Part shown: positions 1 to 64,000 of the stretch, in pieces
Numbering within the stretch: position 1 is the stretch's first letter
Layout: each line of letters starts with the position of its first letter
Source: a bacterium
GTDB taxonomy: Bacteria; Actinomycetota; Acidimicrobiia; Spongiisociales; Spongiisociaceae
Assembly (NCBI GenBank): GCA_028821575.1
Contig: JAPPFW010000051.1
Coordinates: forward strand, 15,465 to 79,464
Direction: 5' to 3'
Length of the DNA stretch: 64,000 nucleotides
Translations under genes and position numbers: made by a program
The notes under the pieces: model-generated
What the model saw: only the letters and a program-made list of their open reading frames with translations
The model's database searches: none
Told to the model about the DNA's origin: nothing

Positions 1-2
1 AA

Positions 3-479
3 GTGGCGGTGACCTGGTCGGACTTCCGCCAGGCCGAACCCGGTCTGGCTGTTGCTGTCCAGGAGAGGTTCGAGAGCCACCGCCACGCGGTGATGGCGAC
101 CCTCCGGCGCGACGGGGCACCCCGGCTCTCGGGCATGGAGGCCCCAATCCGGGATGGCCACTTGTGGTTGGCCATGGACGCCGTCTCCCGCAAGACGGAC
201 GATCTTCGTCGAGACCCGCGGTTCTCGATGCACAGTGCTCCCGACGGAGAGGAACTCTCAATGGGAGATGCCCGTATCGAGGGGCGTGCCCTGCTGGCGG
301 CGGACACGGACGTGGTCCTCTTCGTGCAAGGCCATCGCTTTCCCGTCGATGATCCCTCGACCATGGCGGTGTTCACGGCCGACATCACCCGCGTGGTTCT
401 TACTCGAGTGGAGGATCGGTCCCTCGTAGTGAGTGCATGGACCCCGGAGGGTGGGCTAGCCAGGACTCGCTTACCCTGA
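3..479 (+). CDS. pyridoxamine 5'-phosphate oxidase-like (PPOX-class flavin/F420-binding) protein
   Basis: 158-aa ORF from a GTG at the window edge. Size and motifs (RRDGAPRLSGM..., HLWLAM, RRDPRF, IEGRA) fit the split-barrel PPOX family. The start could lie upstream of the window. Confidence 0.6.
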   Translation: MAVTWSDFRQAEPGLAVAVQERFESHRHAVMATLRRDGAPRLSGMEAPIRDGHLWLAMDAVSRKTDDLRRDPRFSMHSAPDGEELSMGDARIEGRALLAADTDVVLFVQGHRFPVDDPSTMAVFTADITRVVLTRVEDRSLVVSAWTPEGGLARTRLP

Positions 480-589
480 CCAGCGGCCGGTTCGGCTCGC
501 AGGCGGAAGGTCGGACATGGCGGACCACCAGCACCGGGCAGGAGCCATCGATGGAGTCTTCGTGTGTTGCGGTTTTCGGAGACAGACCG

Positions 590-805
590 CTAGCGCCAGT
601 CTCTTTCCAATACGTGGATCGTTCCGACATCGGCTTCGGCGACATCCAACGCGAGGGCGATGAGGTCCCGTGCCATGCCTTCGACTTCCTCGAAGGTCTT
701 GGCTTGGGTGTAGTTGGCATCTAGCCCGAGAACCCTGGCCACCCACCAGTCGCCTTCCTGAAATGTCTCGACTTGATAGGTGATCGTCGTGGCGACAGAT
801 GTCAT
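590..805 (-). CDS. hicB: HicB-family antitoxin (type II TA)
   Basis: 71 aa, with an N-terminal HicB-like fold signature (TYQVETFQEGDWWVARVLGL...). It overlaps the upstream HicA-like ORF by 4 nt. Confidence 0.75.
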   Translation of the reverse strand: MTSVATTITYQVETFQEGDWWVARVLGLDANYTQAKTFEEVEGMARDLIALALDVAEADVGTIHVLERDWR

Positions 806-996
806 TGCACCGTCTTCCTCGCCCTCTTCAATATGCTCCTGGCTACACCCTCGCTGACCTCGCGGTGCCGCGGAACGTACAACTTCTCACCGCCTAGGCA
901 CCATACCTCATGTTTGCCTTCGCGCAGGAAGACCAAGTCGGTATCGGCCGACCTCGCGATATCCTGGAGGTGCTTTAGCAAGTCGCGCTTCTTCAT
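802..996 (-). CDS. hicA: HicA-family mRNA interferase toxin
   Basis: 64 aa, with MKKRDLLKHL...REGKHEVW...VPRHREV..G.ARSILKRA matching the HicA/YcfA pattern. Toxin-first order, coupled to hicB. Confidence 0.7.
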   Translation of the reverse strand: MKKRDLLKHLQDIARSADTDLVFLREGKHEVWCLGGEKLYVPRHREVSEGVARSILKRARKTVQ

Positions 997-1160
997 GGCT
1001 CAGATGCCTTTGTACCCCGGATAGGGGATCGTGGGAAGTGTCGGGATCAGGGCTGTCCGGCGTCGATGGCCATCCGGCGCAGAACACCAGAAGCAACGGC
1101 TATCAAGGCCGGATGCCTGAGCTGCGCCGGGTTAGCCGGTCGCGGCAGGAGCTTTGGGGC

Positions 1161-2048
1161 CTAGTTGGTGCTCAACTTGTGGTCGGCTAGCTGTTCGTAG
1201 GCCCTGACGAGCGCGGAGTGATCCCATCCTGCGCCGCCCTGTGCTGCACAGGCATCCATCAGATCTCGGCACACCGAGGTCATTGGCGTTGCAACCCCCA
1301 GCCGCCCCGCCTCGGCGAGCGCCAGACCCAGATCCTTCTGATGCAACTCGATCCGGCCCCCAGGTTCGAAAGCACGGTCGATCATCCGCTGACCGTGCAC
1401 GTCCAGGATCCGGGAGGATGCGAATCCTCCCAGTAGTGCCTCCCTGACCCGTACTGGATCCAATCCTGCTTTCGATGACAGGACCAACGCCTCGCTGACC
1501 GCTGCGATGTTGATGCCCACGATCATCTGGTTGGCGACCTTGCACGCTTGGCCAGAGCCTGACCCACCCACCAGCGTGACGGTCTGGCCCATGACGTCGA
1601 AAAGGGGTTTGACCCTCTCGAAGGGTTCTCGAGCGCCGCCCACCATGATGGACAAAGTGCCGTCCCTGGCGCCTAGGTCGCCACCCGACACCGGCGCGTC
1701 CAGGTACTCGCAGCCCAGTTCCCGGATGCGTTTGGCGAACACCTCGGTGGCGGACGGTGAGATCGAACTCATGTCGATCACCACCTTCCCGGGAGTCAAG
1801 CCGGCTGCCACCCCCCTGTCCCGGAACAGGGCGTTTTCCACCGCCGCGGTGTCGGGAACCATCGTGAATACCACATCGGATGCCTCTGCAAGTGCCTTGG
1901 CAGATTCCGCCAGCACGGCGCCGGCGTCGAGGAGGTCCTGCGGCGGAGCGGACCGGTGCTTGACGATGAACAGTCGATGCCCGGCATCCTGCAGGCGTCC
2001 GGCCATCGGCCGACCCATGATGCCCGTTCCTATGAACCCGATCCTCAT
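1161..2048 (-). CDS. NAD(P)-dependent 3-hydroxyisobutyrate / 2-hydroxy-3-oxopropionate reductase family dehydrogenase
   Basis: Rossmann N-terminus MRIGFIGTGIMGRPMA. I chose the ATG at 2048, preceded by GAGAGGTGA, over the longer track ORF starting at 2171. Confidence 0.85.
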   Translation of the reverse strand: MRIGFIGTGIMGRPMAGRLQDAGHRLFIVKHRSAPPQDLLDAGAVLAESAKALAEASDVVFTMVPDTAAVENALFRDRGVAAGLTPGKVVIDMSSISPSATEVFAKRIRELGCEYLDAPVSGGDLGARDGTLSIMVGGAREPFERVKPLFDVMGQTVTLVGGSGSGQACKVANQMIVGINIAAVSEALVLSSKAGLDPVRVREALLGGFASSRILDVHGQRMIDRAFEPGGRIELHQKDLGLALAEAGRLGVATPMTSVCRDLMDACAAQGGAGWDHSALVRAYEQLADHKLSTN

Positions 2049-2265
2049 CGTCACCTCTCGGTCTGATCTCCGCATGGCGAGACGGCGGTTCGCCACCGGA
2101 GCCGGCACCGCATGTCGTGGATTCACACCCGGTCTCCGAGCGGACGAACGCCACGCCTTCGGACCGCTCACCGCCTAGCCCACAGTAACCGGATGGCAGA
2201 GGGGGTCCCGCTGCCTCGGCGGTAAGATCGTCCGGCACCGGGAAACGACGATCGAAGGATGCGAC

Positions 2266-3105
2266 ATGGCACTGCCGACTATCAGCGAGCTTGTGAGCCT
2301 CGAGGGGAAGTGCGCCGTCGTTACGGGAGCAGCCCAGGGTTTCGGCGCTGCCATATCTCGACGTCTCGGCGAAGCGGGCGCCACGGTCTTCGTCGCCGAT
2401 CGGAATGTGGAGGGTGCCGAGCAATCGGCGGAGCGGTTGAGAGGTCTCGGATGCGACGCTATCGCGCACAGCGTGGACATCGCTGACAGGGGCAGGGTGG
2501 AGGCGCTGGTCGAGGCTGCGGTGGAACGGGCCGGCCGGGTGGACATACTGGTGAACAACGCCGGCATCTACTCCAACTACTACTTCTCGAACATGCCCCC
2601 AAAGGAGTTTGCCGACACGGTCTCGGTCAACGTGGTCGGCACCTTTCAGATGTCCCAGGCGGTCACCCAGCGGATGATGGCCGACCAGCAAGGTGGTTCC
2701 ATCGTGAACATTGCCTCGGTCGATGCGTTCAACACATCCGCGGAGGGCTTGGCCCACTACACGACCTCGAAACATGCCATCGGGGGGATGACCAAGTCGA
2801 TGGCGATCGAGTTGGCGGCCCACAACATACGGGTCAACGCCGTGTGTCCGGGCGCGGCCATGACCGAGGGGGCGATCGCCCTGGTCACCGCAGGTGCACC
2901 GGAGGGAATCGACGTGGAGGCACAATGGGACGGCATCAAGGAGAGGACGCCGCTCCGCCGTCTCTGCGACCCAGACGACGTGGCGAGGGCCGTGCTGTTC
3001 CTGGCTTCCGACATGGCCGCGTTCGTCACCGGCGCCTTCCTCGTCGTCGACGGCGGCATCCTGGTCCAACCTCTTGAGGGTTACGTGCCGGCGGCGGGTC
3101 ACTGA
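2266..3105 (+). CDS. SDR-family short-chain oxidoreductase
   Basis: TGAAQGFG cofactor motif, NNAG, and the YxxxK catalytic motif (YTTSKHA). GAAGGA RBS. Divergent from the dehydrogenase gene. Confidence 0.9.
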   Translation: MALPTISELVSLEGKCAVVTGAAQGFGAAISRRLGEAGATVFVADRNVEGAEQSAERLRGLGCDAIAHSVDIADRGRVEALVEAAVERAGRVDILVNNAGIYSNYYFSNMPPKEFADTVSVNVVGTFQMSQAVTQRMMADQQGGSIVNIASVDAFNTSAEGLAHYTTSKHAIGGMTKSMAIELAAHNIRVNAVCPGAAMTEGAIALVTAGAPEGIDVEAQWDGIKERTPLRRLCDPDDVARAVLFLASDMAAFVTGAFLVVDGGILVQPLEGYVPAAGH

Positions 3106-3372
3106 GCCTTGTGCACGCCCGCGTCTTGACTATGTGATGCTCGTTTTCGGGTCTCCGCGCGGGATCCAAACTGCCACGGGATCTAGCGACTACGGGCCCC
3201 TGCTTTTACTTGTAGGTTTCAACAATAGGCCATCTGGAGTGCAGCCAACTCCATATCTAGGCCCGTATTGGCCTCGGACGGCCCCGTATCGTGCCCTCAG
3301 CATAAGAGTTGTGTGTAGAGATTCTCCTGGGTAGCCTCATACATGTAGATATCCGCGTTAAGAAAGGGCAAC

Positions 3373-3777
3373 ATGCAGAGCAACTTGGTTAAGGGTGTCA
3401 TCCCTGGCGTCATGGCTGGCTACCTATTCCTCGCCTACGCCGGCGGGGGTATGCAAGACATGGTCGGCGGCATGATCAACGCCAACGACTTCGTAGGTTT
3501 CATCTTGCACGTCATCTTCAGTGCCATTATCGGCGCCCTCTACACGGCCTATTTCGCGCCGAACGTGAAACTGGGTAATCCCCTAGTGACCATCGTGGTA
3601 GGCGGTCTGATCTACGGTATTATCTGGTGGGTTGTGGGTGGCAACCTCATCATGCCGCTTATTGCCGGCAACGACGTATTCCAGTTTGGTCTAGGAGCCA
3701 GCTTCTATGGCCACATCATCTTCGGGCATGCTCTCGCGTTCCTCGTGATCCTGCGCGACATGGCGATGAGCGAGTAG
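3373..3777 (+). CDS. small polytopic membrane protein (4 predicted TM segments), function unknown
   Basis: 134 aa, hydrophobic and Gly-rich. It sits in a locally low-GC stretch with atypical codon usage. Confidence 0.6.
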   Translation: MQSNLVKGVIPGVMAGYLFLAYAGGGMQDMVGGMINANDFVGFILHVIFSAIIGALYTAYFAPNVKLGNPLVTIVVGGLIYGIIWWVVGGNLIMPLIAGNDVFQFGLGASFYGHIIFGHALAFLVILRDMAMSE

Positions 3778-3943
3778 AGAGGACTAGAAGCTCCGAGTGA
3801 GCGCGTCGGGCGGGGTGATTTGAAACTCTGGCCCGGCGCGCTGACAATTCAATCGAGACCCCTGTAGACAAGGCGTGGGCGACTCGATAAACCGGCTGTT
3901 TCGGAGGTTGTGTCAGTCCCGTGTTCCAACCGGCGGCGTGCGA

Positions 3944-5299
3944 TCAGTGCGCTAAGAAACCCGGTAGCTTGGCGTCGTCGAATCGGCCTGCCTCGACGTC
4001 GGCGAGGGCGCGGTCGAAGATGTCCAGAGCCTCGTCGGCGTCGCTCCGGGTGATGGTCAGCGGCGGGGTGATCTCCATCACGTTGCCGAACGCCAGCAGT
4101 GTCAGGCCGAGCTCGAAGCAGCGGTAGGCAAGCCGGTACGCATCCGTCTCCGCCGGCTCCCGTGTCTGCTGGTCCGTCACGAGTTCGACGCCGATCAGCA
4201 GGCCCTTGCCTCGTACATCGCCGATCAGCGGGTGGTCGGCCTTCATTGCTTCGAGTTTGTCGCGCAGGTAGCGGCCCATCTCGTCGGCGTTGCGGACCAG
4301 CCCCTCCTCCTCGATCACGTCCAGCACCGCCACGGCTGCGGAGCAGGACAACGGCGAGCCGCCCAGCGTGTAGGCGGTGTAGAGGTCGACGTCGAGAATC
4401 TCCTGGCGACCTACTACGGCCGACAGCGGGAAGCCTCCTCCCAGCGGTTTGGCAAGCCCGACCGCGTCCGCCTCGATCCCGAAGTGCTCGAAGCCGAACA
4501 TTCGTCCTGTTCGCCCGAGACCGACCTTGACCTCGTCGAAGATCAACCAGATCCCCCGCTCGTCACACAACTCCCTTAGAGCCGGGAAGTAGTTGTCCGG
4601 GGGAACGATCTCGCCGCTGTCCGACTGGATGCTCTCGGCGAAGATCGCCGCGGTCTCGTCGGAGGGCGACACGTTCACCAGCAGGTCGTTCTTGAGGAAG
4701 TCGAGGCATCTCAGGGAGCATTCGTTCTTGTCGCACGGGCCCCAGGCACACCGGTAGGGGTTCGGGTAGGGCGCCTTGGTGATGTGGCCGCCCGGTATCG
4801 GCCGGGTCAGCGCACCATGGCCCGAGATGGCACCCGATCCGATCGTCATTCCGTGAAAAGCGCCGATGTAGGAGACGAGGCGCGGTCTTCCCGACGCGAT
4901 GGGCGCCACCTTGGCGAGCATGTCCATGGCGTCGGAGCCCGAAACGCCGAACCAGGCCTGCTTGGCGAAGTCACCCGGGAAGATATCGATCAGCCGCTCC
5001 GCCAACTCGACGGCGGGTTCGTGGATATAGCAGACGAGCGGACCGCTGTATTCGTTGTCGATGGCGTCCATGGCCGCCTGCCGCACCTTCGGGTGGCCGT
5101 ATCCCGTGGCGGCGGTTCCTCCGGTTGCCATCCAGTCGAGGTACTCGTTGCCGTCCTTGTCCCACATGCGGACCCCGTCCGACTTCGCAACTACGAAGGG
5201 GTACAGCCGGTATTTCATCGACGGCGTGATCACCGCCTCGTCTCGAGCCACGACGGCCCGGCTACGTGTCAGGTCTCGCTTACCGGAAGGATCTGGCAT
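3944..5299 (-). CDS. class-III (omega/GABA-type) PLP aminotransferase
   Basis: 451 aa with typical class-III blocks (DGNEYLDW, SGSDAMD, IFDEVKVGLGRTG). GAGGAG RBS lies 8 nt upstream of the ATG. Confidence 0.9.
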   Translation of the reverse strand: MPDPSGKRDLTRSRAVVARDEAVITPSMKYRLYPFVVAKSDGVRMWDKDGNEYLDWMATGGTAATGYGHPKVRQAAMDAIDNEYSGPLVCYIHEPAVELAERLIDIFPGDFAKQAWFGVSGSDAMDMLAKVAPIASGRPRLVSYIGAFHGMTIGSGAISGHGALTRPIPGGHITKAPYPNPYRCAWGPCDKNECSLRCLDFLKNDLLVNVSPSDETAAIFAESIQSDSGEIVPPDNYFPALRELCDERGIWLIFDEVKVGLGRTGRMFGFEHFGIEADAVGLAKPLGGGFPLSAVVGRQEILDVDLYTAYTLGGSPLSCSAAVAVLDVIEEEGLVRNADEMGRYLRDKLEAMKADHPLIGDVRGKGLLIGVELVTDQQTREPAETDAYRLAYRCFELGLTLLAFGNVMEITPPLTITRSDADEALDIFDRALADVEAGRFDDAKLPGFLAH

Positions 5300-5400
5300 G
5301 TGACATGCTCCTCAAGGCGCCGTACAAAGAGGGTATCCAGTCCAGGGTGGGGGAGCGGCGCCGCCGATCCTGCTGTTCGACACTGCGGAGTCGGTGGAGA

Positions 5401-7716
5401 TCACTCCGGGTGTAACAGTTCCCACACCACGTCGGGGCGCAGCGGGGTCCGGTCGACCTGCACGTCGAATGGAGCGAGCGCGTCCGCGACTGCGTTGGCG
5501 ATCGCAGGCGGCGATGCCAGCGTTCCGGACTCGCCGGCGCCGCGCACCCCGAGCGGGGTGTCCGAGGGCGACACGATGTTGTCAAGGGTCAGCCGGGGCA
5601 CCTCCATCGCGGACGGGAGCAGGTAGGCGGCGAAGCTGGCGGACGGGACCTGGCCCGACTCGTCATGGCTGACCTGCTCGTAGAGAGCCTGTCCGATTCC
5701 CTGGGCGATCCCTCCGTGGATCTGGCCGTCGACGATTCCCGGATTGATACTCACGCCGTAGTCGTCCACCGACACGAAGTCGAGGATCTTCACCTGTCCG
5801 GTCTCCGTATCCACCTCGACGACGGCCGCGTTGGCGCCGAAGGCGAAGTTGACGTCGGGAGGATCGTAGAAGGCGGTGGCTTCGAGCCCCGGTTCGAACA
5901 TCGGCCCGCAGCGCTTGAGGAAGTGCGCCTCCTCGGCCACCTCCTGCCACGAGACCGTGGACTCGGGGCTCCCGGCGACGGTGAACGAGCCGTCTGCGTA
6001 CACGATGTCCTCCACAGCGGCTTCCAGCATGGCCGCCGCCACCTGCCGGGCCTTCTCCACCACGCGCTCGGCCGCTATCAGAGCGGCATGGCCACCGACC
6101 ACCGCGCCCCTGCTCCCGTGCGTGCCGCCCCCGAACGGGATCGTCTCGGTGTCGCCGTGCACCACCGTGATGTGGTCGAAGGGGATCTGCAGCCGGTCCG
6201 AGACGATCTGGGCGACGACGGTGTCCGAACCCTGCCCCTGGGGCGAGAGCCCCGAGTAGGCGACCGCCTTGCCCTGGGGGTCCACCCGGATGAGGGTCGA
6301 CTCGTGGCCGGGGAAGAACTTCATCGGGTTCCAGTCGTGGCCCGACGGGGAGAAGCCGCACAGCAGGTTGTAGGTTGCGAAACCGATCCCGATATGGCGA
6401 CCTGATCTCCTCGCCTCCGTCTGACGAGTCCGCACCGACTCGTAATCGACCAGCTCGACCGCTCTCCTCAACAGGGCGGGGTAGTCGCCGCCTGTGTAGG
6501 TCAGGCCGAATGGGGTCTGGTAGGGGAGTTGATCGGGAGCGACGAGGTTGCGCAGCCGGATCTCGACCGGGTCCATTTCGAGTTCGCGGGCCGCTTCCTC
6601 GATCATTCGCTCCAGCACGAAGGTGGCCTCGGCACGTCCGGAACCGCGCAATGCCTCGATGGACATCTTGTTGGTGAACACCTTCTCCAGCTTGATGTCG
6701 ACACTTGGAATGTCGTAGTTGCCGGTGAGCGTGTCGATCGTCAGGTCCGGAACGACGGGGGTGAAGAAGTGGAAGTAAGCGCCGAGATCGCCGACGAAGT
6801 GGCTGCGGAGAGCCAGGATTCTCCCCCGGGCGTCGAGGGCTAGTTCCGCATCGTGGATCTGGTCCCTGGCGTGGACGCCGGCCGTGAAGTTCTCGGTCCT
6901 GGTCTCGACCCACTTCACCGGGACACCCAGCTTCAGCGCAGCCCAGATGACCGCTAGCTCGTCGGAGTACAGGTTGAGCTTGCTGCCGAACCCTCCGCCC
7001 ACATCGGGGGCGACGATCCTCAGCTTGGACTCGTCTAGCTCGAAGATGTGAGCCAGCCAGGTGCGCAGGGTGTGGGGACCCTGGCACGACAGCCACACGG
7101 TCAGGTGGCCGGAGGCCGGTTCCGGCACTGCTAGGATGGCTCGCGGTTCCATGGGCGAAGCGGAGATGCGCTGAACCGCCAGCCGCCGCGTGACTACATG
7201 GGCGGCCCTGGCGAACGCCTCGTCGGGATCCCCGATCACCTTGTGTATCTCGCCGATCTTGTTGGTTCCCCAATCCGGATGCACCAGCGGCGCGCCGGGG
7301 GTGAGCGCCTCCCACGGATCAAGGACATGGGGGAGGGCTTCGTAGTCGACATCGACCCGCTCCGCGCCATTGACGGAAGTCCTCGGGTCTCGGGCCAGCA
7401 CCATCGCCACCGGCTCGCCCGCGTAGTGGACCCGATCCCCTGTAAGGGGGGTCCTCGGTGGCGCGTCGTCGGCTGCGGCGGTCGGGATCAGGGGCATCCC
7501 CGCAGCCGACTCGGATCCGGAGAACGCGGCGAACACACCAGGCGTCTCCAGTGCGTCCACCAGGTCGACGGATGTGATGTCGGCGTGGGCGAACGGGCTT
7601 CGGACGAACGTGGCGTGGACCGTGTGGGCCACGGTGAGGTCGTCTACGTACCGGCCTTGGCCCGCCAGGATGCGAGGATCCTCCTTGCGGGGTAGCCGGG
7701 CGCCGACGGCGGTCAT
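5401..7716 (-). CDS. xanthine dehydrogenase family molybdopterin-binding large subunit (CoxL-like, not form I)
   Basis: Starts [27 protein letters not shown]. The ATG at 7716 overlaps the small-subunit stop (ATGA). The track ORF extended to 8043 reads an alternative frame through coxS. The active-site loop reads ALRGSGR, not the form I AYRCSFR. Confidence 0.9.
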
Positions 7717-8180
7717 TGCTGCACGCCGCCGGCCGGGCCGGAGAGGATGGCGTCGACGATGTGCTGGTAGCCGGTGCAGCGGCAGAGGTTGCCCTCCAGC
7801 GCCTTGCGAACCTCCGACTCGGTCGGTTCGGGGTTCTGCCGCAGGAAGGCGGTGGCGGCCATCAGGAAGCCGGACGTGCAGAATCCGCACTGGAGGGCGA
7901 AGTGATCGGTGAATGCCTGCTGCAGCGGTGAGAGCCTCCCGCGGTCGGCGAGCCCTTCCACCGTCTCGATCTCCCTGCCGTCGGCTTGACCGGCCAGCAC
8001 GGTGCAGGACTTGACCGCGGCCCCGTCCAGAATCACGGTGCACGCGCCACAGCTGCTGGTGTCGCAGCCCACGTGGGTTCCTGTCAGTTGAAGCTCCTCC
8101 CGGAGCAGGTGCACCAGCAGCGTCGAGGGATGGCAGTCGACGTCGACCCTGGCGCCGTTGACCACCACGCCGACCTTCAT
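7713..8180 (-). CDS. (2Fe-2S)-binding small subunit (CoxS-like)
   Basis: 155 aa with two Cys clusters ([11 protein letters not shown] and CGFCTSG...CRCTGY). Coupled to both neighbouring subunits. Confidence 0.9.
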
Positions 8181-9034
8181 CCGCCGGCTCCCCGTTGGGT
8201 GGCGCGCCGGATGGCGCGCTCGGCCAGGACCCTCACGAGTTCGCTCTTGTAGCGTGAACTGCCGCGGTCATCGCCGGGCATCCTGACGGCGGAGGCGGCG
8301 GAGGCGGCGCGGGCGATGGTCGAAGGATCGGTGTCCGATCCCACCAGGAGGGTCTCGGCTTCCGCCGCTCGTGTGGCGACCTGCTCGCCCCCCGTCACCG
8401 CGATCCCAGCACCGGTAACGCGTCCTGCCCCGTCCATGGTCATCTGGACGGCTACGCCCGCTACCCCGTAGTCGGCCGCCGCGCGCTTCATCTTCTCGTA
8501 CGCCCCGGCCGCCCCGCCGGGCAGCCGGACCGCGGTGATCAACTCGCCCGGCCGCAACGAGGTCTCGAACGGCCCTGCGAAGAGGTCGTCGCTTTCGATG
8601 ACCCGCGTGCCCTTCGCTCCCTCGACGACGACCCTTCCCCGGGCGGCCACCAGTGCGGCGGGGAGGTCGTTGAGGGGATCGGCGTGGGCCAGGTTGCCGC
8701 CCACGGTTCCGAGATTGCGGACGAGCGGGTCCGCGATCACCGCGGCGGTGTCGGCCCATAACGGGGAGAGGGAACGGACCATCGGGCTCTCCGACACCCG
8801 GCTCGTCGTCACGAGGGCACCGATCTCGAGCACGTCCCCGGAGGACTCGATGGAGTCCAGACCTTGGATCCTTCCCAGGTCGACGACAACGGTTGGGCGG
8901 ACCAGCCTGAAGCGCAGCATGGGGATGAGACTCTGGCCCCCTGCGAGCACCACCGAGTCTTCCTCGCGGTTCAAGACCGCGATGGCGTCCTCGAGGGTTG
9001 CGGACGAGCGGAACGCGAAGTCAGGCGGACGCAT
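8177..9034 (-). CDS. FAD-binding medium subunit (CoxM-like)
   Basis: 285 aa with [14 protein letters not shown] and [12 protein letters not shown] motifs of the molybdopterin dehydrogenase FAD-binding domain. Confidence 0.9.
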
Positions 9035-9100
9035 CTGTGGCTGCCGGAGTCGGTCCGGTCCGGCTCGAACCCGACCTCCTGAACAGACATCGGGCTGGAC

Positions 9101-10132
9101 TCATAAACCGTCGCCTTCCCAGGGTCGCGGCCTCACATGGCAAGCTACCAGGTGCCCGGGTTCCGTGCTCTCGAGGGTGGGTTCGACCTGGTGACACAAG
9201 TCCTCGACGAACGGGCATCTGGTGGAGAACTTGCATCCCGGCGGCATGTCGAGGGGCGAGGGAACGTCTCCGCGCAGCGGCGCCTCGCTCTGGTGGTGCG
9301 GGTTCGGGTCGGGCCGCGAGGCCAGGAGGGCCTGGGTGTAGGGATGCTCTGGTCGGCCGAACACCTTCTCCAGTGGCCCGCGCTCGACGATCCTCCCCAT
9401 GTACATGACCGCCACCGTGTCGGCCACCTGGGAGACGACGGAAAGCTGGTGGGCGATGAAGATCATCGTCAGCCCCAGGCGCGCTTGCAGATCCCGGAAG
9501 AGGTTGATGATCTGGGCCTGGATCGAGACATCGAGGGCGCTCACCGGTTCGTCGGCGACGAGCATGTCCGGGCCGACCGCCAAGGCCCGGGCGATGGCCA
9601 CCCGCTGCCGCTGCCCGCCGCTCAGCTGCCTGGGACGCCGGTCGGCCAGGGTGGCGGACAGCCCGACGCTCTCAAGATGCCTGGCCACGAATTCATCGTC
9701 GTGTCCGGCCTCCACGAGACCGTGCACCTTGCCGGCTTCGAGGATCGCCGCGCCCACCGTGAGGCGGGGGTTCAGGGAGGTGAACGGGTCCTGGAACACC
9801 ATCTGGACCCTTCGGCGTAGCCTCCGCAGGTCGGTCCCCTCTATGGATCGCACGTCGATGCCGTCGAATCGGACCGTTCCGTTATCGGGGTCGACCAGGC
9901 GGATCAGGCAGCGGCCCAGGGTGGTCTTGCCGCTTCCCGACTCGCCCACGATGCCCAACACCTCACGCCGGCGCACGCCGAAGGAGACCTTCTCGACGGC
10001 GACCAACCGACGGGTAGGAGCCCGCCTGATCCGTTCCCCCAACGTACGGCGCACCGGGTAGGCCTTGGTCAGGCCGTCGACCTGGAGCAGGACGTCCCCG
10101 CTCGAGCCCTCGGAGTGGCGGTTCCCGGTCAC
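9101..10132 (-). CDS. peptide ABC transporter ATP-binding protein (DppF/OppF type)
   Basis: Walker A GESGSGKTT, signature LSGGQRQR, Walker B LVADEP. The GTG at 10132 has AGGAGG 7 nt upstream and overlaps the preceding stop (GTGA), so I prefer it to the track start at 10288. Confidence 0.85.
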   Translation of the reverse strand: MTGNRHSEGSSGDVLLQVDGLTKAYPVRRTLGERIRRAPTRRLVAVEKVSFGVRRREVLGIVGESGSGKTTLGRCLIRLVDPDNGTVRFDGIDVRSIEGTDLRRLRRRVQMVFQDPFTSLNPRLTVGAAILEAGKVHGLVEAGHDDEFVARHLESVGLSATLADRRPRQLSGGQRQRVAIARALAVGPDMLVADEPVSALDVSIQAQIINLFRDLQARLGLTMIFIAHQLSVVSQVADTVAVMYMGRIVERGPLEKVFGRPEHPYTQALLASRPDPNPHHQSEAPLRGDVPSPLDMPPGCKFSTRCPFVEDLCHQVEPTLESTEPGHLVACHVRPRPWEGDGL

Positions 10133-11259
10133 CGCGGCGCCTCCTGTAGATCCGGCGGGCTGGCCGCGCGATCCCGCCACGTCACGAACGGGCAGGCCGT
10201 GGCATGATCGGCTCCCACCTGCTGCAGCGACATCGGAACCGAGTGGCATCCGTCCCCGACGAACCCGCATCTGGGGCTGAACGGACAACCCGGAGGCAGC
10301 CTGGAGAGGTCAGGAGGTTGCCCCTTGACGGGGACGATCTCCGACCGCCCGCCGGTGTCCAGATGCGGGATCGAGGCTAGCAGCGCCTGCGTGTACGGGT
10401 GGCTCGGGTGATCGAATATCTCCTGAACCGGTGCCTGCTCGACTATGTAGCCGGCATACATCACAGCAACGTGGTCACAGTGTTGGGCGATCACACCGAA
10501 GTCGTGGGAGACGAGGATCATCGCCATTCCCGTGTCCTGCTGGAGTTCGCTGAGCAGCGTCATGATCTGGGCCTGGACCGTCACATCGAGAGCCGCCGTC
10601 GGTTCGTCGGCGATCAGGAGCATCGGTTCGGCGGCGATGGCACTGGCGATCATCGCCCGCTGTCGCATCCCCCCGCTCATCTCGTGGGGGTAGGAATGGA
10701 ACTGCGTCTCCGGGGAGGCGATGCCGACGCGGTCGAGCAGTTCGATCGCCCGCCGGGTTGCCTCCCGGGTACCCATCCGGCGCTTGATCCTGAGTACCTC
10801 GACGATCTGGTTCCCCACCTTGTACACGGGATTGAGCGAGGCGGTCGGATCCTGGAACACCATCCCTATCTCGCTCCCGCGCACCTTGCGGAGTTCCGAA
10901 CGGGACAGCCCGAGCAGGTCCCGGCCGTCGAACACCACCCGCCCCTCGATGACCTCGCCCGGCCTCGGGACGAGTCCGATGATGGATCGACACGTCATGC
11001 TCTTCCCCGATCCCGACTCGCCGACCAGCGCCAGGGTGGAGCCCCGCTCCAGGCTGAAGCTCACGCCGTTGGTGGCGAGCAGCAGCCCTTCCAGGGTCGG
11101 GAAGCCGGTGTGGAGATCTTCCACCTCGAGGAGCGGGGACCCGCCTACACCGTCAATCGCAACTCCTCTCCCAGCCGGTCGGCGAGGGCGTCGCCGAGCA
11201 TGCTGAAACCGACGCCGATCGTCACCAGTACGAGCCCGGACAGGGTGGTGATCCACCAA
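10129..11259 (-). CDS. peptide ABC transporter ATP-binding protein (DppD/OppD type)
   Basis: GESGSGKS, MSGGMRQR and LIADEPT motifs. The start is uncertain: TTG 11259, GTG 11256 or GTG 11124. The long version overlaps the permease gene by about 115 nt. Confidence 0.8.
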   Translation of the reverse strand: MVDHHPVRARTGDDRRRFQHARRRPRRPAGRGVAIDGVGGSPLLEVEDLHTGFPTLEGLLLATNGVSFSLERGSTLALVGESGSGKSMTCRSIIGLVPRPGEVIEGRVVFDGRDLLGLSRSELRKVRGSEIGMVFQDPTASLNPVYKVGNQIVEVLRIKRRMGTREATRRAIELLDRVGIASPETQFHSYPHEMSGGMRQRAMIASAIAAEPMLLIADEPTAALDVTVQAQIMTLLSELQQDTGMAMILVSHDFGVIAQHCDHVAVMYAGYIVEQAPVQEIFDHPSHPYTQALLASIPHLDTGGRSEIVPVKGQPPDLSRLPPGCPFSPRCGFVGDGCHSVPMSLQQVGADHATACPFVTWRDRAASPPDLQEAPR

Positions 11260-12047
11260 CCGACCCGGAGGTGGCCCTGCCCGTCGGCGACGATGACTCC
11301 GAGTTCGGCCGTGGGTGCTTGGACCCCGAGACCGAGGTACGAGACGCCGGCAATCAGCAGCAGGTTGAGAACGATATCCGCCACCGAGAACACCAGCGGC
11401 GAGCGGATGAGGTTCGGGACGGCGTGACGGCCGAGGATCCGGGCGGTGGAGTAGCCGAGGCCCTTGGCAGCCAGCATGTACTGCTGCTCGCGGATCACCA
11501 GCATCTCGCCCCGGGACAGCCGGGCGTAGAGAGCCCAGCCAACCGCCAGCACGCCTATGAAGATGCCTACCAGCCCGGGCCCCGTGATGGCGACCACCGC
11601 GATGACCACGACCAGGAAGGGGAAGGCCATGACGATGTCAACGGCCCGGTTGATCACCGTGTCTACCCAGCCCCCGAAGTAGCCGGCGAGCATGCCGAGG
11701 GTGACGCCTACCAGCAAGGGCACGTAGGTGATCACCAGCACGATGGCCATGTCCAGGCGTATCCCGTACAGCACCCGGGAGAACACGTCGCGCCCGAGTT
11801 CGTCGGTGCCGAAGAGATGGTCGCCCGATGGGGGCTGGAGGGTCTCCATCAGGTTGAGCTCGTTGGGCGGGTAGGGCGCGATCCATGGCGCAAACAACCC
11901 GGCGACGACCACCAGCACCACGATCGACCCGCCGATGAAGAGCGCGACGTTCGACCATCGCCGATCGGACAGGGCCCGCCTTCGCAGCCGGCGGGTCGCC
12001 ACCAGCAGCCGCTCCTGCCGCGCGGGAACCTCGTGGCCGATGGTCAT
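11145..12047 (-). CDS. ABC transporter permease (DppC/OppC type)
   Basis: 300 aa, polytopic, with a BPD-transporter EAA-like loop. ATGA overlap with the upstream permease. Confidence 0.9.
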   Translation of the reverse strand: MTIGHEVPARQERLLVATRRLRRRALSDRRWSNVALFIGGSIVVLVVVAGLFAPWIAPYPPNELNLMETLQPPSGDHLFGTDELGRDVFSRVLYGIRLDMAIVLVITYVPLLVGVTLGMLAGYFGGWVDTVINRAVDIVMAFPFLVVVIAVVAITGPGLVGIFIGVLAVGWALYARLSRGEMLVIREQQYMLAAKGLGYSTARILGRHAVPNLIRSPLVFSVADIVLNLLLIAGVSYLGLGVQAPTAELGVIVADGQGHLRVGWWITTLSGLVLVTIGVGFSMLGDALADRLGEELRLTV

Positions 12048-12988
12048 CCGTCCACCAGCCTCACGCGCGGGTCTATGGCCGCGTAGGTCAGGTCAGCCGC
12101 CAGGTTGATCACGATCACCGTGAGCCCGAAGAACAGGACCAGGGCCTGGATGACCGGGTAGTCGCGTTCGAGCACGCCCTCGACGATCAGCGAGCCGAGT
12201 CCGGGGATGGCGAAGACGTTCTCGACTATCACGGATCCGCTGATCATGAAGCCGATGATCAGCGAGAGCACGGTGACCGTGGCGATCAGCGAGTTCCGCA
12301 TGACGTGCTTTCCGATCACCCTGGACTCGCGATATCCCCTGGCCCGGGCGGCCTCGACGTACTCCTGGTCCAGAACCTCGATGATGCTCGAGCGCAGGGT
12401 TCGGGCGAGGATCGGCGCCAGGAACAGCCCGATGGTGGCCGCCGGCAAGGTGAGGCTGCGCACGATGGTGAGGATGTTCGTCTTGTCGTAGCCCGCTACC
12501 GGCAGCCAGCCCAGCCTGATGGCGAAGAACAGCGCCAGCAGCAGGCCGAGCCAGAACGACGGCATGGCGAAGGTGATCATGCTGCCGAGCCGCATGAGGT
12601 GGTCCTGCCAGCGGTTCCGCTTCACGGCGGAGAGGATCGCCAGGGGAACCGCCACCACGATCGCGATCACCGCGCTGTACAACAGCAGTGAGAAGCTGAT
12701 CACGGCACGGGTGGCGATCACGTCGCGAACCGGTTCCTTCTTGATGATCGACTCGCCGAAGTCACCGACCACCGCACCCCTCAGGAAGCCGATGAACTGC
12801 TCGGGTACCGAACGGTCAAGACCCAGGTCGCGACGCAGGATGGCCAGGCTCTCCGGCGTGGCGTTGTACCCCAGCATGTTCAGTGCAGGGTCTCCGGGCA
12901 CCAGCACGATTATGACGAACGCGCCGACGATTACCGCCGCGATCACCGGGATGCTGTGCAGGAGGCGGCGACCCAGGTAACGGAGCAC
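12044..12988 (-). CDS. ABC transporter permease (DppB/OppB type)
   Basis: 314 aa with the typical N-terminus MLRYLGRRLL and 6 TM segments. Confidence 0.9.
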   Translation of the reverse strand: MLRYLGRRLLHSIPVIAAVIVGAFVIIVLVPGDPALNMLGYNATPESLAILRRDLGLDRSVPEQFIGFLRGAVVGDFGESIIKKEPVRDVIATRAVISFSLLLYSAVIAIVVAVPLAILSAVKRNRWQDHLMRLGSMITFAMPSFWLGLLLALFFAIRLGWLPVAGYDKTNILTIVRSLTLPAATIGLFLAPILARTLRSSIIEVLDQEYVEAARARGYRESRVIGKHVMRNSLIATVTVLSLIIGFMISGSVIVENVFAIPGLGSLIVEGVLERDYPVIQALVLFFGLTVIVINLAADLTYAAIDPRVRLVDG

Positions 12989-13200
12989 GTTCGCGGGTCA
13001 GCCGCCCGGTGGTCTGTCTGCGGAACTGCGCCGTGGCATGCGCCGGCAGCGGCGTTCCTCGCAAGGCCCGCCGACGAAGGCGTACCCGCAGCGGTACGTC
13101 GAGGAGGCGGAACGTCGCGAGGGACGTCGATGGCAAGCAGGGCGCGGCAAGCCGTTTTGCAGACAGACCACTTTGTACCGCTGAGGCTTCAGGCCGTTCC

Positions 13201-14877
13201 TTACTGCTCGATCCACGTGTTCTCGAAGTGGTACACGCCGAGGGCGTCCTGGTCGACGTCGTGTACGCCGTCGCGGACACCGGTCGCCAGGGGCAGCCAC
13301 AAGATGTTCAGCCAGGGCATGTCGGCGACCCACTCGGCCTGGATCTGGGGCCAGAGCTCCTGGCGCCTCTCCTCGGTGGCAGCTACCGCTTCCTCCACCT
13401 TTGCCCATAACGACTCATTGCCCCATGCGCTGAAGAAGCCGTCCAGCCCACCCTCGGTGGGATCCGTCATCAGCAGGGCGAACTCGTCGGGAACCAGCAC
13501 GTCCGACGTCCACTTCAGGAAGGGCATGGTGATCTCGTAGCCGTAGCTGAACAGGTTGTCGGCCAGGGTGCTCTCGTCCAGCTCCACCAGCTGCAGGTCC
13601 ACGCCGATCTCGGCCCACTGGGCCTGCAGGACGGTGGCCAACGACTTGTGCTGACCGGAACCGGCCGGGAACTGGAAGGTGACGCTGAACCCGTCGGCAA
13701 CCGACGACGAGGCGATCAGTTCCTTCGCCTTGTCCAGGTTGAATTCGAACGGGGCCACCTCGCTGGTCGGCGCGTTGTATTTGAGCGGCGGGATCAGGTG
13801 GTTGGGGATCGTGCCGACCCCTCCGAACACCGCGGCGTTGATCGCATCCCTATCGGTGGCGTAGCTCAATGCCTGCCGCACGGCGAGTTCGTCGAGCGGT
13901 GGGGCGCTGTTGTTGATCCAGACGGGCTCCTGGCGGGTCACCTCGCGCACCAGCACCGTGACGCCCTCCATATCTCCGATCGCGTCGATCTGGGTGAACG
14001 GGACGCTCTCCATGACATGGGCCTCGCCCGAGTCGAGCTTCAGGGCCCGCGTGTTGTCGTCCACGATGAAGTCGTAGCGCAGTTCGTCGAGGTAGGGCTT
14101 GCCCTCCTCCCAGTAGTAGGGGTTGGGCTCGAAGCTGATGCTCGTGCCCCGGATCCACTCCTTGAGCTTGAACGGCCCGCTTCCGACCGGGTCCTCCCAG
14201 AAGGCGTCGCCCTGGGCCTCGAGAACCGCCTTCGGCACGATGTACGCCGGGAAGATGCTGATGTTCTCGAGGAACGCAGCGATCGGCTGGTCGAGGTGGA
14301 TGATGAAGTTACGGTCGTCGATGATCTCCGTACCCGTGTACCCGAGGGCGAGGAACGGAAGGATCGTGTTGATCTCGGGATTGGCGAAGCGGTCGAGGGA
14401 GTACTGGACGTCCTCGGACGTGACCGGGTCACCGTTGCTGAACATGGCGTTCTCCCGGAGGGTGAAGCTCCAATCGAGCCCGTCGTCGCTGACCTCCCAC
14501 GATTCGGCGAGAGCCGGAATGATGGACGTGCCTCCCTTCGGATCCGCGTAGACGAGGGTGTCGAAGATCAACTCGTGCGCGTATATCTGGCCGTTGTCGG
14601 ACAGCTCGAACGGGTTGAGAGTGTTGGTCTCGAGCTGGCGGGCGAATACGAGCGTACCGCCGCGCTGCGGACCGTCCATCATGGCGGCTTCGGTTGTGTC
14701 CGGAGCTGCCGCCTCAGTTGTGTCCGGTGCCGCCGCCTGGGTTGTCGCGGGCGCCTGGGTTGTCGCGGGCGCCTGAGTCGTCGCCGGGGCCTCTTCTTCG
14801 TCGGTTCCGCACGCCGCTGCCACCAGCCCTACAGCCAGCAGGCAGGCAATCATACGGAAAAGGGGTCGCAGTCTCAT
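13201..14877 (-). CDS. family-5 peptide/nickel ABC substrate-binding lipoprotein
   Basis: 558 aa. Signal peptide plus lipobox LVAAAC, followed by a repetitive APATTQ/AAAPDTTE linker and an SBP_bac_5-like body. Confidence 0.9.
   Translation of the reverse strand: MRLRPLFRMIACLLAVGLVAAACGTDEEEAPATTQAPATTQAPATTQAAAPDTTEAAAPDTTEAAMMDGPQRGGTLVFARQLETNTLNPFELSDNGQIYAHELIFDTLVYADPKGGTSIIPALAESWEVSDDGLDWSFTLRENAMFSNGDPVTSEDVQYSLDRFANPEINTILPFLALGYTGTEIIDDRNFIIHLDQPIAAFLENISIFPAYIVPKAVLEAQGDAFWEDPVGSGPFKLKEWIRGTSISFEPNPYYWEEGKPYLDELRYDFIVDDNTRALKLDSGEAHVMESVPFTQIDAIGDMEGVTVLVREVTRQEPVWINNSAPPLDELAVRQALSYATDRDAINAAVFGGVGTIPNHLIPPLKYNAPTSEVAPFEFNLDKAKELIASSSVADGFSVTFQFPAGSGQHKSLATVLQAQWAEIGVDLQLVELDESTLADNLFSYGYEITMPFLKWTSDVLVPDEFALLMTDPTEGGLDGFFSAWGNESLWAKVEEAVAATEERRQELWPQIQAEWVADMPWLNILWLPLATGVRDGVHDVDQDALGVYHFENTWIEQ
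14686..14788. repeat. in-frame tandem repeats (24 bp x2, 18 bp x3) encoding the lipoprotein linker
   Basis: GCCTGGGTTGTCGCGGGC occurs at 14735-14752 and 14753-14770, with a degenerate third unit. On the minus strand it encodes APATTQ repeats. Confidence 0.8.
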
Positions 14878-15215
14878 CGAGCCTCCCTCGCCTTATGGAT
14901 CTTGGTCCAGCCCGCGGACCGCCGGCAGGAGCGTCGGCGGCCGGACCCTGTGGTCGGTTGGCTGAACTTTGCTGATTGAGGCTAGACGAACGGGTATCGC
15001 CGCGTCGGCGATAAGTCGGTGGGCGAGAAGCCGGCAGATGCCTCGGGGTTGGTGGGTTACACCTTCAGGCCTGCTCAGCCGTGCTTCGGACTTCTACTCG
15101 TTGAGAACCGCTCTGACGGATGCTCTGATCAGTGCAATGTCGGGAATAGAAGCCCGGCGTATACGTCCGGGTCGGCGGCCTTCGGTCTGCTGGGCGCCGG
15201 CATCGGGGGACAACG

Positions 15216-15902
15216 TCATCGTGAGCGCTGGCCGGCGTGGCGGGGTTCCGGCATTGGACTGTGACTGGTCGTTTGGGTGGCGGGCAGGGCAATGACGTTC
15301 AGGATCCTGGTGTCGGCGTCGCCGCCGATCCAGCGGTGCGGGACGTTTGCCGGAAACACCATCGAGTCTCCCTGGAGTAGGGTCTCGGTGCCGTGGCCGG
15401 CGACCTCCACCGAGAAGGAACCCTCCAGGACGACAACCACCTCCTCGCCCACATGAGACCATGCCGGTTGGCTGCGAAACCCCGGGGGGATCAGACACTC
15501 ACGTGCTTCGAGCCGGATCCGCGGCGTGGATGTCAGCGACCGCGCCAATTGAGGCGGATCATCCGAGTCGACACTCATCCATGGCCCCTCGTCCTTGCGG
15601 ACGACGCTCACGAGGGGTTCGTCAACCTGTGCCAGCAACTCGGGCGCGGTGGTCTCCAAGGCTCGAGCGACCCTGTACAGGGCGGACAGGCTGATGTTGG
15701 TCTGCCCGTTCTCCACTTGACTCAGGAAGCCGGTTGACAGGCCGGTGGCGCTGGCGACCCGCGCCAGGGTCAGCCTCTTGGCTTTCCGCAGGAAACGAAT
15801 TCTCAACCCGAGCGACTCGATGTCGACGCCATCTCTCGAGGTGGACCGCACGCTGCTCCTAGTCTCACGGGATCGGTGGACCGGACTACCAAGACCGATC
15901 AT
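15216..15902 (-). CDS. XRE-family HTH transcriptional regulator with C-terminal cupin sensor domain
   Basis: HTH_3 region LRKAKRLTLARVASATGLSTGFLSQVENG, followed by a cupin_2-like C-terminus (GDSMVFPANVPHRW). Confidence 0.8.
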   Translation of the reverse strand: MIGLGSPVHRSRETRSSVRSTSRDGVDIESLGLRIRFLRKAKRLTLARVASATGLSTGFLSQVENGQTNISLSALYRVARALETTAPELLAQVDEPLVSVVRKDEGPWMSVDSDDPPQLARSLTSTPRIRLEARECLIPPGFRSQPAWSHVGEEVVVVLEGSFSVEVAGHGTETLLQGDSMVFPANVPHRWIGGDADTRILNVIALPATQTTSHSPMPEPRHAGQRSR

Positions 15903-16040
15903 CGGTCACGATAGCGAGGACGGCCTGACCCTGATGGGTGGTGAACGATGGAGTCCACGGGAGGCTCCGAGCCGCCCCGGAACCCGGGACGGCTCGGAAG
16001 GGCGGAACGGCTAGCGGCTCTCTGATCCGTGCCGATGTGT

Positions 16041-17147
16041 CTACTCGATCGGGTCGATCACCAGCGGGACGACCAGGTCTCCGCTCAGGATCGCCGCGTG
16101 GGCCTCGTCCACAGCGGCCCGCACGTCATCCGGCAGGTCGTCACTGATCGCGCCCAGGCTGGATCCGCCGTCACCCATCGACGTGTACACGATCCGCTCC
16201 ATCGGCCCGTCGTACGGCGTGACTTCGGTGACGTAGGCGTACCAGGCGTGGATCAGGTCGAGGAACGCGGCATCCCAACGGGCGACCGCACTGGTGACGA
16301 CGACGTTCGACATCTCCAGTTGGTCGGTGAAGTGCCCGAACACCCGGACATTGCCGGCTTCCTCGGCGGCTGCGAACGGTCCGAACCGCTCCGCGTAGAT
16401 CATGTCGGAGCCGGCCGCGATCTGGGCCGCCGCGGCTTCGTGGGCCGTTGCCGGGTCGAACCAGCTCTCTATGTAGGTGACCTCGGCTGTGACATCGGGA
16501 TTGACCGACTTGGCGCCGTCGATGAACGCGTGGAGCGGACCGTTGACGTTGGGGAACGGGAACGCCGCTACCGCGCTGATCCGGTCGGTCTCGGTCATCA
16601 TCCCGGCGATGATCCCGGCGAGATAGGCGGGCTCGTGGATGAAAACGTCGATCCAGTATCCGTTGCCGCCCAAGGGGTCGTTACCCGATCCCGAGAATGC
16701 GAACAGGGTGTCCGGGAAGTCATCCTTGATTGCGGCTATAGCATCCGAGTGGGTGCTGTGGCCGAGGATGATCTCGTACTCGCCCGTCTGGGCGAGGTCA
16801 CGGAGAACCCGCTCGTCGTCGGCGAAGGCGATCCCCTCGACTACCTCCAGGGTCATGGTCAGGCCATACGGGTTGTCCTCTGCGAGGCGACCGATGGCGT
16901 CGATCATCGTGGCGTACCAGCCCTGTTCCTTGGCACCCACAACGATCATGGCTACGTCCAACTCGGTCGGCTCCACCATCTCCGCTTCGGTGGTGGTGGG
17001 TGCTGCCGTGGTGGTGGGTGCTGCCGTGGTCGTCGGGGCCGCGGTCGTCTCCGCCGGCTCGTCGCTACCGCATGCCGGCACGACCAGTCCGATCGCCGCG
17101 GCGATCACGACAAGCATCCAAGCCCTTCGATATCTGGCTCCTTGCAC
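16041..17147 (-). CDS. BMP-family (Med/PnrA-like) ABC substrate-binding lipoprotein
   Basis: GTG start with GGGGAGGAGG RBS, lipobox LVVPAC, (AAPTTT)x3 linker and a BMP-like body. No cognate permease or ATPase is adjacent. Confidence 0.85.
   Translation of the reverse strand: MQGARYRRAWMLVVIAAAIGLVVPACGSDEPAETTAAPTTTAAPTTTAAPTTTEAEMVEPTELDVAMIVVGAKEQGWYATMIDAIGRLAEDNPYGLTMTLEVVEGIAFADDERVLRDLAQTGEYEIILGHSTHSDAIAAIKDDFPDTLFAFSGSGNDPLGGNGYWIDVFIHEPAYLAGIIAGMMTETDRISAVAAFPFPNVNGPLHAFIDGAKSVNPDVTAEVTYIESWFDPATAHEAAAAQIAAGSDMIYAERFGPFAAAEEAGNVRVFGHFTDQLEMSNVVVTSAVARWDAAFLDLIHAWYAYVTEVTPYDGPMERIVYTSMGDGGSSLGAISDDLPDDVRAAVDEAHAAILSGDLVVPLVIDPIE
16992..17045. repeat. 18-bp in-frame tandem repeat (x3) encoding the AAPTTT linker
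   Basis: GGTGGTGGGTGCTGCCGT occurs at 16992-17009 and 17010-17027, with a degenerate third unit. Confidence 0.8.
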
Positions 17148-17219
17148 GTCTCGGTCCTCCTCCCCAGCCGGACATCCCGGCTGAATCTTGTCTTTCGCAC
17201 CGCTCTTCGGCCTGTGGCC

Positions 17220-18467
17220 TCACTTCCGGTTGGGCCTGATGAACGGCAAGGGCCCGAAGCGGACACCGGCCGCCAGTACTCGGCCGTCGTCAGGCCACCG
17301 CACCTGCACCGGCTCGCCGTCGATCGGGAATGTGGCCGGCAGGTGCGCGAACCCGATCATGTCCTTCAATGCGTGGCTCCACCCGACGCTTGTGGCGTAC
17401 CCGACCCGAGCACCCTCCGACGTGAGTTCGAGGGGAGGGAAGCGCCGTACGGTCTCGTCGATGAGCGGGAGTTCATCGCGAGCAAGGAATGCCTCTACCA
17501 GTTCGCGCCAGGCGATGCGGAGAGCGCGCATGCGGCGTCCCGAACCGGTGGTGCGTGACTCCGACCGGAGAGCGTCCCTGCCCACGAAGTCCGGCTTGCT
17601 GAAGTCGACGAACCGGCCCAGGTCGATCTCGAACGGGGATGCGAAGTACTCGGCTCCGGCCAACCCGTAGCTATGGGCCTTGACCGTGTCGGGTCCGGCC
17701 CGCGCATAGTCGATTGCCGGCAGCACGAGGCCGGCTTCCACCCGCACGATGTCCTGGGCCGCGGTACCGCACGGCTCGAGGGCTTCCGCCGCCCTGGTCG
17801 CTGCCAGCGCGTTCCAGACCTCGTCCCCCGCTGCGGGCGGCACCCACAGTTCGTAGCCCTTGACGCCGGTGAAGCCCGTCCTCCACACATGCACGTCGGC
17901 TGCTCCGATCCTTCCTCGCCTGCCGCGGGAGAATCGGAGGTCCGACCAGCGCTGTCCGGTCGCCTCCTCGAGAACGGCGAGCGAGTCGGGCCCCTGCAGA
18001 GCCAGTATCCCGAAGCGGTCCGTCGCATCCTCGAATCCGACATCCATCCCCTGCCGCTGCTGGTTGAACCACCGATCCATGGCACAGGACGTCAGGAAGA
18101 AGTCGTCCTTGGTGAGCCGGAACAGGAGACCCTCGACGATCACCTTGCCGTCCTCGTCGCACCATGGCGTGTAGTAGGCGTGGTCGACGGAGATCCTGCC
18201 GGCGTCGCGCGGGATAAGGCGGTTGACGAATCGCTCGGAGTCAGGCCCACGAATGTGGACCGTCACCAGTGGTGACTTGTCCTCGAGCATGGCGGATGAC
18301 CGCGCCGCTCGAGCCTCCTGCCGGATGCCGGCGAGGGTCTCCGGCATCCCGTACCCGCCCCAGGTCGTCCACACCCCCTTTTCGTTGGAGTTGCGGAGGC
18401 TTGACGTGAAGGGCGTCTCGACGAGCATTGCCCGATCGATGGGATCCCCCATGAAGTCAAAGCCCAT
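17220..18467 (-). CDS. GcvT/DmdA-family aminomethyltransferase-like folate-binding protein
   Basis: Starts MGFDFMGDPID, with GGAGA 8 nt upstream of the ATG at 18467. Glycine-cleavage T-protein family blocks are present. The track ORF extended to 18611 covers the 5' leader. Confidence 0.85.
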   Translation of the reverse strand: MGFDFMGDPIDRAMLVETPFTSSLRNSNEKGVWTTWGGYGMPETLAGIRQEARAARSSAMLEDKSPLVTVHIRGPDSERFVNRLIPRDAGRISVDHAYYTPWCDEDGKVIVEGLLFRLTKDDFFLTSCAMDRWFNQQRQGMDVGFEDATDRFGILALQGPDSLAVLEEATGQRWSDLRFSRGRRGRIGAADVHVWRTGFTGVKGYELWVPPAAGDEVWNALAATRAAEALEPCGTAAQDIVRVEAGLVLPAIDYARAGPDTVKAHSYGLAGAEYFASPFEIDLGRFVDFSKPDFVGRDALRSESRTTGSGRRMRALRIAWRELVEAFLARDELPLIDETVRRFPPLELTSEGARVGYATSVGWSHALKDMIGFAHLPATFPIDGEPVQVRWPDDGRVLAAGVRFGPLPFIRPNRK

Positions 18468-18615
18468 GTCACTCGTCTCCAGCAGTCTTCGAGACAACCC
18501 CGGGCTTTGCCGCTGGGCGAGCGTGTGGTCCGTTGCCGCCTCTTGCCGCCCGGATGCGTGGACTCCTCCTTGGGTCGAGATCCGCGGGGGCTCCCGGCAC
18601 CCGGCCTCCAATGGT

Positions 18616-18649
18616 AGTTTAGTATTACTAAACTTTCTGCATTCGTCAA
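18616..18649 (-). promoter_or_regulatory. sigma70-like promoter with overlapping palindromic operator upstream of the GcvT-like gene
   Basis: On the minus strand, TTGACG (18649-18644) is followed after 16-17 nt by TAATACT. A perfect inverted repeat AGTTTAGTA-T-TACTAAACT (18616-18634) covers the -10 and has a GntR-like GT-N-AC core. Confidence 0.45.
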
Positions 18650-18923
18650 GGGCGTCTCGGGTGACGCTCGCTAACTGTCCAGGTGCCAGCGGTCCTGTGC
18701 GAACACCAGTCGCCGGATCGTCAGGTGTATGTCGACCGACCGTATCTGCGAGGTTGCTAACCGCTAACTAAGCACACATATCTAATACTATCGGTATGAG
18801 GTTTTAGGCGCCCGGAGGGCTGGGCGCTGGCGATCCGACAGCACCTAGTGGCCCTGGGCGGAGTCGGACAGTCTCCAGGTGTGTAACAAATACTCGAACA
18901 CAGAGATTGGAGACAGCGAGTCG

Positions 18924-19940
18924 CTACTGGTTAAGAACCCTATCAACAGCCGACACGACGCGAGCCGCGTCCGGGATGTAGGCGTTCTCCAACGGCGGGC
19001 TCAGCGGCACCGGGGAGTGGGGGCAGGTGACCCTTCTCACCGGGGCGGCCAGCGCGTCGAATGCATGCTCCGAGACCATGGCGGCGATGTCCGCGGCGAT
19101 GCTGCATCGGGGCGGGCTCTCGTCCACCACCACCAGCCGCCCGGTCTTGCGGACCGATTCCAGGATGGTCTCCGAGTCGAGCGGCGACAGGGATCTGGGA
19201 TCGACCACCTCCGCCTCGATGCCGTCCGATGCCAGGGAGATGGCGACCTCGAGGGCCAGCTTCGCCATGTAGGAGATCGCCACGATGGTCACATCCGTTC
19301 CCGGACGGGTCACCGAGGCCGAGCCGATCGGGACCGTGTAGGGATCCTCCGGTACCTCCTGGCGGGTGTTGTACAGGCGCATGTGCTCGAAGAACAGGAC
19401 CGGGTCGTCGTCGGCGATGGCCGCCAGCAGCAGGCCCTTGGCGTCGTACGGCGTGGTTGGGACGACCACCTTGATCCCGGGCAGGTGGGTGTAGACGGAG
19501 TACAGGGTGTCGGAGTGTTGCCCGGCCGCCCCCAGTCCGGCGCCGATGGCCATGCGAAGCACCAGCGGGACGCTGGCCTGGCCGCCGAACATGTAGCGCA
19601 GCTTGGCGGCCTGGTTGTGGATCTGGTCGAAGGCCAGCGGCGTGAAGCTCGACCACATCATGTCGACGACCGGCCGGATCCCGGACGCCGCCGCGCCGAC
19701 CGCGATCCCGACCAGGCCCGCCTCGGAGATGGGGGTGTCCCGGACCCGCGTGGGCCCGAACTTGTGGAAGAGGCCCTTGGTGGCGCCGAAGGTGCCTCCC
19801 ATCGCTCCCTCGTACGGTTCGCCGAGTCCTGCTCCACCAACGACGTCCTCGCCGTATACGACCACGGTGTCGTCGGCCTCCATCGCCTGGTACATGGCCT
19901 CGCCGACCGCGTGGATCATGGTGATCGGCCTCCTACCCAC
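18924..19940 (-). CDS. alpha-ketoacid (pyruvate/acetoin-type) dehydrogenase E1 beta subunit
   Basis: 338 aa. ITMIHAVGEAMYQAME...GEDV..GG..G.T.GL blocks. GTG start with GGAG RBS, overlapping the E1 alpha stop. Confidence 0.9.
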   Translation of the reverse strand: MGRRPITMIHAVGEAMYQAMEADDTVVVYGEDVVGGAGLGEPYEGAMGGTFGATKGLFHKFGPTRVRDTPISEAGLVGIAVGAAASGIRPVVDMMWSSFTPLAFDQIHNQAAKLRYMFGGQASVPLVLRMAIGAGLGAAGQHSDTLYSVYTHLPGIKVVVPTTPYDAKGLLLAAIADDDPVLFFEHMRLYNTRQEVPEDPYTVPIGSASVTRPGTDVTIVAISYMAKLALEVAISLASDGIEAEVVDPRSLSPLDSETILESVRKTGRLVVVDESPPRCSIAADIAAMVSEHAFDALAAPVRRVTCPHSPVPLSPPLENAYIPDAARVVSAVDRVLNQ

Positions 19941-20907
19941 CGTACGCTCCGCTGTAGACGTAGTCCGTCACACCGGCGGAGGTCGGCCACGGGTCGGCCT
20001 TGGCGGCCGCCACGCCTCGGTCGAGTTCCTCGACGACTCCTGCCCGGATCCTCTCGATGTCTGCTTCGTCGAGCAGCCCGGCGGCGCTCAGTTCCGACTG
20101 GAGTCGCTTCAGCGGGTCCCTCCTCCTGGCCGCGGCGAGATCGTCCTCGTTGCGGTACTTCTGGGTGTCGCCCACGTAGTGAGCCGAGATGCGGGGGATC
20201 TTCGCTTCGATGAACGACGGACCGTCACCGCGGCGGGCGCGCTCGACCGCTTCCCCGGCTGCCTGGTGGACGGCGAAGACATCCGCGCCGTCGACAATCC
20301 GGCCCGGGATTCCGAATCCGTCCGCCCGGCGGCTCAGATCCGCCACGCTCTGGGAGTAGGAGACCGGCGTGGACTCCGCCCAACCGTTGTTCTCGCACAC
20401 GTATATCACCGGCAGCTTCCAGATCGAAGCGAGGTTCATCGACTCGTAGAGGATGCCCTGCCCGGATCCCCCGTCCCCGAAGAAGCTGACCGAGACGTTC
20501 GACGTGCCCTTGACCTGCTGGGCGAACGCCCCTCCGGTGGCCAGACCGATGCTCCCGCCCACGATGGCGTTGGCCCCCAGCATCCCGATCTCGAAGTCGG
20601 CGATGTGCATCGATCCGCCCCGGCCCTTGCACAGGCCGGTCTCCCGCCCGTACAGTTCCGCCAGCATGCCGGCGATCGAGCATCCCTTGGCGAGGCTGTG
20701 CCCGTGGCCTCGGTGGGTGCTGGCGATGAGGTCGCGGTCCGTAAGGTGAGCGCACACCCCGGCCGCCACCGCCTCGGCGCCGATGTAGGTGTGGACGAAA
20801 CCGGGCATGTCCCCCCGCTGGTACTCGAGCGTGACCCGCTCTTCGAACAGCCGGATCCGCGTCATCGTCTCGAACATCTCCACCAGTGTCCGGTCCGCGA
20901 TCGTCAT
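19933..20907 (-). CDS. TPP-dependent dehydrogenase E1 alpha subunit
   Basis: Starts MTIADRTLVEMFETMTRIRLFEERV. TPP motif GDGG...N region. ATGA overlap with the lipoyl-protein stop. Confidence 0.9.
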   Translation of the reverse strand: MTIADRTLVEMFETMTRIRLFEERVTLEYQRGDMPGFVHTYIGAEAVAAGVCAHLTDRDLIASTHRGHGHSLAKGCSIAGMLAELYGRETGLCKGRGGSMHIADFEIGMLGANAIVGGSIGLATGGAFAQQVKGTSNVSVSFFGDGGSGQGILYESMNLASIWKLPVIYVCENNGWAESTPVSYSQSVADLSRRADGFGIPGRIVDGADVFAVHQAAGEAVERARRGDGPSFIEAKIPRISAHYVGDTQKYRNEDDLAAARRRDPLKRLQSELSAAGLLDEADIERIRAGVVEELDRGVAAAKADPWPTSAGVTDYVYSGAYGG

Positions 20908-21182
20908 GCGGGCGCTCCTCCCTCGAGCAGGCTCCGGTACTCGGCGTCGTTCTCCGCGATCCACCCGATCACCCTCCCGATCGGGTAGTCCTCTCCGACC
21001 GGGGCCCCATGGTGCAAGGTCCCGGCGGCGCCTGCCTCGATCTCCATCTCGACCTTGTTGGTCTCCATGAGGAACAGGGCGTCGCCGGCCCGGACGGATG
21101 CCCCCTCGTCGACCAGCCAGGCGATCAGGTGGCAGTCGTCCATGTAGATGCCGGTCTTGGGAATGAAGACCTCGTGAGCCAT
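20904..21182 (-). CDS. free-standing biotinyl/lipoyl-attachment domain protein (about 92 aa)
   Basis: Lipoyl-Lys motif LMETNKVEMEIEA. There is no E2 catalytic (acyltransferase) domain. Start taken at MAHEVFIPK (21182). Confidence 0.8.
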   Translation of the reverse strand: MAHEVFIPKTGIYMDDCHLIAWLVDEGASVRAGDALFLMETNKVEMEIEAGAAGTLHHGAPVGEDYPIGRVIGWIAENDAEYRSLLEGGAPA

Positions 21183-21261
21183 CAGCGGTCCGTCTGCGAG
21201 AGAGCGGCGTGCCAAGCCGGGAAGGCCATATCGCTTACCGTGCGGACCACGAGCACTCTCC

Positions 21262-22206
21262 TCAGCCGGAGATCAGCACTTGCTTGCCGCCACCCGCGGC
21301 GACGCCCGCCCAAGCCGAGCCGGCATCGGCGAGCGGTGTGGTGACGACCGGTAGGGTCAACTCCCCGGCGGTGGCCAGGTCCACCATCGTCAGGTAGGCC
21401 GACACCAGCTCGGCGCGTGGAATCCCGAAGTTGCTGTAGCCCTTGATCGTTAGCTGCTTGCCTCGGACCAGCCCGGATGCGACCGTGGCGGTGTCTCCCG
21501 CCGCCTGCCCGATGTGGATCACCCGGGCTCCCAGCGCGGTGGCCGTGAGGGCAGCCTGCAGGGGTGCGCCCCACAGGGCATCGAACACCACGTGGGCCCC
21601 GCCCTCGCAGGCGGCCTGCATGCGGGCGGCCAGGTTGTCGCCCTCCAGGGACACGACTGCGTCGGCCATCCCTTCGAGTGCGGCCAGGCGTTCGGGGTTG
21701 CGCCCTGCCGCCACGATCCTTGCGGCTCCGGCGATACGGGCCGCCTGGACCGCGATGCTCCCCGCTGCCCCGGTCGCTCCCAGGACGAGCGCGGTTTCCC
21801 CCGGTTGCAGCTTGGCCGTCCAAGTGATCGGCAGCCAGCCGGCCAGCGCGGCGGTCCCGAGCGCCGCGGCGGTGGCCGCGTCCGCGTCGTCACCGATCTC
21901 GACGAGGGCGCTCTCGGGCGCGTTGAAACGCTCCGCGGATGTACCGTCCCGGACGACTCCGATGCCGCCTCCCATCACGAAGACGCGACGCCCGTCGCCC
22001 TCCACCCGGCCGACCGCCTCGATGGCGGGGACGTAGGGCATCGGTGGATGTCCGGCGTAGAAGCCGCCGGATGCGATGGCCAGGTCGACCGGGTTCAGCG
22101 AGGCGGCCTCGAGAGTTACCGTCACCTCGCCCTCAGCCGGATCCGGAAGCTCGCGTTCCTCCACTACGGGGCTGGCGCCCGCTTCGGTGATAAGGGCGGC
22201 TCTCAT
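21262..22206 (-). CDS. MDR-family zinc-independent quinone oxidoreductase / enoyl reductase-like
   Basis: 314 aa with the NADPH-binding motif LVLGATGAAGSIAVQ. ATGA overlap with the cupin gene. Confidence 0.85.
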   Translation of the reverse strand: MRAALITEAGASPVVEERELPDPAEGEVTVTLEAASLNPVDLAIASGGFYAGHPPMPYVPAIEAVGRVEGDGRRVFVMGGGIGVVRDGTSAERFNAPESALVEIGDDADAATAAALGTAALAGWLPITWTAKLQPGETALVLGATGAAGSIAVQAARIAGAARIVAAGRNPERLAALEGMADAVVSLEGDNLAARMQAACEGGAHVVFDALWGAPLQAALTATALGARVIHIGQAAGDTATVASGLVRGKQLTIKGYSNFGIPRAELVSAYLTMVDLATAGELTLPVVTTPLADAGSAWAGVAAGGGKQVLISG

Positions 22207-22547
22207 GATGTCGTTTCCTCCTTGGGCAGGTAGCGGTCGGCGTCGGCGAACACGTCGATCCCACGGTAACCCCCGCGGATGCGGGTGATGTGCGTGACTC
22301 CGGCGGGCACGGTGTAGGTGTCACCCCGGCGGTAGGTCCGTGTCTCGCCTCCTATCGTCATCTCCATCTCTCCCTCGAGCACCACGCCCCACTGCGCGCC
22401 GTGGACGTGTTCCGGTACCTCGACGTCATGGTCGATCTCGTAGAACATGGGCATGCAGTACTCGTTGGGAACGATGTGGGCCCGCATGTCGACCGGGCTG
22501 TCCGGAACGGGCAGTGCCTTTATGAAGTCCGGGAACCCCTCACTCAA
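22203..22547 (-). CDS. cupin-domain protein
   Basis: 114 aa with a HxH...E...H style cupin core (EHVHGAQWGVVLEGEMEM...VPAGVTH). TTG start 5 nt after GGAGA. Confidence 0.7.
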   Translation of the reverse strand: MSEGFPDFIKALPVPDSPVDMRAHIVPNEYCMPMFYEIDHDVEVPEHVHGAQWGVVLEGEMEMTIGGETRTYRRGDTYTVPAGVTHITRIRGGYRGIDVFADADRYLPKEETTS

Positions 22548-22662
22548 TGGACTCTCCTATCTTTCATGGTCTCACCACCGATCACTGGACCCCAGGAAGC
22601 TGCCTGCGATACGGCGGTATGGCAAGCATGGCACAGCGAACTCTGCAAGACAGACCACGAGA

Positions 22663-24024
22663 TCAAAGAGTCGAGATCAGCGCGGCGTAGGAGTCCATCG
22701 ATCCGGCCCGTTCCTCGAACCGGTAGACCTGCGGGGTGTAGACGTGGGTCTTCTCGAACGGGTGCTTGGTTCTCGGTACCGAGGTGGGCCGCCATGGCGA
22801 GACCGGCTGGCCGGCCTTGACGATGGTGCGGATATTCTCCCGGTCCTGCAGGATGGTTACGTCCTCGTCCGGGTTGCCCTCCACGACCAGCAGGTCTGCG
22901 TACTTGCCCTCCGTCAGGGTGCCGATCGACTGGGCATGCTGGGGCAGCGTCATGGCGCTGTTGCGGGTCATCGAGAGCAGAGCCTCGAAGTGGGACATAC
23001 CGAGGAGGTCGACGAAGAGCTCCATCTCCCTGGCGTGCCACTCCCCGTAAGGGGTCATGGCGAAGCCCGACTCCGATCCACCGACCAGCGTGGCGCCGTT
23101 CCGGTGCGCCTCGCTGAGGATTGCCGCCGCCGCGTCGAGCTCGCGCTTGAACCGGTCTCGAAGCGCGGGCGAGAGGTCGGCGCGGTTGGCCTCTAGGGTG
23201 TTTACCAGCAGCGTCATGGCCGGAAGCACGGGAATGTCCTTCTCAACCACCATCTCGAGGGTCGGGTGGTCCATGTAGGAGGCGTGCATGATCCAGTCGA
23301 CCCCCGCCTTGGCCGCGTACTCGACCGACTGGCGGGACCGGGCGTGGATGGTCACGGGACGGCCCAGCCGGTGCGCCTCGTCAACCGCCAGTTCGAGTTC
23401 CTCCAACCGGAAGGAGGCGTACTCGTCGGACGAGTTGCCGGACCCGGCGATCTTGATGACGTTGACGCCGTCCTTGACTTCGTTGCGGATCTCCTGGAGC
23501 AGTTCGTCCCGGTTGCGCACCAGCGCCCCGAACGACGACTCCGGAACCCCGATCCAGCTGGGGAAACCGTCCGAGATCCCCTGCTGGGTGGTGATCTGCT
23601 TCCCTGCACACGCCATCCTCGGTCCCTGCACGAGGCCGGCCTCGATGGCGTCCCGCACCGCGATCGCCACGGAGTACGGGCCTCCGGGGTCGCAACTCGA
23701 GGTGACGCCTGCCATCAACGCCTTCTCGGCATCTACCGAGGCCCGGATGGCCCGGTACTCCGCAGGCGTGTAGATCGAGAGTTCCTCCTCCGAGGTCGCC
23801 TCGCCGAAGCTGATATGCATGTGCCCATCGACCAGCCCCGGCATCACGGTGGTTCCGGTCGTGTCCACCTCCTCGTAGCCGTTCGCCAGGAACTCCTGCG
23901 GGACGGCATCGGAGTCACCGACCCAGGCGATCCGGTCGCCCTCGACCACCACGCAGCCCCGATCGATGACTGACTCGTCCTCGCACGCCAGTACCCGGCC
24001 CCCGTTGAAGCGGTACGCGGTCAT
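22663..24024 (-). CDS. amidohydrolase-superfamily metallohydrolase
   Basis: 453 aa with the metal-ligand motif PGLVDGHMHI and a typical TIM-barrel amidohydrolase layout. Confidence 0.85.
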   Translation of the reverse strand: MTAYRFNGGRVLACEDESVIDRGCVVVEGDRIAWVGDSDAVPQEFLANGYEEVDTTGTTVMPGLVDGHMHISFGEATSEEELSIYTPAEYRAIRASVDAEKALMAGVTSSCDPGGPYSVAIAVRDAIEAGLVQGPRMACAGKQITTQQGISDGFPSWIGVPESSFGALVRNRDELLQEIRNEVKDGVNVIKIAGSGNSSDEYASFRLEELELAVDEAHRLGRPVTIHARSRQSVEYAAKAGVDWIMHASYMDHPTLEMVVEKDIPVLPAMTLLVNTLEANRADLSPALRDRFKRELDAAAAILSEAHRNGATLVGGSESGFAMTPYGEWHAREMELFVDLLGMSHFEALLSMTRNSAMTLPQHAQSIGTLTEGKYADLLVVEGNPDEDVTILQDRENIRTIVKAGQPVSPWRPTSVPRTKHPFEKTHVYTPQVYRFEERAGSMDSYAALISTL

Positions 24025-24047
24025 GGTCTTGCCTCCTATTCCACCGG

Positions 24048-24917
24048 TTACTGCGGGACGATCGGGAAGTACTTTCCTCCCATGGGTTCACCGATCTCGA
24101 TGCCCACCTCGTCATCCGAATAGTTGAACTCATACCGCTTGCTACCGAGCCAGCGGGTGCCGTCGGCGAAGAAACGCACCACGATCGCCCGGCGCGGGAA
24201 GGCCGAGACGTTGGGCAGCGAGGCGTGCCACGCGAGGCAATGGTGCATCGAGATCGACCCGGCCGGCACGGTCATGGTCTCCACGGGTAGGCCCACTTCG
24301 GCAGGATCGTCGATCGGCCTGACCGTCGGCGGCCGCAGGTCCTCCAGGTAGGTCGATCCGGTCCCGAAGGCGGCGGGCAGCGTCTCGCCCATTACGTGGC
24401 TCCCCGGCACCATCTGCATGGCTCCGTTCTCGGCGGTCACATCGTCGAGCGCCACCCAGGCGGTGACGGCGTTCGGCTGGGCGAGTGGCCAGTAGGGGTA
24501 GTCCTGGTGCCACTTGAGGCTGCCCCCCTTGCCCGGATCCTTGAACAGTGCGTTGTCCTCGAGGATCCGGACCTCCCGGGATCCCATCAGCTGGGCCGCC
24601 CACCCGGCCAGGACCGGGTTGAACGAGACGATCCGGATGTCCTGGTCCCAAGTCCAGAGGTTGAACAGGAATCCCACCGACTTGCCCGGCTCGGGAGGCA
24701 GCACGCTGTCCTCGGGCCAGATGGCGGGATCCAGCAGGTCCCACTCCTCGCCCTTCCCCCTCTGGAGGACCCGGGCCCTCTCCACCACATCCCGGAGCTT
24801 CTCCACCTGCTCGGTGGTGAACACGCGGCCCGGCCGTAGGAACCCGTTGTGGTGGAACTCGAGGAGTTCGTCGGCGCTCAGCGCGCTCGTACGAACCTCG
24901 TCCGTCACCGTTTGCAT
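24048..24917 (-). CDS. phytanoyl-CoA dioxygenase (PhyH) family Fe(II)/2-oxoglutarate oxygenase
   Basis: 289 aa with an N-terminal FHHNGFL motif, WHQDYPYW and GSISMHHCLAWH blocks. Confidence 0.85.
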   Translation of the reverse strand: MQTVTDEVRTSALSADELLEFHHNGFLRPGRVFTTEQVEKLRDVVERARVLQRGKGEEWDLLDPAIWPEDSVLPPEPGKSVGFLFNLWTWDQDIRIVSFNPVLAGWAAQLMGSREVRILEDNALFKDPGKGGSLKWHQDYPYWPLAQPNAVTAWVALDDVTAENGAMQMVPGSHVMGETLPAAFGTGSTYLEDLRPPTVRPIDDPAEVGLPVETMTVPAGSISMHHCLAWHASLPNVSAFPRRAIVVRFFADGTRWLGSKRYEFNYSDDEVGIEIGEPMGGKYFPIVPQ

Positions 24918-24965
24918 GCTTGACCTCCTTACCGTTCGGTATCCACCTGAGGGGTGTTTACGTAC

Positions 24966-25334
24966 TCACTCGATGACTTCTACAGCTGACGTCTCCACGG
25001 TGCACAGCAGCGGCGGGTCCACCTCGGGCCCCGCCTCGACCGAATACGGCAGTTCGCTCTCAGCCTCGACGCGGGCCACCTCGAACTCCACCTCGTGGTA
25101 GACCTCGCTGGAGAGGTCCAGCCACATCGCGACGAGTTCCAACCGCACCGCCACGTCGGCGTCGTTCCGCAACACACCCCCGACCGATTCCGACGAACAC
25201 TGCGAGACGCTCGCCAGTATGAATGTCTCGATGTCCCGGTCGCCCTCCGCACGGGGTAGGTAGCAGGATACCGCCAGCAGCGAGATCGCGACCAGGAGCG
25301 ACAATCGCCCACAGGTCGACGCCCGATCCCTCAC
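24966..25334 (-). CDS. small hypothetical lipoprotein
   Basis: The GTG at 25334 overlaps the upstream stop (GTGA). Signal peptide plus lipobox LLAVSC. No family recognised. Confidence 0.5.
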   Translation of the reverse strand: MRDRASTCGRLSLLVAISLLAVSCYLPRAEGDRDIETFILASVSQCSSESVGGVLRNDADVAVRLELVAMWLDLSSEVYHEVEFEVARVEAESELPYSVEAGPEVDPPLLCTVETSAVEVIE

Positions 25335-26179
25335 GACCCGCGCTGTTGCAACTGCTGGTTGTAGTAGTCGGCGTAGGACATGACCTCCACCCCTTGCTCC
25401 AGCGCGTACTCCATGACTCCTCGTGCCCAGCCGGTTCCCGCCTCGTCGTAGCGGATCATCGCCCACTCGTGGAAACATGCTCCGTACACCAGGTCCTGCT
25501 CGACGATCTCGTCGACTCCCTCCTTGAGGACCTCGAGGAATTCGGCGCCCCGGTCGATGCCGTACTCCTCAAACCAGAAACCGTCCAGCCAGTGCTGGAA
25601 GGGCAACTCCAGGATGTCCGGGAAACCCTGCTCCTCGTACCAGAACGGCTGCACGTCCATGGGTGTCGGGTTGTCGTGCTCGGAGTTCCGGCCCCAGGAG
25701 CTCACGAACTCGATGCCGACGTCCGCCAGCATCTGGAGCCGGTCGGGACGGTCGGAGAGACCCAGGTAGTAACCGTGGGGGGTCCGCAGCCCGATGCAGT
25801 CCACATCCAGGTGTTGCTTGAGGAGCGCCGATGTCGCTCCCAGCTCGTGGTAGAGGGCTTCGGACGGCGACTGCGGGAACAGGCCACCCCGCCAGGTGTC
25901 GTCCTTCAGGAGGATATGGCTGTAGGTGTGTTGCTGGATGTCCATCAGAGGATGGCGGGCGGCCTCTTTGAGTGCGGGCAGGCAGTGGAGCAACGTACGA
26001 CCGCAGACGAACAGCGTGCCCGTGACGCCTAGGGCTTCGTGATTGGCCATTATGATGTCGACGCCCGCTTCGGTGGCGTCGTCGGGCAGGGAGCTGTAGA
26101 AGCTCTCCCCGCCGCCTCTCGCCAGGTTCTCACCGATGGCGTGGTACTCCGTGTCATAGCCCATCAACATCGTTGCCAC
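25331..26179 (-). CDS. polysaccharide deacetylase (CE4/NodB-like) family protein
   Basis: 282 aa. YDTEYH..., HTYSH and similar blocks are consistent with a divergent carbohydrate-esterase-4 fold. Confidence 0.75.
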   Translation of the reverse strand: MATMLMGYDTEYHAIGENLARGGGESFYSSLPDDATEAGVDIIMANHEALGVTGTLFVCGRTLLHCLPALKEAARHPLMDIQQHTYSHILLKDDTWRGGLFPQSPSEALYHELGATSALLKQHLDVDCIGLRTPHGYYLGLSDRPDRLQMLADVGIEFVSSWGRNSEHDNPTPMDVQPFWYEEQGFPDILELPFQHWLDGFWFEEYGIDRGAEFLEVLKEGVDEIVEQDLVYGACFHEWAMIRYDEAGTGWARGVMEYALEQGVEVMSYADYYNQQLQQRGS

Positions 26180-26408
26180 GGTTCGATTCCTTTCCTAGGA
26201 GGGGAGACTCCCTCTTGGCCGGAGTGGTCGATGTCGAAAATAGCCGGTCACCGGGGACGGGCCAACTGCCATCAGCCTTCTCGAGGATCCTTCCGGACCT
26301 TCAGGTGAAATAACCACGCGATACTCGGACAGCAGCGACCGGAAACCGGAATCGACACGGTCTGAGGCCAGCCACCGATTGTCGACTACCGGCCAATAAC
26401 CAATCATC

Positions 26409-26633
26409 CTAGGTGCTGAACCAGTCCGAACGGGACACACCCGCCTGTTTGAGAACTCTCGCCAGAACCCCCACGTCGATCATGCCACCATGAGGGTTCG
26501 GGATCCATACCTTGAGATGATCCTCCTTGATCATGTAGTCGTGACTACCCCCTGGCCGCGGACCCTCGAAGCCCAGGCGCCGCATCCGGCGGATCAGGAG
26601 CCTCCGGCTGACAGGGGCCAGCCGGAGGCTCAT
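26409..26633 (-). CDS. hicA: HicA-family toxin
   Basis: 74 aa with LIRRMRRLGFEGPRPGGSHDYM...IPNPHGG.IDVGVLARVLKQAGVS, the classical HicA pattern. Confidence 0.8.
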   Translation of the reverse strand: MSLRLAPVSRRLLIRRMRRLGFEGPRPGGSHDYMIKEDHLKVWIPNPHGGMIDVGVLARVLKQAGVSRSDWFST

Positions 26634-26953
26634 CGTTGGTAGAGGCTAACCCCGCCCATCACAGGAATGTCAGTGTCCCCATCGGCCAACTTCAGAGCGG
26701 CCCACCCGACCAACACGCTATGAAGAACGGACAGCGCCTCGTCTGCGGTCTCGCCGTAGCTCCACGCGCCCGGCGTTTCAGCCACCTCAGCATAAAACCC
26801 GTCCGGGGCTTCCATCGGCTCAACCACTGCTTGGGCGGCAGCAGCTGAAGCCCAATCCTCGATCAGGCTGGCCGGCATCAAGGTCTCCCGATCCATCAGG
26901 GTTCCGCTCCGTGTGCCCATGTCCGCATACCCTTCTCGTCGCTCCGAAACCAA
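26630..26953 (-). CDS. hicB: HicB-family antitoxin
   Basis: The UPF0150/HicB-like core (FYAEVAETPGAWSYGETADEALSVL) overlaps hicA by 4 nt. Antitoxin-first order. The start is uncertain. Confidence 0.7.
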   Translation of the reverse strand: MVSERREGYADMGTRSGTLMDRETLMPASLIEDWASAAAAQAVVEPMEAPDGFYAEVAETPGAWSYGETADEALSVLHSVLVGWAALKLADGDTDIPVMGGVSLYQR

Positions 26954-27006
26954 CGATAGTGGTCTGTGACAACTATAGGAACCTGTTGCACTCTTGAGTA
27001 GAGGTT

Positions 27007-27025
27007 GGCGCTGTCTAACAGCGCC
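27007..27025 (-). terminator. GC-rich hairpin downstream of the ABC ATPase gene, upstream of hicBA
   Basis: GGCGCTGT-CTA-ACAGCGCC forms a perfect 8-bp stem. There is no U-tract, so it could equally be an operator. Confidence 0.3.
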
Positions 27026-27095
27026 GGGATAGTTCTGCCCCTACGAAGGGTCGACGAGAGCGGCCCAGCCGTTTTCATCGCCTTTGAGCCCTGCC

Positions 27096-27968
27096 CTACG
27101 TATCGGTGTGGCGGGCGGTATCGAGATCTCCGAGCGCCACCCCGGTGATCATGTCGACGAGATGGCGGGGAGTGATGCCCTCCATGCTCTCCAGCTCGCC
27201 TATCTTCATGCCGTGGCGCAGCACCACCACCCGGTCGCACACCTTGATGACATCGTGCATGTTGTGGCTGACCAGCAGGACCGCCACCCCTTGCTTCTTG
27301 AGACGTCCGATCAGGTCGAGTACCAAGCGGGTCTGCTCGACTCCGAGTGCGGCTGTCGGCTCATCCAGCACCACGATGTGGTTTCCCCATGCCACGGCCC
27401 TGCCCACCGCCACCGCCTGGCGCTGACCGCCCGAGAGCTTGTCGACGGGCTGGCGCACCGACGGGATGTCGATGCTGAGGCGGTCGAGTATCTCCCGGGA
27501 CTCCCTGTACATGCGGCGGCGGTCCATCCACCCCAGCCAGCCGAAGAGTCCCCACTTGAAGATGTGTTCCCTGTTCAGGAAGAGGTTGGTCGCCACATCC
27601 AGGGTGTCAACCAGCGAGAGATCCTGGTGAACGGTCTCCACGCCCAGCCGGTGGGCAGCCTGGGGACTCTCGATGGAAACGACCGAGCCGTTGATGAGGA
27701 TGTCACCCGAGTCGGGGGTGAGGCCACCCGAGACGCAGTTCACCACCGTCGTTTTGCCGGCGCCATTGTCGCCGAGAAGGCCGAGCACCTCGCCGCGCCG
27801 GATCTCGAAGCTCACCTCCCTCGCGGCTCGAACGGCCCCGAACGACTTCGACAGCGCACGCACCTCGAGCGCAACGGAGTTGTCAGACCGGTCGGAAGCC
27901 GAGCCATTCGAGCCGAGGCCCGCCGTGTCGTGGGTGATCACCATCGAGTTCGCCTGTCGGGAGGTCAT
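27096..27968 (-). CDS. orphan single-domain ABC transporter ATP-binding protein (sugar/branched type)
   Basis: Walker A GDNGAGKTT, signature LSGGQRQ, Walker B VVLDEPTA. No permease or SBP is adjacent. Confidence 0.85.
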   Translation of the reverse strand: MTSRQANSMVITHDTAGLGSNGSASDRSDNSVALEVRALSKSFGAVRAAREVSFEIRRGEVLGLLGDNGAGKTTVVNCVSGGLTPDSGDILINGSVVSIESPQAAHRLGVETVHQDLSLVDTLDVATNLFLNREHIFKWGLFGWLGWMDRRRMYRESREILDRLSIDIPSVRQPVDKLSGGQRQAVAVGRAVAWGNHIVVLDEPTAALGVEQTRLVLDLIGRLKKQGVAVLLVSHNMHDVIKVCDRVVVLRHGMKIGELESMEGITPRHLVDMITGVALGDLDTARHTDT

Positions 27969-28003
27969 TTAGAGTATATGCCTCCTCAGGAAAGGAGGTC
28001 CGA

Positions 28004-28399
28004 GTGCCGGAATACGTCGTTCGAGCCGATACCACGCCCCCGTCCGACCTCTCGGGAACGGCCTTCAGCCATCTGGATGTGCGGTGGCTGGTGAGTGGGG
28101 AACGCAACGGTGCCGAACTCACCGGGGTGGGCCAGACGATCTACCCTGCCCACGGCGGGACCCACGAGATTCACCTCCATCCGAAGGCTGAGGAGGTGGT
28201 GATCGTCCTATCCGGCCGCGGCCGCCACCTCGTGGGAGACACGTGGTACGACGTCGGACCGGGTGACATCATCTTCATACCGCGCAACACCCTCCACGGC
28301 GCCGAGTCCGTCGGCGCTGAGGAACTGGTCATCTACTGGGTCCTGGGCGGAGCGGGAAGCCTTGAGGACGCCGGTTACGTACCCGCCAGCGCGCTGTGA
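28004..28399 (+). CDS. cupin-domain protein
   Basis: 131 aa. GTG follows AAGGAGG. Cupin core HEIHLHPKAEEVVIVLSG...IPRNTLHG. Confidence 0.75.
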   Translation: MPEYVVRADTTPPSDLSGTAFSHLDVRWLVSGERNGAELTGVGQTIYPAHGGTHEIHLHPKAEEVVIVLSGRGRHLVGDTWYDVGPGDIIFIPRNTLHGAESVGAEELVIYWVLGGAGSLEDAGYVPASAL

Positions 28400-29820
28400 C
28401 CTTGGAGACCGGCCAGCCCTCGGCCTCACAGCTCATCGACGCTTACAGGAGTGGGGAGGTCTCGCCCCTCGAGGTTGTCGAGTCGTCCCTCCGGCGGATA
28501 GAGCGTCTCGATCCGAACATCGGAGCATTCCGCGAGGTGCTCCACGAGCGCGCTATCGACGAGGCGCGGTATCGCACCGACCAACTCGTCCGGGGAGAGT
28601 GGGCGGGTCCGCTCCACGGAGTCCCCGTTGCCATCAAGGAACTGTTCGATGTCGAGGGCGCGCCGGGTTGCTACGGGTCCACGATCCTGGGGGACCGCAT
28701 CGCTCCGTCGGACGCCGCCGCCGTGGCCCGCTGGCGGGAGGCCGGGGCCATAGTCGTCGGTACCACCCGCTCGCACGAGTTCGGCTGGGGCATCACCACC
28801 CAGCACGCAGAGTTCGGGAGCACCCTGAATCCCTGGGACACCGACCGCGTACCGGGCGGGTCGAGCGGGGGATCGGCTGCGGCGCTCGCGGTCGGCATGG
28901 TCCCGCTGGCGCTCGGAAGCGACACCGGCGGCTCGATCCGGATCCCGGCCTGCTTCTGCGGGATAGCGGGGATCAAGCCGACCTACGGCCGGGTGGCCAA
29001 GCGAGGCGCGGTCTCGCTCGCGCCGTCCCTGGACCACCCGGGACCGCTAGCCCGCACCGTCCCGGATCTGGCGATCGGTCTGGCAGCCATGGCCGGATAC
29101 GATGCCTCGGACCCCAGCACCCTGGCCGTCGAGCCGCCTTCCGGTTCGGTTACGGCTTCACTCGCCGGTGTCCGGGTGGGTGTGGTTGCCGACCTCCATC
29201 TCCGGCCACTGCGCAGGGATCACCAGGCGCGATTCGAAGCCGCCCTGGAGGCCATGTCCGGGTCGGGCGCCCAACTCGTCCCTCTCGGCTTTGCGGGGGC
29301 GGACGAGATCCGTCCGACCTTCGCGGCGATCCAGATGGCCGAAGCGCACCACACCCATTCGTCGGTTCTGGGATTCTTCCCCGAGCGGGCGTCCGAATAC
29401 GGCGCCGACGTGAGAGGACGGCTGGAACTGGCGGCAGGCGTCACGCTGGCCGAGTACCTGTCCGCTCTCGAAAGCAAGCGGGTCCTCCGGCACCGCTTCG
29501 CCCGCCTGTTCGACGAGGTCGACGTGGTGGTCACCCCGATAACGGCCGGAGGGCCGTCCACCACTTCCGAGCCCGACATCTCGTTCGACGGTACCGGGGA
29601 GGGGCCGTTCCGCGATGTGGTGATGGACTACACCGTTCCCCAGGATCTGTTCGGACTGCCCGTGTGCGCGGTTCCCAACGGGCTGGACGACGACGGACTC
29701 CCTCTGGGAGTCCAGCTGACCGGCCCGGCCCTGTCCGAGAACGCGGTGATGAATGCAGCGGCTGGAGCCGCAGAACTCCTCGAAAGCCCCGGGTTCCCAC
29801 CTGTAGCATACGGGCGCTAG
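28396..29820 (+). CDS. amidase-signature (AS) family amidase
   Basis: 474 aa with GGSSGGSAAA and GSDTGGSIRIP motifs. GTGA overlap with the cupin gene. Confidence 0.9.
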   Translation: MTLETGQPSASQLIDAYRSGEVSPLEVVESSLRRIERLDPNIGAFREVLHERAIDEARYRTDQLVRGEWAGPLHGVPVAIKELFDVEGAPGCYGSTILGDRIAPSDAAAVARWREAGAIVVGTTRSHEFGWGITTQHAEFGSTLNPWDTDRVPGGSSGGSAAALAVGMVPLALGSDTGGSIRIPACFCGIAGIKPTYGRVAKRGAVSLAPSLDHPGPLARTVPDLAIGLAAMAGYDASDPSTLAVEPPSGSVTASLAGVRVGVVADLHLRPLRRDHQARFEAALEAMSGSGAQLVPLGFAGADEIRPTFAAIQMAEAHHTHSSVLGFFPERASEYGADVRGRLELAAGVTLAEYLSALESKRVLRHRFARLFDEVDVVVTPITAGGPSTTSEPDISFDGTGEGPFRDVVMDYTVPQDLFGLPVCAVPNGLDDDGLPLGVQLTGPALSENAVMNAAAGAAELLESPGFPPVAYGR

Positions 29821-29841
29821 CGATCACGATCGGGGAGTCTC

Positions 29842-30672
29842 TTGGCGGTTGTTGCACTGAACACGGGCGTTGACCTCTACTACGAGTGGCACGGCGCGGC
29901 CGATGGCCCACCGGTCGTATTCGTGCGCGGTACCGGCGCCGACGGATCCCGATGGCTACCCCAGGTGGAGGAGTACCGTCACCGGTACCGGTGCCTGATC
30001 TTCGACAATCGCGGATCGGGAAGGAGTTCGGCCCCCCCGGGCCCCTACAGCGTCCCGATGATGGTGGAGGACACCATCGCGCTTCTGGACCACCTAGGGA
30101 TTGAGACGTGCCACCTGTCCGGCATGTCGCTGGGCGGTGCGATCTCGCTCAGGCTGGCCATCGACTTTCCGGAGCGGGTGACGACCCTGCAACTCCACGG
30201 CGCCTGGGCGAAGACCCACGGCTACGCCAAGATGTACCTGTCGTTGCTCGGGCGGTTTCTCGAGGAGGGTGGTCTGGACTTCTATTACGAGGCCGCGCTG
30301 CTCTACCTGTTCCCGCCTGACTTCCTGACCGAGCACTACGACCTCGCGCAGGAGATGCTGGCACGGATGAAAGCCAACTCGTCACCCATCGATGGGCTCG
30401 CCGGACAGATCGCAGCCAACCTGACGCATGACGAGGCGGACCGTCTGTCCCTCGTCCGGGCGCCCACGCTCGTAACGGTGGGGGAACTCGACATGTGCCT
30501 GCCGCCGTTCTTCAGCCGTGAACTCGCCGACGGGATCCCCGACGCGGAGCTGGTGGTGTTTCCCGGCGGGTCGCACCTGTTCGGCATGCAGGATCCGGTC
30601 ACCTTCAACCGGGTGACGCTCGACTGGCTGGCAGGGCAGCAGGGACCAGCCGCTCCGGGTCCCGGTGGGTGA
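29842..30672 (+). CDS. alpha/beta-fold hydrolase (3-oxoadipate enol-lactonase-like)
   Basis: 276 aa with the nucleophile elbow GMSLGG, an HG oxyanion region and a C-terminal GGSHL motif. Confidence 0.85.
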   Translation: MAVVALNTGVDLYYEWHGAADGPPVVFVRGTGADGSRWLPQVEEYRHRYRCLIFDNRGSGRSSAPPGPYSVPMMVEDTIALLDHLGIETCHLSGMSLGGAISLRLAIDFPERVTTLQLHGAWAKTHGYAKMYLSLLGRFLEEGGLDFYYEAALLYLFPPDFLTEHYDLAQEMLARMKANSSPIDGLAGQIAANLTHDEADRLSLVRAPTLVTVGELDMCLPPFFSRELADGIPDAELVVFPGGSHLFGMQDPVTFNRVTLDWLAGQQGPAAPGPGG

Positions 30673-31270
30673 GCGGTTTCCTGCTGGGGAGGCCGGTTCG
30701 GAAGAGCGACGCATACGGATCCTGGCCATACCCGGCAGCCTCAGGAGGGCCTCGTACAACCGGAAGTTGCTCGAGGCAGCGAAGCGGCTCGCCCGGGCTG
30801 CTGTCGAAGTCGACATCTACGACGACGGGTTGCGGATACCGCTGTTCAACGAGGACTCCGAGGGGGACCTCACGCCACAGCCGGTGCTGGAGTTGCGTGC
30901 CAGGATCCGCTCGGCCGACGCAGTGCTCATCGCGTCTCCCGAGTACAACGGCAGCATCACGGGTGTCCTGAAGAACCTGATCGATTGGGCATCGCGCCCG
31001 TACGGCCGGTCTGCGTTCGAAGGCAAGCCGGTGTCGGTGGTGGGTGGGAGCCCATCCCGGTTCGGCGCTCAGAGGTCCCAGCAAACCGCGATCGCAGTCC
31101 TCGGGAGCGCCGGGGCGAGGGTCGTCGGAGGTCCGCACCCGGTCAAGAACGTCTTCTCCCTGGTCGACCCGGACGGGTGTCTCAGCGATCGAGCAACACT
31201 CGAGATGCTTCAGAGCGTATTGGACGAGTTGGCCGCAGTTGCCGGGGCTTCCACGGAGGGAGGTTCCTGA
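30665..31270 (+). CDS. NAD(P)H-dependent FMN reductase family protein
   Basis: ILAIPGSLRRASYNRKLL...PEYNGSITGVLKNLIDW matches the flavodoxin-like FMN_red pattern. Confidence 0.8.
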   Translation: MGERFPAGEAGSEERRIRILAIPGSLRRASYNRKLLEAAKRLARAAVEVDIYDDGLRIPLFNEDSEGDLTPQPVLELRARIRSADAVLIASPEYNGSITGVLKNLIDWASRPYGRSAFEGKPVSVVGGSPSRFGAQRSQQTAIAVLGSAGARVVGGPHPVKNVFSLVDPDGCLSDRATLEMLQSVLDELAAVAGASTEGGS

Positions 31271-31417
31271 CCGGCCCGGCGCCGGCGGGCCCAGAACACG
31301 GATCCGAGGTTAAGCGTTCCGTAGCCGGCCTAGGCCACGGCCGGCGGTGTGACCGATCCCGCGATGGCCGCCCGGTCGACGAGGCCGGCGAGCACCGTCC
31401 CACCGCCATGCCCAGAC

Positions 31418-31648
31418 GGGTAGTTCCAAGCGATCGGACCGGCAAGGGTTCCCTTGCGATCGGTACATAACAAACCACACACAAACACCTCTTACGCACT
31501 GCTCCGGGGTTCTTGGCACGGGCTCCGAATCCTTCTGATCGTGAATGCCACCCGAGACGTGACTCGGAACCGGGGATACCGCCACTGAGGCAGGGAACAT
31601 GACCCAACCACAACCGACCACTTCCAGAAACCCCTTGGAACTAACCAT
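31418..31648 (-). repeat. copy 2 of a hairpin-closed structured intergenic element (candidate ncRNA or MITE-like)
   Basis: Aligns end-to-end with 46023-46270 (+). Complementary termini TAGTTCCAAG/CTTGGAACTA. Conserved hairpin CCGAG-N6-CTCGG at 31552-31567. It starts 27 nt after the co-oriented cotransporter stop. Confidence 0.6.
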
Positions 31649-31677
31649 CTGGCTGGCACTTTTCCGTGGGGGACTCC

Positions 31678-32814
31678 TCAGCGGAGCAGAGCGACGCCGA
31701 CGAGCGGCACGACGATGAAGGTTCCCACCACATAGGCCACGGCCAGCAATCGCCGCTCGACTGCCACCTTGGCCAGGGTCTCGGCTGCACGGATGGGGAT
31801 CTCCCGTAACGGCGTGATCGGGTAGAGCAGCAGGATCCCGCCGATGTTGAACAGGGTGTGGACCAGCGCGATCGTGAGGGCTTCGGGCCTGCTGGTTGCG
31901 AGAGCCGCCAGCAATGCCGTGATAGTGGTGCCGACATTGGCTCCCAGGGTGACCGGGTAGGCGTTACGCAGCGATAGGACACCGGCGGCGGACAGCGGGA
32001 TCAGCATCGATGTGGTGATGCTCGATGACTGCACCGAGATCGTGATCGCCACCCCCACCAGCAGGGCGACTATGCCGCTGCCTTTGCCGAGAGCCGTGTT
32101 CAGGGACTGCTCCACGCGGGCCGCCACGAGTCGGCGCATGCTCTTGGTTACCAGCGCGAGCGCGAGCAGCACGGTCACTATCCCGCAGACGACGAGCAGC
32201 GCGCCGAGCGTGTTGCCAACTGCCCCGACGCCGCTCCACAGATCTTCGAGCCAGCCGACCGGTTCCTTCACCCACGCCTTCACAGGACTCTTCCACTCGG
32301 TGCCGGCCGAGCCGACCAGCGGCTCGCTGATCCGCTGGGCGAGACGCGAAATGGCTTGGGTCGTCAACTCGAGAGGCAACAGGATCGCAACGATCGCCAC
32401 GTTGAAGAAGTCGTGCACGGTCGCCGCCGCGAAGGCTCGCTTGAACTCGAACGACCGTCTCGCATGTGCGAGTGACACGAGGGTGTTGGTCACCGTAGTG
32501 CCGATGTTGGCGCCCATCACCATGGGCACGGCATACTCGAAACCCAGCGCGCCGGAGGCGACGAGACCGACGATGACCGATGTGCTGGCCGAAGATGACT
32601 GCACCAGCACCGTGCCGAGGATTCCGATGAAGAGTCCGGCGAGCGGGTTCCTGACGCTGGAGAAGAGTGCCTCCTGGGTGTTGCCGCCCAGGTGGCCGAT
32701 GCCGGACTCGAGCGACGAGACACCGACCAGGAACAGGTAAATCAGACTCGCCACCAGCCCCGCTCTCACCAGTGGGGACCTCAACGGATCCTCCACCCTG
32801 GCCGGAATGGTCAT
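31678..32814 (-). CDS. Na+/phosphate cotransporter (NptA/PNaS) family protein
   Basis: Duplicated GANIGTTVTN / GANVGTTITA motifs. Start taken at MTIPARVEDP (ATG 32814) rather than the track start at 32937. Confidence 0.85.
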   Translation of the reverse strand: MTIPARVEDPLRSPLVRAGLVASLIYLFLVGVSSLESGIGHLGGNTQEALFSSVRNPLAGLFIGILGTVLVQSSSASTSVIVGLVASGALGFEYAVPMVMGANIGTTVTNTLVSLAHARRSFEFKRAFAAATVHDFFNVAIVAILLPLELTTQAISRLAQRISEPLVGSAGTEWKSPVKAWVKEPVGWLEDLWSGVGAVGNTLGALLVVCGIVTVLLALALVTKSMRRLVAARVEQSLNTALGKGSGIVALLVGVAITISVQSSSITTSMLIPLSAAGVLSLRNAYPVTLGANVGTTITALLAALATSRPEALTIALVHTLFNIGGILLLYPITPLREIPIRAAETLAKVAVERRLLAVAYVVGTFIVVPLVGVALLR

Positions 32815-32882
32815 ATAGCTATAGGCGTCATGTGATGTGGATCGTCCTGGGGGCGTCGACCGGCTGATTGTACTCCCGCAAC

Positions 32883-32939
32883 GGGCACAGGGCAGGAGGC
32901 AAGGGCCGGTGGCCGGTGGGCGGTGAGCACTGGGCACAG
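32883..32939. repeat. heptanucleotide tandem array (GCCGGTG-type units)
   Basis: GCCGGTG GCCGGTG GGCGGTG AGCACTG GGCACAG, preceded by GGGCACA GGGCAGG AGGCAAG. Roughly complementary to the array at 33101-33177. Confidence 0.75.
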
Positions 32940-33100
32940 GTCAACACCTACCGGGCGCCCGGTGTCTGATACCTGGCCCCTATCCACACCTCTTGATTTA
33001 TCTGATATCATGTTGTACAACGTAGGATCCCGTGTGTACTGACCAGGCCGTCGCCGGTTGTCGTTTATCGGTTGAATGGCAATCCCCAGGTTCGAATCCA

Positions 33101-33177
33101 CCAGCACCCAGCACCCAGCACCCGGCACCCGGCACCCGGCACCCGGCACCCAACACCCAACACCTAGCCCCTAACCC
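33101..33177. repeat. heptanucleotide tandem array, 11 units
   Basis: (CCAGCAC)x3 (CCGGCAC)x4 (CCAACAC)x2 CTAGCCC CTAACCC. The last units contain the TAG stop and the last codons of the amidohydrolase gene at 33164. Confidence 0.85.
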
Positions 33178-34411
33178 CTGATGTTCTCCCCTGGGTGTCC
33201 TTGCGGATGCGTCCACCTTTGATCACGCCCACGATCCGGGCGGGGTCGGCCAGAACCTCGATCTCGTCCAGTGGTCGGCCCTCCACCAGGATCAGGTCGG
33301 CCTCCTTGCCCACTTCGACGGTGCCGATCCGGTCAGCCATGTAGAAGAGTTCGGCGTTTCCCGTGGTGGCGGTGGCGATCGCTTCGGCCGGGCTCATGAA
33401 CTTGGCCTTGTTGGGCAACTCCCGGCCGCGCCTGTCCTGCAGGGGGCCGACGATATCGGAGCCCGAACCGACCTTGACCCCGGTCTCTCCCATTATCTCG
33501 ATGCTCCGGCCCACCTCGGTCTCGACCGCTTGGAGCTTGGTGAGCTGTGACGGCGTGAGGCCGGCATGCTCCGGATCCGCCAGGAGGTCGTACTTCACCG
33601 CCAGGGTGACCACCGCAAAAGCGTCGGACTCCACGATCTGGCGGGCGGCGTCCTCGTCGAGGATGCTGGCGTGCTCTATGGAACGGATCCCTGCCGACAG
33701 GGCCCGGCGGATGGCGTCGGAGGTGTGGCAGTGGGCGAGCACGTAGGTGTGCCAATCCGCTGCCGCCTCCACCGCGGCCCGCAGTTCCGCGTAGCTGAAC
33801 TGGAGGCTGTCGAACGGATCGGTGGGGGAGAGGACCCCGCCGGAACTGAACACCTTTATCTGGGTGGCGCCCTTCCTCAACTGCTCGCGGGCCGCCCGCC
33901 GTACCTCGTCGGCGCCGTCGACTATCTCCGGGGTGGCCGACAGCCCGGGAATGCTCCCCCGGGGATGCTCGATGTGATGGGCGGGTCGCAGGTCGCCATG
34001 CCCGCCGGTCTGGGAGAGGACGGAGCCCGAGGGGAGGATGCGGGGCCCGTCGATGACGCCCTGTTCCACCAGGCGCGCCCAGTGGGGGTCGAGGCCGCCC
34101 GCGTCCCGCACGGTGGTGAAGCCCTCCTGGAGCGTGTTCTCGATGATGCGCCGGACCGTGAACACGTAGTCGATCCAGGGCAGGTCACCGATACCGCCCG
34201 CCGGGGAGACCAGGCCCATGTGGACATGGGCGTCGGTGAGTCCGGGCATCAGCGTCAGGCCCGTTGCGTCGATGACCCGATCGGGGGAACTCCCCACCCC
34301 GCGGCCGATGCCGCTGATCAGCGCCTCTGATACAGCCACATCCGTGCTTGCCTGCGGGGCGGCCCCGGTGCAGTCCAGCAGTTCGGCGCCGCGGATAACG
34401 AGGCTGGTCAT
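33164..34411 (-). CDS. amidohydrolase-superfamily metallohydrolase
   Basis: 415 aa with PGLTDAHVHMG and AHCH motifs. ATGA overlap with the upstream NicX-like gene. Confidence 0.85.
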   Translation of the reverse strand: MTSLVIRGAELLDCTGAAPQASTDVAVSEALISGIGRGVGSSPDRVIDATGLTLMPGLTDAHVHMGLVSPAGGIGDLPWIDYVFTVRRIIENTLQEGFTTVRDAGGLDPHWARLVEQGVIDGPRILPSGSVLSQTGGHGDLRPAHHIEHPRGSIPGLSATPEIVDGADEVRRAAREQLRKGATQIKVFSSGGVLSPTDPFDSLQFSYAELRAAVEAAADWHTYVLAHCHTSDAIRRALSAGIRSIEHASILDEDAARQIVESDAFAVVTLAVKYDLLADPEHAGLTPSQLTKLQAVETEVGRSIEIMGETGVKVGSGSDIVGPLQDRRGRELPNKAKFMSPAEAIATATTGNAELFYMADRIGTVEVGKEADLILVEGRPLDEIEVLADPARIVGVIKGGRIRKDTQGRTSGVRG

Positions 34412-35460
34412 TGGTGGCTTCCTTCCTGGTAGTCGAGTTGCAACTCGGGTATGACGAAGTTCCCCCTGTCGATGACCTGGAGGTCGTCCACCCAGATCGA
34501 GTGGTTCCGGGTCGGGATGTCGAAGTGGAACGGAGCCCGGTTCTCACCGTCGAGAGCCCTCATGAAGTTGGCGCCGAAGGCGATGAGCATGTTGCCGTAG
34601 TAGCTCTCGACGTCCATCACTCCGCCACCCTCCCAGTAGCGAAGACCGAGGGCGTTCCAGTTGGCCCGGTGCTCGTATCCCCACCCGATATGGGATACGC
34701 CGTAGGTGCGCTCGTCCCGGGGCGCCTCGAAGTGATCCCTGGCGAGCCGGGCGTCGGTTCCCCCCTCGATGGATACGATGCTCCCCTCCCGGAGTTCCAT
34801 CTTGATTGGGGACATCACGTACCGGCCAAGATTGATGAGGCAGTCGCCCTCGTCCAGTACGAGGGTGCCTTCCGCCGAATGCTCCAACGGGGCCACCACC
34901 ACCTGTCCCGACGGCCAGTGGTCCCAGCGTCCCGGCGTATCGGTGTACCCGTACTGGGTCATGACCGGACGTCCCGCATAGCTCAGGGTCAGATCGGTCC
35001 CGGCCTCGGATTCGAGGTGCAGGGTGGTGCCGGCCTGCATCAGGGCCTCGCTGACCTCCGCCCGGCGCCGTATCTCGGGGATCGGGAACATCCGCCGGAG
35101 CATGTCCTCGGGTTCCAGGAGCATGAGCGTGCGCGCTCCGGCATCGAGGGCCGCGTTGTGAGCGTCGCTGTAGATCCACTCGGTGGTGGGCGTGGCCACC
35201 ACCAGATCGGATCCCTTCCAGGCGTCGATGATGGCCCGGGACTTCATCCAGCTCTCGTCGGCGGCCACCACGATCTGGAAGTAGTCGGCCCCGAGCACCC
35301 GAGCCGCTGCGGCCAGCGCGATGCTGTACACCTGGTTGCTCATGGTGTCGGTGAACCCGAGCACTGTCTCGCCGGGCTGCACGTTGCACAATTCCAGGTG
35401 GTCCCTGAAGAGCGGGACTAGCTCCGCTCCGGCCGCGGATGTGGTTGGGACTCGGCGCAT
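34408..35460 (-). CDS. NicX-like 2,5-dihydroxypyridine dioxygenase / M29 aminopeptidase-T-fold protein
   Basis: 350 aa. Blocks GRWDHWPSG, AEGTLVLD, YGVSHIGWG and HFDIP resemble NicX-family ring-cleaving dioxygenases as I remember them. Confidence 0.65.
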   Translation of the reverse strand: MRRVPTTSAAGAELVPLFRDHLELCNVQPGETVLGFTDTMSNQVYSIALAAAARVLGADYFQIVVAADESWMKSRAIIDAWKGSDLVVATPTTEWIYSDAHNAALDAGARTLMLLEPEDMLRRMFPIPEIRRRAEVSEALMQAGTTLHLESEAGTDLTLSYAGRPVMTQYGYTDTPGRWDHWPSGQVVVAPLEHSAEGTLVLDEGDCLINLGRYVMSPIKMELREGSIVSIEGGTDARLARDHFEAPRDERTYGVSHIGWGYEHRANWNALGLRYWEGGGVMDVESYYGNMLIAFGANFMRALDGENRAPFHFDIPTRNHSIWVDDLQVIDRGNFVIPELQLDYQEGSHQ

Positions 35461-35552
35461 CGGCCAACTGCCTTCTCGGATGGCTGCGGGCGTATACTAC
35501 GTCCGATGTTGAGGGCCGCTGTCCTTCGCTCCGTCACCTCCCTGCGCTCGGC

Positions 35553-36596
35553 ATGAGCCTGCGGTTCGGTCTCATCGGCACCGGGGGAGGGGGCCACCTC
35601 TTCGCCGGCGCGCTGGCCGGCCGTCCCGGCGGGGCGCGCCTGGTTTCGGTCTGCTCCCGCAACCGGGAGAAAGCGACCGACTTCGCCGCCATATACGGGG
35701 TCACGGAGGTATTCACCGACTGGCGTGAACTGATCCGGTCGGACATAGATGCGGTGTGCGTGGCGTCGCCCACCGGCGATCACGCCCGGATGACCGTCGG
35801 GGCCGCCGCCCAAGGACTCCACGTGCTGACCGAGAAGCCCATCGCGGCCTCCGTGGCCGACGCCGACCGGATGATCGAGGCCTGTGACCGGGCGGGGGTG
35901 ACCCTCGGCTGCATCTACATGTACCGCTTCATGGACATCGCCCTGCGGATGAAGGAGGCGGTAACCGGAGGGCTGATCGGCCAACCCCTGATCGCCGAGT
36001 GCACCGGGCTGTTCTACCGGGACCAGCCCTACTACGACTCCGGCGCATGGCGGGGCAGATGGGAGACGGAGGGAGGAGGGTCGCTGGTCACCCAGACCAG
36101 CCACACCCTGGACCTGATGATCTGGATGCTGGGCGACGTCGACGCGGTCGCCGGCTTCTACAGCACCTCGCCTCTCCACCGGATCGAGGTCGAGGACTCC
36201 ACGCTGGGAGTGCTGAGGTTCGCCAACGGGACCCTTGCCACCGTGACGAGCACCACCGCGGCGATCAACCCCAGGCCGCGCAGCCTCACTATCCGGGGGA
36301 CCCTGGGGACGGTGGGCCTGCTGGACGACGACCTGGTGCAGTGGGATGTACCCGGCGGGGTTTCACCCGAGATCGGGGAACTGATGAACGCCGGTCCGGT
36401 AGACCGGGGGGACACGCTGACCACGGCCGGCTACGCCGACTCCACCCTGCACCACCTCCAGATGGAGGACTTCGTGGCGGCGGTAGCGGAGGGCCGCCCG
36501 CCGCTGGTGGATGGCTGGGAGGGTCGCCGTACTACGGCGGTGATGGAGGCCCTTTACGAGTCCTCCCGCCGAGGCGAGGTGGTCAGACCTGATTGA
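35553..36596 (+). CDS. Gfo/Idh/MocA-family NAD(P)-dependent oxidoreductase
   Basis: N-terminus MSLRFGLIGTGGGG, with the EKP motif (LTEKPIA). ATG at 35553. Confidence 0.85.
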   Translation: MSLRFGLIGTGGGGHLFAGALAGRPGGARLVSVCSRNREKATDFAAIYGVTEVFTDWRELIRSDIDAVCVASPTGDHARMTVGAAAQGLHVLTEKPIAASVADADRMIEACDRAGVTLGCIYMYRFMDIALRMKEAVTGGLIGQPLIAECTGLFYRDQPYYDSGAWRGRWETEGGGSLVTQTSHTLDLMIWMLGDVDAVAGFYSTSPLHRIEVEDSTLGVLRFANGTLATVTSTTAAINPRPRSLTIRGTLGTVGLLDDDLVQWDVPGGVSPEIGELMNAGPVDRGDTLTTAGYADSTLHHLQMEDFVAAVAEGRPPLVDGWEGRRTTAVMEALYESSRRGEVVRPD

Positions 36597-36674
36597 GACT
36601 GAGCGTGCGCGAAGGTGTCATCGGTCTGACCCTCGAACCGGGACAATTGGTTCAGTCGGGAGGTGAGTTCGAAC

Positions 36675-37166
36675 ATGTCTGAACGACCCGACCGCAAGGA
36701 TGCTCGAATGGTCGGGCTGGCCGTCGGGGTCGTGGCCGTCGTGGTGGTAACAGCACTGTTCAGCGGGGATGATGCCCCCAGCAGGCGCGAACCTGGCGCC
36801 TACACCCAACATGTCGTGGAGCGAACCATCGATCGTTACGAGCGCGACGGGCGACAGGCAACCCTGCGTTTCGTGAACAGCCTGGAGAGCGTCGACGGCC
36901 AGTGGTATCCGTTCATCATCGACCATGACGGGTACACCATCGCTCACCACAATCCGGCGATGATTCGACGGGATCCCAGCGAGCGCGTGGACTCCACCGG
37001 CTACTTCTACGGCGATGACGTGCTGGCGGCCACCGACGAGGGCCGCTGGGTCAGCTACGTGTTCCACAACCCCGATACGGGCCAGGAACAGAGGAAGCAC
37101 ACCTGGGTGGTCCGCCACGACGGACTGATCTTCGGTTCCGGCTGGTACGAGGTGAGCGGGTCTTAG
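36675..37166 (+). CDS. membrane-anchored Cache/PAS-like extracytoplasmic domain protein
   Basis: The ATG is 8 nt after GGAGGTGA. It has one N-terminal TM segment, then a single-Cache-like region (YPFIIDHDGYTIAHH...WVSYVFHNP). There is no output domain. Confidence 0.5.
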   Translation: MSERPDRKDARMVGLAVGVVAVVVVTALFSGDDAPSRREPGAYTQHVVERTIDRYERDGRQATLRFVNSLESVDGQWYPFIIDHDGYTIAHHNPAMIRRDPSERVDSTGYFYGDDVLAATDEGRWVSYVFHNPDTGQEQRKHTWVVRHDGLIFGSGWYEVSGS

Positions 37167-37201
37167 GTGGGTAATCACGAGGTTGCTCACCCCGGTTGGC
37201 G

Positions 37202-37447
37202 TCACGCGACAGCGATCGCCTTCACCGGCTGGAGGGTTTCGGAGATGAGTGCTAGGTCGTCGGCTCCAATCCCTTCAAGGGAAACCCCCTGGCTCACTGC
37301 TAGGAATTCGTAGGCGAAAACACGACCGGCCCGATCGAGGTGGGAAATCCGGGTCTCGTCGAGTCGGCGTCCACCTGCCTCTCCTCCGGTAGGGGGGCGT
37401 AGCACGACGAAGATAGCGTCCGCCTCCAAGTCGTAGCGAACCTGCAT
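37202..37447 (-). CDS. DUF2283-family small protein
   Basis: MQVRYDLEADAIFVVL... is the typical DUF2283 N-terminus. ATG at 37447. Confidence 0.6.
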   Translation of the reverse strand: MQVRYDLEADAIFVVLRPPTGGEAGGRRLDETRISHLDRAGRVFAYEFLAVSQGVSLEGIGADDLALISETLQPVKAIAVA

Positions 37448-37625
37448 CCAGACAGCTCCCTTCACAAAGCAATCCAGTAAACCGTAATGACGATAGCGGC
37501 TCTCAACCTGCATTCGCGAGTACCTACGCTACCTTGACTGTCACAACAGGTCGTATTCCTAGGGTCGATCCGGTCACGACTGACCAATCCAACGCACCTT
37601 CGTTACCCCAAAGGAAGCGATGGAC

Positions 37626-38654
37626 TCAGGCGTCGATGCTTCCGGCGGCGGGGATGAAGAACCCCTCTCCCAGGGGGTCGTGCTTGTCGAGCACCAACTG
37701 GTTCAGGCCGGTCAGGTAGGCCGAGCCGGTGATGGTGGGAATGATGGCCCTTCGCCCCGAGACCTCGGTCTCGGCTTCGACCGTGCCGGTGAACATGGTG
37801 TTGAGCACGCTCTCGTGGACGAAGGTGTCGCCCACCGCAAGTTCCCCCCTCGCGTGGTGCCAGGCCATGCGGGCGCAGCTCCCGGTCCCGCACGGCGAGC
37901 GGTCGAAGCCCAGGCCGGTGGACGTGGCCAGATTCTGCCCGTCGGCGCCCGCGCTCCTGGGCGGCCCGACGTACAGCAGCTGCTCCACCTTCTCCGGTGT
38001 GCCCGGTGGCAGACCGGTTCGCTCCCGGAGGGCACTGTTCACCGCCAGCCGGATGCGATGGCTGAGGGCAACGAGGTTCGGCACCGACTCCACCGCGATC
38101 GGCAGACCGATCTGCTCGATCCGGACCAGGGCGAACCAGAGGCCGCCGAAGGCGATGTCCACCTCGATCGGGCGCCCGTCGACCTCCACCTCGAGCCCGG
38201 TCAACCCCACCCAGGAGGGCACTCCCTGGAAGGTGACCGACTTGACCTTGGTTCCCTCGATCCGAGCTTCGGCCACCACCAGGCCGCTCAGGGTCTCCAC
38301 CGCCACCCTGGTCACGGGTTCCACCGGCTCGATCCTGAACATCTCCACCAAGCTGGTGACGGTCCCGATCAGGGCGTGGCCGCACATGGTGAGCGAGCCG
38401 AGCGCGGAGAGGATCAGCATGGAGAGGTCCGCCTCCGGATGGAACGGAGGGAGGGGCAGGACGGCGTGCCACGGGGCATGCCCGCGCGGCTCCCCGACCA
38501 GCATCTTCGCCAGATCCGAATGGTTGGCCAGGAGATCCGCTTCCATCTCCCGCAGGGTCTCCCCCTCCAGTTCCGGGAAGCCGTCGGTCACCACCCGGGT
38601 GGGTTCTCCCGCCGTGTGGGAGTCGATCACGTGGAAACGTCGAATGAAGGCCAT
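37626..38654 (-). CDS. proline racemase family enzyme (Cys/Cys type, probably 4-hydroxyproline 2-epimerase)
   Basis: IDSHTAGEPTRVV N-terminus. Both catalytic positions are Cys (LTMCGHA and DRSPCGTG). Confidence 0.9.
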   Translation of the reverse strand: MAFIRRFHVIDSHTAGEPTRVVTDGFPELEGETLREMEADLLANHSDLAKMLVGEPRGHAPWHAVLPLPPFHPEADLSMLILSALGSLTMCGHALIGTVTSLVEMFRIEPVEPVTRVAVETLSGLVVAEARIEGTKVKSVTFQGVPSWVGLTGLEVEVDGRPIEVDIAFGGLWFALVRIEQIGLPIAVESVPNLVALSHRIRLAVNSALRERTGLPPGTPEKVEQLLYVGPPRSAGADGQNLATSTGLGFDRSPCGTGSCARMAWHHARGELAVGDTFVHESVLNTMFTGTVEAETEVSGRRAIIPTITGSAYLTGLNQLVLDKHDPLGEGFFIPAAGSIDA

Positions 38655-38740
38655 CGATGGGGGCTCCCGGTTAGGGCAGGTGCTGAGACCCGCTAGATTC
38701 TAGGCTGTTTTGCATCCACCCCCCGCAGAGGTAAGGAACA

Positions 38741-40297
38741 ATGGGAAAGATCACCTATGCCACCATGTCGGCCGACGATCCGGCTCTCCATCGGGCCTAC
38801 GAGGAGGGCCTGGCCGCCGCCACCTCCGCGATCGGGCAGACACATCCGCTGCTGATCAACGGCGAGAAGCGGTACACAGGCGAGACATTCACCGAGCGGT
38901 CCCCGATCGATTCGGACCTGGTGGTGGGGATCTACTCGCAGGCCTCCGATGACGACGTGGACGAGGCCGTAGCCGCCGCCGCCGCCTTCCAGCCGGAGTG
39001 GGAGGCGACTCCATGGCAGGAGAGACTGGCCATCATCCGGCGGGCGGCGGAGATCGTGGATGAGGAGACTCCCACCCTCGCCGGGTTCCTGACTCTGGAG
39101 GTCGGTAAGAACCGGCTCGAGGCGCTGGGCGATGTCTCCGAAGCGGTGGCCTTCATCGACTACTACTGCGACCGGCTCGAGGAGTCCGACGGGATGTCGA
39201 CCGCCATGGGACAGTACGGGGTGGGGGACACCAACCACTCCGTGCTGAGGCCCTGGGGAGTGTGGGCGGTCATCTCACCCTTCAACTTCCCGCTCGCCCT
39301 GGTCGCCAGCCCCACGTCCGCGGCTCTGCTGACCGGCAACACCGTGGTGCTGAAGCCGTCGAACACCGGCGCGCTGGGCTCGCTGCTTCTTGCCGACATC
39401 TACTCGCGGGCCGGGCTGCCCGCAGGCGCCCTGCAGGTGGTGACCGGGGGTGACGAAGCGGGTGACCGCCTCGCTCATCATGACCACGTGGACGGGGTCA
39501 CCTTCACCGGCTCCTACGACGTCGGGATGTACCTCTACCGGACGGTGGCCACCGGTCGCCCCAAGCCCGTAGTTTGCGAGATGGGCGGCAAGAACCCCGC
39601 GGTGGTGGCGGCCTCAGCCGACCTGGATCTGGCCGCCGAAGGGGTGATGCGGGCTGCCTTCGGGCTCTCCGGACAGAAGTGCTCGGCCAACTCCCGGGTG
39701 TATGTGGAGCGGCCCGCCTTCCGGGAGTTCCTGGACCTGCTCACCGAGAAGACCGATGAGATCCTCCTGGGGGACCCGCGCGATCGCGAGACCTTCCTGG
39801 GACCGGTGATCGACGGCGAGGCGGTGGACCGTTTCCGTTCCGCGGTGGAGGCCGTGAGAGAAGCTGGAGGCGAGGTGCTCTCCGGTGGCGAGGTGGTTAC
39901 GGATGGTGACCTGGCCAGGGGTAACTTCGTGCAACCCACGGTGGTGACCGCGCCGGAGGACACCTGGATCTGGGAGAAGGAGCTGTTCGTACCGTTCGTG
40001 GCGGTGACCTCGGTGGACTCTCTCGAGGAGGGGATCGACAAGGCCAACGACACGATCTTCGGGCTCACCGCCGGGGTCTTCGCCGGCACCGACGAGGAAG
40101 TCGATCTGTTCTTCCAGCGGATCCAGGCCGGGGTGGTATATGCCAACCGCCGGGCGGGGTCGACCACCGGGGCGTGGCCGGACATCCAGCCCTTCGGAGG
40201 TTGGAAGGGTTCGGGCACCTCGGGCGCCGGCAGCGGCGGTCCCTGGTACATGCGCTCCTACGTACGCGAGCAGGCCCGCACCCTGATCAGAGAGTAG
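38741..40297 (+). CDS. NAD(P)+ aldehyde dehydrogenase (P5C / 2-oxoglutarate-semialdehyde dehydrogenase-like)
   Basis: 518 aa with VCEMGGKNP (Glu) and GQKCSA (Cys) catalytic motifs. AAGGAA RBS. Confidence 0.9.
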   Translation: MGKITYATMSADDPALHRAYEEGLAAATSAIGQTHPLLINGEKRYTGETFTERSPIDSDLVVGIYSQASDDDVDEAVAAAAAFQPEWEATPWQERLAIIRRAAEIVDEETPTLAGFLTLEVGKNRLEALGDVSEAVAFIDYYCDRLEESDGMSTAMGQYGVGDTNHSVLRPWGVWAVISPFNFPLALVASPTSAALLTGNTVVLKPSNTGALGSLLLADIYSRAGLPAGALQVVTGGDEAGDRLAHHDHVDGVTFTGSYDVGMYLYRTVATGRPKPVVCEMGGKNPAVVAASADLDLAAEGVMRAAFGLSGQKCSANSRVYVERPAFREFLDLLTEKTDEILLGDPRDRETFLGPVIDGEAVDRFRSAVEAVREAGGEVLSGGEVVTDGDLARGNFVQPTVVTAPEDTWIWEKELFVPFVAVTSVDSLEEGIDKANDTIFGLTAGVFAGTDEEVDLFFQRIQAGVVYANRRAGSTTGAWPDIQPFGGWKGSGTSGAGSGGPWYMRSYVREQARTLIRE

Positions 40298-40402
40298 TGG
40301 TTAGTGGTTAGTGGTTAGTTAGAATAGTTGACGCCCAGCGTGGATAGGCAGCGCCACAAGCCACAAGCCACAAGCCACTAATCACAAGCCACAAACCACT
40401 AC
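40297..40402. repeat. bipartite heptamer-array hairpin filling a convergent intergenic spacer
   Basis: (GTGGTTA)x3 at 40297-40317, and (CCACAAG)x3 CCACTAA TCACAAG CCACAAA CCACTAC at 40354-40402. The arms are imperfectly complementary, and both flanking stop codons lie inside array units. Confidence 0.85.
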
Positions 40403-41586
40403 AAATGATCCAGGCTCCGGTCGACGAAGGTGCGGTCGGTTGAGAACGGCGAGTCCTGTATCCGGGAGGTGATCAGGTCCGCGAGGATCCTTCCCCCGGC
40501 CGGGGAACACATGATGCCGTGCCCGGAGTATCCGGTGTTCACCCACAGGCCGGCGACGGGAGTCGGTCCGATCAGGGGACGGTGGTCGGGGGTCATCGTG
40601 TACTGCCCGGAGTGGACGATCCAGGAGAACTCCCCGGCTCTCCAGGCCTCGCCCCAGAAGGGACTGATCCGCGCTGCGGCCTCAGAACGGGAGGGATCCA
40701 GCACCCGGAAGGCCATGTCGTGGTCGGGAGGCACATCCTCCACGGGATCCCGGCCCGGTCCGCGGGGAGCGGCGTCGAGCACGTGGGCTCCCGAGAGGAC
40801 GGGTCGCCAGTGCACCCCGGTGTCGTCGTCGATGGTCATCGGAGCGTCGGGCGGTACCCGGGCCAGATCGGGAATCACCACCTTGTGGCGCGGCTTCACC
40901 TTCAGCGGGAGGTCCACCCCTGCGAGAGCGGCCAGCTTGGCGGTGAAGGGTCCGGCGGCGATCACCACCTGCTCCGCCCGTATGCTTCCCCGGTCGGTGC
41001 CCACGTCGAAACCACCCGAGGGGAGCTCCCGGAGGGACACCACCCGGCAGGAGGTGTGGAGCGGGGCTCGTGATGCCCGCAGCAGACCGAGTGTCAGGGC
41101 CCTGGGATCGACGAATCCGTCCCCGGCGCGGTAGCGGGCCTGGACCACGTCGGGGCTGAGGTACGGGAACATGCGGCGGGCCTCGTCGCCACCGAGGATC
41201 TCGATGTCGGTCTGCCCCCAGGAGTGCTGGAGAGCCACGAGCCGCCGCTGCTCCCCGGCCCGCTTCTCGGAGGTGGTCGCCCAGATGTATCCCGGCTGCC
41301 GGATCCCCAACGGGCGGGAGTCCTGGCCGGTGATCGAGGCGAAGTCGAGGATCAGCTCGACCGACTCCCGCACCAGTTCGGTCTCCTCAGGATTGTCGAA
41401 CTGGAGGCGGAAGGCGCCGGTGGCCACGGGAGTAGTGAGGGCGGCTGGGACGGGCAGGGCTTCCAGAACCACCGTTGACAGCCCGGCCCGAGCCGCCCAG
41501 AACGCAGTGGACGCGCCCACCACCCCGGCGCCGACGATCACCAACTCTGCACCGGCGGGGATGGTGCCTTCAACGTTGGACAGCAT
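40399..41586 (-). CDS. FAD-dependent oxidoreductase (DAO family; D-hydroxyproline / D-amino-acid dehydrogenase-like)
   Basis: Dinucleotide motif VIVGAGVVGAS near the N-terminus. Start taken at MLSNVEG (ATG 41586). Confidence 0.85.
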   Translation of the reverse strand: MLSNVEGTIPAGAELVIVGAGVVGASTAFWAARAGLSTVVLEALPVPAALTTPVATGAFRLQFDNPEETELVRESVELILDFASITGQDSRPLGIRQPGYIWATTSEKRAGEQRRLVALQHSWGQTDIEILGGDEARRMFPYLSPDVVQARYRAGDGFVDPRALTLGLLRASRAPLHTSCRVVSLRELPSGGFDVGTDRGSIRAEQVVIAAGPFTAKLAALAGVDLPLKVKPRHKVVIPDLARVPPDAPMTIDDDTGVHWRPVLSGAHVLDAAPRGPGRDPVEDVPPDHDMAFRVLDPSRSEAAARISPFWGEAWRAGEFSWIVHSGQYTMTPDHRPLIGPTPVAGLWVNTGYSGHGIMCSPAGGRILADLITSRIQDSPFSTDRTFVDRSLDHL

Positions 41587-41894
41587 CCGGACAAAGGTAG
41601 TTGCGCGTCCGGCAACCCACAATTGGGCTTGAACGACCGAGGAAGGAGGAACCCGGCCCGGCATCCCTATCGATGGCCATCAGGGTCGATTGCAGCGCGC
41701 GCCACCCGCTTGCCCGGGGTCTCGAGCACCCTTCCGGGAGATGGATGTGACATGATCTGGACATGGTTGGCAAAACCGATCCGGCGACGATCACGCGTGG
41801 CCGCGCCATACCCGACCACGGCGCGGGTCCCGGCCGATCTGGAGCCAGATGCATCCGGGCACCTGGTGGACGATGGTGATCGCTAGGTATTTCG

Positions 41895-43034
41895 ATGCGT
41901 ACTAGCCATGAAGCGGAGCCGATGTGCGAGATCGACGATCTCGACCTGGTGGACCACCATTGCCATGGTGTGAGCGCCGCCCCCCTGGGCTACGAGGCCT
42001 TCGCGTCGTTCCTGACCGAAGGCGGCCGGGACATGTTGGGAGCCATCGACCCGATGGCCACCCCGCTCGGTCTGGCCGTCCGATCCCTCTGCTCGCCGGT
42101 TCTCGGGATTGATCCGCATGCCCCCATCCAGGAGTACATGGAGCGCCGGTCGGCGCTGGGTGAACTCGAGGTGGCCCGGCGCATGGTGGCGGCCGCGGGA
42201 CTGAGCGACCTCCTCATCGACACCGGCTACCTCGCCGATCAGGTGCTGACTCCGGCAGGGATGGGCCGGTTGGGCCGGTACAGGACCCACGAGATCGTCC
42301 GGATCGAGGCGGTCGCCGAGGAGGTCTTCGCAACGGCCGGCGGCGGCGCGTTCGTCGACGAGTTTCCTCGAGCGCTCGCCGACCGGGCCCGCGGCGCGGT
42401 CGGGCTCAAGTCCATCGTCGCGTACCGGGCCGGCCTGGATCTCGACGCGGCCCGTCCGGTCGCCCGGACGGTCTCTATTTCGTTGGCTCGTTGGAGTCCG
42501 GGTAGCCGGATCGCGGATCCTGTGCTGCTCCGCCACTGCCTGTGGGTCGGCGTGGACGTGGCCGAGGGGTTGGGTATCCCGATCCAGCTCCATAGCGGCT
42601 TCGGCGATCGTGACCTGGATCTGTGGCGCGCCGACCCCACCCGTTTCACCCCATGGCTACGCCGTATCCCATCGTCGGTGAAGATCTGCTTCCTCCACTG
42701 CTGGCCGTACCACCGCCAGGCCGCGTTCCTGGCCGCGGTCTATCCCAACGTCTACCTCGACACGGGAGCGCTAAACACGCACGCCGCCCTCGGCTACGAG
42801 CGCATCCTGGCCGAGACGCTCGAGGTGGCGCCGTTCGAGAAGGTGCTGTATTCCAGCGACGCGCTAGGTGCTCCCGAGCTCTACTACGTCGGAGCGATGC
42901 GGTTCCGCAGCGCGCTCGCCTCGCTGCTCGGCGACTGGCGCCGGCGCGGCTTCTGCGCCCACGCGGACGCCGTCGGGATCGCCATGGCCATAGGGCAGGG
43001 GAACGCTCGAAAGGTGTACCGGCTGGGCGAGTGA
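41895..43034 (+). CDS. amidohydrolase-2-like metal-dependent hydrolase
   Basis: 379 aa with an N-terminal DLVDHHCHG metal motif and a TIM-barrel hydrolase pattern. Confidence 0.7.
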   Translation: MRTSHEAEPMCEIDDLDLVDHHCHGVSAAPLGYEAFASFLTEGGRDMLGAIDPMATPLGLAVRSLCSPVLGIDPHAPIQEYMERRSALGELEVARRMVAAAGLSDLLIDTGYLADQVLTPAGMGRLGRYRTHEIVRIEAVAEEVFATAGGGAFVDEFPRALADRARGAVGLKSIVAYRAGLDLDAARPVARTVSISLARWSPGSRIADPVLLRHCLWVGVDVAEGLGIPIQLHSGFGDRDLDLWRADPTRFTPWLRRIPSSVKICFLHCWPYHRQAAFLAAVYPNVYLDTGALNTHAALGYERILAETLEVAPFEKVLYSSDALGAPELYYVGAMRFRSALASLLGDWRRRGFCAHADAVGIAMAIGQGNARKVYRLGE

Positions 43035-43111
43035 GGTCCCGACGAGGGGGGTGCCGCCGACTCATCGCACTGCACCCCTGATCGCACCGACGATCCGGGG
43101 CCGCCGGACGC

Positions 43112-44782
43112 TCAGTTGGTCGTTCCGGAGACCAGGTCGAGGGCACGGACGAGGAAGGTGGCCATCTGGTCCCGCGTTACGGGTCGCTCCGGGCAGTAGA
43201 GCAGCGGCTCGGTGCTGCAGCCCATGGTGACACCGGCCGCGGCCATGGCATCGATGTTGGCCTCATGGAGTGTGCCAGCGGTGTCGTCGAAGCCGGCCGA
43301 TTCCGCAGGGGGCAGATCGAACGCCCGGACCAGGAAGGCGGCCATCTGCGCTCTCGTGACCGGCCGGTCCGGGCAGTACCGGAGCGGTTCGGTGCTGCAA
43401 CCCGCGGTCACCTCTAGATCCGCCAGGCGCTCCACGTAGCCCGCCCACCAAGCCTCGGAAGCCACATCCTCGAATCGGGTCTGAGCCGCGGGAGCAGGCG
43501 GAGCCTGGTCGAGGACCCGGGTCATCCACACCGCCATCACCCAGCGGAGGAGCGGCTCGGCGGGGCAGATGAGCCCATCGCCGCACTCGGTACCTTCCAG
43601 CACACCCGCCTCGGCGAGCCGGTTGATCGACGGTTCGTGGACGCCGCCGTTGTCGTCGTCGAAGTGGTCCGACTCCGGCGGCTCGGCGGGGTCCTGACCC
43701 TCATCCTCATTGCTGTTGCCGCCGTCGCCGTTGCCCTCGCCCGCGCCGTCACCGTCGTCCGTGGTGGGATCCTCCGGGTCGTCGGGAGGGGCCATGCCGT
43801 CGATGGCTGTGATGTTGGAGGACTTGAGGCCCAGGCCGGTCCGCAACCCGTCCCCGGCGATCGTGACCGACACGGGTGCGCCGTCGCGGACGCCGCGGAA
43901 CCGGACCTGGGTGGGCGAGGACACAGACGCTCTCACCTCCAGGACCGCTTCGGTGACCTCGTCCCAGCCCAGCCAACCGGCGACGGCCGCCGCGCTCACG
44001 CGTTTCTCCCAGGAGGCGTGCGGGTTGCCCACCGCCGGGTCGAGGTCCCAAGGATCGGCGACCGGCCTCAGGTAGGGCCACTCGCGGGCCGACGTCCTGC
44101 CGTCCCGCACGGTGCGGAACCCATACACGTTGCTGCGGGTGATCCCGCCGGAGGAAGCCGAGAAGAACGTCTGCACGATCCCCCCCTTCGTGAACTTCTC
44201 CCACTCGTCGCCGAAGTAGGTGAGCACCCGGTCCCTGGTCGTCTCCACCCCGTCGAGCCACGGCTGCCCGTTCGACCGGGTCTCCTTCGCCCACCCGATG
44301 TAGTTGATGTCCCGCCAACTGTCGTAGAGATGGCACCAGCAACGGTCCTTGCGGGAGGAGCTGATCCCCGGATCCTCGTCAGGATCGGCGGGACGCGTCC
44401 CGGTCTCCGACTGGAAGAAGTTGAAAGCGGCGTACGAGCGGGCGGTGACGGCCTGGGCCTCGTTCACCCCCGGAGCTGTCCAGTCGTCGGGAAGTTCGGC
44501 GACACCCCTCAGGTAGTCCTCGAGCCCGACCGCCAGTACCACGTGGAAACCCACCTCGACGGGGTCGTCCCGGATCTTCAACTCACCGTGCCGGTACTCG
44601 CACTCCTCGCTGGCCCGGGAAACGCACAGCTTGCCCCTGTCCTCGCCGTGACGGAGCCGGACCCCCTTGGCGTCGGGCCACGATATGGCCGCCCGGCAGC
44701 CACCCGCCGTCCCCTGCTGTTCGCCCCCGTGGAAGAACCCGCACTCACCGGGGGCCGAGACGGCGGAACTCCCAACGTTCAC
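43112..44782 (-). CDS. SpoIID/LytB-domain protein with three C-terminal SLH-like repeats (3' fragment of a frameshifted gene)
   Basis: FFSASSGGITRSN SpoIID block. Three F.D...(A)GV..GC....YCP.RPVTR.QMA.FLVRA repeats. It continues the reading of 44745-45290 after a frame change at a G5 run. Confidence 0.75.
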   Translation of the reverse strand: MNVGSSAVSAPGECGFFHGGEQQGTAGGCRAAISWPDAKGVRLRHGEDRGKLCVSRASEECEYRHGELKIRDDPVEVGFHVVLAVGLEDYLRGVAELPDDWTAPGVNEAQAVTARSYAAFNFFQSETGTRPADPDEDPGISSSRKDRCWCHLYDSWRDINYIGWAKETRSNGQPWLDGVETTRDRVLTYFGDEWEKFTKGGIVQTFFSASSGGITRSNVYGFRTVRDGRTSAREWPYLRPVADPWDLDPAVGNPHASWEKRVSAAAVAGWLGWDEVTEAVLEVRASVSSPTQVRFRGVRDGAPVSVTIAGDGLRTGLGLKSSNITAIDGMAPPDDPEDPTTDDGDGAGEGNGDGGNSNEDEGQDPAEPPESDHFDDDNGGVHEPSINRLAEAGVLEGTECGDGLICPAEPLLRWVMAVWMTRVLDQAPPAPAAQTRFEDVASEAWWAGYVERLADLEVTAGCSTEPLRYCPDRPVTRAQMAAFLVRAFDLPPAESAGFDDTAGTLHEANIDAMAAAGVTMGCSTEPLLYCPERPVTRDQMATFLVRALDLVSGTTN

Positions 44783-45290
44783 CCGACTGCGGATGCTCCG
44801 GCTTCGGGCAGGGACCGGCGCCGTCGCCTGCCAGGCAAAGGTCCAGCGGACCGCCCACCGCGGTGAACTCCAGCAGGGTGACCTGGGAACCCAGGTTCAC
44901 CCACAGCGGCTTGTCCAGCGTGTGCAGCAGGTCGTTGGGGAGGGGGAGATCCGCCAGGGAGGCCGGTTCCGAACCCGGGAAGTAGTGAGCCGCTATCTCC
45001 TCGCCCGGCTTGGCCGGGTCGGCCAGCGCCTGCCCTCGGGCTCCCCACTGGCCCATACCGACACCATGGCCCCATCCCGCGCCTTGGAAGTCGAACCCGG
45101 GCGTGTGGTGGGCGTCGGCGGCAACGGCGGGGAACAGCCCCACCAGAACCGCCACGAGCATCAACCTCCGGAACACCCGAGAAGTGTAGAGGCGGTCTGT
45201 TAAGAATCGGAGCACCTTCCGCCGGGGCGGCTCTGTGCCCGGAGGGCCCCTCCTCACCCTCGACAGCAGCGACATCAGGGAAGCCCTCAA
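44745..45290 (-). CDS. SpoIID/LytB-domain protein, N-terminal fragment (signal peptide plus GHGVGM motif)
   Basis: Signal-like RRLMLVAVLVGLFPAVAADA, then GWGHGVGMGQWGA. It ends 38 nt inside the next ORF. The start is uncertain (GTG 45176 is possible). Confidence 0.7.
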   Translation of the reverse strand: MRASLMSLLSRVRRGPPGTEPPRRKVLRFLTDRLYTSRVFRRLMLVAVLVGLFPAVAADAHHTPGFDFQGAGWGHGVGMGQWGARGQALADPAKPGEEIAAHYFPGSEPASLADLPLPNDLLHTLDKPLWVNLGSQVTLLEFTAVGGPLDLCLAGDGAGPCPKPEHPQSGERWEFRRLGPR

Positions 45291-45407
45291 GGAGGAGGTC
45301 GAGTCGGTCTCGCGGGCGGCGACATAGCGGTCTCCACACCCGGTCGAATGTCACGGCTAGGGTTACCCGGTCCTTCCGCCCGACGAGAGAACAGTCGAGG
45401 AACACCC

Positions 45408-45968
45408 ATGGCCGACACACCCTGCCCCGCGGCAGACGGATCCAGTCCCCTCCGCCGCAAGTTCCGGAGACCGCCCCCGATGTGCATCGACGCCTCCAAG
45501 TCCTACACCGCGGTGATGGACACCTCGATGGGGTCGATCACCATCGAACTCGACGCCGCCGCAGCTCCCCGCACCGTGAACAACTTCGTGGTTCTGTCCC
45601 GCTACCACTACTACGACAACGTGATCTTTCACCGCATCATCAAGGGTTTCGTCTGCCAGGGCGGCGATCCCACCGGTACGGGTCGGGGCGGGCCCGGCTA
45701 CCGCTTCGCCGACGAGTTACCGGGGCCGGGTGGCTACCAACTGGGCTCGCTGGCCATGGCCAACGCCGGGCCGAACACCAACGGCAGCCAGTTCTTCATC
45801 ATCAGCGGCTCCGACGGCACGCGGCTCCCGCCGCTCTACGCGCTGTTCGGCAAGGTGGTGGAGGGCTTGGACGTGGTGGACGCGATGGAGAAGGTCCCGA
45901 CCGACCGCAACGATCGCCCGCTGACCGACGTGACCATCAACTCGGTGACGATCACGGAGTCGGACTGA
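45408..45968 (+). CDS. cyclophilin-type peptidyl-prolyl cis-trans isomerase
   Basis: FHRIIKGFVCQGGDPTGTGRGGPGY and MANAGPNTNGSQFFI blocks. ATG at 45408 follows GAGGAA. Confidence 0.9.
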   Translation: MADTPCPAADGSSPLRRKFRRPPPMCIDASKSYTAVMDTSMGSITIELDAAAAPRTVNNFVVLSRYHYYDNVIFHRIIKGFVCQGGDPTGTGRGGPGYRFADELPGPGGYQLGSLAMANAGPNTNGSQFFIISGSDGTRLPPLYALFGKVVEGLDVVDAMEKVPTDRNDRPLTDVTINSVTITESD

Positions 45969-46022
45969 TCCGGACCCGGTGCTGGAGGCTCGCGTCACCA
46001 CGCACCGCCGTTGCCCACATAG

Positions 46023-46270
46023 GTGGTTAGTTCCAACGGGTTCGTGAAGTGGTCAGTTGTCAGTTGTCAGTGGGCAGTGATAGGTTGGGTCATGTTACCT
46101 GCCTCGGTGGTGATACTCCCGTTTCCGAGTCACGTCTCGGGCGGCTTTCATGATCGGAAGGATTCGGAGCCCCGTGCCGAGAACCCAGGAGTAGTGGTTG
46201 AGAGGTGTGTTGTGCTGTGTTGTTACCGAGGGCAAGGGAATCCTTACCAGCCGATCCCTTGGAAACCACT
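46023..46270 (+). repeat. copy 1 of a hairpin-closed structured intergenic element (candidate ncRNA or MITE-like)
   Basis: Homologous to 31648-31418 (-). It contains six in-phase heptamers (46049-46090), the hairpin CCGAG-TCACGT-CTCGG (46125-46140) and the 3' hairpin GGCAAGG-GAAT-CCTTACC (46231-46248). Its ends pair: GTGG/CCAC and TTCCAA/TTGGAA. Confidence 0.6.
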
Positions 46271-46379
46271 CGTATAGACCCGCTTCGGCATCGAGTCCGG
46301 CGTTGACCCCACGGCGATGTGAACGGGTGGCTTGGTACAGTGGCCGCGCCCACGATGGATCGAAGGAGCACTCCTGACC

Positions 46380-47099
46380 GTGCCGGCCCCTGCATCGTCC
46401 TCCCGCCACGTTGCGCTGCTCGTTGACGGTGACAACGCCCAGCCGTCCCTCATAGAGCCCATCCTGAGCGAGGTAGCCAAACACGGTGTGATAACGACTC
46501 GGCGCATCTACGGGGACTGGACCATGCCTGAGATGTCGGGCTGGAAGAAAGGGCTGCAGACCTATGCGATCCAACCCATCCAACAGTTCCGATATACGAA
46601 GGGCAAGAACGCTACCGACAGTGCGCTGATAATCGATGCCATGGATCTGCTGCACACCGGAGCGGTAGACGGATTCTGCATAGTCTCCAGCGATAGCGAC
46701 TACACGCGGCTGGCCACACGGATTCGTGAGCAGGGTCTCTTTGTCATGGGGATAGGCCGCCGGCGTACACCGAGCTCATTGGTGAACGCATGCGAGGTCT
46801 TCGTATACACCGAGAACCTCGTGCAGTCGGAGGGGTCTTCGCGTGACCAACTCACATCGAAACAGCGCTCGGAGTGGGTCACCACCATGGGTCTCGCCAT
46901 AGATGCGGTCCTGCAGGAGGATGGTTGGGCGAACCTCGGAGAGGTCGGCGCCCAGATAGGCAAGCTGGATCCTGCTTTCGATTCCCGTAGCTATGGCTTC
47001 TCGCGGATGTCGCTGCTCGTCAAGTCTCGACCTGACGTCCTGCAAACGGAGGAGAGGATGATCGGCGGCCAGGCACAGATCTATATCAAGCGGGCATAA
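46380..47099 (+). CDS. NYN (LabA-like) ribonuclease-fold domain protein with C-terminal OST-HTH/LOTUS domain
   Basis: VALLVDGDNA...RRIYGDW...DSALIIDAMD...IVSSDSDYTRLA (NYN), then GWANLGEVGAQIGK...SYGFSRMSLLV (LOTUS). The GTG at 46380 is 11 nt after GAAGGAG. GC is below the window average. Confidence 0.8.
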   Translation: MPAPASSSRHVALLVDGDNAQPSLIEPILSEVAKHGVITTRRIYGDWTMPEMSGWKKGLQTYAIQPIQQFRYTKGKNATDSALIIDAMDLLHTGAVDGFCIVSSDSDYTRLATRIREQGLFVMGIGRRRTPSSLVNACEVFVYTENLVQSEGSSRDQLTSKQRSEWVTTMGLAIDAVLQEDGWANLGEVGAQIGKLDPAFDSRSYGFSRMSLLVKSRPDVLQTEERMIGGQAQIYIKRA

Positions 47100-47135
47100 G
47101 GCCGGGTAGGCCTGTTGGCGACGGAGGATACGCGG

Positions 47136-47564
47136 GTGCGTGTAGCCATCGGCTGGATCATCCTGGGTGTTCTGCTCGCCGTCACCGTGTTGGGTGCAGT
47201 GTCGGCCCAGAACGTCCGAGGGGTCGTGACCTGGATGGTGGTCGGCGTCGCCATAGCAGCCGGTCTGGGTGCGATGGCTGCGTCCGCCGATCCGGAGCCG
47301 CGGCGTGGGCGAAAAGGACTACTGCTTGCAGTCTTGAGACCAATGCTGGCGGTGGCAGCGGGCGCGTTCACGCTCCTGAGCACCATGGTCGCCGGATGCA
47401 ACGATGAGGACGGGGTTCCGGATTGGGAACGGTGCCACACGTGGCTGGGCACCCCGACCGTCGACTGGCCGGGAGCACCGCTGCTCGCCCTTGCGCTCGC
47501 TCTGGCCGTCGGCTACCTCGTCTGGCGGCTCCTCGGGAGGCTGTTCCCGAACCGCGTGGAGTAG
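47136..47564 (+). CDS. hypothetical 4-TM membrane protein (has two decayed paralogs in the window)
   Basis: Hydrophobic ORF. The start at GTG 47136 was chosen by alignment with the ATG of the pseudogene copy at 59256. The track start is 47115. Confidence 0.6.
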   Translation: MRVAIGWIILGVLLAVTVLGAVSAQNVRGVVTWMVVGVAIAAGLGAMAASADPEPRRGRKGLLLAVLRPMLAVAAGAFTLLSTMVAGCNDEDGVPDWERCHTWLGTPTVDWPGAPLLALALALAVGYLVWRLLGRLFPNRVE

Positions 47565-47674
47565 CGGTACGGCTTCCGGCCGATCCCGACGACGTCAACA
47601 TCGCCTGCCTGCGGCGACGTTAGGATGACCCGGTAAGGCCTGCCACACCTTCCCTGGAGACCCATGGCAGACCC

Positions 47675-48505
47675 ATGGCGATCCTCTTGGCCGCCCTGAC
47701 ATCGGTTTTCTACGGGGTGTTCGACTTCGCAGGTGGGATGGCCACCCGCCGGGTCCATGTCTTCGCGGTCGCTTTCTGGTCCAACCTCACGGGCCTGGCT
47801 CTCTCGGGGGTCATAGCCTTCCTGTACCACCTGGTGTTCGGGGCATCCGTCACCGTCTCCGACCTGGCCTGGGGCGCATTGAGCGGCGTGGCCGCGGTCG
47901 CCGGGGTGGTCTTCTACTTCGAGGGCCTGGCTAAGGGCCAGATGGCGGTGGTCGCTCCGGTATCCGCCGTCACCCTGGCATTGGTCCCCTTCCTGTTCGG
48001 GTTCCTGACCGGAGAACGCTACGCCTTGTTGGCGTGGATTGGGGTGGTGGTCGCCGCCCCCGCCCTGTGGCTGACCGTTGCGACTCCCACCCGTGAAGAC
48101 CGTCCGGGGAAAGCGATCTACGGTCTCGGAGCCGGTCTGGGCTTCTCTCTGATGTTCATCGGCCTCGCGCAAGTCTCGGGCGAGGCCGGGATGTGGACGC
48201 TGATTCCCTTCAAGTGCGCCAGCGTCGGCGCAGCGGCGGTCCTGGTCAGGGTGCAGGGTATTCCGCTCGGCCTGCCGAGGAAGAACCTCCTCCTGTCGTT
48301 CGCCGCCGGGGGTTCGGTGCTGGCCAACCTCACCTACCTGCTGGCGGTGCGATCCGGGCCGCTGGGACTCGTGGCGGTGGCATCGTCCCTCTACCCGGCG
48401 GTGGTGGCGGTCATGGCCTTCCTGGTCTACAAGGAGAAGGCTCCTCCCCAACGCATCGCAGGCCTCCTGCTATCGCTGGTGGCGCTTTCCCTGATCGCCC
48501 TCTGA
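47675..48505 (+). CDS. EamA/DMT-superfamily transporter
   Basis: 276 aa, 10 TM segments, with a duplicated EamA-like organisation. Confidence 0.85.
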   Translation: MAILLAALTSVFYGVFDFAGGMATRRVHVFAVAFWSNLTGLALSGVIAFLYHLVFGASVTVSDLAWGALSGVAAVAGVVFYFEGLAKGQMAVVAPVSAVTLALVPFLFGFLTGERYALLAWIGVVVAAPALWLTVATPTREDRPGKAIYGLGAGLGFSLMFIGLAQVSGEAGMWTLIPFKCASVGAAAVLVRVQGIPLGLPRKNLLLSFAAGGSVLANLTYLLAVRSGPLGLVAVASSLYPAVVAVMAFLVYKEKAPPQRIAGLLLSLVALSLIAL

Positions 48506-48640
48506 CCGAGCCGGGCTCTCTCCCCAACGGTGGGGGCAGTGGAATCAGCCGGGACGGGTCTCCGGATCGCCGCGCATTCCGCGAGGAGCCGAATCCGAAT
48601 GGTCGGGAACCCGCAGCCGGGCCGGCGCCGTCCAAGAACC

Positions 48641-50152
48641 ATGAAGACCACACATGGCACCATCCGACCCCTGATAGCACTGGTAGCGGTCGTCGCCGTC
48701 CTGGCGGGCGCCTGCACCGCCGACACCACCCCCGGCCCGATAGATGAAGGTGGCCCGACCACCGCGCCGGCCACGACATCACCACAGCCGGTCGATCCCG
48801 GACCCGAACCACGCGTGGAGGACGATGGCGCTCCGAAGGCCGACGACGGGTGGATCGACGGCGAGCCCGACTGGGACGGCAGCGACACGTCCGAGGAGGC
48901 ATCCGCCGAGTACGAGGCGATGCCCGAGGAGGCTACGGCGGACGAGGCGATGGCGGAACCGGAGATGGCGGAGGAGACCGCAGCCGTCGACATGACCTCC
49001 GCCCCCGCGGCAGCGCCCGCATCGGACGACGACTACCGGACGGAGGACGCGGTGGCATACGAGTCGGAGCAACCGCAGGCGAAGCTCACCGGCGGGTCGA
49101 TCGACGACAACGAGCGCTTCGAGGACTACCTGGCCTACCGCGCGGACTTCTTCGGCCTGGGTATCCGGGTGCGCGACCTCGACCCCTCCGGACGTATCGT
49201 CGTGACCGTGATCGGCCAGGACCGCCTCCCGGCGGCCGGCGCCGAGGTGGTCGTGGCCGGGGAAGGGCTGGAGGTGAGCCTGCGAACCACCGCCGACGGT
49301 ACGGTGCGCTTCCACCCCGAGGCCTACGACGCCGGCGCCGGGCCGTTCACCGTGTCAGCCGGCGATGCGAGCACCACGGCCACCCGGGGCCAGAACGTCA
49401 CCCTCGAGAGCGCCCTGCCCACCGCAACTGGGGAGACCGTCGCTCTCGACGTCCTGTTCCTGCTCGACGCCACCGGCTCGATGGATGACGAGATCCACCA
49501 GCTCAAGATCACCATCGACGAGGTGGCCCAGCGCATCCACCGGCTCCCCGGTGACGTGGACGTGCGCCTGGGCATGACCCTCTACCGGGACGAGGGCGAC
49601 GTCTTCCTCACCCGGACCTTCGACTTCACCCCCGACGTCGGGGACTTCTCGGAAGCCCTCGCCGAGGTCGTGGCCGCCGACGGCGGCGACTGGCCGGAAG
49701 CCCTCGACGAGGCGCTGGCCGACGCCCTCTCGGTGCCGTCGTGGCGCTCCGCCGCAGACACGGTCCAGCTGGTCTTCCTGGTGGCCGACGCGCCCCCGCA
49801 GGTGCTGCGGCAGGTGCCGGTGCCCTACACAGAGTCGATGCGAGAAGCAGCCCGGCGCGGCATCAAGATCTTCCCGGTGTCGTCGTCCGGCACCGACGAC
49901 CAGGCCGAGTTCGTGTTCCGCCAGCTCGCCCAGTTCACCGGCGCCCGCTACGTGTTCCTCACCTACGGCGCCGGAGGCCGCGCCACCGGCAGCGCCACCG
50001 ACATCGACCAGCGAGACTACGAGGAACTGTCCCTGGACGACCTCATAGTCCGCCTCGTCGCCGAGGAACTCGCCGCCTTGGCCGAACCCACAAACGCTGA
50101 GCCCGACTCCGAGACGACTGACACGACCCAAGACGACCAGCAAGGCAACTGA
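48641..50152 (+). CDS. secreted von Willebrand factor A (VWA) domain lipoprotein
   Basis: ATG at 48641. Lipobox VLAGAC, an acidic low-complexity region and MIDAS-like DATGSMDDE within a VWA body. Confidence 0.8.
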   Translation: MKTTHGTIRPLIALVAVVAVLAGACTADTTPGPIDEGGPTTAPATTSPQPVDPGPEPRVEDDGAPKADDGWIDGEPDWDGSDTSEEASAEYEAMPEEATADEAMAEPEMAEETAAVDMTSAPAAAPASDDDYRTEDAVAYESEQPQAKLTGGSIDDNERFEDYLAYRADFFGLGIRVRDLDPSGRIVVTVIGQDRLPAAGAEVVVAGEGLEVSLRTTADGTVRFHPEAYDAGAGPFTVSAGDASTTATRGQNVTLESALPTATGETVALDVLFLLDATGSMDDEIHQLKITIDEVAQRIHRLPGDVDVRLGMTLYRDEGDVFLTRTFDFTPDVGDFSEALAEVVAADGGDWPEALDEALADALSVPSWRSAADTVQLVFLVADAPPQVLRQVPVPYTESMREAARRGIKIFPVSSSGTDDQAEFVFRQLAQFTGARYVFLTYGAGGRATGSATDIDQRDYEELSLDDLIVRLVAEELAALAEPTNAEPDSETTDTTQDDQQGN

Positions 50153-50295
50153 GCCTCCGGGTGGTGGCACGTTCCGGGTGTATGGCGGGTTCCGCGAGCC
50201 CGAAACGGTGATCGCTGGACGGCCGGCAAGGCAACTGAGGCCACCGGTATCCGTCTATCGCTCGCACCGACGGGGAGGGTGACGAGCACCATAAT

Positions 50296-50733
50296 GTGGC
50301 GCAGGCATCCGTGGACGTCGAGGAGGGCCTGCTCGTGGTAGCACCGTTGCGAAGGGGCTGGTTCATAGCGCTGGTCGCCGTGTCTCTCGTGGCTTGCGGT
50401 GACGGTGGGGGCGAACCGTCCGTGAGGGAAGACATCCATCCGGTTCCGCCGCCCTACTTCATCGCCGTGGGCTCCGGTGTCCTCACGAGCAGTGACGGCG
50501 CCGATTGGGATCGGATCGCTTGGACGGATGGTGTGAGTGCCCTGAACCTCACCGGCGCGGCTTCCGGCAATGGTCGGCTGGTGGTGGTGGGACTGGAGGG
50601 CAGCATCGGCGCCAGCGACGAAAGCGGCGGATGGACCGTGATCCAGCGCGACCCCGGAGCTCTCTTCGGCGCATCGGATGTAGCTTTTCGGCGCCGGTCG
50701 GTTCGTCGCGGTGGGCGACGCGGTCAACCCTGA
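50296..50733 (+). CDS. BNR/Asp-box beta-propeller lipoprotein, 5' fragment (frameshifted)
   Basis: Lipobox SLVAC and SSDGADW Asp-box. The frame is lost at a T4 run (50685-50688), and the reading continues in 50711-51379. Confidence 0.65.
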   Translation: MAQASVDVEEGLLVVAPLRRGWFIALVAVSLVACGDGGGEPSVREDIHPVPPPYFIAVGSGVLTSSDGADWDRIAWTDGVSALNLTGAASGNGRLVVVGLEGSIGASDESGGWTVIQRDPGALFGASDVAFRRRSVRRGGRRGQP

Positions 50734-51379
50734 TCTCACCTCGGGCGGGGTCGTTCTGACGAGCCTTGACGGGGTCGAGTGGTCTCCGGTGGCCTCGGGC
50801 CTGCCCGGTTTGGCGACGGTGACCTACGGGAAGGGAGTGTTCGTAGCTGCTGGAACCGCGTTCGTGGCCACCAGCGCGGACGGGATTGCCTGGGCGCCGA
50901 GCCCCTTCGACTCTCCGCGACGGCTATTCGGCATCGCCTACGGTGACGACCGGTTCGTGATCACCGGGGGACACGGATCGATCTTCACCAGCTCCGATGG
51001 CGTCGAGTGGACATCCCGGAACTCCGGTGTCTCCGGTGTGACCTTCCTACGGGGAGTGGCCCACGGAGGTGGCCTGTTCGTCGCGGTAGGCGACGAGTAC
51101 GACACCGCCGCCAAGAGTTCGGTGAGCACGATCATCACCAGCCCAAATGGCGCCGACTGGACCGTCCAGCATTCGGGTGAGTCCCAATCGCTGTCGGATG
51201 TGGCCTACGGCGGCGGTACCTTCGTCGTGATAGGCCAGAACGAGAGAACCGATGAGAACGGGAACGTCGGGAGCGCGGTACCTGTCGCCCTCACCAGCCG
51301 GGACGGAACGGAGTGGGAAACGGTGGAGGTCGCAGGGGACCTGTGGCTGCGCGGCGTGACGTACCGGCCTGCCACGTAA
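50711..51379 (+). CDS. BNR/Asp-box beta-propeller protein, 3' fragment
   Basis: Repeated S.DG..W boxes: TSLDGVEW, TSADGIAW, TSSDGVEW, TSPNGADW, TSRDGTEW. Confidence 0.7.
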   Translation: MGDAVNPDLTSGGVVLTSLDGVEWSPVASGLPGLATVTYGKGVFVAAGTAFVATSADGIAWAPSPFDSPRRLFGIAYGDDRFVITGGHGSIFTSSDGVEWTSRNSGVSGVTFLRGVAHGGGLFVAVGDEYDTAAKSSVSTIITSPNGADWTVQHSGESQSLSDVAYGGGTFVVIGQNERTDENGNVGSAVPVALTSRDGTEWETVEVAGDLWLRGVTYRPAT

Positions 51380-51411
51380 CAAAGACCCCGGGCGGGCCGT
51401 CCGCGAAACCG

Positions 51412-51528
51412 CGTGAACGGCTGCGATCAGCCCTGCGGGACATCCCCGTCGGTGGCGATGTCCCCGTCGAGCCGGTATTCCTGATGAACACCGGCTTCAA
51501 TCGTGACCCTGCCGACCAGACGATCGCT
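51412..51528 (+). pseudogene. relic of a PIN/VapC toxin gene (central part only)
   Basis: Encodes RERLRSALRDIPVGGDVPVEPVFLMNTGFNRDPADQTI, aligning at DNA and protein level with residues about 66-105 of the intact VapC at 58811-59242. There is no N-terminus and no start. Confidence 0.65.
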
Positions 51529-51614
51529 GACCACTGCCCACTACTCATGCAAAACCCACGGGAAGGTCGGGCACGGTATCGACCCATCCATCGGCCTGCC
51601 CAGGGACGGTACGG

Positions 51615-53501
51615 TTACCGTCCTCGATACGGTGACCAGGCCGGCCTATTGGCACCTTCGGCCAGCAGCCAGGATTCCGAACTGGCGATGTCCACCACCC
51701 AGACCTCCGAGCGGCCATCGCATACGGTGGAGTAGGCCAGGTGGCTCCCGTCGGGTGACCATGCCAGAGCCCATCCGAAGTCTCCGGTCACCGGACGGCC
51801 ACCGGACCCGTCGGCATCCATCACCATGACACGGTTCTCGACGTAGGCGATGCGGTCTCCATGCGGAGACCACACCGGGCTCGAACCGCTGGACAGCTGC
51901 CGCGGGCTGTCGCCGGAGGGATCCGTCACCCAGACCTCGTTCGTGAGGTCGTCAGCCTTCTCGTAGGCGATACGGCGCCCGTCCGGCGACCACGCAGGCG
52001 CTAGACCGTCGATCAGCCGCCGGTGGTGGCCAGCGTCGGAGGCCACTATCCGAACCTCGCGACCGGAGCCGGCAACCCACCGGTTGTAGATGATGTGGGC
52101 GCCGTCCGGTGACCAGCTCAGGTTCAAGCCGCCGTAGCTGGCATTCGGCCGCCAGTCGTAGGTGAGCCGCCGCCGGGTACCGGTCTCCGCTTCCACCACC
52201 CAGACTGCTCCACCATGCCCGGAGTAGGTGATGAGATGCCCGTCCGGCGACCACGCAGGTTCCGAACCCCTGCGAGCCAACCGCCGGGCTCCGGCGCCGT
52301 CGGCGTCCATCATCCAGAGTCCGACACCCTCCCCATCCGTTCTAGTGTAGGAGATGCGGCTTCCGTCCGGCGACCACACCGGTCCCCGACCGTCGGCAAG
52401 CCGCCGGTGACCGGCCCCATCAGCCACCCATATCTCGGGAACGTGCTCGACCCTTCTGGAATAGGCGATCCGGCTTCCATCGGGCGACCAGGCCGGATGG
52501 CCTCCTCGCGCGGCCAGCTTCCGCCGGTCCCCCCGGTGGGTGTCCACCACCCAGAGGTCGAATACGTACTCGTCACGCCTCATCTCCAGGTAGATGATGT
52601 GGCTCCCATCCGGAGACCAATGCGGGCCCGAACCGTTGCGGGTCAACCAACGCCGGTTGCTGCCGTCCGCGTCCATCACCCAGATCCCGGAGCGCTCACC
52701 TCCGTCGCGGTAGGCGATACGGCTCCCGTCCGCCGACCAGACCGGCTGGGTACCGCCGACCAGCCACCGCCTGTCGCCGCCGTCCGCATCCATGACCCAC
52801 ACCCCGCGATCCGGACCCGACTCGTAATAGGCGATACGGCGCCCGTCCGGCGACCACTCGGCCTCCGATCCTCGGTCGGCGACCAGCCGGTGATCGCTGC
52901 CGTCCGCGTCCATCGTCCAGATCCCGCCGTTGTTGTAGGCGACACGGTTCCCGTCCGGCGACCACACCGGGGCCCAACCGTCGGTCAGCCGCCGCGGGTC
53001 GGTGCCGTCCGCGTTCATCACCCAGACCCCGACAGGGTCGTCCCACTCTTCGTAGGCGATGCGGCTCCCGTCGGGTGACCACACCGGGCTCGAGCCCTGG
53101 TCGGCCAGTCGCTGCGGGCTCGCGCCGTCGGCGTCGATGGTCCAGATCCCGCCGCTGTCCGATTCTTCGTAGGCGATGCGGTTCCCGTCGGGTGACCACA
53201 CCGGGTTCGAGCCGTGGTCGGCCAGTCGCTGCGGGTTGGCGCCGTCCGGGTCTGCCACCCAGATCCCGGCACGGCTGTGGTCCGGTCTCTGGCTGTTGTA
53301 GGCGATAGTCCCCGAACCGAAAGCAGCCGTATTCCCCACCGCCGAGAGGGTTACCGGGGAACCACCCTCAGCGCCCTCCCGCGAACACGCATCCTTGCCC
53401 GCCGCGCTCTCGGGCACCCCCACCGACCACCCCACCATGGCGGCGGCGGCCAGGAACCCTGCGAGCCACTTACGGCCAGGTCGCAGACTGCGTCCCGTCA
53501 T
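51615..53501 (-). CDS. secreted PD40/TolB-like WD40-type beta-propeller repeat protein (about 13-14 blades)
   Basis: Start MTGRSLRPGRKWLAGFLAAAAMVG (ATG 53501). 13-14 repeats of the W-S-P-D-G-x-R-I-A-Y motif. Confidence 0.85.
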   Translation of the reverse strand: MTGRSLRPGRKWLAGFLAAAAMVGWSVGVPESAAGKDACSREGAEGGSPVTLSAVGNTAAFGSGTIAYNSQRPDHSRAGIWVADPDGANPQRLADHGSNPVWSPDGNRIAYEESDSGGIWTIDADGASPQRLADQGSSPVWSPDGSRIAYEEWDDPVGVWVMNADGTDPRRLTDGWAPVWSPDGNRVAYNNGGIWTMDADGSDHRLVADRGSEAEWSPDGRRIAYYESGPDRGVWVMDADGGDRRWLVGGTQPVWSADGSRIAYRDGGERSGIWVMDADGSNRRWLTRNGSGPHWSPDGSHIIYLEMRRDEYVFDLWVVDTHRGDRRKLAARGGHPAWSPDGSRIAYSRRVEHVPEIWVADGAGHRRLADGRGPVWSPDGSRISYTRTDGEGVGLWMMDADGAGARRLARRGSEPAWSPDGHLITYSGHGGAVWVVEAETGTRRRLTYDWRPNASYGGLNLSWSPDGAHIIYNRWVAGSGREVRIVASDAGHHRRLIDGLAPAWSPDGRRIAYEKADDLTNEVWVTDPSGDSPRQLSSGSSPVWSPHGDRIAYVENRVMVMDADGSGGRPVTGDFGWALAWSPDGSHLAYSTVCDGRSEVWVVDIASSESWLLAEGANRPAWSPYRGR

Positions 53502-53805
53502 TCGAGTTCTATTCCTTGGCGCCGGATTGGGGCCGGCGCTCGCTGATACCGACCATAGCCGCCGCTCACAGCTACGAAGGCCCCGCATTGTCCGGGCAAC
53601 GCGTCGCGGCAGGCGGTGCGGTATCGGCGTTTACGTTCTGATACAGGCGGCTAGTACACACCATGGTGGTAGTTCCGGTTAGCGAGACCACCCGGCAGTT
53701 GGTCTTGTGGGGAAGCGAGTCGGCTCAGTGTTCGGTAATCTTGATGGCCGTGGTTGACCAGCGGATTCCGGAGTACGCCAACCCTGCGCCGGACGCAGCC
53801 GGTCG

Positions 53806-55548
53806 TTGATGCGCGTCAACGAGTACATCCGTTACGAACCCGACGAACGCTGCTCTGCCCGCCTGACGCTGGGTGTGGCGGTTCAGGGGACCATGATCAG
53901 CCTGTCGATCACGGTCATCGTGGTCACGATCTTCGTCCTCGGGGCGGGCGGAGACAGGGCCTACCTCTCCTGGGCGGTGTTTGCCGCCCTCATGATCACC
54001 GGGCTCGGCACCCTGCTTGCGGCCAGCCGCCTGGGAAAGCTCGGAGCAGGTCACATTCTGATGATGGCGTCGGGCGGCCAGTTCATAGGTGTCTGCGTGG
54101 TGGCGATGACCGAAGCCGGTCCGGCCACACTGGCGACGCTGCTGGTCGTCTCGTCGGTGCTCCAGTTCCTGGTGGCCACCTGGCTTCCGAAGATGCGCCG
54201 GATCATCACACCCGTCGTCGCCGGGACCGCGCACATGCTGATCGCGACGACAGTGATACCGGTAGCCATCGCCAGGTTGGTGGACACACCTGCCGGGACG
54301 TCGCCGTCCCAGGGCTTGGCGGCCTCCGGCGCGGCGGCCCTCGCCTTCCTATTCCTGGTATTGCGAGGCACGAATATCTGGCGCTTGTGGGCGATACCCA
54401 TCGGTATCGGGGCCGGCTCGCTGGTCGCCGCGGCGGTGGGACTGTACGACTTCGGGCCGGTCCGAAATACGCCCTGGTTCGATCTGCCGGATGCGGCCGC
54501 ATGGCCGGGTTTGGAACTGACGCCCGGCCCGGAGTTCTGGGGGCTGCTGCCGATGTTCCTGATCGTGAGCCTGGTCGTGGCCGTCAAGTCGAGCAGCGAC
54601 GGCGCCGTGATCCAGCAGGTCTCACGCCGCCATCCGCGCGCCACGGACTTCCGCACAGTGCAGGGGACTCTCAATGTAAGCGGAGTGACGATGCTGCTGT
54701 CGGGGATGGCCGGGACGGTTCCTCCCATCATGGTCTCGGCCAGTTCCATTTCGTTGATCAACCTCACAGGGGTCGCCTCCCGAAGGGTCGGGCACGTCAT
54801 CGGGGGTTTGCTCATCCTGCTGGCGCTGTTCCCCAAGGGCCTCGCCGTCCTGCTCGCCACACCGACTTCGGTAATGGGGGCGGTGCTTCTGATGATCATG
54901 GGAGTGCTCCTGGTGGAGGGTATGCGGACCATCGTCCGAGACGGTCTCGACCATCGGAAGGGGATGGTGGCCGGAGCATCCCTGGCGATAGGCATCGGCC
55001 TGGAGAGCAACAACGTCCTGGAAGATCTGCTGGTTGGAACCTGGGGTGTGCTGTTCGGCAGCGGGTTGGTGGTCGGCGTCCTGGCGGTGGTGGTGCTGAC
55101 ATCCCTGATGGAACTGTCGGGCCCGCGCCGCAAGCGGCTGGAGGTCGAACTCGACATGTCCGACCTTCCCAGGATCAACACGTTCCTCACCGGACTCGCC
55201 TTCCGTGCTAGATGGAGTGCAGCTTCGATAGAACGCCTGACCGCCGCCGGAGAGGAGACCCTCTCGACCATGTTGCAGCTACGTGAGGACTACGAGGACC
55301 AGGCCAAGCCGCGTCTGATAGTCACGGCTCAGGGCAGTCCTCGTGTAATCGATCTGGAGTTCATGGCCATCTTCGGTGAGGGAAACATCGAGGACCACTT
55401 GGCGTACCTGGTCGAGCACACCGACACTCCGGACGCGAGAGATGTCTCGTTCCGCCTCCTGCGCCACTACGCATCCTCGGTCCGGCACAGCAAGTACTAC
55501 GGAATAGACATCGTGGGAGTCCAGGTGGAGTCCCTACCCGAGTCCTGA
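53806..55548 (+). CDS. NCS2/xanthine-uracil permease family transporter with about 140-aa cytoplasmic C-terminal extension
   Basis: Polytopic N-terminal 440 aa with an NCS2-like INLTGVASRRVG motif. The soluble tail (55120-55545) belongs to no family I recognise. Confidence 0.75.
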   Translation: MMRVNEYIRYEPDERCSARLTLGVAVQGTMISLSITVIVVTIFVLGAGGDRAYLSWAVFAALMITGLGTLLAASRLGKLGAGHILMMASGGQFIGVCVVAMTEAGPATLATLLVVSSVLQFLVATWLPKMRRIITPVVAGTAHMLIATTVIPVAIARLVDTPAGTSPSQGLAASGAAALAFLFLVLRGTNIWRLWAIPIGIGAGSLVAAAVGLYDFGPVRNTPWFDLPDAAAWPGLELTPGPEFWGLLPMFLIVSLVVAVKSSSDGAVIQQVSRRHPRATDFRTVQGTLNVSGVTMLLSGMAGTVPPIMVSASSISLINLTGVASRRVGHVIGGLLILLALFPKGLAVLLATPTSVMGAVLLMIMGVLLVEGMRTIVRDGLDHRKGMVAGASLAIGIGLESNNVLEDLLVGTWGVLFGSGLVVGVLAVVVLTSLMELSGPRRKRLEVELDMSDLPRINTFLTGLAFRARWSAASIERLTAAGEETLSTMLQLREDYEDQAKPRLIVTAQGSPRVIDLEFMAIFGEGNIEDHLAYLVEHTDTPDARDVSFRLLRHYASSVRHSKYYGIDIVGVQVESLPES

Positions 55549-55576
55549 TTCAAAACCCGACACGAAAGGAGCAACG

Positions 55577-55864
55577 ATGCGAGGATATGCGATCGTCAAC
55601 ACTCAAATAACCGACCCGGACGGGTACGCCGAGTTCATAGAACGGATAGCGGACGTGGTCGCAACATACGGCGGAAGCTACCTGGTCCGCGGTGGGCGGA
55701 CCGAGTACAGGTACGGTGACTGGCAACCGGGCCGCGTGGTGGTGATCGAATTCGGCAGCTTCGAGAAGGCGCGCACCTTCGCGGACTCCCCCGAGTTCAC
55801 GGAACTCCGGGAGATCATCGATCGAACCTCGATAGGGCGTATGATCCTGGTAGAGGGCGTGTAG
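55577..55864 (+). CDS. DUF1330-family protein
   Basis: 95 aa, MRGYAIVNTQITDPDGY...YGG.YLVRGG......W.P.RVVVIEF.S...A. AAAGGAG RBS. Confidence 0.85.
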   Translation: MRGYAIVNTQITDPDGYAEFIERIADVVATYGGSYLVRGGRTEYRYGDWQPGRVVVIEFGSFEKARTFADSPEFTELREIIDRTSIGRMILVEGV

Positions 55865-55943
55865 CTTCGCTCGCCGACGGAACGAAGACGCTGCGTACCG
55901 GTCCGGCGAGGGCTGCACGCTGCGATGGCGGTGACACACCGCT

Positions 55944-56048
55944 GGTCAGTGGGCAGTGGTGGATGGTGGATGGTGGGCAGCGAGAAGGGCTACCAGCCAC
56001 CAGCCGTCAATGGTCGTCTACCAACTCACTGACAACTGACAACTGACA
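55944..56048. repeat. 105-nt tract of 15 in-phase heptamers
   Basis: GGTCAGT GGGCAGT GGTGGAT GGTGGAT GGTGGGC AGCGAGA AGGGCTA CCAGCCA CCAGCCG TCAATGG TCGTCTA CCAACTC (ACTGACA)x3. The outer units are complementary (GTCAGT/ACTGAC). Confidence 0.85.
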
Positions 56049-56164
56049 ACGGAGAAGGGATCGCCTATGAAGAACATGTCCGGTAGGTCCCCATTGGTTG
56101 GCGGGCTTGGCTGCCCGGCCGTCCCGCCCGGTCCGTTGCCTCTCTCCGGCTCGGGAGTGCTTCC

Positions 56165-57049
56165 GTGGTAGAGGTGGATGTAGCCGTCCGGGCTAATGCG
56201 CTGCTCGGTGAGTGCCCGCTCTGGAGTCCCGAGGAGGGGGTGCTCTACTGGGAGGACATCGACGGTCGGTTGGTGCACCGCTATGACCCGGCCACCGGCG
56301 AGGACCTGACCCGGGAACTGCCGGGACGGCCCGGCTCGATGGTTCTCACGTCGGAGCCCGGGAGGCTGCTCATCGCATCGGAGACCGAACTGGTCTGGTT
56401 CGACTGGTCGACCGGAAGCACCAATCCTTGGGTAACTCTGGAACCACCGGGAACCGGAAACCGGATGAACGACGGCCGTACGGACCCGGCGGGCCGCTTC
56501 TGGGTGGGCTCGATGTACGAGTTCGCCGACGACATGCGCCATACCGGTAGCATGTACCGGATCGAGGGCGACGGGTCGTTCACCGTCACCCGGGGCGGGG
56601 TGGGAGTACCCAACGCGCTGGCCTTCGACACCGAACGGGACCGGATGTACTGGGCCGACTCCCTGACCCGCACCGTGCTGTGCTACGACTACGACCTCGA
56701 GACGGGAGAGGCCCGCAACGAGAGGGTCTTCGTCGAGTTCGGCGACCTCCCGGGACGGCCGGACGGGGCGTGCATCGACGTCGAGGGCTGCTACTGGGTG
56801 GCGGCGGTCCGCGGCTCGGCGGTGCTGCGGTTCACTCCCGACGGCGCCGTCGACCGCAGGATCGACCTGCCCGTGACCAAGCCCTCGATGACGGCATTCG
56901 GCGGATCCGACCTGGGAACCCTGTTCGTGACCTCGATCGGAGGCGGGGGTAGCCATGCGCGGGATGCCGCCGAGCCGCGAGCCGGTGACCTGTTCGCCAT
57001 CGACCCCGGTGTCGCCGGACTACCCGACGCTCCCTTCGCAGGTACCTGA
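56165..57049 (+). CDS. SMP-30/gluconolactonase/LRE-family lactonase
   Basis: 294 aa with ECPLWSPEEGVLYWEDI, NDGRTDP.GRFWVGSM and PNALAFD blocks. Confidence 0.85.
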   Translation: MVEVDVAVRANALLGECPLWSPEEGVLYWEDIDGRLVHRYDPATGEDLTRELPGRPGSMVLTSEPGRLLIASETELVWFDWSTGSTNPWVTLEPPGTGNRMNDGRTDPAGRFWVGSMYEFADDMRHTGSMYRIEGDGSFTVTRGGVGVPNALAFDTERDRMYWADSLTRTVLCYDYDLETGEARNERVFVEFGDLPGRPDGACIDVEGCYWVAAVRGSAVLRFTPDGAVDRRIDLPVTKPSMTAFGGSDLGTLFVTSIGGGGSHARDAAEPRAGDLFAIDPGVAGLPDAPFAGT

Positions 57050-57121
57050 GATCCCGACACCCGGAAGGCGTCTCGAAGCTCGAGTGCTAGCATCCGGCGA
57101 CCCGCCCAGGAGGTACCTCGC

Positions 57122-58105
57122 ATGGCGCGTATCTGGTTCGAACGTAGGGTCATGCCCCTCCTGCGGCCCCACGTTCCACCGTCCGTCGAGGTGCTCGGGC
57201 CTGGCCGACCCGACGACATCCACGCGGGCATAGAAACCGCTCAGACAGGCATCGTCGCAAGGTCCCGCTTCGACGACAACGTCTTCGACCGGGCGCCGGA
57301 CCTGGTGGCCATCTGCCGGACCGGCATAGGCTGCGACAGCATCGACCTGGAGGCCGCCACCCGGCGCGGAATCGCCGTTTGCAACGCTCCGGACGGACCG
57401 ACGATATCCACCGCCGAGCATACGGCCGCACTGATGCTGGCCGCTTCCAAGAGCCTGATGCGAGCCGGGAACCAACTCCGCAACGCGTGCGGCGACGGTG
57501 ACCACTACGCCACCCACCTGGGGATCGAACTTTACGGCAAGACCCTCGGCCTGGTCGGATTCGGAAGGATCGCCCGCCGGGTCGCCGCCATCGGTACCGG
57601 CCTGAGCATGCACGTACGCGCATACGATCCCTACCTCGCCGAAGACGCGTTTCCCTCACCGGTGGTCCGGGTGCCGACTCTGGAGGAGTTACTCATCACC
57701 AGCGACGTGGTGTCGGTCCACGTGCCCATGAACCCCACCAACGCGCGGATGTTCGACGCCCAAGCGTTCGCCACGATGAAGCCGGGCGCGGTGTTCGTCA
57801 ACGCGGCGCGCGGCGGCCTCGTCGATCACGATGACCTTCTGGAGGCACTGGACAGCGGCCAGCTCTTCGGTGCAGGCCTCGACGTGACCGATCCCGAGCC
57901 GCTCGACCCCTCCCATCCGCTACTGCACCGGCCCAACGTGACCGTGACCCCTCATGTCGCCGCCGGCACCGACGAGGCCCGTGTGCGAATGTTCAAGCCC
58001 GCCGTCGAGCAGGCAATCATGGTCATCGAAGGACGCAGACCTCCACACATCGTCAACCCCGACGCCTGGAAGGGCGTGATCGCTCGCCTGAAACAGCGAC
58101 GATGA
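57122..58105 (+). CDS. D-isomer-specific 2-hydroxyacid dehydrogenase (PGDH/GhrB-like)
   Basis: GLVGFGRIARRVA NAD motif. RG..VD and the HVA..T catalytic His region. Confidence 0.9.
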   Translation: MARIWFERRVMPLLRPHVPPSVEVLGPGRPDDIHAGIETAQTGIVARSRFDDNVFDRAPDLVAICRTGIGCDSIDLEAATRRGIAVCNAPDGPTISTAEHTAALMLAASKSLMRAGNQLRNACGDGDHYATHLGIELYGKTLGLVGFGRIARRVAAIGTGLSMHVRAYDPYLAEDAFPSPVVRVPTLEELLITSDVVSVHVPMNPTNARMFDAQAFATMKPGAVFVNAARGGLVDHDDLLEALDSGQLFGAGLDVTDPEPLDPSHPLLHRPNVTVTPHVAAGTDEARVRMFKPAVEQAIMVIEGRRPPHIVNPDAWKGVIARLKQRR

Positions 58106-58185
58106 CAATACGGTAGGCCTGGCTGTCACAACTATCCGATCGGGTCGAGTCCCCCCGTGTCTCGACACTTGCTGGATGGGATTAG

Positions 58186-58406
58186 GCGTCGCGCCGGCAG
58201 CCGGGCTGGGCGCGATGATCGTGTCGGTCGAGCCGGGACCGCCGCGGGGTAGGTCTGCCGCTCGCAATCCTGAGACCCATGTTGTGCTTGCGATGTCATC
58301 CGGTTGCCGTTCGCCTTCGGACCCTGCCGCACTGGCCGATCCCACAGGCCCTGAGCCTCCCCCCGAAACGACGGACATGACCCAGGACGACCCGCGAGGC
58401 AACTGA
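58186..58406 (+). pseudogene. chimeric relic: middle of the membrane-protein gene fused to the 3' end of a VWA-lipoprotein paralog
   Basis: 58186-58285 aligns with 47230-47345 (GVA.AAGLGAM...). 58300-58406 aligns with 50070-50152 (AALA.PT..EP..ETTD.TQDD..GN stop). Confidence 0.6.
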
Positions 58407-58463
58407 GGTGTGCGATCGACAACGCAGAATGGGCTGACCCCCGGCACCACCAGTTTCCGATTG

Positions 58464-58488
58464 ATAGTCATAAGAATATGACTATAAT
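58464..58488 (+). promoter_or_regulatory. palindromic operator overlapping a TATAAT -10 box of the phd-vapC operon
   Basis: ATAGTCATA-AGAA-TATGACTAT (58464-58485). TATAAT lies at 58483-58488, 7 nt before the ATG at 58496, which predicts a leaderless mRNA. Confidence 0.5.
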
Positions 58489-58495
58489 TGCGGGC

Positions 58496-58771
58496 ATGGC
58501 GAACCCGAGCATCAACCCGGCAGAGCGCGCGGTGCCGGCCGGGGAGTTCAAGACGAATTGCCTACGCCTGATGGACGAGGTGCAGGAGACCGGAACGGTG
58601 ATCGTCGTTACCAAGCACCGCCGTCCGGTCGTGAGGGTGAGTCCGTTCCGCGAGGAGCCACCCACGCTGGTCGGGTCGTGTAAGGGCCAGTTGCGGATCA
58701 TCGGAGACATCGACAGCGACCCGGCCATTCCCGCCGACGACTGGGACATGCTCGCCCTCCCTCTTACCTAG
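58496..58771 (+). CDS. Phd/YefM-family antitoxin
   Basis: MANPSINPAERAVPAGEFKTNCLRLMDEVQETGTVIVVTKHRRPV is the Phd/YefM N-terminal fold pattern. An alternative ATG at 58478 lies inside the operator. Confidence 0.8.
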   Translation: MANPSINPAERAVPAGEFKTNCLRLMDEVQETGTVIVVTKHRRPVVRVSPFREEPPTLVGSCKGQLRIIGDIDSDPAIPADDWDMLALPLT

Positions 58772-58810
58772 CCGGCACAAGATCACGCTGTCTGAAGGAG
58801 AACCCCGGCG

Positions 58811-59242
58811 GTGAGCCTTCTTCTGGACACCAACGTCCTGTTACGCGTCGTAGTCGACAGCATTGACATCAGCGAGACCTTCAAGGAGGAGGTCGAGTCC
58901 GGTCTGGCCGTCGGTAGGATTTCGATCTCCACGGTAACGTTCGTGGAGACCACCCGTCTGCACTATCACGGGCGTATCGACCTGGGATGCCACCCGGCCG
59001 TCTGGCGTCGTGAGCGGCTGCGATCAGGTCTGCGGGAGATTCCCGTCAGCGGCGATATCGCCGTTGAGTCGGTATTGCTCATGAACACCGGCTTCCATCG
59101 CGACCCTGCCGACCAGTTGATCGTCGCCACGGCCATGCTGGCAGGTATGCGCCTTGCCACAACGGACGAGAAGATCATCGGCTGGGCACGGCGAAGCCGG
59201 CTGCTTCCGCTAGCAGACCCGGCCACGCGAACCCGGCAGTAG
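58811..59242 (+). CDS. vapC: PIN-domain ribonuclease toxin VapC
   Basis: MSLLLDTNVLL (first acidic residue), ...DPADQLIVATA...TTDEKI. GTG follows AAGGAG. Confidence 0.85.
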   Translation: MSLLLDTNVLLRVVVDSIDISETFKEEVESGLAVGRISISTVTFVETTRLHYHGRIDLGCHPAVWRRERLRSGLREIPVSGDIAVESVLLMNTGFHRDPADQLIVATAMLAGMRLATTDEKIIGWARRSRLLPLADPATRTRQ

Positions 59243-59255
59243 GTTGGGCGCCACT

Positions 59256-59679
59256 ATGCGTGTGGTCATCGGCTGGATTATCGCCGGAACGCTGCTCGCC
59301 GTCACCGTGCTGGGTGCGGTATCGGCTCATGACGTCCGAGGTGTCGTGAGCGGGATGGTGTCCAGCGTCGCCGTTGGCAGCCGGTCGGGTCGCGACCGCC
59401 GCGGGATGTAGTAGGTCTGCTGCTTGCAGTCCTGAGACCCGTGTTGTCGGTCGCCGCAGGCGTGATCACCCTCCTGAGCACCATGGTCGCCGGTTGCAAC
59501 GATGTGAACGTTGCAACGATGTGAACGGGGTTCCGAGTTGAGAGCGCTGTCACACGTGGTTGGGCACCCCGACCGTCGACTGGCCAGGAGCACCATTGCT
59601 CTCACTGGCGCTCGGTCTGGGCGTCGGCTACCTCGTCTGGTGGCTCTTCGAGATGCTGTTCCAGAGCCGTGTGGAGTAG
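59256..59679 (+). pseudogene. decayed paralog of the membrane-protein gene at 47136-47564
   Basis: Co-linear DNA similarity from ATG to TAG, interrupted by stops and frameshifts and by a 17-bp tandem duplication GTTGCAACGATGTGAAC (59493-59509 and 59510-59526). Confidence 0.7.
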
Positions 59680-59837
59680 CGGTCCGGCTCATTGGTGCGA
59701 GACGACCGTGCTTCGGCCTCAACTCCGACTAATCCACGATTTCTCATATCACTAATCCCTATTGTCTTACCAAGCTACTCCACGTTCTTACCTTGCAACA
59801 TGGTCGCCTCGGCGCGACGAGTCGGGTACGGACTAGG

Positions 59838-60782
59838 TCAGAAGAGGGCGGCCTGGCGCGGAGGTGACTCCTGTTCGTGATCGGATCGGGCTCCACCCAG
59901 GATCCGTTCGAGTTCGGATGGATCGGTCAGGGCGAGGGCGCCTCTCCGCTCAAGCGGCGCGTTGCCGGGACCCTCTCCGTCTCCCCTCCACACGGCCATC
60001 CGGCAGTAGTCGCCTCTGATGGCCTCCGTAGCGCCCGACCAGGTTCCGCCCGAGCCGTTGTCGGCGGCGACCGCGACCGTCACGTCCGACAACGCGTAGA
60101 TGAGCTTGTTCCGACCCGTCGCCTTGCCGACCGAGAAGGATGAGTCCGGAGCGTACGGGGTGCACACCACCGTCCGCCCGTCGTGAACCGCCCGCCGCAC
60201 ATCGGGAGACCTCAGCGTCCGCACCAGAGAGTGGGCCGGGACTCCGACCACGGTTCCTCCGGCCCGGAATGCCGCGCTCATCGCCAATTGGTCGACTCCC
60301 CGCGCCGCGCCCGAGATGAGAGGGAGCCCGAGCGAAGCGGCCTGCCGCCCCAGCGCCTTGGCGGCCACTGCGCCGTCCCTGCTCACGTTGCGGCTTCCCA
60401 CCACGCCGACACCCGGCTGATCGAGGAGTTCGAAGGCACCGGCAGCATGGAGAATTGCCGGTCTCTTCGATCCGAGCCTCGCGTGCAAGCGCTGCGGATA
60501 GCCCTCGTCGAACGGCGTGAGCGTCGCTACACCCGACTGGTCGAGCCGGTCCAACTCGAAGGCCATCGCGACTGCCCTTGAGAGAAGCCCCACCACAAGG
60601 GCTGCCAAGTCCTCCGCCAACCCGGAGCCGATCAGATCGTCCTCGGACCTTCCGAGTAGATGACCCGGATCACCGGCCTGATCGACCAGGCGCCAGAACT
60701 GCGAAGCACTGAGCGGCGCCGCGCCGTCCCGCGCCATCCTGCTCACCAGGAGGACGGTCGCCAGCGAGTCCTCGTTCCGCAT
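59838..60782 (-). CDS. dprA: DprA/Smf-family (SLOG superfamily) Rossmann-fold protein, island-located paralog
   Basis: GVVGSRNVS...ISGAARGVDQLAMSAAF..GGTVVGV...GRNKLIYALSDVTVAVAA..GSGGTWSGATEA blocks. The ATG at 60782 is 8 nt after GGGGAGA, and an in-frame TAG lies 27 nt upstream. Confidence 0.8.
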   Translation of the reverse strand: MRNEDSLATVLLVSRMARDGAAPLSASQFWRLVDQAGDPGHLLGRSEDDLIGSGLAEDLAALVVGLLSRAVAMAFELDRLDQSGVATLTPFDEGYPQRLHARLGSKRPAILHAAGAFELLDQPGVGVVGSRNVSRDGAVAAKALGRQAASLGLPLISGAARGVDQLAMSAAFRAGGTVVGVPAHSLVRTLRSPDVRRAVHDGRTVVCTPYAPDSSFSVGKATGRNKLIYALSDVTVAVAADNGSGGTWSGATEAIRGDYCRMAVWRGDGEGPGNAPLERRGALALTDPSELERILGGARSDHEQESPPRQAALF

Positions 60783-61032
60783 CAACCGATCTCCCCGCGG
60801 CGTCGTCTAGCTTCGCGCTGTTGAGGGTCGCAGCCCCGACTCGCACACGGTCCCCTCGATCTGGCTGTGCACGCACCCCCTCGCGCATCTCCCCAGGAAA
60901 CGTAACGGGGCCTTGTGACAGGTACCACACCACTACATCCGAGAGCGGGAGCACGCCCATGAGGAACTGTCCTTTAACGACCTCATGGCCGCCCCATTGC
61001 CCGAGGAACCCGCGGGCCTGCTCGCCGGGTGC

Positions 61033-61459
61033 TTACTGTTCGAGTGTCCGACCCGTACGGGAACACATTTCCCGGAGCCCGCCTGTAGTTAGGGCGAAGC
61101 TGCACGGCCCGCTTCGTGAGTCCAGCGCGGCTAGGTCGTCCCAGAACTTGATGATGAGGTCGTAGATGTCGTCCTGTGTCATGTTCGAGCTTCCCGTGAG
61201 AAAGACGGCTCTGACTCCCGCGTCGTGTAGCTTGGCACGCTCTACCGGCCGAGTCCTGATCCTCTTGTCACGGGTGATGAACAGCAGGTCTCTCCGATCG
61301 GCGCCAATCTCCTCGAATATCTCGGTGTCCTTCGCGCCCCGGATACAGAACGGTGCCTATTGCTGGTAGCTCGGCCAGCTTCCTTCCCACCGGAAGGATG
61401 TTCTCATCAGCGAAGACACCTCTGATCTTACGCGACGCGGGAACAGCGCACCGCGTCAT
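61033..61459 (-). pseudogene. DUF5615/Mut7-C PIN-like toxin (VapC45-like), disrupted by a frameshift
   Basis: The N-terminal part (frame A) reads ...VFADENILPVGRKLAEL. The remainder (another frame, after a TAG at 61357-61359) reads PFCIRGAKDTEIFEEIGADRRDLLFITRDKRI...VFLTG.... The frames switch near 61350-61365. Confidence 0.6.
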
Positions 61460-62096
61460 CCACCGCCCGCGGTGTGATGTTCCACATCTCGGCGACGGCA
61501 CCCCGGCTTTCCCCCGCGACAACAGACTCGGCGACTGTGGCAACCCGTAGACGGCGTCCGGCGATCGTCGGCTCACCCGACGCGTACTCAGGATCGATCA
61601 CGATGCTGTCCGCGATGCGGAACCGGCGTACGATGGCATCTTCATAGTCCGCGGCCTGCTGGAAGCGGCGGACTTCAAGGGACGGCAAGACGGCCTGCCC
61701 GCTACGAACCACGAAGCGAAGCGATGGCTGCAGGTTCGTTACCTGCTGCACCAGCAGGACCAGTTCCCGGCCCTCAGCGCTCAAGAACGGCTGAGCGGCG
61801 GCCAGCGGGTAGTCGGTGCCGAACTCTTCGCGGAGCGCCATGATCGCCGGGCGCATCCGAAAGACGGACACGCCCCGCTGCCGATACTCTGAAATGAGCC
61901 GGGCCTCTACGAACTCTCCCCATGTGACGGTTTCCGAACCCGTCGCGGCCACCCTTACCAGCGGTTCGTAGTGCCGACCCCGCCGTTCGTATCCATCGAT
62001 CCAACGGCACGCTGTACCACGGGAGAGGCCCAAAAGACGGTCGACCTGGCCCATGCCATAGACCTCGCGGTCCAACAGAGCAACCGTGTCACCCAC
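61428..62096 (-). CDS. HTH + DUF433 antitoxin-like protein (VapB45-like)
   Basis: The GTG at 62096 is 5 nt after GGAGGAGG. N-terminal HTH (MGQVDRLLGLSRGTACRWI). C-terminal DUF433 (DPEYASGEPTIAGRRLRVATV...). The track ORF extends to 62228. Confidence 0.7.
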   Translation of the reverse strand: MGDTVALLDREVYGMGQVDRLLGLSRGTACRWIDGYERRGRHYEPLVRVAATGSETVTWGEFVEARLISEYRQRGVSVFRMRPAIMALREEFGTDYPLAAAQPFLSAEGRELVLLVQQVTNLQPSLRFVVRSGQAVLPSLEVRRFQQAADYEDAIVRRFRIADSIVIDPEYASGEPTIAGRRLRVATVAESVVAGESRGAVAEMWNITPRAVDDAVRCSRVA

Positions 62097-62233
62097 TAGC
62101 GCCTCCTCCGTAGGCCCGCCAACTGTCCGCCAAAATACCACGACGCGGAGACCATGACCCACGTTTCCCGCTCCAAGACCCTGTGCTACCCACGGCATAA
62201 AGGGAATCCGGCCTCCGCGGATTGCCAATGTGG

Positions 62234-62258
62234 ATAGTTCTAGTCATAATAGAACTAT
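62234..62258 (+). promoter_or_regulatory. palindromic operator and -10 box at the start of the GntR gene
   Basis: ATAGTTCTA-GTCATAA-TAGAACTAT. CATAAT (62245-62250) lies 6 nt before the ATG at 62257, so the mRNA is probably leaderless and autoregulated. Confidence 0.45.
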
Positions 62259-62604
62259 GCTCTGGAAGATCGATGCGCAGTCACCGCAGCCCCTTCACGC
62301 ACAGCTGGCCGGTCAGATACGCCGTGGCATCGCCGCCCGCGAGCTCGCTGAAGGCGAGAAGCTGCCCCCGGCCCGTGACCTGGCGAAGGGCCTGGGGGTG
62401 AACATGCACACGGTCCTCCGGGCATTCCAGACATTGCGCGACGAGGGCTTGCTGGAAGTCCGCCGAGGCCGCGGCACATCGGTGGCGCGGGACGCCGAGT
62501 CGGCGGCCCGCCACGTCGAGCTCGCCCGCAGCCTGGTCAGCGAGGCGCGCCGCGCCGGTCTGGGCAACCGTGAGATCCTCCGACTGGTAGAGGTGCAACT
62601 ATGA
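62257..62604 (+). CDS. short GntR-family (YtrA/YhcF-like) transcriptional regulator
   Basis: GEKLPPARDLAKGLGVNMHTVLRAFQTLRDEGLLEVRRGRGTSV is a winged-HTH region. About 115 aa, with no effector domain. Confidence 0.85.
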   Translation: MLWKIDAQSPQPLHAQLAGQIRRGIAARELAEGEKLPPARDLAKGLGVNMHTVLRAFQTLRDEGLLEVRRGRGTSVARDAESAARHVELARSLVSEARRAGLGNREILRLVEVQL

Positions 62605-63566
62605 ACGAGTCAACAAGGCGAGCGGTCCTGGGCGCCGGCATCCCCGCCGCGGTGGTGGGCGCGGGCCTCGGCCCGTACCTGGCCTACCGGTCCGACCTCC
62701 CGGATCGGGTGGCGAGTCACTTCGGCATCTCCGGTAGGGCAGACGACTCCATGACACCCGAGCTGTTCCTCGTCGTTGTCGGGGTGCTGATGGTGCTCGG
62801 CCTGGGGATGTGCATGGCCGTCGCCCTGATCCGGCGGAGGCTCCAGCCGATGGTCGTGCTGGGCGCGTCGTTCATCGGCGCGTTCGTCGGAGCGCTGGCG
62901 GCAGGAATACTCGCCACCACGGCCATCGGCCAGAGAGGGCTGGAGCGGTGGCAGGAGGCGACGCTGTCCCCCTGGGCCCTGATCCTATGGATCGGCGGGA
63001 GCCTCGTCGTCGGTAGCGCTGCGGCCTGGATCGCCTCGTCGCTTCCGACCGCCGACGATCCCGGCACCGGGATGGTACCGCCGATCATGGAACTCGCCCC
63101 CGGCCAGCGGGCCTTCTGGACTTCCTGCCTGTACGCCAGGTGGCCGCTGCTGCTGGGCCTGGTCGCCCTCCTCGTAGCTCTGGGTCTAGCCCAACTCACC
63201 GAAATGTGGATCGGGATCGTCCTGCTGGTTCCCGCGATAGCAATGACCACCTTCAGCCGTATACGCGTCACAGCCGACCGGTCGGGATTGCAGGTCCGTT
63301 ACGGGTTCCTCGGTTGGCCCCGCACGTCGGTGCCCCTGCGCCATATCGCCACCGCCCGGGCCATAGACGTCCGCCCCACCGAATGGGGCGGATGGGGATA
63401 CCGGGGCAGCCTGACCCTCATGAAACGCGCCGCTGTGGTCCTGCGCGCCGGTCCCGGCATCCGCCTCGATCTGCACGACAGCAAGGTCTTCGTCGTGACC
63501 ATCGACAATCCCGAGATCCCCGCCCGACTGCTGAACGCCGAAGCCTCCCGCCTGACAACTACTTGA
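62601..63566 (+). CDS. DUF1648-type membrane protein with C-terminal PH-like (bPH) domain
   Basis: ATGA overlap with the GntR stop. N-terminal DRVASHFGISGRAD motif typical of DUF1648/SdpI-like proteins, followed by 5-6 TM segments. Confidence 0.65.
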   Translation: MNESTRRAVLGAGIPAAVVGAGLGPYLAYRSDLPDRVASHFGISGRADDSMTPELFLVVVGVLMVLGLGMCMAVALIRRRLQPMVVLGASFIGAFVGALAAGILATTAIGQRGLERWQEATLSPWALILWIGGSLVVGSAAAWIASSLPTADDPGTGMVPPIMELAPGQRAFWTSCLYARWPLLLGLVALLVALGLAQLTEMWIGIVLLVPAIAMTTFSRIRVTADRSGLQVRYGFLGWPRTSVPLRHIATARAIDVRPTEWGGWGYRGSLTLMKRAAVVLRAGPGIRLDLHDSKVFVVTIDNPEIPARLLNAEASRLTTT

Positions 63567-63754
63567 ACACGACAGGCAAGCGAGGCGGCTCGGCCGGTTG
63601 CGGGAGTGCGGAACTGCCTAGGAGCCGAGAACCGTCCGATCCGCCCCGGCAGTTCGACAGGCACCCCTGAGCCCGTTCGTGCTGATCGCCACGCGAGGGA
63701 AGCCCTAGGCTGAAGGACGTGAGCGAGTCCGGCAGCACGGGTGGTGGGGGACCT

Positions 63755-64000
63755 ATGGAAGACGTCATCCTGCGCGGGTCGCTGCGAGAGGCGATGCAGG
63801 CTCCTCCCACGGTGTACGAGGCGGTGGGAGGCCAGAGATTCTTCGACGATCTCGTCGACCGTTTCTACGACGCCGTGGAGGAAGACCCGCTGCTACGGCC
63901 GATGTACCCGAGGGACATGCGGCCTTCGAGAGCTCGACTGGCCGGCTTCCTGGCCCAGTACTGGGGCGGTCCGCCGCGTTACAGCGAGGAGCGGGGCCAC
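63755..64000 (+). CDS. glbO: group II truncated hemoglobin (partial, runs off window end)
   Basis: VYEAVGGQRFFDDLVDRFYDAVEEDPLLRPMYP...FLAQYWGGPPRYSEERGH closely follows the trHbO pattern. The frame is open to position 64000. It is not in the ORF track because no stop is reached. Confidence 0.8.
   Translation, partial: MEDVILRGSLREAMQAPPTVYEAVGGQRFFDDLVDRFYDAVEEDPLLRPMYPRDMRPSRARLAGFLAQYWGGPPRYSEERGH

Follow-up and report, generated by a model that had tools for sequence, protein, structure and literature searches.

The 101-nt spacer between the convergent ALDH and oxidoreductase genes described here is filled by two mirror-image heptamer runs, which we interpret, with moderate confidence, as two short stop-anchored heptanucleotide arrays of one genome-wide family that arose by slippage and exchange and form a hairpin only incidentally; the element would be a gene-less member of the intergenic heptamer repeats already described in bacteria. 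Arrays of this family share a consensus unit and a polarity relative to genes, are patchily distributed among relatives and turn over rapidly at orthologous sites. The locus lies in a 64,000-nt stretch of DNA (the window) from an uncultured sponge-associated actinobacterium, represented by an Acidimicrobiia MAG of 4.1 Mb.

The ALDH gene (P5C-dehydrogenase-like; 38741-40297, plus strand), identified by its ORF, its translation and a Pfam Aldedh match on an identical protein, ends in a TAG stop codon at 40295-40297. The FAD-dependent (DAO-family) oxidoreductase gene occupies 40399-41664 on the minus strand, its TAG stop codon reading CTA at 40399-40401. Between them, (GTGGTTA)x3 extends from 40297 to 40317 with its first base inside the ALDH TAG, and TRF reports this left (G-type) array on the plus strand as 40295-40319 (unit TAGTGGT, 3.6 copies, 100% matches), in phase with the ALDH stop codon and including it. 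After a non-repeat core of about 55% GC (40320-40353; loop of 33 nt) that is unique in the genome, the right (C-type) array (40354-40402 on the plus strand; 6.7 copies and 82% matches by TRF) comprises seven units, beginning with CCACAAG x3 at 40354-40374 and continuing with CCACTAA, TCACAAG, CCACAAA and a final CCACTAC that reaches 40402. Read on the minus strand (TAG-TGGTTTG-TGGCTTG-...), the right array is itself a G-type array running from the oxidoreductase stop codon onward. Sequence, ORFs and TRF agree to the base with the anatomy given in the initial annotation, in which the hairpin contained both stop codons.

The same spacer is present in two near-identical, independent MAG assemblies, so the heptamer spacer is not an assembly accident; an artefact is ruled out by this identity together with similar arrays in the complete long-read genomes of relatives. 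An exact-protein look-up recovered nothing beyond a near-identical strain (1 SNP in 3 kb) that shares the spacer and its unit numbers; this shows stability at that distance and is otherwise uninformative on the rate of slippage. Exact-pattern scans of metagenome contigs with the gene ends gave no match to spacers of other strains. Nor does the repeat qualify as a phase-variation (contingency) SSR, in which unit number switches expression from within a reading frame or promoter: it lies 3' of both genes, and the two near-identical strains share unit numbers.

As had been proposed, the spacer is predicted to fold into one long imperfect hairpin (40294-40402, plus strand). The plus-strand RNA has a predicted folding energy of -44.0 kcal/mol, compared with -24.5 +/- 3.0 for shuffled sequences (z = -6.55), and the minus-strand RNA one of -39.7 kcal/mol (z = -3.49). 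In the plus-strand fold, 40294-40319 pairs with 40377-40402 through 24 bp in 26 positions, a stem of 9+6+9 bp with two A.A mismatches and two G.U pairs, which places both stop codons in the stem base; the three inner CCACAAG units fall in the loop region.

The two arrays belong to a large family. In keeping with the genome-wide period-7 family envisaged in the initial annotation, the genome contains 590 period-7 arrays, compared with 197 at period 6 and 135 at period 8, and 444 of the 590 are intergenic, though intergenic DNA makes up 23% of the genome; the intergenic share is 75% at period 7 versus 17-32% for periods 6-12. GTGG repeated four times at 3-nt spacing occurs at 137 sites, far beyond chance, while spacings of 1, 2, 4, 5 and 6 nt yield between 0 and 5. 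The consensus unit is GTGGYYR (G94 T77 G74 G93 Y82 Y99 R82, as percentages of units per position), with positions 1, 4 and 6 nearly invariant; 175 different canonical units were found, the commonest being GTGGCTT, GTGGCTG and GTGGATG. Two other members within the window are a pair of GCCGGTG-type and CCAGCAC/CCGGCAC-type arrays with an AT-rich core between them (32883-33177) and, in a tandem spacer, (TGGTGGA)x3 ... (ACTGACA)x3 (55944-56050). The ALDH/oxidoreductase hairpin is an ordinary member of this family.

Array position and orientation are tightly tied to gene ends. Array density per kb is 0.73 in convergent, 0.40 in tandem and 0.18 in divergent spacers, and the arms occur as G-rich then C-rich versus the reverse in a ratio of 44:2. 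When partners were scored by unit matching (duplex energies of flanks did not discriminate in this G+C-rich genome), the inverted partner of an array lay downstream in 52 cases and upstream in 3. G-type arrays in the sense of the gene abut the stop codon 116:4, at a median distance of 0-1 nt from array start to stop codon, and the abutted codon is TAG in 75% of cases versus 32% genome-wide. A TRF-free test agrees: the first 14 nt past the stop codon repeat at lag 7 in 71 genes and at lags 5, 6, 8 and 9 in one gene each. Unit homogeneity is sharp at both array edges, a feature produced by the TRF boundaries, so that the direction of growth is not readable from it.

Comparison with relatives dates the stop codons and reveals the turnover of the arrays. 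All close orthologues share the end point of the ALDH C-terminus (...LIRE*), whichever of TAA, TAG and TGA serves as the stop codon; the oxidoreductase stop position is shared by 11 orthologues, and its C-terminus (...DHL*/DQI*) is likewise placed in array-free relatives. Because the same stop positions are found in array-free relatives, both stop codons are, on this comparison of orthologous 3' ends, older than the arrays. The orthologous spacers hold other heptamer units or no hairpin, instead of an ordinary terminator conserved without a unit structure. In the congener G005, this gene pair is separated by just 33 nt, from which the repeat is absent, and the congener G003 carries (GTGAATG)x26 and CCATTCA units, its ALDH stop codon being a TGA in phase with its own unit. 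At the G003 spacer orthologous to 32883-33177, the arrays are (TGGTGAA)x22 and (ACCGGCA)x11; in all, unit number and sequence differ between related genomes at the ALDH/oxidoreductase spacer and at two others. The density of period-7 arrays, per 100 kb, is 14.2 in G000, the genome studied here, 15 in G003, 3.8 in G002, 0.8 in G005 and 1.2 in G006, and only 2 of 301 Acidimicrobiia genomes are motif-rich. The units GTGGTCA and GTGGCTG also occur in a second genus of the family.

Heptamer arrays of this style had been attributed in the initial annotation to cyanobacterial STRR repeats alone; they have also been published for Xanthomonas and Nostoc (PMC4692102), so the suggestion that the family is undescribed in this lineage holds for the lineage and the unit GTGGYYR, which are all that is new here, and fails for the repeat class, which is already known from Xanthomonas, Nostoc, STRR and long SSRs. 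In Xanthomonas (GGGAATC) and Nostoc PCC 7120 (GGGGA(C/T)T), each genome has hundreds of intergenic arrays, which sit much nearer the upstream than the downstream ORF, on average 28 nt from the former, and have their G-rich strand in the coding sense; they often form inverted pairs, are scarce between divergent genes and change extensively in length and sequence from one close species to the next (Rehm et al. 2015, PMC4692102). The GTGGYYR family is likewise intergenic, close to the upstream ORF, G-rich on the coding strand, often arranged as inverted pairs and rapidly turned over. It differs in its unit, in its actinobacterial sponge-symbiont host and in usually starting on the stop codon itself (median 0-1 versus average 28 nt). 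Since GTGGYYR has only GG runs, canonical three-tetrad G-quadruplexes are impossible, and the units fall short of the at least four runs of G3 or longer that define G-quadruplex heptamers.

The family thus displays the marks of bacterial intergenic heptameric SSRs: tandem units, a period-7 excess in non-coding DNA, gene-end polarity and turnover. Like the STRR, its arrays are tandem heptanucleotides dispersed in non-coding DNA, but the host is an Acidimicrobiia MAG and the units are GTGGYYR, so they are not STRR in the strict sense; the phylum differs, and so, we take it, do the unit sequences. In many bacteria, Actinobacteria included, the most frequent long SSRs are heptamers (Mrázek 2007 as cited in PMC4679880). 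Among long SSRs with 5-11-nt units they form the largest class and occur in non-pathogens with larger genomes; slippage favoured by a 7-nt polymerase contact was proposed as the cause (Mrázek, Guo and Shah 2007, per PMC4679880). As summarised there, that survey differs from the present case in describing no stop-codon anchoring, G-then-C order or consensus unit. The TAACTGA repeats of marine Beggiatoaceae and cyanobacteria resemble the GTGGYYR family in being abundant, intergenic, gene-oriented and patchy across phylogeny; unlike it, they lie upstream of start codons, have one fixed unit and are almost never inverted (MacGregor 2015, PMC4679880).

We propose that replication slippage, together with exchange from one array to another, creates and remodels such arrays, and that a single genome-wide consensus would thereby be maintained. 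At the present locus each array is anchored on the stop codon of one convergent gene with its G-rich strand in the sense of that gene; it would have absorbed the pre-existing stop codon into its first unit, and would persist after the gene end because nothing essential lies there. Because the two genes converge, their arrays are inverted and able to pair, and the spacer can fold as one hairpin; the pairing of the arms would then result from their common consensus and fixed G-then-C order, with no need for locus-specific selection. Any effect of the hairpin would most likely fall on the 3' ends of both transcripts, where a 24-bp RNA stem directly after the stop codon could halt or be cleaved, by analogy with RNase III cleavage of the stems in 23S rRNA intervening sequences; we regard such an effect as incidental and not as the reason for the element's existence. 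One point against this explanation is that the stem here (24 of 26 positions) exceeds the expectation from a 4-of-7 core match. Slippage alone, moreover, would leave unexplained the genome-wide consensus unit, the sharing of GTGGTCA and GTGGCTG with a second genus and the near-absolute G-then-C polarity. These three features point to a sequence-specific agent, whether a protein, a mobile element or selection, behind the arrays. With one consensus, near-absolute polarity, stop anchoring and complete genomes of both array-rich and array-free congeners, this clade is well suited to studying how such arrays originate.

A related arrangement surrounds genes of PF05635, the '23S rRNA intervening-sequence protein' family. 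The sole PF05635 match in the genome lies elsewhere, bracketed by inverted heptamer arrays between stop-TAG-(TTGCTAG)x2 and (CTACCAA...CTAGGAA)x5-ATG of the next gene. Arrays flank PF05635 genes at about 10 of 12 loci in the family and, in an independent Actinomycetota sample, on both sides of 16 of 29 genes and on one side of 7, with flanking units that are lineage-specific and mutually complementary; by hand count, arrays are roughly 13-fold denser close to the gene borders than in the outer flanks. In Coxiella burnetii, a variable number of tandem GACAGAT heptamers precedes the S23p ORF, on its 5' side, within the 23S rRNA intervening sequence (IVS), and RNase III cleaves the IVS stem of about 28 bp at the first of these repeats (PMC4990558). 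The genome studied here encodes RNase III, and the closest solved structure for its PF05635 protein is XCC0516 from Xanthomonas. Like the IVS of Coxiella and Leptospira with their S23p/PF05635 ORF, the ALDH/oxidoreductase element is a hairpin-armed insert, and its inverted heptamer arms lie against the flanking genes as in a PF05635/IVS cassette. Unlike the IVS, it lies between protein genes and has no ORF; its processing by RNase III is putative.

We tentatively entertain the broader idea that heptamer-array hairpins and PF05635 cassettes form one cross-phylum class of elements whose arms are inverted 7-nt arrays, most copies having lost the gene or never carried it, with the pentameric protein, RNase III or both acting on the stem. 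If true, a single class would explain the intergenic heptamers of Xanthomonas, cyanobacteria and other bacteria as well as the strict G-then-C polarity. That the present spacer is a gene-less relative of a cassette encoding PF05635 (an Avd-like four-helix bundle), whose inverted heptamer arms pair and might, by analogy, be cut by RNase III, while the protein may bind or propagate them, is possible but doubtful. Inside the genus, the three array-bearing genomes (G000, G003 and G002) have PF05635 and five array-poor ones do not, but this correlation may reflect a single phylogenetic event. No PF05635 ORF or trace of one was found in the 33-nt loop between the arms, and a single gene stands against about 250 array-bearing spacers. 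Also unfavourable are the sister-genus genomes G323 and G013, which give many GTGG-pattern matches and lack PF05635; G329 lacks it too, but its 97 matches seem to come from few long arrays, since a 100-kb sample is at background (2 per 100 kb). Conversely, G011 has four PF05635 copies and no GTGG arrays. No mobility function is known for a four-helix bundle, which also counts against this reading. The association yields a concrete, bench-testable hypothesis and is the most interesting lead.

The initial annotation had suggested that the hairpin serves as a bidirectional terminator. A selected terminator or 3'-end stabiliser, halting polymerase from either gene or shielding the mRNAs from 3' exonucleases, would account for the strong predicted stem on both strands, and for arrays that are four times denser in convergent than divergent spacers and directly follow stop codons. 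The element is also, like intrinsic terminators and REP/BIME, an extragenic imperfect palindrome of a kind commonest after gene ends and between convergent genes, and its convergent spacer offers no alternative terminator-like site, a terminator consensus scan of 39800-40900 on both strands having found 0. A search against Rfam matched no family in the window at the gathering threshold, and between 40200 and 40500 none even at E <= 1. Unlike intrinsic terminators, which combine a G+C-rich hairpin with a following U-tract, the hairpin is followed by a U-tract on neither strand, and unlike REP/BIME it lacks a conserved REP sequence and has arms of tandem 7-mers. In favour of termination, U-tracts are often missing from actinobacterial terminators. 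Several tests nevertheless speak against the hairpin having been selected. No locus-specific arm pairing is seen, cognate arms matching each other no better than shuffled ones: the mean unit distance on consensus units is 2.51 for cognate versus 2.39 for shuffled partners, and duplex energies of real arms do not exceed those of shuffled partners (permutation p = 0.78), the ALDH/oxidoreductase locus ranking 16th of 45. In 28 tandem spacers, examined for G.U asymmetry and sense-strand folding, the sense strand folded better in 12 and the antisense strand in 16 (p = 0.24). Most arrays are single and have no partner, the arms in G003 are unequal (26 units versus about 10), and the 33-nt spacer of G005 has no hairpin. 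Bidirectional termination is thus still a hypothesis, and its selected form, with U-tract, covariation and sense-strand bias all absent and the element missing in relatives, is unsupported and rather unlikely.

Beyond the favoured account of slippage and exchange, we consider it improbable that the arrays are binding sites for a heptamer-periodic factor (e.g. one cold-shock-domain protein per 7 nt of GU-rich RNA) or control Rho loading, with G-rich, C-poor RNA after the stop codon and a C-rich arm masked by pairing. The well-defined consensus with its nearly invariant positions 1, 4 and 6 (compare the conserved positions 1-4 and 6 in Xanthomonas), the strict polarity relative to transcription out of the gene and a genome-encoded Rho all fit such a role, and CspB is described in a review as binding heptamers at one protein per unit (PMC4679880). 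Related genomes, however, carry different units, and as close relatives lack arrays altogether, any such function must be dispensable.

Still less probable is a transposable-element origin, with the spacer as a fragment or vestige of a MITE akin to the 230-260-nt element at 46023 and its arrays as reiterated terminal repeats or as footprints left by excision at a TAG target. That long MITE-like element (46023-46270) begins TAG|GTGGTTAGTTCC and ends ...AACCAC, with the same GTGG...CCAC polarity and heptamer runs inside, including AGTGGTC/AGTTGTC at 46048-46079 (plus strand); another MITE lies exactly at the oxidoreductase TAG in G006 and G007, flanked by TAG, and the distribution among relatives is patchy. 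The proposed link between the short and long elements proved weak: GTGGTTAGTT has five occurrences in the genome, all in heptamer context, other copies of the long element begin ATGGTTAGTTCC, and the 10-mer they have in common is itself a frequent unit in the heptamer family. The unique core matches no other spacer, and only a few small clusters were found among the 226 array-bearing spacers, so a conserved loop motif or mobile core is rejected. There is no target duplication and no clean empty-site/filled-site boundary relative to G005 or G003, and 175 different canonical units are too many for a fixed footprint. Integron attC-like sites are ruled out by differing core sequences and order, and HutP-type UAG-N4 sites, although fitting (UAGUGGU)x3, do not generalise to the commonest units GTGGCTT, GTGGCTG and GTGGATG, which lack AG.

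The practical value of the hairpin alone lies mainly in annotation. Heptamer arrays absorb stop codons, can shift the C-terminus of a gene and interrupt short-read assemblies, with 18 of 200 contig ends made up of arrays.

The 101-nt spacer between an ALDH gene (38741-40297, plus strand) and a convergent gene for a DAO-family FAD oxidoreductase (40399-41664, minus strand) carries two inverted heptamer arrays that reach into the stop codons on either side. The left array, (GTGGTTA)x3 at 40297-40317, takes as its first base the G of the ALDH stop codon TAG (40295-40297); a 34-nt non-repeat core separates it from seven C-rich units at 40354-40402 (CCACAAG three times, then CCACTAA, TCACAAG, CCACAAA and CCACTAC), which run across the oxidoreductase TAG, read here as CTA at 40399-40401. 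Both arrays were recovered by Tandem Repeats Finder (TRF), the initial annotation of the spacer matches the sequence base for base, and the spacer is identical in two independent MAG assemblies that are one SNP apart over 3 kb. The single long imperfect hairpin proposed in that annotation is borne out by folding of the plus strand RNA (-44.0 kcal/mol, z = -6.55 relative to dinucleotide shuffles), in which 40294-40319 is predicted to pair with 40377-40402 as 9+6+9 bp with two A.A mismatches and two G.U pairs; in this fold the stem base contains the stop codons of both genes, and the three inner CCACAAG units lie within the loop. The minus strand RNA reaches -39.7 kcal/mol (z = -3.49).

These arrays belong to a genome-wide family, as had been suspected from this spacer. 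In the host MAG (4.14 Mb, 100 contigs, 65% G+C), whose ALDH has its closest named relatives in sponge-derived Acidimicrobiia MAGs, "Candidatus Spongiisocius" among them, TRF identified 590 arrays with period 7, the counts for periods 6 and 8 being 197 and 135. Four GTGG tetramers with 3-nt spacers occur at 137 genome sites, while spacers of 1, 2, 4, 5 or 6 nt yield 0-5 sites. On the basis of approximate gene predictions made for this analysis (2919 genes; coding fraction 77%), 444/590 period-7 arrays were assigned as intergenic, and arrays of all other periods are mainly intragenic. Alignment of 363 arrays gave the unit consensus GTGGYYR (G 94%, T 77%, G 74%, G 93%, Y 82%, Y 99%, R 82%), the most frequent units being GTGGCTT, GTGGTCA, GTGGCTG, GTGGATG and GTGGTTA. 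Period-7 arrays are found at 18 of 200 contig ends, where their unit numbers are lower bounds; they therefore break the assembly and are a main cause of such breaks in this MAG. A longer repeat in the window (117-nt unit, 2.9 copies, 78% matches, TRF score 394) lies at 52935-53273, inside a minus-strand ORF (51615-53588).

The strongest regularity of the arrays is their orientation at stop codons: within 3 nt of a stop, the G-rich strand is in the gene's sense in 116 cases and the C-rich strand in 4, and the stop codon abutted by these G-rich arrays is TAG in 75%, compared to 32% of all genes. Lag tests that are independent of any repeat finder gave the same period, as the first 14 nt 3' of the stop repeat at lag 7 in 71/2898 genes and at lags 5, 6, 8 and 9 in one gene each, and the stop trinucleotide recurs at both +7 and +14 in 26 genes (21 with TAG; control lags 0-1). 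C-type (CCAC...) arrays in sense orientation are found mid-spacer. The inverted partner of a G-type (GTGG...) array lies downstream for 52/248 and upstream for 3/248, and spacers with two arrays, on either strand, run from G-rich to C-rich in 44 cases and in reverse in 2. Array density is 0.73 per kb in convergent spacers, 20% of which carry a period-7 array, 0.40 in tandem and 0.18 in divergent spacers. Given this stop-anchoring and polarity, the element studied here is two stop-anchored arrays, one per gene, whose opposed orientation follows from the convergence of the two genes.

The stop codons are older than the arrays, as determined by comparing orthologous 3' ends, a check that had been suggested at the outset. 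The ALDH C-terminus (...LIRE*) falls at one codon position in every close orthologue, whether the stop is TAA, TAG or TGA, and that of the oxidoreductase (...DHL*, ...DHI* or ...DQI*) at one position in eleven orthologues; because these positions are constant, both stops pre-date the arrays. The congener G005 retains the convergent pair with a 33-nt spacer and no repeat. The closest complete genome, G003, has ~330 nt at the site, comprising (GTGAATG)x26 beginning within a TGA stop in phase with that unit, an AT-rich core, and CCGGCCA, CCACAAG and CCATTCA units up to the oxidoreductase stop, and the spacers of congeners G002 and G006 are larger and different. This spacer is a rearrangement hot spot. 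Two further spacers in the window either keep the site with other units or have an array confined to one species, and at one window spacer the array appears to supply a new stop, shortening the protein by three residues. Opposite window 43035-43134, G003 (L096; joined L093-L098 62940-63050) carries (CTACCAA)x5 at the end of its orthologue of the minus-strand gene 43112-44782, which ends ...ALSTLVL*, not ...ALDLVSGTTN*, its stop apparently supplied and its C-terminus shortened by the array. In some relatives (L001:4607-4900; G002 spacer, L106; joined L105-L108 39750-40000) an extra small gene, thiol-disulfide-oxidoreductase-like (MGVTLFYN..CP.C..), lies between ALDH and oxidoreductase. Congeners G006 and G007 have a ~220-nt MITE (L085:2704-2925 and L086:2704-2925) directly on the oxidoreductase-orthologue TAG stop, with TAG on each side and terminal inverted repeats CCCCGATTATTCATG / CCTGAATAATCAGGG; TA-containing targets in this G+C-rich clade are largely stop codons.

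The hairpin, which encloses two stop codons, was initially proposed to act as a bidirectional terminator, a role that is unproven. Neither a U-tract nor a consensus terminator was found at the hairpin on either strand, and the spacer matches no Rfam family. Consensus units of cognate arms show 2.51 mismatches versus 2.39 for arms paired randomly between loci, duplex energies of the real arms likewise show no cognate excess (permutation p = 0.78), and 15 other C-arrays would pair with the left arm of this spacer equally well or better. Sense and antisense strands were compared in the 28 tandem spacers that have both arms; folding was better for the sense strand in 12 and for the antisense strand in 16, giving no sense advantage, and the majority of arrays are partnerless. 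By these several tests there is no selection on the hairpin, or none that is detectable, and the terminator reading is rather disfavoured. That whole hairpins are copies of one mobile element was rejected, since the loop of the studied spacer has no match in the rest of the genome and the 226 array-bearing spacers share non-repeat sequence only in a few small clusters. Loops have a G+C content of 51%, compared to 64% for array-free spacers. The proposed kinship with the long MITE-like element at 46023-46270 holds for the heptamer runs and the GTGG...CCAC end polarity, which both share, but is weak overall. On the best reading, the arrays are a fast-evolving, probably non-adaptive repeat element tolerated 3' of genes, and the hairpin would follow incidentally from the consensus that the arms share and from their fixed order.

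The initial suggestion of an undescribed family is only partly right, as the heptamer repeat class is already known and what is new here is the unit GTGGYYR and the lineage. GGGAATC-type arrays number 186 and 183 in two Xanthomonas species, and Nostoc has similar arrays of the unit GGGGAYT (Rehm et al., PMC4692102). The Rehm arrays are 89-93% intergenic, at mean distances of 28 nt to the upstream and 160 nt to the downstream ORF, have the G-rich strand as coding strand downstream of ORFs, form inverted pairs (70 to 75 of them), are scarce between divergent genes and vary strongly between the two Xanthomonas species; no function was found (PMC4692102). Unlike those units, GTGGYYR has no G3 runs and therefore forms no canonical quadruplex. 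In MacGregor's account of the Mrázek survey (PMC4679880), heptamers outnumber every other class of long SSR in most genomes, the ten richest genomes include three Actinobacteria, and a 7-nt polymerase contact that promotes slippage was put forward as the cause.

The best lead on the cause of consensus and polarity is an association with PF05635, the '23S rRNA intervening-sequence protein' family. The host genome has one such gene (104 bits; L117:1435-1868, contig C1:128049-128482, outside the window), with Xanthomonas XCC0516 (2GSC) as the closest structure of its product. Its neighbours are a phosphoglycerate-mutase-like gene and a secG-like gene; upstream lie the neighbour's TAG stop and then (TTGCTAG)x2, and downstream (CTACCAA/CTAGGAA)x5 and then the next gene's ATG. 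The cassette is present at the corresponding site in G003, G002 and G325, with a decayed copy in G326, and ~10/12 PF05635 loci in the taxonomic family are flanked by arrays. In an independent sample, 26/301 Actinomycetota genomes carry PF05635, and period-7 arrays occur within ~100 nt on both sides of 16/29 loci, on one side of 7 and on neither side of 6, with different units in each lineage, those of one side complementing those of the other; by our hand count, array density at the gene borders is roughly 13x that of the outer flanks. In Coxiella, tandem GACAGAT heptamers of variable number precede the S23p ORF of the IVS, which has a 28-bp terminal stem and is cut by RNase III at the first repeat (PMC4990558). 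The host genome encodes RNase III and Rho. No paper linking PF05635 to heptamer arrays in general was found in the open literature.

Period-7 array density per 100 kb is 14.2 in the host genome and 15, 3.8, 0.8 and 1.2 in congeners G003, G002, G005 and G006, and is near background in G329, G325, G010 and G007. Within the window's genus, PF05635 is present in the host, G003 and G002 and absent from five array-poor genomes. Counting against a simple dependence of arrays on PF05635, G323 and G013 of the sister genus have many GTGG-pattern hits and no PF05635 gene, and G011 has four PF05635 copies and no GTGG arrays. G329, which has no PF05635, gave 97 overlapping GTGG-pattern hits; because its 100-kb sample holds two period-7 arrays, a background level, these hits probably derive from few long arrays. 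Of 301 genomes sampled across the class, just 2 have the GTGG-N3 pattern in abundance; within the family, it is abundant in some members of two genera, whose congeners lack it; units GTGGTCA and GTGGCTG are also found in the second genus. Inverted heptamer-array elements are widespread across phyla. By chance, inverted array pairs were seen beside an ALDH homologue at L009:2885-2955, L053:3000-3085 and L060:4388-4545 and 6624-6690, the genomes concerned being one more from Acidimicrobiia, one from Bradymonadia (Microvenator) and one from Verrucomicrobiae.

Follow-up and report, generated by a model that had tools for sequence, protein, structure and literature searches.

The window, that is, the whole stretch of 64,000 nucleotides that was analysed, carries two homologous intergenic segments, at 46019–46277 on the plus strand and at 31652–31412 on the minus strand, which are about 80–82% identical to each other (MAFFT and blastn). 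Copy 1 lies between a cyclophilin-type peptidyl-prolyl isomerase (PPIase) gene (45408–45968, plus strand; gene tables and Pfam PF00160), which ends with its stop codon about 51 nt before the insertion, and an NYN/OST-HTH (LabA-like) gene (46380–47099, plus strand), which starts 103 nt downstream of the copy. The element proper of copy 1 occupies 46023–46273 (plus strand), that is, 251 nt between two ATAG repeats, as delimited by alignment with the empty sites of the related loci L003/L004 and L023. Copy 2, including both inverted ends, spans 31412–31652 (minus strand; 241 nt, from alignment and repeat search). It follows a Na/Pi cotransporter gene (31678–32814, minus strand), the stop codon of which is about 26–30 nt upstream, and faces an FMN reductase gene (30665–31270, plus strand). 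Because the latter is convergent with the cotransporter gene, copy 2 has no downstream gene in its own orientation and is therefore no 5′ leader. The element measures 251–257 nt in copy 1 and 233–241 nt in copy 2, in both cases below 500 bp, a size typical of MITEs, and its GC content is 55–57% versus 66% for the window.

The end-to-end alignment of the segments 46000–46300 (plus strand) and 31680–31390 (minus strand) with MAFFT showed that the central 230–260 nt match at about 82%, and blastn aligned 187 nt at 82.4% (E = 1.6e-46) plus a further 41 nt at 85%. These results confirmed the pairing that had been proposed in an earlier sequence-only reading of this DNA. All the identical blocks listed there were found in both copies, as was the hairpin CCGAG-N6-CTCGG; the second hairpin described, GCAAGG-N4-CCTTGC, was also present, with a C.A pair in copy 1. 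The proposed 1-nt indel between the copies lies after GGATTCGGAG, and the proposed 21-nt indel corresponds to a 22-column gap in a region of heptamers, offset by a 1-nt gap. Two more small indels, of 3 nt and 1 nt, which lie where the sequence is rich in GT, had been overlooked.

In the 81 kb of the contig that were scanned, just these two copies were present, at unrelated intergenic sites. The earlier reading had pointed to BLASTN as a way of counting additional copies; the two in the window were recovered, and no third one was found. An nhmmer profile built from the two copies likewise gave no third copy when run over all 32 loci retrieved, among them about 17 kb of source-contig sequence outside the window. 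The invariant 19-mer of the element had no match in genome contigs and two chance matches in metagenome contigs, the source assembly not being among these contigs. A pattern combining the terminal inverted repeats (TIRs) with a conserved block gave two chance matches in low-GC genomes and none in viral contigs, in collections that did not hold the source assembly, and a second pattern gave none in viral contigs. No blastn match to the element was obtained in plasmids and phages. Since a JGI contig, L010, contains the 19-mer yet was not returned by the scan of one collection, absence in these scans is weak evidence. A transposase gene or a longer element with the same ends was found neither in the 81 kb of contig nor in any fetched locus. 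The sole insertion sequence seen in a relative, a DDE_Tnp_1 plus DUF4096 insertion sequence in L006/L007, was considered as a partner and rejected, its ends GAGGCTGTCG being unrelated.

Filled and empty sites in related strains

Orthologous loci were retrieved through the neighbouring proteins, whose nearest named relatives are metagenome-assembled 'Actinomycetes' and 'Acidimicrobiales' bacteria. In reverse orientation, the ENA scaffold ROBB21-1_SAMN13943213_METAG-scaffold_513 (ERZ23495471; 96,703 bp), which NCBI lists as JAPPLC010000089.1 of GCA_028819595.1, matched the window without a mismatch over the 45 kb compared. From the sample labels, we infer that the samples belong to sponge microbiome studies. 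Copy 1 is identical in eight contigs from three ROBB21-1 samples and absent from three contigs of another study, L003, L004 and L023, whose NYN protein is 99% (L003/L004) or 100% (L023) identical to that of the window. The spacer between the PPIase and NYN genes is 154–155 nt long in these three loci versus 411 nt in the window, and the flanks of the empty sites align up to the element ends. The block that they lack comprises 257 nt (46020–46276), its register being ambiguous within the repeated ATAG, and the blastn junction 768/771 of L003 corresponds to 46019/46277 of the window. The conserved upstream region of the NYN gene starts exactly at the insertion point of copy 1.

The filled site in the window reads CCCACATAG, then the element (GTGGTTAG...AACCACTCGT), then ATAGACCCGCTTCGG, so that copy 1 has CCCACATAG on its left and ATAGACCCGC on its right, and the empty sites read CCCGCACCG/ACCCGCTTCG in L023 and TCCACACGG/ACCCGCTTCGG in L003, with a right flank that begins with ACCCGC in both. 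ATAG flanks copy 1 on both sides (46019–46022 and 46274–46277, plus strand), and a single 4-mer, ACCG/ACGG, is found in the empty sites. Comparison of the window with L003 and L023 identified ATAG as a candidate target-site duplication, of which the true extent is TA, TAG or ATAG; the pre-insertion allele would read CACA-TA-GACCC. As judged from these alleles, the copy 1 site is a filled versus an empty site with a putative TA-containing target duplication of 2–4 bp, a classical signature of transposition.

A rearrangement was observed at the same place in L005 (227–9356), whose NYN protein is 87% identical. There, an inverted 7.7-kb block with SpoIID, sensor kinase and MMPL genes lies between the PPIase and NYN genes, and homology to the window restarts at window position 46279, no more than 2 nt from where copy 1 is inserted. 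The L005 contig also harbors a SMODS/SAVED (CBASS-like) pair along with a reverse transcriptase gene.

Copy 2 was found at the same site in L008, where it is identical, and in L010, L011 and L009; the DNA identity of the adjacent gene is 100% for L008, 99.6% for L010/L011 and 96.7% for L009, in which just the first ~45 nt of the copy are visible before the contig ends. It is absent from L012, L013, L014 and L015, whose neighbouring protein is 86–89% identical and whose spacers between the convergent genes measure 44 nt (L012/L013), 73 nt (L014) and 95 nt (L015) versus 407 nt in the window. The presence and absence of the element between very close strains shows that the element is mobile, and the strain distribution indicates that copy 2 is therefore the older and copy 1 the recent insertion. 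The right junction of copy 2 is ambiguous, since the L012 spacer matches both the sequence adjacent to the element and a similar motif ~115 nt further on, and divergence in the closest element-free strains is too great for the exact right junction and duplication to be read from this comparison.

The short metagenome contigs L009, L010 and L011, assembled from other samples, all terminate within copy 2 (L009 11161–11200, L010 1701–1861 and L011 1280–1369, at about positions 45, 160 and 90 of the element). The assemblies may have broken here because the element is a multi-copy repeat or because its heptamer array is unstable, and the breaks inside the element hint at more copies.

Two further observations concern this neighbourhood. 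The 150 nt between copy 2 and the stop codon of the FMN reductase gene (31271–31420, minus strand) have no counterpart in relatives without the element; similar motifs, CCGTCTGGGCATGGCGG and GTTCTGGGCCCGCCGGCG, stand at their two ends and correspond to one and the same motif of L012, and the segment may represent a duplication or a second insertion. Moreover, sample NGUY21-1_SAMN17524323, to which L003 and L012 belong, is without both copies, and there the NYN protein is 99% identical to that of the window and the Na/Pi cotransporter, 14 kb away, 89%. This contrast reflects either mosaic divergence (recombination) or two strains in the sample.

Inverted ends, direct repeats and mode of movement

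The complementary ends noted in the sequence-only reading are real. In copy 2, a repeat search evaluated against shuffles gave a 5′ inverted repeat CCAGATGGTTAGTTCCAAG (31634–31652, minus strand) and a 3′ inverted repeat CTTGGAACTACCCGTCTGG (31412–31430, minus strand), which are complementary at 17 of 19 nt (89%), with a score reached by 0 of 5000 shuffles. In copy 1, the 5′ terminal inverted repeat GTGGTTAGTTCCAAC (46023–46037, plus strand), homologous to the repeat of copy 2, matches, with a gap, the reverse-complemented 3′ end, CTTGGAAACCAC (46258–46269, plus strand), in the form GTGGT(TAG)TTCCAA / TTGGAA-ACCAC, with a score reached by 49 of 5000 shuffles. The gap in this repeat, and the four extra nucleotides (TCGT) between its 3′ end and the direct repeat, count against an assignment to MITEs. 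The TIR core GGTTAGTTCCAA is common to copy 1, copy 2 and L009, and the consensus of the ends is about CAGRTGGTTAGTTCCAAG, 16–19 nt long and imperfect.

Target-site duplications had been named as a feature to look for, and the two copies differ in this respect: ATAG was found at copy 1, and the corresponding 4-mers of copy 2, CCAG and CTGG, are complementary rather than identical. These outer 4 nt sit where copy 1 has ATAG, and CA and TG take the positions equivalent to the TA of copy 1, so that copy 2 is without an intact direct repeat. They may be flank rather than element, and the comparison with L014/L015 suggests flank for at least the left CCA. In older MITEs, direct repeats wane with time (PMC10969869), and we infer that CCAG and CTGG are such a decayed duplication.

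The missing direct repeat of copy 2 also fits a mobile element of another class that makes no target duplications, namely an IS200/IS605-derived, IS110/IS1111-type or REPIN-like element inserting at small hairpins, in which case the apparent extended inverted repeat would partly be a split target palindrome. The complementary flanks GCCAGCCAG ... CTGGGCATGGC of copy 2 are in line with such a target, as are the hairpins found at the place of copy 2 in relatives without the element (GGCAGC-N12-GCTGCC in L015 and GCCG-N8-CGGC in L012), the sequence CCGT-CCAC-ACGG, which in the L003 empty site adjoins the insertion point of copy 1 on its left, and the location of both insertions closely behind stop codons, a place at which hairpins resembling terminators are to be expected. 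However, the hairpin at the copy 1 site is not conserved in L023, Rfam gave no match to HEARO/omega-type RNA, and the 19-nt ends of copy 2 and the shared core GGTTAGTTCCAA are typically seen in DDE transposons but not in IS200/IS605, IS110 or IS91. Because these long inverted ends and the clean ATAG repeat at the young copy fit a DDE element better, we regard the whole of this explanation, including the split palindrome, as rather unlikely.

As a MITE, the element would be a non-coding remnant of an insertion sequence, about 230–250 nt long, which has kept only the ends bound by the transposase. A DDE transposase encoded elsewhere in the genome would presumably move it in trans, acting on the two ends and inserting the element into intergenic DNA with a short TA-containing duplication, probably by a cut-and-paste or copy-in mechanism. 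We take a TA-containing duplication of 2–4 bp to suggest enzymes like those of IS630/Tc1 or IS5/IS701. Any effects on neighbouring genes would be incidental: read-through transcripts would gain a hairpin-closed 3′ extension, and the promoter of the NYN gene would be shifted 257 nt away from the PPIase gene.

Heptamer arrays, coding capacity and RNA structure

Copy 1 contains a tandem array of the heptamers AGTGGTC/AGTTGTC (46048–46079, plus strand; 4.6 units by TRF, and alignment), which accounts for the 21-nt indel between the copies. The array of copy 2 consists of two units, GTGGTCG GTTGTGG (31608–31621, minus strand; strain alignment), versus three units in the 99.6%-identical L010/L011. 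As these alignments show, the internal array is unstable, expanding and contracting.

Intergenic heptanucleotide tandem arrays are pervasive in this lineage, with a unit that varies by locus and a copy number that varies by strain. Besides 46048–46079, arrays were found in the window at 32904–32925, 33101–33168, 40295–40319, 40353–40399, 55957–55976, 56028–56050 and 56446–56465, and in relatives at L015 2617–2797, 9632–9710 and 9776–9929, L003 1–103 and 1717–1788, and L012 1–55 and 597–642. Their units include CCAGCAC, TAGTGGT, GCCACAA, ACTGACA, ATTCACC (x26) and TTCACCA (x22). At 40293–40405, the whole spacer of ~100 nt between convergent DAO-type oxidase and aldehyde dehydrogenase genes is made up of heptamers, with (TAGTGGT)n opposing (GCCACAA / AACCACTA)n in a partly inverted arrangement that could form a long imperfect hairpin; the L015 counterpart is 290 nt long and has other heptamer arrays. 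At 55940–56066, a short spacer is bordered by GTCAGTGGGCAGTG and (CAACTGA)x3, and an RBS-like GGAGAAGGG and an ATG at 56067 follow closely. In direct or reverse-complement form, these units recur as the heptamers within copy 1, with a blastn match of 24 nt at 96% (E = 3e-5). A 10-mer shared by the 5′ end of the element and the heptamer array at 40311, GTGGTTAGTT, was considered as a link and rejected because such a match is expected by chance with ~250 possible 10-mers. A repeat of another kind, a 117-nt tandem repeat at 52935–53273 with 2.9 copies and 78% matches, belongs to a minus-strand ORF of 628 aa without a Pfam match; the self-similar blastn matches at 51.8–53.3 kb reflect this internally repetitive protein, which is conserved in L003, L006 and L007.

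We know of no description of such heptamer arrays in Actinomycetota. They resemble the cyanobacterial STRR and the TAACTGA repeats of Beggiatoaceae (PMC4679880), and the CAACTGA x3 array at 56028–56050, just upstream of a gene, is one base off the latter unit. The arrays described here differ in that their unit varies by locus and that they occur in another phylum, and the likeness implies no tie to the mobility of the element.

An ORF that starts with MVSS runs across each copy (84 aa and 112 aa), and the first ~50 residues of the two align, which could be taken to mean that the element encodes a small protein. However, the frame is broken between copies 1 and 2 by 1-nt and 4-nt indels in the alignment, and L010/L011 differ by an additional 7-nt heptamer, which places an in-frame TAG after 14 codons, and by a 1-nt deletion. 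The ORF was never called by gene callers in the source assemblies, and homologues were found neither in a word-indexed search of 5.8 billion clustered proteins nor in an exhaustive HMMER search of 1.84 billion representatives. The third-position GC content of the ORF, which had looked low in the earlier reading, amounts to 0.64 for the first 50 codons and to 0.59 for the whole ORF, versus 0.73–0.90 in five neighbouring genes. The frame breaks, the stop codon in L010, the low third-position GC and the lack of homologues in these searches bear out the earlier claim that the element is not protein-coding, and a small protein, to which we assign next to no probability, is refuted for practical purposes.

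The other explanation considered was a structured non-coding RNA, either an sRNA or a 3′-UTR module, which would be kept for its fold (the closing stem and the CCGAG and GCAAGG hairpins), would act on the upstream transcript and would be mobile only secondarily. Both copies lie 26–55 nt downstream of a stop codon in the orientation of the upstream gene, and MITE transcripts are described as forming stable stem-loops that can serve as terminators or sRNAs (PMC10969869). The fold of copy 2 is more stable than those of its shuffles (z = −2.95), largely through the long terminal stem, and RNAalifold gave four pairs changed on both sides; the latter result comes from two sequences without statistical power, and its structure is unlike either single fold. 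On the other hand, the folding energy of copy 1 is unremarkable (z = +0.55; 142 of 200 shuffles fold as well), its GCAAGG hairpin is broken by the C.A pair, and covariation is not demonstrable from just two sequences. The closing stem is explained by the inverted repeats.

Searches for known RNAs agree with the earlier statement that the element belongs to no recognised RNA family: a scan of the entire window against Rfam gave no match at the gathering score, and searches of the two copies at E ≤ 10 had best E-values of 0.77 and 9.6, far below gathering. ARAGORN found no tRNA or tmRNA, and neither a consensus promoter nor an intrinsic terminator was found at the element.

The divergence between strains tells against a conserved fold as well. 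The element differs from that of L010 by 3 SNPs in 154 nt plus two indels, with 3 of 379 third positions changed in the adjacent gene, and from that of L009 by 6 of 39 nt plus indels, with 26 of 379 third positions (6.9%) changed. The element thus diverges at least as fast as the third codon positions of the adjacent gene, which reveals no detectable constraint, the counts being small and the power of a comparison of two or three sequences low. Two of the L010 differences (G>A and a deleted G) strike the same predicted helix end without compensation. The identical blocks had been read as a sign of structural conservation, but their lengths fit random scatter: when the differences were permuted over the 233 columns, at about 80% identity, 46% of permutations had a longest run of 19 or more (P = 0.46) and 14% had four runs of 13 or more (P = 0.14). 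Furthermore, the element is dispensable between near-identical strains, being absent from a strain with an identical neighbouring NYN protein. Taken together, these results did not uphold the structured sRNA or 3′-UTR reading, which we now consider improbable. A mobile RNA module with a transcript function of its own seems to us likewise improbable. Such a module might act in the 3′ UTRs of the many genes to which it had spread, as a stabiliser or terminator, or it might be an orphan guide-type RNA, mobilised in trans, of a recombinase or nuclease that is guided by RNA; it would insert at terminator hairpins without a classical target duplication.

Assignment of the element and comparison with known repeats

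Prokaryotic MITEs are defined as AT-rich, intergenic sequences of less than 500 bp with inverted repeats of ~4–30 bp and with direct repeats in younger copies (PMC10969869), and the element fits this published definition. We therefore think it probable that it represents a new MITE family with an unstable internal heptamer array; this assignment rests on two insertion loci, and copy number, end consensus and duplication are each read from very few events. Of the two alternatives put forward in the sequence-only reading, the MITE-like element was borne out by the empty sites in sister strains, the ATAG repeat at the young copy, the 16–19-nt ends, the absence of coding capacity and the low GC content, and the new structured sRNA or 3′-UTR element was not.

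On this assignment, the element is an ordinary kind of bacterial repeat and not a new structured RNA. A new MITE family in an uncultured, little-studied lineage of sponge-associated actinobacteria changes little beyond annotation; it also illustrates that a plausible-looking 'conserved structured RNA' in intergenic DNA can be explained by transposition. Copy 1, present in one sponge sample set and absent from another, is a strain-level insertion marker. For questions of repeat instability and assembly breaks, the heptamer arrays, both the internal one and those in other intergenic regions, may be of more interest than the element itself.

Among known systems, MITEs derived from IS630/Tc1-mariner and from IS5/IS701 have TA or NTAN target duplications. 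Copy 1, with TA within ATAG, is compatible with them, whereas copy 2 has CA and TG at the equivalent positions. Prokaryotic MITEs in general, such as Correia/NEMIS of Neisseria, RUP of Streptococcus pneumoniae, QMITE2 of Coxiella burnetii and MITEAba12 of Acinetobacter (PMC10969869), share with it a size below 500 bp, imperfect TIRs, the lack of a transposase gene, an intergenic and AT-richer nature, strain polymorphism, a short direct repeat at a young copy, and an end-closed transcript hairpin, which for our element is a prediction. It differs from them in having no sequence similarity to anything searched, in its host, an uncultured GC-rich sponge-associated actinobacterium, and in being seen at two loci. 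The BrickBuilt MITE of Porphyromonas gingivalis (PMC4596501) is similar in being small, intergenic and bounded by inverted repeats, with an internal tandem array of variable unit number. In BrickBuilt, a 23-nt repeat makes up most of the element, whereas the array described here, with 2–5 units of 7 nt, is a minor part of it, and the two sequences are unrelated.
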